Source: Candidatus Hermodarchaeota archaeon
Lineage (GTDB): Archaea > Asgardarchaeota > Hermodarchaeia > Hermodarchaeales > Hermodarchaeaceae
Reading direction: 5' to 3'
Assembly (NCBI GenBank): GCA_016839365.1
Contig: JAEOUH010000086.1
Location: 1 to 18,570, forward strand
DNA length: 18,570 bases
In this document: in pieces, positions 1-18,570 of the stretch
How the letters are laid out: each line of letters starts with the position of its first letter
Numbering within the stretch: position 1 is the first letter of the stretch
The notes under the pieces: generated by a model
Told to the model about the DNA's origin: nothing
The model's database searches: none
What the model saw: only the letters and a program-made list of their open reading frames with translations
Made by a program: the position numbers and the translations under genes

Positions 1-1
1 A

Positions 2-208
2 CATGTTGCCACTTCAAGATATTTCATCATAGACGCGGAGACCAACAATATAACACTCCATGCATCAAGCATGGTTGCATATACACGAAAGAACCTTGAG
101 CAAATAATTAGAGAAGTCGGATTCAAGGAAATCGTGTTCTATGATTCTCTATCAGGTGGAAAAAAAGATCTTGATAAAAACCTTGAAGTTATTGAAGCTC
201 GAAAATAG
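2..208 (+). CDS. C-terminal fragment of a probable class I SAM-dependent methyltransferase (5' end outside window)
   Basis: Not in the ORF track. Frame 2 is open from the window edge to TAG at 206-208: HVATSRYFIIDAETNNITLHASSMVAYTRKNLEQIIREVGFKEIVFYDSLSGGKKDLDKNLEVIEARK. The YT..L..II.EVGF..I..Y....G.......L.VI.A.K pattern is the typical ending of class I methyltransferases. Confidence 0.7.
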   Translation, partial: HVATSRYFIIDAETNNITLHASSMVAYTRKNLEQIIREVGFKEIVFYDSLSGGKKDLDKNLEVIEARK

Positions 209-334
209 ATCACTAAATATAAGCAGCGCGCGTGTAGGAGAAATTCAATCACACAGTCTCATGCAATAAGTGTGTTGCTTTGCCAGAAGAGGCATACTAT
301 GCTGTAAGATTCTATCAAATATAAGAACCGTACT

Positions 335-988
335 TTAATTAGATTCTTTGTGGCAGAACCACCAATCATAGCATTCGATTGTTTTATCTTCAAGTCTTTC
401 CTTGGCAGTCTTGACATCTGAGGCAGGGGGAACAATAACTCGGTCTTTGACGAGTTCGTTCTTTGGCCAGTTAGCGGGCATGGCGACCTTCTTTTCGTCT
501 GCAATTTGGAAGGCTTTGATCACACGGAGTATTTCGTCGAAGTTGCGACCCAATTCAGGCGGATAATAGATGATGGCACGAATGATGCCTTTCGGATCAA
601 TGAAGAAGACGGCGCGGACTGTCGCCTGACTCTTATTAGGATGAATCATACCCATGAGGCGACCGATCTTTCCGGTTTCGTCGGCGATGACTGGGAATTT
701 GACTTCTTCGCCTAGGGTGTCTTTGATCCATTCCACCCATTTAATGTGGGAGAAGACACTGTCAACGCTGAGGCCGATGAGTTGGGTGTTCAGTTTTTCG
801 AATTCATCGAATCGTTTGGTAAATGCAAAGAATTCCGTAGTGCAGACGGGTGTGAAATCTGCTGGGTGACTAAATAAGACAATCCATTTGCCCTTGTAGT
901 CGTCGGGGAATTTGATTTTACCAAACGTGGTTTGAACTTCGAAGCTTGGGGCTTTATCACCAATTAGGGGCATTCCAGTAGCTTCCAT
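335..988 (-). CDS. Peroxiredoxin, Prx6/archaeal thioredoxin peroxidase (TDXH) type
   Basis: Active-site motif [15 protein letters not shown]; GLSVDS; [15 protein letters not shown]; C-terminal CYDWWFC as in archaeal Prx6 enzymes with a resolving Cys. GAGGT RBS-like sequence upstream on the minus strand. Confidence 0.96.
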
Positions 989-1154
989 TGAAAATAACCT
1001 CTATCGAGCGTTTGATTAGGAGTATACAAAAATGCTGTGCATTTCTAAACGGAGTTTAGAGGCCTAGTCTGTGAGCATTGAATACGATTTTTCTGATATC
1101 CGAGAACCAAATAGTTAAATCTATTTGCGGTGATACGGCCCTTGGAGTGGAGTA

Positions 1155-2030
1155 ATGGTGAAATGCTCTATTCATCAGGATAGGGATGCCATTGCCATCT
1201 GTCAATCCTGTGGTAATGCGCTATGTTCCGACTGTCGAATCACCATTGCAGGGATTGCATATTGTCAACCATGTCTAGATGTGGGACGTATCCGTACACC
1301 GAAAGCAGTAGCTGATGAAGCAGTCGACCGCCTTCCCATACCGCTAGGTCATGTGATACCCACGAGTCGCAGAAATTTCAATATTGGAATCCTTGGATTA
1401 GCTTTTATGGCCATCTTCATCCATGCATTTTGGATGTTTTCGTATATCTATCCCCCATATTTTAGTTCCTTATATTATGCGACCTTGATTCCCCGGACCA
1501 TTGGAGTAATTCTGGTGGCCCTTGGAATCAGCCTCAGCGCGTTTGGATGGATGGAATTTAAAGGATATTTCAATTTCCGCTGGGCATTCTATATCGCGTT
1601 ATTCACTCTTACTGCCCCCTGGTTCGGAGTTTTAGCCGAACTTCTGGTCTATACTGGTCAGGTGATGATTGTTACTCCACCCTATGGCAGTATATCGCCG
1701 GGACCACTATGTGGACTGTATAATGGTTTGGTGTTTACAAGCAACGTATTTATTGGGGTTCTACTGATCTTGTGGTCCTTTGCACTCCTTTCTGTGAGAA
1801 GGCACTCTCGCTCTCAGGGTCTTATAATAGCCACAAGCATTTTCTACATTCTTATCGCACATATGACCCTTCTCATTATTCCCCTAATGGTGCAGTCAGT
1901 GTTCTACTATCCGTACCCAATGGTGCTTTATGGATACTACTTCCTAATTCCTGCTGTGCTAATAGAACTTGGTGTCATCCTGAACGCCATAATTTTCTAC
2001 CGTCTCGCAGCGAGTCTGAAACCCTACTAA
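1155..2030 (+). CDS. Membrane protein with an N-terminal B-box-like zinc finger and about 6 transmembrane helices
   Basis: N-terminus CSIH-x7-CQSC-x4-CSDC-x9-CQPC, followed by multiple long hydrophobic segments. GGAGTGGAG immediately before the ATG. Confidence 0.8.
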   Translation: MVKCSIHQDRDAIAICQSCGNALCSDCRITIAGIAYCQPCLDVGRIRTPKAVADEAVDRLPIPLGHVIPTSRRNFNIGILGLAFMAIFIHAFWMFSYIYPPYFSSLYYATLIPRTIGVILVALGISLSAFGWMEFKGYFNFRWAFYIALFTLTAPWFGVLAELLVYTGQVMIVTPPYGSISPGPLCGLYNGLVFTSNVFIGVLLILWSFALLSVRRHSRSQGLIIATSIFYILIAHMTLLIIPLMVQSVFYYPYPMVLYGYYFLIPAVLIELGVILNAIIFYRLAASLKPY

Positions 2031-2120
2031 TAGTTCACTTCTCTCAACAGAGTAAGAAGTAGTTTTGTTGAAGTTCATCGGTCGAGAGGAAAGATTATTT
2101 CAGTAAATGAGGGGTTGTGA

Positions 2121-3290
2121 GTGGAAGGATGCACAGTGACACCATCACCAGTTAGGGCTCTTCGAGTTGGTTTTTTAATAAATCCGATAGCTGGAATGGG
2201 AGGCCGAGTCGGATTGAAGGGAACCGACGGTGTCGCTGAGCAAGCTCAAACGATGGGTGCAGAACCCGTTGCACCACTACGTGCAGCGCAATTCGTGAAA
2301 ACCTTCTTACGATTATATGAAGAAAGCGAAGAGGTTAATTGGATAACCTGCCCAGAGCCCATGGGCGCTCGCATTCTTATCGAGGCAGGGATTACGCCCG
2401 AAGTTGTACCGATGGAATTAGGCGAAACCACATCGGACACTGACACGAAGAAGGCTGTCAAGCTTTTTGTAGAGAGGGAAGTGGAACTACTCGTTTTTGT
2501 TGGTGGGGATGGTACGGCGAGGGATATTTTGGATGGCTTAGGCAAGAACACTGAGATTTTAGTTCTGGGGGTGCCAGCTGGTGTGAAGATGTATAGTGGA
2601 ATTTTCGCTTACTCACCAGAAACAGCAGCTCGGGTCCTGATTGACTGGTTAAGGGGCGAAACGCAGACGGAACCCTTCGAAGTTATGGACGCGGATGAAG
2701 AGGCGATCCGTGGTGACGAGTTTGCCGTCAAACTCTATGGGTTTCTTCAAGGACCCCTTGTTCCTGCGCGGATGCAAGGCTCAAAGATGACATCACCGAC
2801 CACGGTGGATGAGCGGGATAATCAGGAAGCCGTAGCCCGCACCCTGCTTGAAGACATGGTTGAAGGAGATACCTATATTCTGGGTCCTGGTTCAACTGTA
2901 CGAGCATTCGCTAAGATGCTAGGCGTCAAAAAAACCTTATTGGGAGTGGATGTCTACCAGCAAGGCACTATTCATTTGGATGTCAATGAAGAGCAGCTAC
3001 TCAAAGTGGTACCTGATTTCCTGCATGCCTGGATCATTGTGTCACCCATTGGAAACCAGGGCATGCTGTTCGGTCGAGGAAATCAGCAAATCAGCCCCAA
3101 CATCATTCGCAAAATTCCTCCTGAACAAATCCTTGTCATTGCCACACACAGTAAAATCGTAACCTTGGCAGAGCAAGGACTCCACGTCGACACCGGCGAC
3201 CCCGACGTAGATAAAATGCTCAGTGGCTTCATTCGCGTTCTCGTTGATTACCGAACTTGGCGCATGGTGAATGTAAACCGCAATGAATAA
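2121..3290 (+). CDS. ATP-NAD kinase/AcoX family protein (COG3199-like)
   Basis: NPIAGMGGRVGLKGTDG, GGDGTARD (NAD kinase-like GGDG motif), GVPAGVKMYSG, FGRGNQQISP and VDTGDP motifs. Start is uncertain (GTG 2121 or 2136). Confidence 0.9.
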   Translation: MEGCTVTPSPVRALRVGFLINPIAGMGGRVGLKGTDGVAEQAQTMGAEPVAPLRAAQFVKTFLRLYEESEEVNWITCPEPMGARILIEAGITPEVVPMELGETTSDTDTKKAVKLFVEREVELLVFVGGDGTARDILDGLGKNTEILVLGVPAGVKMYSGIFAYSPETAARVLIDWLRGETQTEPFEVMDADEEAIRGDEFAVKLYGFLQGPLVPARMQGSKMTSPTTVDERDNQEAVARTLLEDMVEGDTYILGPGSTVRAFAKMLGVKKTLLGVDVYQQGTIHLDVNEEQLLKVVPDFLHAWIIVSPIGNQGMLFGRGNQQISPNIIRKIPPEQILVIATHSKIVTLAEQGLHVDTGDPDVDKMLSGFIRVLVDYRTWRMVNVNRNE

Positions 3291-3348
3291 GGTTAGCAAC
3301 ATTTTTCTAACCCGAACCCCTTGACCCGAACCATCAGTAAATGGAACG

Positions 3349-3717
3349 ATGACCATGGCAAAGGACAAGAAGAAATCCAAAACTGAACCAACCGATTCCA
3401 TACCTGAACCAGAAGAAGCCAGTGTTCCAGAGGAAGAGGGATCCGGACCTCAGATGATGGACATAAGCGCATTACCCATCTGGCAACTCCTCCCCCTTTT
3501 CATGCGAATCCTTGATTCCGTGGCTTGGCAAAAAATGGGCCTCATCGTAAACCCGATGACACAGGAAATTGAAAAAGACCTCGTTCAAGCACGGACCGCC
3601 ATCGATTCGTACGAGGCACTTTTAGGGCAACTGAAAGAGCACCTCGAACCTGAAGCGAAAAAAGCCCTTGAATCCCGTTTGGCGGATTTGAAACTCAACT
3701 TCTCCACTCAAGCTTGA
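3349..3717 (+). CDS. DUF1844 family protein with an acidic/proline-rich N-terminal extension
   Basis: AWQKMGLIVNPMTQEIEKDLVQARTAID...L...LADLKLNF matches the DUF1844 pattern. Confidence 0.8.
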   Translation: MTMAKDKKKSKTEPTDSIPEPEEASVPEEEGSGPQMMDISALPIWQLLPLFMRILDSVAWQKMGLIVNPMTQEIEKDLVQARTAIDSYEALLGQLKEHLEPEAKKALESRLADLKLNFSTQA

Positions 3718-3794
3718 GTACATTTTGTGTAGTAAAACTGTTTAATAGGACCAAGCGGAAAGCTATGCTAACCGAGCAGGATGGTAGAAGTATA

Positions 3795-4859
3795 ATGAAG
3801 AAGGAAGGCGATGCCCATCGAATGCAGCTCCCTGGAGAAGTTGTTATTGGGTCAGGGGTAATTCACCAACTCGGTGAAGTGACTAAACGAGTGGTATCAA
3901 CGCGTCGCGCAATCCTCATCTCTGACAAAGAGGTCATGAAAATCGCAGGCAACGATGCCCTCAATTCGCTTGAAAAGGCGAAATTCAGCACCGAAATTGT
4001 CATCATCAAAAAAGCCACTGAACCCGAAGTTGAAAAATCCTGTGAGGAAATCCGAAATCAAAATGCAGGAGTCGTCGTCGCCGTCGGAGGAGGATCCGTC
4101 ATCGATACGGCCAAATTATGTTCCACCTACGAGAAACAACCCTTCATCAGTGTACCCACTTCAGCGGCACATGATGGAATCTCCAGCCCTCGAGCATCAA
4201 TCAAGAAAGATGGGACCTCAGTATCAGTAGAAGGTCAGTCTCCCATTGCAATAGTTGCTGATACACACATCATCGCTCAAGCTCCCTATCGATTTACAGC
4301 TGCTGGATGCGGTGATCTCATATCTAAAATCACTGCCGTGCGTGATTGGAAGCTAGCACATACCCTTGGATACGAATATTATGGAGAGTATTCTGCATCT
4401 CTTTCGTTGATGGGTGCTACCATTATCATGGAAAATGCCGCGATGATCAAAATAAATGACGAGCATAGTATACGACTCGTTGTCGAGGCATTGATTGCCA
4501 GTGGAATAGCCATGGGCATTGCAGGATCAAGTCGCCCCGCTAGCGGGGCGGAACATAAGTTCAGCCATGCCCTGGACCGTGTCGCCCCTAACCCCGCTTT
4601 TCATGGCGAACAATGTGGTGTAGGAACAATCATGATGGGCTATCTGCATGCCATTGATTGGGAAGAAATCCGTGTTGCTCTGGCGACCATTGGTGCACCA
4701 ACGACTGCAAAACAACTTGGTGTGGACCCAGAACACGTCATTGAAGCACTTAAAATCGCCCACACGATAAATCCCAAACGCTATACAATATTGGGTGAAA
4801 GAGGGCTCACTGAGAAGGCGGCTGAAAGGCTTGCTCGAATCACAGGGGTAATCACCTAA
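3795..4859 (+). CDS. egsA: sn-glycerol-1-phosphate dehydrogenase (NAD(P)+)
   Basis: GGGSVIDTAK, PTSAAHDGISSPRAS, AGCGD, GSSRPASGAEHKFSHALD, HGEQCGVG and RYTILG motifs. ATG 3795 gives 354 aa, the usual EgsA size; the ORF-track start at 3714 is probably over-extended. Confidence 0.96.
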   Translation: MKKEGDAHRMQLPGEVVIGSGVIHQLGEVTKRVVSTRRAILISDKEVMKIAGNDALNSLEKAKFSTEIVIIKKATEPEVEKSCEEIRNQNAGVVVAVGGGSVIDTAKLCSTYEKQPFISVPTSAAHDGISSPRASIKKDGTSVSVEGQSPIAIVADTHIIAQAPYRFTAAGCGDLISKITAVRDWKLAHTLGYEYYGEYSASLSLMGATIIMENAAMIKINDEHSIRLVVEALIASGIAMGIAGSSRPASGAEHKFSHALDRVAPNPAFHGEQCGVGTIMMGYLHAIDWEEIRVALATIGAPTTAKQLGVDPEHVIEALKIAHTINPKRYTILGERGLTEKAAERLARITGVIT

Positions 4860-4998
4860 TCTCCTTCAATTACGGCAGATTGTGAAAACCCATTATTTCT
4901 CAATGACGAAGAATATAAAAGGATAAATTGATATTCAAAAATTCAGTAATTTTATCTTCATACAGAATCACTAACCTTTGTTCCTTCTATCAGACCCG

Positions 4999-6693
4999 AT
5001 GACCCAAATAGATGTTGAAAATTATCAGGAAATTGTTAGAAATGGTATGGGGAGTCGTATCGACCAGTTTCTAACACGTGCCCTAAATTTTGGTTTTGTT
5101 GGCTCAATTCTCATCGCAAAGAAAGGAAAGATTCTCCTCCAGAAAGGTTACGGTCTTGCGAACACAGCCACCAATGTCCCCTTCACTCATAATACTATTG
5201 TTGATATAGGTTCACTCAGTAAGCAATTCACAGCTACAGCGATTCTACATTTAGAACAGGAAGGGAAATTGACTGTACAGGATCCCATCACTCGCTTTTT
5301 TGATGATGTACCAAAAGATAAGCAGGAAATAACCTTACACCATCTTCTTACTCATACATCTGGCCTACCTCTCAAACATGGGAGCGATTTCGAATATTAT
5401 GAAACAAGAAGTTTCATTCAAGATGTCGTTGCCCTTCCCTTAGCCTTCAAGCCAGGTACTGAATATAAATATAGCAATCCTGCCTTCGCCCTTCTAGCTA
5501 TCATCATCGAACAACTCACTAATCAAACACTCCAGACCTTCCTACAAACCACTTTCCTTGATCCTCTTGGATTAGAGAAAATTGGATGGTATGGAACGAA
5601 GAGCTGGTCAGAGGAAGAAGTGGCCCATGTATATATTGAAGGCATCGATGGCGGTTCCCCTCTGATTTGGCCAGGACCTTATCGACCATTGCTCGGAAAC
5701 GGGGGAATCTGCTGCCCTATTAATGAATTGTACCGCTGGATGCAGGCCATTAAAAATAATGTCTTTTTGACAAAAGAAAGTACAGCCAAACTATTCACAC
5801 CGTTTCTAGAAGATACATCTTATGGTTGGGATGTACTTCAGACCAAGTATGGACGCCGCATCTGGCATAATGGAGGCACCGATTCAGGAGCAAATTCAGA
5901 ACTCACTTGGTTTAGCGATTTAGATTTGCTAATAATTGCTTTTTCGAATAATATTCTCTTCGGAGAAGATGTAGGATATATGGCAATCTGGCCAATTCGT
6001 TCAATCCTGTTCAACAGCCCTTATACTCTCCCTCCCTGCTTACCCGAACCAAAACTGGATCCAAACAAAATACAACATCTTCTCGGGAACTATACTTTTC
6101 CTGAAGGTGGTGAGATAAACCTCACTGCCCAATCATATTTTTTGATTCTATCAGCCCGTGGACAACAAGCACTAGATTTTTGCCTTTTTCCAGAGAATGG
6201 ACCACCCGAGGAATATGCATTATATGATCAATCTTCCAATCTGCTTGTTAAGGGGCTTTTTGACGATGATTTTACTATTCTGGAAGAGTATGCTGCAAAT
6301 AAGACTCGAATTCCTCTTTTAGAGTCTTCACTTCAAAGATGGATTCGCATCTGTGAGGACCTCTATGGACCATATCAAATGCATCAAATCCTTGGAACAA
6401 CCCCCTTCAAAGAATTCTTTGATGCAACGTGGCTGCATTTTGACTTTAAAGAGGGACAAAATGGAATCGGTGTAGTTTGGAAAGACAAACAGCTCATCCG
6501 AATTACCGAAACACACTATCCTTATCCAGTCATTATTCCCTTTCTTCAACAAAGCGATACCCATTTCATTGGACATAATATCTTGTTTAATCAGACCTTG
6601 CAGCTTACCTGTGAAGACACAAAGACCCCAATTACAGGATTTCACCTACATAATGGTAACAATTCCTTCTTCGTCCCCAATACCTCTTATTGA
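4999..6693 (+). CDS. Serine hydrolase, beta-lactamase class C/AmpC-like fold, with a C-terminal extension
   Basis: Catalytic SxxK (GSLSKQFT), LLTHTSGL, FKPGTEYKYSN (YxN) and WHNGG. No obvious signal peptide. ATG 4999 is preferred over TTG 4978. Confidence 0.9.
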   Translation: MTQIDVENYQEIVRNGMGSRIDQFLTRALNFGFVGSILIAKKGKILLQKGYGLANTATNVPFTHNTIVDIGSLSKQFTATAILHLEQEGKLTVQDPITRFFDDVPKDKQEITLHHLLTHTSGLPLKHGSDFEYYETRSFIQDVVALPLAFKPGTEYKYSNPAFALLAIIIEQLTNQTLQTFLQTTFLDPLGLEKIGWYGTKSWSEEEVAHVYIEGIDGGSPLIWPGPYRPLLGNGGICCPINELYRWMQAIKNNVFLTKESTAKLFTPFLEDTSYGWDVLQTKYGRRIWHNGGTDSGANSELTWFSDLDLLIIAFSNNILFGEDVGYMAIWPIRSILFNSPYTLPPCLPEPKLDPNKIQHLLGNYTFPEGGEINLTAQSYFLILSARGQQALDFCLFPENGPPEEYALYDQSSNLLVKGLFDDDFTILEEYAANKTRIPLLESSLQRWIRICEDLYGPYQMHQILGTTPFKEFFDATWLHFDFKEGQNGIGVVWKDKQLIRITETHYPYPVIIPFLQQSDTHFIGHNILFNQTLQLTCEDTKTPITGFHLHNGNNSFFVPNTSY

Positions 6694-6770
6694 GTCCTAT
6701 GCAACAACAAGCTTTTGTACATAAACTGCAAGGGCGTACGTAACATTACAATCTCGGGGATTCAAGTAGT

Positions 6771-8375
6771 ATGTTTAAAACCAGTTCAGAATATTTCCCC
6801 AAAGACCGAAAGGTCCTCAAGGATATGCCTTGGGTCGGTAGAGTCTCCTTTGCTGATATGAAAGAAAAAGTCAAAGAAATCAGCACACGCCCCATCATGT
6901 GCAGTAATTGTGGAGCTGCCCTCACTAATCCGGATTTAATTCAAGAGAGTCCATCCAAGGGAAAAACCTTCAACTGCGAATTCTGCGGAACCCTAAATGT
7001 CATACCCCCAGAACTCATGCCAGGAACTGATCTCTCAGAATTCATGCTTGGGCAACTCACTACCGCAAAACCCATCACCGAAGATACCCTACTAGCAGTC
7101 ATTGATATTTCAGGATCAATGAGTGGTGGAAAATTAGCCGCTGTAAAAGAGTCACTTATCCGAACGGTGACTGATCTCAGTGTCAATGCCCCCGAGACCA
7201 CATTCGGTCTTCTAGCCTTCCATAGTGAAGTTTATTGTTACGATGAAAACATGAAGAAAATCTTCACTGTCTCTGGTGACATGCGTTACAGCGTTGAAGA
7301 AATCACTAAAGCGGTTGAATCGAAGCGAAAAGACGTCGAACTTAAACCCTTGAAGAAGACCAAGCAAAAATGGGTGTCCAACATCCAAAAGCTCCGCGAC
7401 ATTGACATGACTGCTCTTGGCCCTGCTATGGTCGCAGGATATGTTATCATGAAAGACCGTGGTGGACGTATTATACTCCTCACCGACGGCCTTGCCAACG
7501 AAGGTGTTGGAGCCCTTGAAGGATCTTCGACCACAGGAGCGCAGCTTTATGAAGACTTGGCGATTAAAGCAGCAAATGCAAGCATCATCATTGATGTGGT
7601 TGGTATCAAAGATCCTTCGGCTTTCATGGCCTTAGAAGCGTTAGCCGTAATGCCCATGCAAACAGGGGGCACCATGTACTATGCACAGGCTGATGAAATC
7701 GCTGATGCCATGAGCTCCTCATCGGGGGGCAAGATTGTTGCCCGTGGAGTGAAGATGCGTTTCATTGCCCCCAAAGATGTAGAACTGGCAGAAGTCAGCG
7801 GTTTAGGCGGTGCGGAAGCCGATGCCCTCCGGAAGGGAATTCGAATTGGCTCAGTGACCGAAGACCGCGAAGTCTACATACGGCTCAACCCTTCAACCAA
7901 GGTGAAAGAGAAAGAGGTGCCCATCCAAGTCCAGGTCTCCTATATGGATGAAGAAGGTAACCAACGCATGCGCGTGATGACCAAACGCGTCAAAGTCACC
8001 GACGATGCCAAACCAATCATCGAAACCCTCGACGTTGAACTCCCAGCAACCTATGCCGTGCAACGGGCAGGCGAAGAACAATATCGCGGTGAGGTGGCAA
8101 AGAGTAAGAAAATCCTTCAAGAGACCCAAAACGCCTATCGAGCGGTCCAAAATCAAGCTCCCGCTGGAATAGCGAAAGCCATCAGAAAGGCCGACAAAGT
8201 CCTCGATGATGAAATCGAGGAGGCCGAAAAAGTCGCTGAACGACAGAAAGAAGAGATGAGTAAACGCTCTGTCGTTGGCGTGGCCCAGGCTGCGCCTATT
8301 GCGGATGAAGATGCGGCGATGAGTATGCAGCGGGCACGTAAGTCAAGTAAAGAGCTCTTTGATGACGAAGAGTAA
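6771..8375 (+). CDS. Sec23/Sec24-like protein: zinc finger + VWA trunk + beta-sandwich + helical C-terminus
   Basis: Zinc finger PIMCSNCGAAL...FNCEFCGTLN (C44, C47, C69, C72). VWA motifs IDISGSM, TALGPA, GGRIILLTDGLANEGVGAL, LYEDLAIKAANASIIIDV and QTGG. Beta-sandwich motifs VKMRFIAPKDVELAEVSG and IQVQVSYMDEEGNQRMRVMTKRVKVTDD, similar to Sec24 FQxALLYTxxxGERRIRVHT. Confidence 0.82.
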   Translation: MFKTSSEYFPKDRKVLKDMPWVGRVSFADMKEKVKEISTRPIMCSNCGAALTNPDLIQESPSKGKTFNCEFCGTLNVIPPELMPGTDLSEFMLGQLTTAKPITEDTLLAVIDISGSMSGGKLAAVKESLIRTVTDLSVNAPETTFGLLAFHSEVYCYDENMKKIFTVSGDMRYSVEEITKAVESKRKDVELKPLKKTKQKWVSNIQKLRDIDMTALGPAMVAGYVIMKDRGGRIILLTDGLANEGVGALEGSSTTGAQLYEDLAIKAANASIIIDVVGIKDPSAFMALEALAVMPMQTGGTMYYAQADEIADAMSSSSGGKIVARGVKMRFIAPKDVELAEVSGLGGAEADALRKGIRIGSVTEDREVYIRLNPSTKVKEKEVPIQVQVSYMDEEGNQRMRVMTKRVKVTDDAKPIIETLDVELPATYAVQRAGEEQYRGEVAKSKKILQETQNAYRAVQNQAPAGIAKAIRKADKVLDDEIEEAEKVAERQKEEMSKRSVVGVAQAAPIADEDAAMSMQRARKSSKELFDDEE

Positions 8376-8394
8376 CTTCCATGAAATTCATCTA

Positions 8395-8424
8395 ATAGGG
8401 GTGTATTGCCCCTATATTCTTTTT
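8395..8424 (+). terminator. Hairpin plus T-rich tract after the Sec23/24-like gene
   Basis: ATAGGGG-(tgtattg)-CCCCTAT inverted repeat followed by ATTCTTTTT, about 20 nt past the stop codon. Confidence 0.55.
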
Positions 8425-8554
8425 AAGAGGATCACTTCAATTCCAAAAGCTTCGACGAGTTTATGACTGACTAAAGCGAAAAGATGATATCTATAGAAAA
8501 TATAGAGTTTATGGTTATTAAGCCCAATTTAACCTCAGCGGCGGTATCTGAACC

Positions 8555-9571
8555 ATGATTGCCCCAATCATTTGGATCGCTCTATTACTCATTCTCGTGT
8601 TTATTGTCGCCGTGGCGATTGGGGCAAGTGATGAGACAATGGCAACCGTTGTGGGAGGTAAAGTTCTCAAATTGAATGCGGCGATTTTTCTGGGAATGGG
8701 TCTCCAAATCATTGGGGCTCAATTGCTCGGAGCCCGAGTTTCTGGGACCATTGGACAAGATATGGTTTTAACCCCCTTACCCTTTGATATTATCCTGATT
8801 ATAGTCATAGCGATGACAATATGGGCTCTAGTGGCATCTCTTCGCGGTTATCCGATCTCAACGACTCATTCGATTGTTGGCTGCATACTGGGCGTGGGAC
8901 TCCTAATTCAATTTACTACCATGGGTCCAATAATCAATTGGTTTACAATAATTCAAATTGTAATTGGTTGGATTTTAAGCATCATTTTTGGCTTGGCAAT
9001 TGCTTTATTCGTTCAACTAGTTTTGAGAAAAACCATTTTACCCCGCACTTCGAGTCTGGATCAGATTGAGAGATTCGAACAAATTTTTGGATGGCTGTTA
9101 TTGATTGTAGTAATTGTATCTGCGTTGAGTCGTGGAGGTAATGATGTTTCAAAGGCAGTGGGAATCTTGACTATGATTTTTCCTGACCCGACATTCTGGG
9201 GATGGTTTTTGTTTCTGGGTGGAATTGGTATGGCTGTAGGATTATTTTTGATTGGTCGACGAGTTGTAGCTACCGTTGGAATGGAGATAACAGAGCTCCG
9301 CCCAAGTACAAGTTTTTCTGCAGAACTCGCAGTAGCTTCAGTGCTTTTAGTCGGAACTATTTTGGGGATACCTCTCTCTGGAACACATGTTCTTGTAGCA
9401 GCGGTGGTTGGAGTTGGTCTTGCAAATAGAAGCCGTGTTAGAGGGCCAGGACTAAATAAAATCTTAATGGCATCGTTTCTAACCATTCCCCTTTCTGCAC
9501 TTTTAGCGATTGGATTATTGTGGCTTTATCTGGCTATTCGACCCTTTTTCATCCTGTTTGTTGGAATCTAG
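8555..9571 (+). CDS. Inorganic phosphate transporter, PiT/SLC20 (PHO4) family
   Basis: Internal repeat with PiT signatures GASDETMATVVG and RGGNDVSKAVG, plus PISTTHSIVG, GRRVVATVG and GIPLSGTH. Highly hydrophobic. Confidence 0.9.
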   Translation: MIAPIIWIALLLILVFIVAVAIGASDETMATVVGGKVLKLNAAIFLGMGLQIIGAQLLGARVSGTIGQDMVLTPLPFDIILIIVIAMTIWALVASLRGYPISTTHSIVGCILGVGLLIQFTTMGPIINWFTIIQIVIGWILSIIFGLAIALFVQLVLRKTILPRTSSLDQIERFEQIFGWLLLIVVIVSALSRGGNDVSKAVGILTMIFPDPTFWGWFLFLGGIGMAVGLFLIGRRVVATVGMEITELRPSTSFSAELAVASVLLVGTILGIPLSGTHVLVAAVVGVGLANRSRVRGPGLNKILMASFLTIPLSALLAIGLLWLYLAIRPFFILFVGI

Positions 9572-9659
9572 TTGAGAGAGTTGGAGCATTGTTTTTATTA
9601 CATAACATATACAAACTATGCAAAGCGATTTAGATCGGATAATCTAAAAATTGTAACAG

Positions 9660-10322
9660 GTGTTCGGGTTGTGGAGAAAAAAAGAGGAGATAGAAGTAAG
9701 GGAACTAATCAACGAGCACGCTAGGATTGTATTACAATCTGTGACAGCGCTTAGCCAGTATCTTAAAGTGATTTTGAAGAAAAAGGCAGAAAATCGGCTC
9801 TACGATGAAGAAAAGGAATTAGCGGAACGCGTTTTAGCACTTGAATCTGAAGCGGATCGAGCTGAAGAAGTCATTGATGAAAAACTTCAGGTTACGGCGC
9901 TTCCAGTCACAAGTAGTGAACGATATTCACTCGTTGAAAAAATCGATAGCATTGCAGACCGGAGTGAAATCATTGTACGGAAACTCCGATTAATTGATGA
10001 GCCAATAAAATTAGAAATCAAGCAGAAGCTTTACGAAATGGGTAATTATTGCCTTGAAGCAACAACTGCTGTTGTTGAAAGTATTCAGTTACTCGGTTCG
10101 AGCTTTGATTCTGCACTCAATGAAGCGCAGAAAGTAAGGCCTATCAGAAATAAGAATCGAAATGTTGAGTTTGAAACATTGGGACTGATAATGCATTATA
10201 AAATGCGTACATCAACCTTTGTAATATTGCATGATGTTATTAAACTTCTTGGGAGATTAGGAGATCTGACAAATGAAATTGCTCATGCAATAATTTCGTT
10301 AATAATAAAATACCGATCTTGA
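9660..10322 (+). CDS. DUF47 family (PhoU-like) phosphate transport regulator
   Basis: LESEAD...R..LVEKIDSIAD helical acidic motifs, 220 aa, directly downstream of the PiT gene (the usual pairing). Confidence 0.85.
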   Translation: MFGLWRKKEEIEVRELINEHARIVLQSVTALSQYLKVILKKKAENRLYDEEKELAERVLALESEADRAEEVIDEKLQVTALPVTSSERYSLVEKIDSIADRSEIIVRKLRLIDEPIKLEIKQKLYEMGNYCLEATTAVVESIQLLGSSFDSALNEAQKVRPIRNKNRNVEFETLGLIMHYKMRTSTFVILHDVIKLLGRLGDLTNEIAHAIISLIIKYRS

Positions 10323-10440
10323 AATCTCCCTTTTTTGACAGAGGATTTAGATCATCCATTAATCCTTAGCCAACTTGTTTCTCTTCTGACCCTGTAATTT
10401 CCAGAATAATAGAATTAACATTCAAACAACTAAATAGCGA

Positions 10441-11571
10441 TTAATCCGCTTCAGCCTTGCCTTCAAGTAAACTTCTAATACGGTCAGCGAAAGGGTCGCC
10501 TTCAGCTTTGAGAATTATCACATCTCTATAGGAGATAAATAAATCTCTTTTATCTTTGACTTTAATTTCAGAATCAGCGGCGAGTTCAGCTTTAACAGGG
10601 TGGGTTCCTCCAACATCTGCGTAAACTTGATAGTAGCGCCCAGTGAAAACGAGGCTCTCAATTGTACTTGATAATTTGTTGAAATCCGCTTTAGGTTCTC
10701 GTACTCGAAAGTCTTCAGGTCGAATTGCAGCAAATGCTTCCTCACCCTTAGAAAAGGTTAGATCGTTGCGGGTCGTTCGCCCATGCAATTGTTGCCCCCA
10801 GGACGTTTCGATGGTAATTTTTTTTCCGTTAGCACTTGTTATGGTTCCGTGAAGAAAGGTGCAAGAGCCAATGAAGTCTGCGACGAAGAGATTTTGTGGC
10901 TCCTCATAGATATCTTTAGGCGAATCTACTTGCCTTATATGACCAAGTTCCATAACAGCAATACGATCAGAGATGCTGAGCGCTTCCTCTTGATCATGCG
11001 TTACATAAATTGTGGTTATCCCGAATTCCTTTTGGATCCGCTTGATTTCATGCCGCATCTCCACTCGAAGCTTTGCATCTAAATTGCTGAGTGGCTCGTC
11101 AAATAATAGGACCCGCGGTTCGATGACCAACGCGCGAGCAAGTGCAACACGTTGTTGCTGCCCTCCACTTAACTGGAAGGGAGTACGATTTTCCATTCCA
11201 CCGAGTCGAACTAATTCGAGGATATCTAGGACTTTCTTACGTATCTCATCTTTGGGGATTTTCCGGATTTTAAGTCCAAAAGCCACATTATCGAACACCT
11301 TCATATGTGGCCAGATGGCGTAGTTTTGAAAAACCATGCCCGTGTTCCGATTATTAGGTGGCACTCGGGTCATATCGGTTTCACCAAAAAAGACTTGCCC
11401 TTCCTCAGGTGTATAGAAACCAGCAACACATCGCAGGATAGTTGTTTTTCCACAACCAGAGGGACCCAATAAGGTGAACAGTTCTCCATCGTTTATGTGA
11501 AGATCAATATGATCGCAGGCAACGACTTCTCCAAATCGCTTGGTTAATTCCTTTAAATCGATTGTTACCAT
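10441..11571 (-). CDS. ABC transporter ATP-binding protein (FbpC/PotA class) with a C-terminal TOBE domain
   Basis: Walker A GPSGCGKT, Q-loop VFQNYA, signature LSGGQQQR, Walker B LLFDEP, H-loop VTHDQEEA, and RPED. Confidence 0.96.
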   Translation of the reverse strand: MVTIDLKELTKRFGEVVACDHIDLHINDGELFTLLGPSGCGKTTILRCVAGFYTPEEGQVFFGETDMTRVPPNNRNTGMVFQNYAIWPHMKVFDNVAFGLKIRKIPKDEIRKKVLDILELVRLGGMENRTPFQLSGGQQQRVALARALVIEPRVLLFDEPLSNLDAKLRVEMRHEIKRIQKEFGITTIYVTHDQEEALSISDRIAVMELGHIRQVDSPKDIYEEPQNLFVADFIGSCTFLHGTITSANGKKITIETSWGQQLHGRTTRNDLTFSKGEEAFAAIRPEDFRVREPKADFNKLSSTIESLVFTGRYYQVYADVGGTHPVKAELAADSEIKVKDKRDLFISYRDVIILKAEGDPFADRIRSLLEGKAEAD

Positions 11572-11586
11572 TTTTTTCCCGTTCCT

Positions 11587-13509
11587 TTATAATCCCACCA
11601 TTGATTCCGTTCGGCTCTTCAATACTACATTAACAATGGTAATTATGATTATTTGAATTATCATAAGCAAGAGTCCTAAAACAGCAGCATGATGTGATCC
11701 TGCTGCAACTTGATATAGGATGTCTGCCATTTTCCATGTAAGGGGAGCTTGGCTCGGATTAACTCCACCTAAAACGAGACTAACACTTACTTCTGACATG
11801 CAATATACAAAGGACATCATCGCCCCAGAGAGGACGGAGACGGCTACTAAGGGAATTACTATGCCTGCAAATACTCGGGCTCGACTGGCTCCAAGGTTTT
11901 CTGCGGCTTCTTCGTATTCAACATTCGTTTGTTGAAGACCCGCAAAAGTTGAACGTACAGTGAATGGGAATTTCCTAATTGTGAACGCTAGTATTAGCAA
12001 TGGCATGGCTGTTATTAATGGATTGAGAATTGAACTAGCGAAAAGGGGAATTCGTACAAAGAAAAGGAAATACCCCATGGCAATGACGATTCCAGGTAAT
12101 GCTATAGGAATTGTAACCAGAAGGTCTAATCCGCCGATACCGGGAAGATTCTTTCTTGCAACAATATATGCTGCACCTGTTGCCAATACCACAATGAGAA
12201 TGATAGCGACTGTACTATAAAAGAGGCTGTTGAAAATCGATTGGAGTACTAGAGGGTCTGTAAATACTTGAAAGAAGTTAATCACCGTGGGGAAGTTAAC
12301 TGGAATGACAGTAGTACCCCATTCAGTGGAAAATGCCAGGAAAAGGATTCCTAATGGTGTGAGTAGTGCAAAAAAGAGCACCACCCCAATAAACCCATAT
12401 ATCGCGATATACTGCCACCATTTTGGTTTGTTCAGCCTTGGATTCCATGTGCCCCCTTTACTCATCATGGCATAATGTCTAAGAGACATATACCTTCGGA
12501 TTAATAGGAATCCAATCATTGCAATTAACAACAAGATAACGCTTAATGCTGGCGCAATGGGATTTATGGCTCCCGTCGGAGCAAAGATTAACGAATAGAC
12601 TTGATAGGTGATCGTCCGGCGAACGACTGGGTCGGATTCAAAAACAATGAGAGTGCCCAGATCTTCAACACTGAGAATAAATGTGAGTATTGCCCCTGCT
12701 TCAATTCCTGGCAAGGCTAAGGGAAGGGTGATCTTCCTGAAAAGTCCAAATCCCTTTGCACCCATATTCTCTCCTTGTTCTTCTAATGAAGGGTCTATAG
12801 CCAGGAATGCGGCGTAGGTTGAAAGATAAACCAATGAGAAGAAGTGCAGCGATTGAACAAGAATTACCGCAGCTAATCCTTCGAAAATTACTCGGAATGG
12901 GAGAATTCTAAGGATGTCGTAGAATAACAGGTTGAGCATCCCAAATTCCCCGAATATTTTTTGGATGGCAATTGCGCTAACAAAAGGCGTGGAAAGAATG
13001 GGGACGAGAATGAGAATACGCAGAATGGATTTGCCATGAAAGTCATATCGTGCCATGAAAAAGGCAAGTGTAACCCCGATTAATGTGGAGATGAGAGTTG
13101 TCGAGAGACCCACATATATGGAATTGATAATCGCCCCACAATCGACACCTCGAATGTAAAGATAATCACCTACGATTTGAATTGGTACCCCTGTACATCC
13201 ATTAACAGGCCAAAATCGTGGATCAGTAAAGATGATTCGGAACCATATAAGTGAAAAAACACCGTTTGCGGTAAACGCGGATCCTATCACGGCTAGCAAA
13301 GGGAGAACCATGAAAAATATGAATACTAGGATTACCGCAGCTAATTGAATGGATGAAAAGACACCCATCTGTGAGCGGAACTGATGGAGAAGCTCTTTAT
13401 AGTATTCGAAGTGGAAGAATTTTCGCCCAGATAGTATCCAATCTCTCGTACGATTAGAAAATCCAGAAAATCTGAGTTTGAATCCTTCTTTCGACAGAAT
13501 ACTTGCCAT
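11587..13509 (-). CDS. ABC transporter permease, fused two-domain FbpB/ThiP type
   Basis: Two EAA loops (LEEQGENMGA and YEEAAENLGAS) and many TM segments. Start is ATG 13509 or TTG 13512. Confidence 0.93.
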   Translation of the reverse strand: MASILSKEGFKLRFSGFSNRTRDWILSGRKFFHFEYYKELLHQFRSQMGVFSSIQLAAVILVFIFFMVLPLLAVIGSAFTANGVFSLIWFRIIFTDPRFWPVNGCTGVPIQIVGDYLYIRGVDCGAIINSIYVGLSTTLISTLIGVTLAFFMARYDFHGKSILRILILVPILSTPFVSAIAIQKIFGEFGMLNLLFYDILRILPFRVIFEGLAAVILVQSLHFFSLVYLSTYAAFLAIDPSLEEQGENMGAKGFGLFRKITLPLALPGIEAGAILTFILSVEDLGTLIVFESDPVVRRTITYQVYSLIFAPTGAINPIAPALSVILLLIAMIGFLLIRRYMSLRHYAMMSKGGTWNPRLNKPKWWQYIAIYGFIGVVLFFALLTPLGILFLAFSTEWGTTVIPVNFPTVINFFQVFTDPLVLQSIFNSLFYSTVAIILIVVLATGAAYIVARKNLPGIGGLDLLVTIPIALPGIVIAMGYFLFFVRIPLFASSILNPLITAMPLLILAFTIRKFPFTVRSTFAGLQQTNVEYEEAAENLGASRARVFAGIVIPLVAVSVLSGAMMSFVYCMSEVSVSLVLGGVNPSQAPLTWKMADILYQVAAGSHHAAVLGLLLMIIQIIIITIVNVVLKSRTESMVGL

Positions 13510-13659
13510 CAACAGACCTTCGAGTGAAGATTTGTTTTTCGGGTAATTCCGAATAGTGATGTCACATCAATAGCGAATATGAATTATAAAAAAGTAATAT
13601 ACCGTGCCCTTCAGTTCAGGTTTGAGTAAGAATCTGTTTGCAAATTAAATTACGTTGTT

Positions 13660-13699
13660 AAATAATAAAAGAAAGGGCGTGAGGTAATAGTTACCTCAC
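13660..13699 (-). terminator. Intra-operon hairpin plus U-rich tract between the binding-protein and permease genes
   Basis: Perfect 9-bp inverted repeat GTGAGGTAA-tag-TTACCTCAC (13679-13699), followed on the minus strand by CTTTCTTTTATTATTT. Confidence 0.6.
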
Positions 13700-13716
13700 T
13701 CAGAGCACCCAATGAA

Positions 13717-15150
13717 TTAGCCAGGGACAGCAATCTCTACAGTGTTATACTGGGCAATTGCGGCGGAAGTCCAGAGGCTTTTGATGCTTTCTCTGAACAC
13801 ATCATCCCCGCGAATTAACATGTTGATGCTTTGTGCATACGCCTCTGTGAATTTCTCAGCTGTTAGGGTGTAGGGATCAGTGATTGTTACTGTTGCTCCA
13901 AGTTGAGCCGCCCAAGTATCGAACTGGGCCTGTCTGCCCACTGGATCAACAAGGTACCAATTGACAAGTTTGCCCCAGGCACTTCGAAGTGCACTATGGG
14001 CATTAGTTATTACGGATTCAAAGTAGTGTATAAAGGACCATTCGTACGAAAGAACAAGGTTGTCATCGAAGGGGATGCCAATATTCTCGATGGTAGCATT
14101 GTAGAAGGTGTAGAGATCGTCTCGAGTTTCACCGATGGGTGTATCAAATGCTTCTTCCATCACTGGCATTCGGTTAATTGTTGTACGTAACCATTGACTT
14201 TGTCCTTCAGGAGATAAGACAAAATCAATAAAAGCTTCAGCGGCTTCACGATGCTGGCAAGTGACAGGAATGGCAATTGGATCACCATTAACGATCGATC
14301 CGTTCTGTGGGACAACATATTGACAGAAACTGTACTTGTACATCGATGTATATCCATAGAAGTCAATGGTCATTCCAACTGCTACTTCGCCTGTTTCCAC
14401 TGCAGTTTGGGTTTGAACGGACCCACCATAAATCTTGGAATTTCCTCCCATCCGGACAATGGTATCCCATCCAAGATCCCATCCAAATTTCTGAGCAATA
14501 ATTTCGTAGATTCGTGTATTACTAGTCGTTGCAGGTGCATTGCCCATCGCAATTGTTGCGGTGGGGTGATAAAAACCGGGGCTTGTTAGGTTTTCCCAGG
14601 CTGAAGGCCAAGGCAGTGATTTTGCAGCCCATGTTTGGTTATTCACCGTAAAGCCAAAGGAACTAATGGCAGCAGCGCACCATAGAATATCACCGTCTGT
14701 ATCGTTGCGTTTCATGTCTGCGCCAGCGATTTCATCCGGAACTCGAGCAATGACATCTTCCATGTAAGTGCCATTCATCTTTACAAGAAGTCCAGCTGAT
14801 ATAAGCTCATCAAAGAGAGTGGGCCCCCCACCCCATGCTACATCAGGCAGTCCTGCTGGGTTCAAAATAACGTCTTGCCATTGCGGCGCTAGTGGTGAAA
14901 TAAAATCTAACGCTACGACATTTGCATCCGCTGCTAAATCAGAGGCTAGAAAGGAGTCTCTAAAGACGTTCCAGATGGCTGTGTCATGCCGGGTAATGAT
15001 CTTTAGTGTTATTCCCTGTTCAGGTGGTGGACCAGGTGGATGGGTAAGGATCCACCATCCCGCAACGGCACCACTTGCACCAACGATTATGACAATTGCC
15101 ACAATTGCATAGAGTTTTTTACGAGATGAAGTTTGAGCTACATCCGACAT
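13717..15150 (-). CDS. ABC transporter substrate-binding protein (Fe3+/thiamine-like type 2 PBP, archaeal subgroup), N-terminal membrane anchor
   Basis: KIITRHD, PDVAWGGGPTLFD, AAISSFGFTVN, STRIYE-like SNTRIYE, IDFYGY, NGDPIAI and AEAFIDFVLSPEGQ motifs. RKK plus a hydrophobic helix and Pro linker at the N-terminus. ATG 15150 has GGAGTG upstream (track start 15168). Confidence 0.92.
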   Translation of the reverse strand: MSDVAQTSSRKKLYAIVAIVIIVGASGAVAGWWILTHPPGPPPEQGITLKIITRHDTAIWNVFRDSFLASDLAADANVVALDFISPLAPQWQDVILNPAGLPDVAWGGGPTLFDELISAGLLVKMNGTYMEDVIARVPDEIAGADMKRNDTDGDILWCAAAISSFGFTVNNQTWAAKSLPWPSAWENLTSPGFYHPTATIAMGNAPATTSNTRIYEIIAQKFGWDLGWDTIVRMGGNSKIYGGSVQTQTAVETGEVAVGMTIDFYGYTSMYKYSFCQYVVPQNGSIVNGDPIAIPVTCQHREAAEAFIDFVLSPEGQSQWLRTTINRMPVMEEAFDTPIGETRDDLYTFYNATIENIGIPFDDNLVLSYEWSFIHYFESVITNAHSALRSAWGKLVNWYLVDPVGRQAQFDTWAAQLGATVTITDPYTLTAEKFTEAYAQSINMLIRGDDVFRESIKSLWTSAAIAQYNTVEIAVPG

Positions 15151-15200
15151 TATAACATAACACTCCAATAGGAATCTGTTAGGGGATTGGCATCAAGGTA

Positions 15201-15217
15201 TTTTTATATCTTTTATC
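15201..15217 (-). promoter_or_regulatory. Putative BRE/TATA promoter for the ABC operon
   Basis: Minus strand reads GATAAAAG-ATATAAAAA about 50 nt upstream of the ATG at 15150. Confidence 0.5.
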
Positions 15218-15263
15218 TCTCGCAAAACACCAACATATCACAATTTTAGAATCATAATTTAGA

Positions 15264-15279
15264 GTAAAGGCTTTATAGA
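15264..15279 (+). promoter_or_regulatory. Putative BRE/TATA promoter for the surface protein gene
   Basis: GTAAAGGC-TTTATAGA about 40 nt upstream of ATG 15316; GGAGA just before the start codon. Confidence 0.55.
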
Positions 15280-15315
15280 ACCTAGGAAGCACGGTTTAAG
15301 GAATCGGAGATTAAA

Positions 15316-16395
15316 ATGTCTCTGAGGTCAATTAAAATGCTGAAAAATAAGAAAGCAATTCTGATGCTATCGGTACTAGTTCTCACCCTTTCTATCGGTT
15401 TCTTCCCATTGAACCACTCAACTCGCGCTCAGAGTCTTTTTGAAGGCAAAGTCGTTGCATTCTATAATGTATACACTGCTTTTTCCCAATCGGCCCCTTC
15501 AGTTGCTGAATTTATGGACTGGTGGATAAGCAATGGTGGAACCGCCAACAATATCACTGATTTAACTGCAGACACGCTAGCAAATACTCATGCTTTGATT
15601 CTCAATTGTCCCGATGCAGACCAAGATGAATCGCACTCTATTACCAACTTTACCATGGCACAAGCTCAGGCTGTTAGAGACTGGTTCCTTGACACAAGTA
15701 TAGGTCATAAGTTCCTGTGGTCAAGTTCTGACTCATCATATACATACGCAGGTTACACGGATGCGTATCGATCTAACAATGCTTCGATGATTCTCGAGGT
15801 TCTCGGTTCAGTATTACGATACGAACCATCTTCTGTTGAAGACCCCGATTACAACACTGGTGGAGGCGCATATCGACCAATACTGAACACAACAGGAACT
15901 GATCCCATAATTGCCTCGTGCGTTGAAAACGTCACTGCTGTCTTAGCTCACAGCCCAACACTCCTTTACGGCTTAGATGGAACTACACCGGTTGCGCTTG
16001 AAACTACGACCCTACCAAACGTGTATCCTATCCTAATGACAGGTGCAGCTGGAATAATTAACGATCCAACGCTGTTAGATCCAATGCAAGCTCACACTAA
16101 TGGTCAAGAAGGCCATTTTGTGATGGTTGCAGGTGAACTTGGCATAGGTGGAACAACCCACAAGTTGGTTGCTTCTAGCTGCGCACCTATTGGTGGTTAC
16201 AATCCAATGTGGTTCGACGAACACAGGGGTTCTATACTGAATGGCTCCTTATTCATCAAACAAACTGTCACCTGGGGCATGACTCCACCTTTAATCCCAC
16301 CACCGATTCCTGGATTTCCGTTTGAAGCCATTGCTCTTGGTCTTCTTGCCACTCTCGGAATAGGACTTGTACTTCGGAACCGAAGAAGGAAGTAA
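15316..16395 (+). CDS. Secreted cell-surface protein with a probable GATase1-like/GIFT (GldG/IFT52/DUF4350-like) domain and a PGF/Loki-CTERM-like anchor
   Basis: Signal peptide (KNKK, hydrophobic core, TRA-Q). Core LTADTLANTHALIL..P....FTMAQAQAVRDWF....HKFLWSSSDS. C-terminus PPLIPPP-IPGFP-FEAIALGLLATLGIGLVL-RNRRRK. Seven N-x-S/T sequons. Confidence 0.75.
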   Translation: MSLRSIKMLKNKKAILMLSVLVLTLSIGFFPLNHSTRAQSLFEGKVVAFYNVYTAFSQSAPSVAEFMDWWISNGGTANNITDLTADTLANTHALILNCPDADQDESHSITNFTMAQAQAVRDWFLDTSIGHKFLWSSSDSSYTYAGYTDAYRSNNASMILEVLGSVLRYEPSSVEDPDYNTGGGAYRPILNTTGTDPIIASCVENVTAVLAHSPTLLYGLDGTTPVALETTTLPNVYPILMTGAAGIINDPTLLDPMQAHTNGQEGHFVMVAGELGIGGTTHKLVASSCAPIGGYNPMWFDEHRGSILNGSLFIKQTVTWGMTPPLIPPPIPGFPFEAIALGLLATLGIGLVLRNRRRK

Positions 16396-16422
16396 TTTCA
16401 CTTCCTTCTTTCACATTTTTTA
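16383..16422 (+). terminator. 11-bp hairpin overlapping the stop codon, plus T tract
   Basis: AAGAAGGAAGT-(aatttc)-ACTTCCTTCTT (16383-16410) followed by TCACATTTTTTT. Confidence 0.65.
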
Positions 16423-16475
16423 TTGAACTTTATAGAGTACAAGCAACTGTTTTTTAGCGTCAGTTCAATGTTTAA

Positions 16476-16664
16476 TCAGGTATGAGGTTTAACAGGAAAC
16501 GACCGATTGGCTTCTGGAATCTTGATTGCTCATACTGAAAGTCCCGCGATGATGTCTACGATTAACCAGTTCTTGTTGTATTTTGGTGCCCATACAAGAA
16601 AGGGAAGATACCATATCCGCAGGAAAAATCATCCTGGTTTCGTCGATTGCACCTTGTCAGGCAT
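16476..16664 (-). pseudogene. Degraded N-terminal remnant of a SulP/SLC26 anion transporter
   Basis: Translating from ATG 16664 through stops gives MPDKVQSTKPG*FFLRIWYLPFLVWAPKYNKNWLIVDIIAGLSV*AIKIPEA. This resembles the SulP N-terminus (LPxLxWLPxYxxxWLxxDxxAGLTVxAxxxPxA). It has two in-frame TGA codons and the similarity ends after PEA. Confidence 0.75.
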
Positions 16665-16714
16665 ATTTCACAGGTGAGCTGATTTTTATTTTCAAGCTGC
16701 TGGAAACTATGGAC

Positions 16715-17890
16715 TCAGAAATTCTTCATGATTGGTTCATATTCTTTGAAGAGATACCGTGAAATGACATAGCGTTGTATTTGGCTAGTACCTTCATAGA
16801 TTTGGTAGAGCTTGGCGTCACGGAAGAGTTTCTGGATGGGATACTGTTCCAGGTAGCCTTTGCCACCGTAGATTTGGAGGGCGTCAGTGACGATTTTCAT
16901 GGCGTCCTCTGCCCCAACGAGTTTAGCACAGCTGGAAGCGACGTTAGTGATATTGCCATCGGTTTTTTGATCAACCATCCAAGCAGCTTTCCAGGTCAGG
17001 AGCCGAATCGCTTCAATGCGAGCATACATATCTGCAGCCATATCCTGAATGGCTTGAAAGCTGCTGATTTTCTTACCAAAGGCATCGCGTTGCTTTGCAT
17101 AATTGATGGCGTATTCCATAGCAGACCGGGCAAGCCCAGTAGCCATGGCTCCGATTGCTGGGCGGGTCTTGACAAAGGTCATCATTGCCAACAAGAAGCC
17201 CATCCCTTCACTACCTAGTAAATTTTCGACAGGCACCTCCGCGTTGCGTAGAATCACGGCAGCGGTATCGGAGGCCCGATGCCCCAACTTTTTCAATGGT
17301 TTTCCAGTGGAGACTCCTTTAGTGTCTGCGGGCACAATGAAGGCGGAAAGGCCTTGATGGCGTTTGGTTCCTTTTTGTCGTGCAAAAATTACGAAAAGGT
17401 CTGCGAAGTTGCCGTTAGTTATCCAGAATTTGTTACCATTGAGGATGAAATTGTCACCTTTTCGTTCATAACTGGTTTGAATCCCTGCAACGTCAGATCC
17501 CATTCCAGGTTCGCTCGTGGCAAAGGAGGCAAAGCGTAGCTCCTTCATGAAGGGTGTTAGCCACTGTTGTTTCTGGGCTTCACTGCCACCCAAAATAATT
17601 GGCGTGGTGCCTAGGTCGTTAACATAAATGGATGTTGTCATACCTGCACAGGCTGCAGAGAATTCTTCAACAACCAGAACTGAATCCAAGGATCCGAAGC
17701 TAGGTCCACCATATTTTTTGGGGATTCCAAGGTTCATCAGTCCTGCTTTGTGGGCTTTGGCGATAACATCACGAGGAAATTCACCAGTTTGATCGTAACG
17801 TTGGGAAACTGGGAGCACTTCTTCTAGCGCGAATTTTCGGGCTTTATTTTGTAGCGTTATCTGTTCATCCGATAATTGGAAGTCAATCAT
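16715..17890 (-). CDS. Acyl-CoA dehydrogenase, medium-chain (MCAD)-like
   Basis: SEPGMGSDVAGI, LNGNKFWITNG, KLGHRASDT, RDAFGKKI..FQAIQ, QIYGGKGY, and RDAKLYQIYEGTSQIQR containing the catalytic Glu. ATG 17890 (MIDFQLSDEQ) has GAGGT upstream; the track start at 17989 is likely over-extended. Confidence 0.96.
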   Translation of the reverse strand: MIDFQLSDEQITLQNKARKFALEEVLPVSQRYDQTGEFPRDVIAKAHKAGLMNLGIPKKYGGPSFGSLDSVLVVEEFSAACAGMTTSIYVNDLGTTPIILGGSEAQKQQWLTPFMKELRFASFATSEPGMGSDVAGIQTSYERKGDNFILNGNKFWITNGNFADLFVIFARQKGTKRHQGLSAFIVPADTKGVSTGKPLKKLGHRASDTAAVILRNAEVPVENLLGSEGMGFLLAMMTFVKTRPAIGAMATGLARSAMEYAINYAKQRDAFGKKISSFQAIQDMAADMYARIEAIRLLTWKAAWMVDQKTDGNITNVASSCAKLVGAEDAMKIVTDALQIYGGKGYLEQYPIQKLFRDAKLYQIYEGTSQIQRYVISRYLFKEYEPIMKNF

Positions 17891-18052
17891 ACGACCAAAC
17901 CTCGGTTTCCTGAGGGAGATTGTAGTATTTGAGTCGAACTGTCTTGCTATTCCTTCATACCTTAATGCCATTAGAGATGATTTTTGCAATCTTCATAACG
18001 AATATGTAGGAGAAGGGCTGCTGAGTGCGAAACTAAAAATTACTCGCCAATT

Positions 18053-18570
18053 ATGCGAGTACCAGAGGAGCTATCCTTGACAGATTCTGAACGACTCGGT
18101 GATGAGGCTGGGAAAGAAGGTTATACACCAAAGGCGTTGATCGAGGATGAATGCAACCTTCCCGAGAAACCACCTGTGCGTAGCTTAACCTTCCGAGGAA
18201 TTATACTTGCGCTCATTCTCAATGTGATTTACACGATTATCAATGCCTACCTTGGGATAAACTTTGGATTTGGTCTTGGTTTTGGGATTATCACCGTACT
18301 TACGGCCTACACTCTCTTTCATATCGCCCGTGGTGGTTCCAACCGTCAAGAAATAGCCACAACCATGATTGCCTCAACCGGATTTGTCGTCTACTATATT
18401 CTAACCATTTCAATGTACGTGCAAGCATATACGCCTTACACGTTACCCTGGTGGTTGGTTCCTCCCAAGGATATACTGCTCTACGGAAGCCCCTTCGATC
18501 CAAGCTGGATCCCACCAATCTTGTTTCATCTTGGTTTCGTCTGGCTTAGTACAATACTAGGATTCATTGC
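18053..18570 (+). CDS. OPT/YSL family oligopeptide/metal-chelate transporter, N-terminal part (runs off the window)
   Basis: Not in the ORF track because there is no stop in the window. The frame is open from ATG 18053 (or TTG 18077 after GAGGAG): ...PVRSLTFRGIILALILNVIYTIINAYLGINFGFGLGFGIITVLTAYTLF..., matching the OPT N-terminal LTxRxxxLGxxxxxxxxxxNxYLGxxxG motif. Confidence 0.78.
   Translation, partial: MRVPEELSLTDSERLGDEAGKEGYTPKALIEDECNLPEKPPVRSLTFRGIILALILNVIYTIINAYLGINFGFGLGFGIITVLTAYTLFHIARGGSNRQEIATTMIASTGFVVYYILTISMYVQAYTPYTLPWWLVPPKDILLYGSPFDPSWIPPILFHLGFVWLSTILGFI

Follow-up and report, generated by a model that had tools for sequence, protein, structure and literature searches.

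The case for vesicle-coat parts in Asgard archaea often draws on Sec23/24-like genes. In COPII, Sec23 and Sec24 form a paralogous heterodimer whose subunits combine a zinc finger, a trunk, a beta-sandwich, a helical domain and a gelsolin domain, and the gelsolin domain of Sec23 contributes to the Sar1 interface and carries the residue that catalyses GTP hydrolysis by Sar1 (PMC11914678). Asgard "Sec23-like" proteins without gelsolin have already been analysed (Nat Commun 2025; PMC11914678). They were reported to hold every Sec23 domain but gelsolin and to be missing the Sar1-contact residues, and three of them, expressed in yeast, bound Asgard Arf weakly and irrespective of its nucleotide state; in the authors' view they are coat precursors. 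The MIDAS site of these proteins goes unmentioned in that paper.

Two other described systems bear on the comparison. One is the eukaryotic cpRAS-VWA/ZnF-vWA family, which includes "circularly permutated Ras protein 1" (Elias and Novotny, 2008; PMC2430557). The other comprises ArnB and ArnE (PDB 8S05, 5A8J), which have a vWA domain with a MIDAS, a split beta-sandwich and a C-terminal helical domain; the Sulfolobus system, which is switched by phosphorylation, keeps its zinc finger and an FHA domain on a separate protein, ArnA, whose finger docks on the ArnB sandwich (PMC12852372).

Here we compare with these systems a gene found on an 18,570-nucleotide stretch of a Candidatus Hermodarchaeota contig (JAEOUH010000086.1), hereafter the window. 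Our preferred reading, to which we assign a probability of roughly 0.78, is that the gene, present in one copy and transcribed on its own, specifies a soluble cytosolic member of the Sec23/24 superfamily that serves as a metal-dependent adaptor or effector, plausibly together with a small GTPase module.

Domain architecture and fold

The open reading frame runs from an ATG to a TAA codon and encodes a protein of 534 aa (Table 1), whose start methionine is the same Met at which its homologues start in the family alignment. The predicted pI is 5.3, the C-terminal end (...KELFDDEE) forms an acidic tail, and there are no hydrophobic segments; neither a signal peptide nor a transmembrane segment was found. 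Because the protein is acidic and without a hydrophobic segment, it is expected to be soluble and cytosolic.

Table 1. Features of the Sec23/24-like gene and its flanks, in window positions.
Feature	Positions	Strand	Basis
Conserved upstream element ACAACAAGCTTTTGTAC, candidate promoter/regulator site	6704..6720	+	about 50-65 nt before ATG
Conserved CGGGGATTC, ribosome-binding-site-like	6755..6763	+	8-16 nt before ATG
CDS, Sec23/24-like ZnF-vWA protein, 534 aa	6771..8375	+	ORF, Pfam, model, fold matches, dN/dS
N-terminal beta-strands, aa 1-30	6771..6860	+	model strands E2-4, E8-10, E21-26
Sec23/24-type zinc finger, aa 41-81 (Cys 44, 47, 69, 72)	6891..7013	+	Pfam zf-Sec23_Sec24
vWA "trunk" domain, aa 103-320	7077..7730	+	Pfam Sec23_trunk, VWA; strand/helix alternation in model
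MIDAS motif D112-I-S114-G-S116	7104..7118	+	invariant in family
MIDAS residue T214	7410-7412	+	invariant in family
MIDAS residue D239	7485-7487	+	invariant in family
Beta-sandwich, aa 322-410, with Q386/Y391/G396/R401 strand	7734..8000	+	Pfam Sec23_BS; model strands
Helical domain and acidic tail, aa 413-530	8007..8360	+	model helices H413-530; alignment to Sec23A
Terminator-like hairpin, 9-bp stem, then ATTCTTTTTA	8395..8425	+	hairpin prediction, sequence

A preliminary description of this DNA had called the gene a Sec23/Sec24 homologue with four regions in the eukaryotic order and a recognisable motif in each, and had proposed that profile and structure searches be used to check this. Those searches bear it out: the Pfam matches and the structural model place the regions in Sec23/24 order, the helical part by structure only, and all of the named motifs are present. 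The zinc-finger motif reads C44-x2-C47 ... C69-x-F-C72-G-x2-N76, with its four Cys invariant in 46 Asgard sequences and 52 eukaryotic relatives, and the sandwich-strand motif, Y391-x-D393-x2-G396-x2-R399-x-R401-V-x-T404, is followed by helices. Sec23_trunk matched above its Pfam cut-off of 27 (aa 110-306; E 2.5e-12, 47.4 bits). The Sec23_BS match (aa 328-410; 2e-5, 25.5 bits) lies below its cut-off of 33.5, and that of zf-Sec23_Sec24 (aa 41-81; E 0.005, 17.2 bits) below its cut-off of 25, and both cover nearly the whole profile (positions 5-86 of 86 and 1-38 of 39, respectively). Sec23_helical had no match in the gene or anywhere in the genome, Gelsolin had none in the protein, and no NCBIfam family matched it. 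Longer relatives (at least 964 aa) were sought by homologue search and none was found.

An AlphaFold2 model built from the 46-sequence family alignment had a mean pLDDT of 84.7 and a pTM of 0.84. Its best Foldseek match in the PDB was yeast Sec23 (E 8.8e-29, TM 0.70 by query), followed exclusively by Sec23/Sec24 chains, rather than YfbK- or ITIH-type proteins, until the first non-COPII matches, ArnB (3.5e-17) and an ArnB paralogue (5.7e-15). VIA-align superimposed 489 of the 534 residues on Sec24A (Z 28.3) and about 490 on residues 16-623 of Sec23A (Z 27.6); as the Sec23A chain has about 765 residues, an alignment that ends at 623 stops where the gelsolin domain starts. Sec24 was also the top PDB match both by sequence and by profile. 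The resemblance to Sec23/24 is far beyond chance. A helical domain is predicted from the model structure, and the structural alignments to Sec23/24 begin at residue 1 of the window protein; by analogy with Sec23/24 and ArnB, the N-terminal strands (aa 1-30) are probably part of a split beta-sandwich.

An intact MIDAS and the nearest eukaryotic family

The trunk domain carries a complete set of MIDAS residues. D112, S114, G115, S116, T214 and D239 are invariant in the 46 Asgard sequences and kept in 51-52 of 52 eukaryotic relatives. Judged by these residues, the MIDAS is intact in the Asgard proteins, and it is predicted to be of the metal-binding type; in human Sec24A, by contrast, a profile alignment shows it to be degenerate (DvShn, T to S and D to Q).

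We considered the best 150 matches of a profile search over 1.84 billion representative proteins. The closest matches, about 40 in number, were taken as Asgard representatives, with the source checked for about ten. Next came proteins at 170-224 bits (E 1e-45 to 1e-61), and every source-named protein below the Asgard group in these 150 was eukaryotic; named sources included sea urchin ("circularly permutated Ras protein 1-like"), a choanoflagellate, Soliformovum and Entamoeba. In these relatives a zinc finger is combined with Sec23_trunk and Sec23_BS. Many also carry at the N-terminal end a Ras domain that is broken into two parts, and RING domains or Kelch and ankyrin repeats occur in some. 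Alignments of the Asgard and eukaryotic ZnF-vWA proteins matched in hhalign with a probability of 100% over 479 columns (E 1.8e-76). The Asgard profile scored 50 bits on Sec24A (E 1.6e-12) and missed E 0.001 on Sec23, and the eukaryotic ZnF-vWA profile scored 67 bits on Sec24A and 36 on Sec23. The ESM Atlas ranking placed the protein's own cluster first, then the ZnF-vWA and cpRas clusters. Among the matches listed, the eukaryotic family nearest by sequence is ZnF-vWA/cpRAS rather than Sec24.

The Asgard and ZnF-vWA/cpRAS proteins share the four-Cys finger, the sandwich residues Q386/Y391/G396/R401 and the MIDAS motifs DxSGSM...T-x-LGP...TDG-x-x-N-x-G. A model of the sea-urchin ZnF-vWA module has the same gelsolin-less fold as the window protein, and the end points of its best alignments fall within Sec23A residues 594-610, ahead of the gelsolin domain. 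The two families also differ: the eukaryotic proteins have tens of additional residues, inserted directly past the MIDAS loop, that the window protein is without, as it is without their cpRAS, RING and Kelch/ankyrin additions. In an unrooted tree of 83 Asgard and eukaryotic ZnF-vWA proteins, the two sets form clean groups separated by a branch with SH-aLRT support of 100%, so there is no sign of recent transfer in either direction. Since the groups are separate and the Asgard proteins have neither the insertion nor the Ras domain, we regard the Asgard family as the sister group of ZnF-vWA and not as a member of it. Among the outgroup candidates, the G013 matches derive from a single gene broken up over two small contigs, and the G011 matches span the MIDAS loop only. 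Our literature search found no paper linking the Asgard proteins to cpRAS.

It is possible, though we hold the idea tentatively and would not bet on it, that the Asgard and ZnF-vWA/cpRAS proteins together are the slow-evolving, direct continuation of an ancestral MIDAS-dependent small-GTPase module, from which Sec23/24 are a derived offshoot. If that were true, the Asgard homologue would report a GTPase-linked adaptor role shared by Asgard archaea, animals and amoebae, and not a primitive coat. On such a derivation, COPII Sec23/24 would have acquired gelsolin and given up the metal site.

Distribution, conservation and family membership

Homologue searches at E of 0.001 or less returned 187 proteins, and the named ones came from Asgard metagenome-assembled genomes. 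The archaeal setting that had been proposed for the gene holds. NCBI labels the homologues "VWA domain-containing protein", and one from Thorarchaeota is annotated "SEC24 family transport protein". Identities of at least 65% occur only within the window protein's own family, and the next group down, at about 39%, consists of proteins from Thorarchaeota, Freyarchaeota and Lokiarchaeia; over its full length the window protein is 36-41% identical to members from Thorarchaeota and Freyarchaeota. The gene was found in 147 of 400 sampled genomes of the phylum, usually in one copy each, and its family-level spread across these genomes is patchy. The window genome, which is 84% complete, yielded one copy in a search at E of 0.01 or less. 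Values of dN/dS against three orthologues were 0.030-0.033, and the gene is under strong purifying selection.

The window protein has the properties described for the published Asgard Sec23-like proteins (PMC11914678), namely the same four domains, a missing gelsolin domain and Sec23/24 as the best fold in the PDB. It is nested inside that group, in a supported nine-sequence clade with Thorarchaeota sequences, as a sub-lineage separate from the other members. The genomic settings differ as well: the Thorarchaeota gene heads a Roadblock/GTPase cluster, and the window gene instead has egsA and an acyl-CoA dehydrogenase gene nearby. The window gene is a well-supported member, from a further lineage, of the published family.

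Small GTPases near the gene and in the genome

All 18 Thorarchaeota loci have two Roadblock genes, an MglA-like GTPase gene and a further Roadblock gene directly downstream of the Sec23-like gene, and a divergent Roadblock-like gene on its other side. The window genome has a Roadblock/MglA-like GTPase cluster, with four Roadblock proteins and its MglA-like gene at 24170-24727, with the same flanking genes on a contig (C15) where there is no Sec23-like gene, and for this reason the Thorarchaeota linkage may be a lineage-specific insertion. In two genera of one other family a GTPase gene lies directly upstream on the same strand. With family HMMs, GTPase neighbours were detected in a few other lineages, and most loci outside Thorarchaeota have none. 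A linkage to Roadblock and GTPase genes as a general rule was therefore rejected, given that it is found in 18 of 18 Thorarchaeota loci, in few others, and that the cluster stands without the gene in the window genome. Furthermore, Asgard genomes are rich in GTPase genes, so that some adjacency is expected by chance; the window genome alone gave 27 small-GTPase matches. The neighbourhood data point, suggestively but weakly, to a GTPase connection.

Further searches of this genome returned one generic WD40 propeller and no paralogue of the gene; the GTPases that the preliminary description had suggested looking for were abundant, and a second Sec23/24-like gene was not recovered. Within the window, no Sar1/Arf GTPase and no Sec13/31-like gene occurs among the ORFs of at least 80 aa, which were inspected for GTPases and for WD40 or solenoid proteins, in agreement with what had been noted from the sequence.

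A proposed metal-dependent adaptor, or a possible primitive coat

In the mechanism that we propose, the MIDAS of the trunk would bind a divalent cation and use it to capture a partner protein by one of its acidic side chains, and the zinc finger, sandwich and helical domain would form a rigid platform around the trunk. From capture at the MIDAS combined with such a platform we infer a metal-dependent adaptor or effector. A small GTPase is a plausible partner because all three branches of the superfamily appear tied to GTPases, through the binding of Sec23 to Sar1, the circularly permuted Ras fusion in eukaryotes, and the adjacency of gene and GTPase in Thorarchaeota and some other Asgard lineages. 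A GTPase fusion in one eukaryotic family is no proof of an interaction in archaea.

The most serious alternative is that the protein is a primitive COPII-type inner coat, recruited by an Arf/Sar-like GTPase, that polymerises and selects cargo or bends membranes, and that is the direct ancestor of Sec23/24. Of the five Sec23 domains, four (all but gelsolin) occur here in the order and spatial arrangement seen in COPII, the genome encodes many small GTPases as well as separate gelsolin-domain genes, and precursors of the inner coat are what the published analysis took such proteins to be (PMC11914678). However, the window protein has no gelsolin domain and is shorter than Sec23 and Sec24 by about 230 residues or more. 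Where COPII has two paralogous subunits, the archaeal counterpart is a single gene, and with one copy there is no Sec23/Sec24 pair in the window genome. No Sec31-like gene was seen, the sole WD40 gene found in the genome being the generic propeller, which lies outside the window. The MIDAS, degenerate in Sec24A, is intact here; in yeast, an Asgard Arf was reported to be bound weakly and whatever its nucleotide state (PMC11914678); and among the matches listed the sequence is much nearer to the non-COPII ZnF-vWA/cpRAS family. The window protein cannot act as a Sec23-type GAP, and we consider a primitive coat unlikely.

The preliminary description had called this a proto-coat/adaptor gene. Of that label the homology stands, and "proto-coat" is unsupported because gelsolin is absent, there is only one copy and the MIDAS is intact. 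The eukaryotic relatives nearer by sequence are ZnF-vWA/cpRAS proteins. The retained metal site and the closer, non-coat eukaryotic family therefore call for caution in reading Asgard Sec23/24-like genes as proto-coats. A better description is a MIDAS-bearing ZnF-vWA adaptor that is related to cpRAS-type proteins and COPII alike, a point for which our literature search found no earlier paper.

ArnB offers a second comparison, in which a vWA/sandwich/helical core switched by Ser/Thr phosphorylation would control the expression of another cell structure. The structural match is nearly equal to that with Sec23/24 (VIA-align Z of 26.2 and 23.3 for the ArnB/ArnE structures, the former over 358 residues; Foldseek 3.5e-17), the profile match has an E of 1.3e-5, and ArnB also keeps the MIDAS and receives the ArnA zinc finger on its sandwich (PMC12852372). 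Sequence similarity to ArnB is nevertheless far below that to Sec24 or the ZnF-vWA family, and the window contains no kinase or phosphatase gene. An ArnA-like FHA partner was sought throughout the genome (84% complete) and no FHA-domain gene was found, although a control search did match Sulfolobus. We regard a regulator of this type as improbable, more so than a coat. The zinc finger would in that case be fused to the core, as it is in the window protein, instead of residing on a partner as in Sulfolobus.

We dismiss as highly improbable a generic YfbK/ITIH-type prokaryotic vWA protein whose likeness to Sec23/24 is only the common vWA fold: Pfam VWA (E 1.1e-7) and VWA_2 (about 1e-7) match too, ITIH and an actinobacterial vWA protein are among the lower-ranked structural matches, and the NCBI name of the homologues mentions only VWA, but Sec23_trunk scores above VWA, zinc-finger and beta-sandwich profiles are matched along their full length, about 490 residues align with Sec23/24 chains against 312 with ITIH, and a signal peptide and transmembrane segment are missing.

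Transcription unit and synteny

The metal-dependent adaptor reading includes a gene that is transcribed on its own, and the flanking sequences are consistent with this. The upstream spacer is 77 nt long and contains two blocks, ACAACAAGCTTTTGTAC and CGGGGATTC, that are kept in five orthologous loci. The first of these is kept in the upstream regions of two genera despite a differing upstream gene, and its conservation suggests a role as a promoter or regulator site; in the second, GGGGA is invariant in the five-sequence alignment. Twenty bases past the stop codon lies the hairpin, and a T-run comes after it. The conserved upstream element, the terminator-like hairpin and the varying flanks indicate a stable, separately transcribed gene, and the stand-alone, probably monocistronic arrangement suggested earlier from the sequence is retained here with the same caution.

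The gene order in relatives is NAD kinase, DUF1844, egsA, the Sec23-like gene, PiT, PhoU_div, acyl-CoA dehydrogenase and OPT. The window and its nearest relative (G099) share a beta-lactamase-family gene between egsA and the Sec23-like gene and an ABC-transporter block further downstream; PiT is missing in G099. A chimeric contig, which had been raised as a concern, was rejected because the gene order is common to relatives.

We also rejected functional coupling to egsA, a gene of lipid backbone synthesis. The adjacency is limited to the window's genus and is interrupted by the beta-lactamase-family gene, the sister-genus locus has no egsA, and it is the Sec23-like gene that the conserved upstream element accompanies. 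With egsA the gene thus has a synteny that is shallow and can be interrupted, and the sole neighbour kept in the sister genus is the acyl-CoA dehydrogenase gene.

GTPase Gene Neighborhoods

The genome that contains the window (G000) encodes the conserved Roadblock/GTPase cluster on a different contig (Table), with an MglA-like GTPase that is 60% identical to its Thorarchaeota counterpart, but in Thorarchaeota the head of the same cluster is the Sec23-like gene, which in G000 lies apart from it.

Two genera that belong to another Asgard family have a gene for a small GTPase immediately upstream of, and in the same orientation as, the Sec23-like gene. The GTPase differs by genus, being Rab-like and 174 aa long in one and a distinct GTPase of 223 aa in the other. 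The sole WD40 propeller gene found in G000 (about 308 aa) has two small-GTPase genes within 10 kb.

Table. Positions of genes in the window, elsewhere in G000 and at compared loci (L-numbers)
Feature	Position	Strand	Remarks
291-aa ORF	window 1155-2030		N-terminal match to PF00643 (B-box zinc finger) at E 7.8e-5, slightly short of cut-off
DUF1844 gene	window 3349-3717
egsA	window 3714-4859		predicted TTG start
Beta-lactamase-family gene (PF00144), 571 aa	window 4978-6693		between egsA and Sec23-like gene
PiT gene	window 8555-9571
ABC transporter block (ATPase, fused permease, solute-binding protein) and 359-aa ORF	window 10441-16395
Roadblock/GTPase cluster	contig C15, L073:3026-9989
Putative SMC gene (SMC-sized ORF), 1187 aa	L073 cluster	(-)	name carried over from Thorarchaeota locus
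Roadblock-like gene, divergent	L073 cluster	(-)	after SMC-sized ORF
Roadblock, Roadblock, MglA-like GTPase, Roadblock	L073 cluster		consecutive, in that order
257-aa gene	L073 cluster, end of row		in place of Thorarchaeota prenyltransferase gene
Upstream small GTPase genes	L051, L052, L054 (about 6680-7850); L061 (7195-7866)	same as Sec23-like gene
WD40 propeller gene and two small-GTPase genes	G000 contig C24:43447-54163		one GTPase MglA-like

Conserved and Accessory Genes of the Window

The order NAD kinase-DUF1844-egsA is kept in all same-genus relatives, and the end of the DUF1844 gene reaches 4 nt into the predicted start of egsA. The beta-lactamase-family gene at the junction of egsA and the Sec23-like gene occurs only in the window and its closest relative, G099, and is missing from three other relatives. 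Compared with other relatives, the window carries the ABC transporter block and the 359-aa ORF, which had no Pfam match, as an insertion that separates PhoU_div from the acyl-CoA dehydrogenase gene; in G099 the transporter block is present and the PiT gene is absent. This stretch has the appearance of an accessory-gene hot spot. B-box zinc fingers are mainly eukaryotic domains; the remainder of the 291-aa ORF, past its B-box-like N-terminus, was without a match.

Unusual Relatives of the Sec23-like Protein

A metagenomic relative from the ZnF-vWA family (P0203, 1089 aa) has Kelch and ankyrin repeats C-terminal to its Sec23/24-like module, an architecture that is not known to have been described. 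One Asgard-family protein, P0136, is filed under a genome bin named "Candidatus Eremiobacterota bacterium," which is probably a binning error; transfer to bacteria is less likely.
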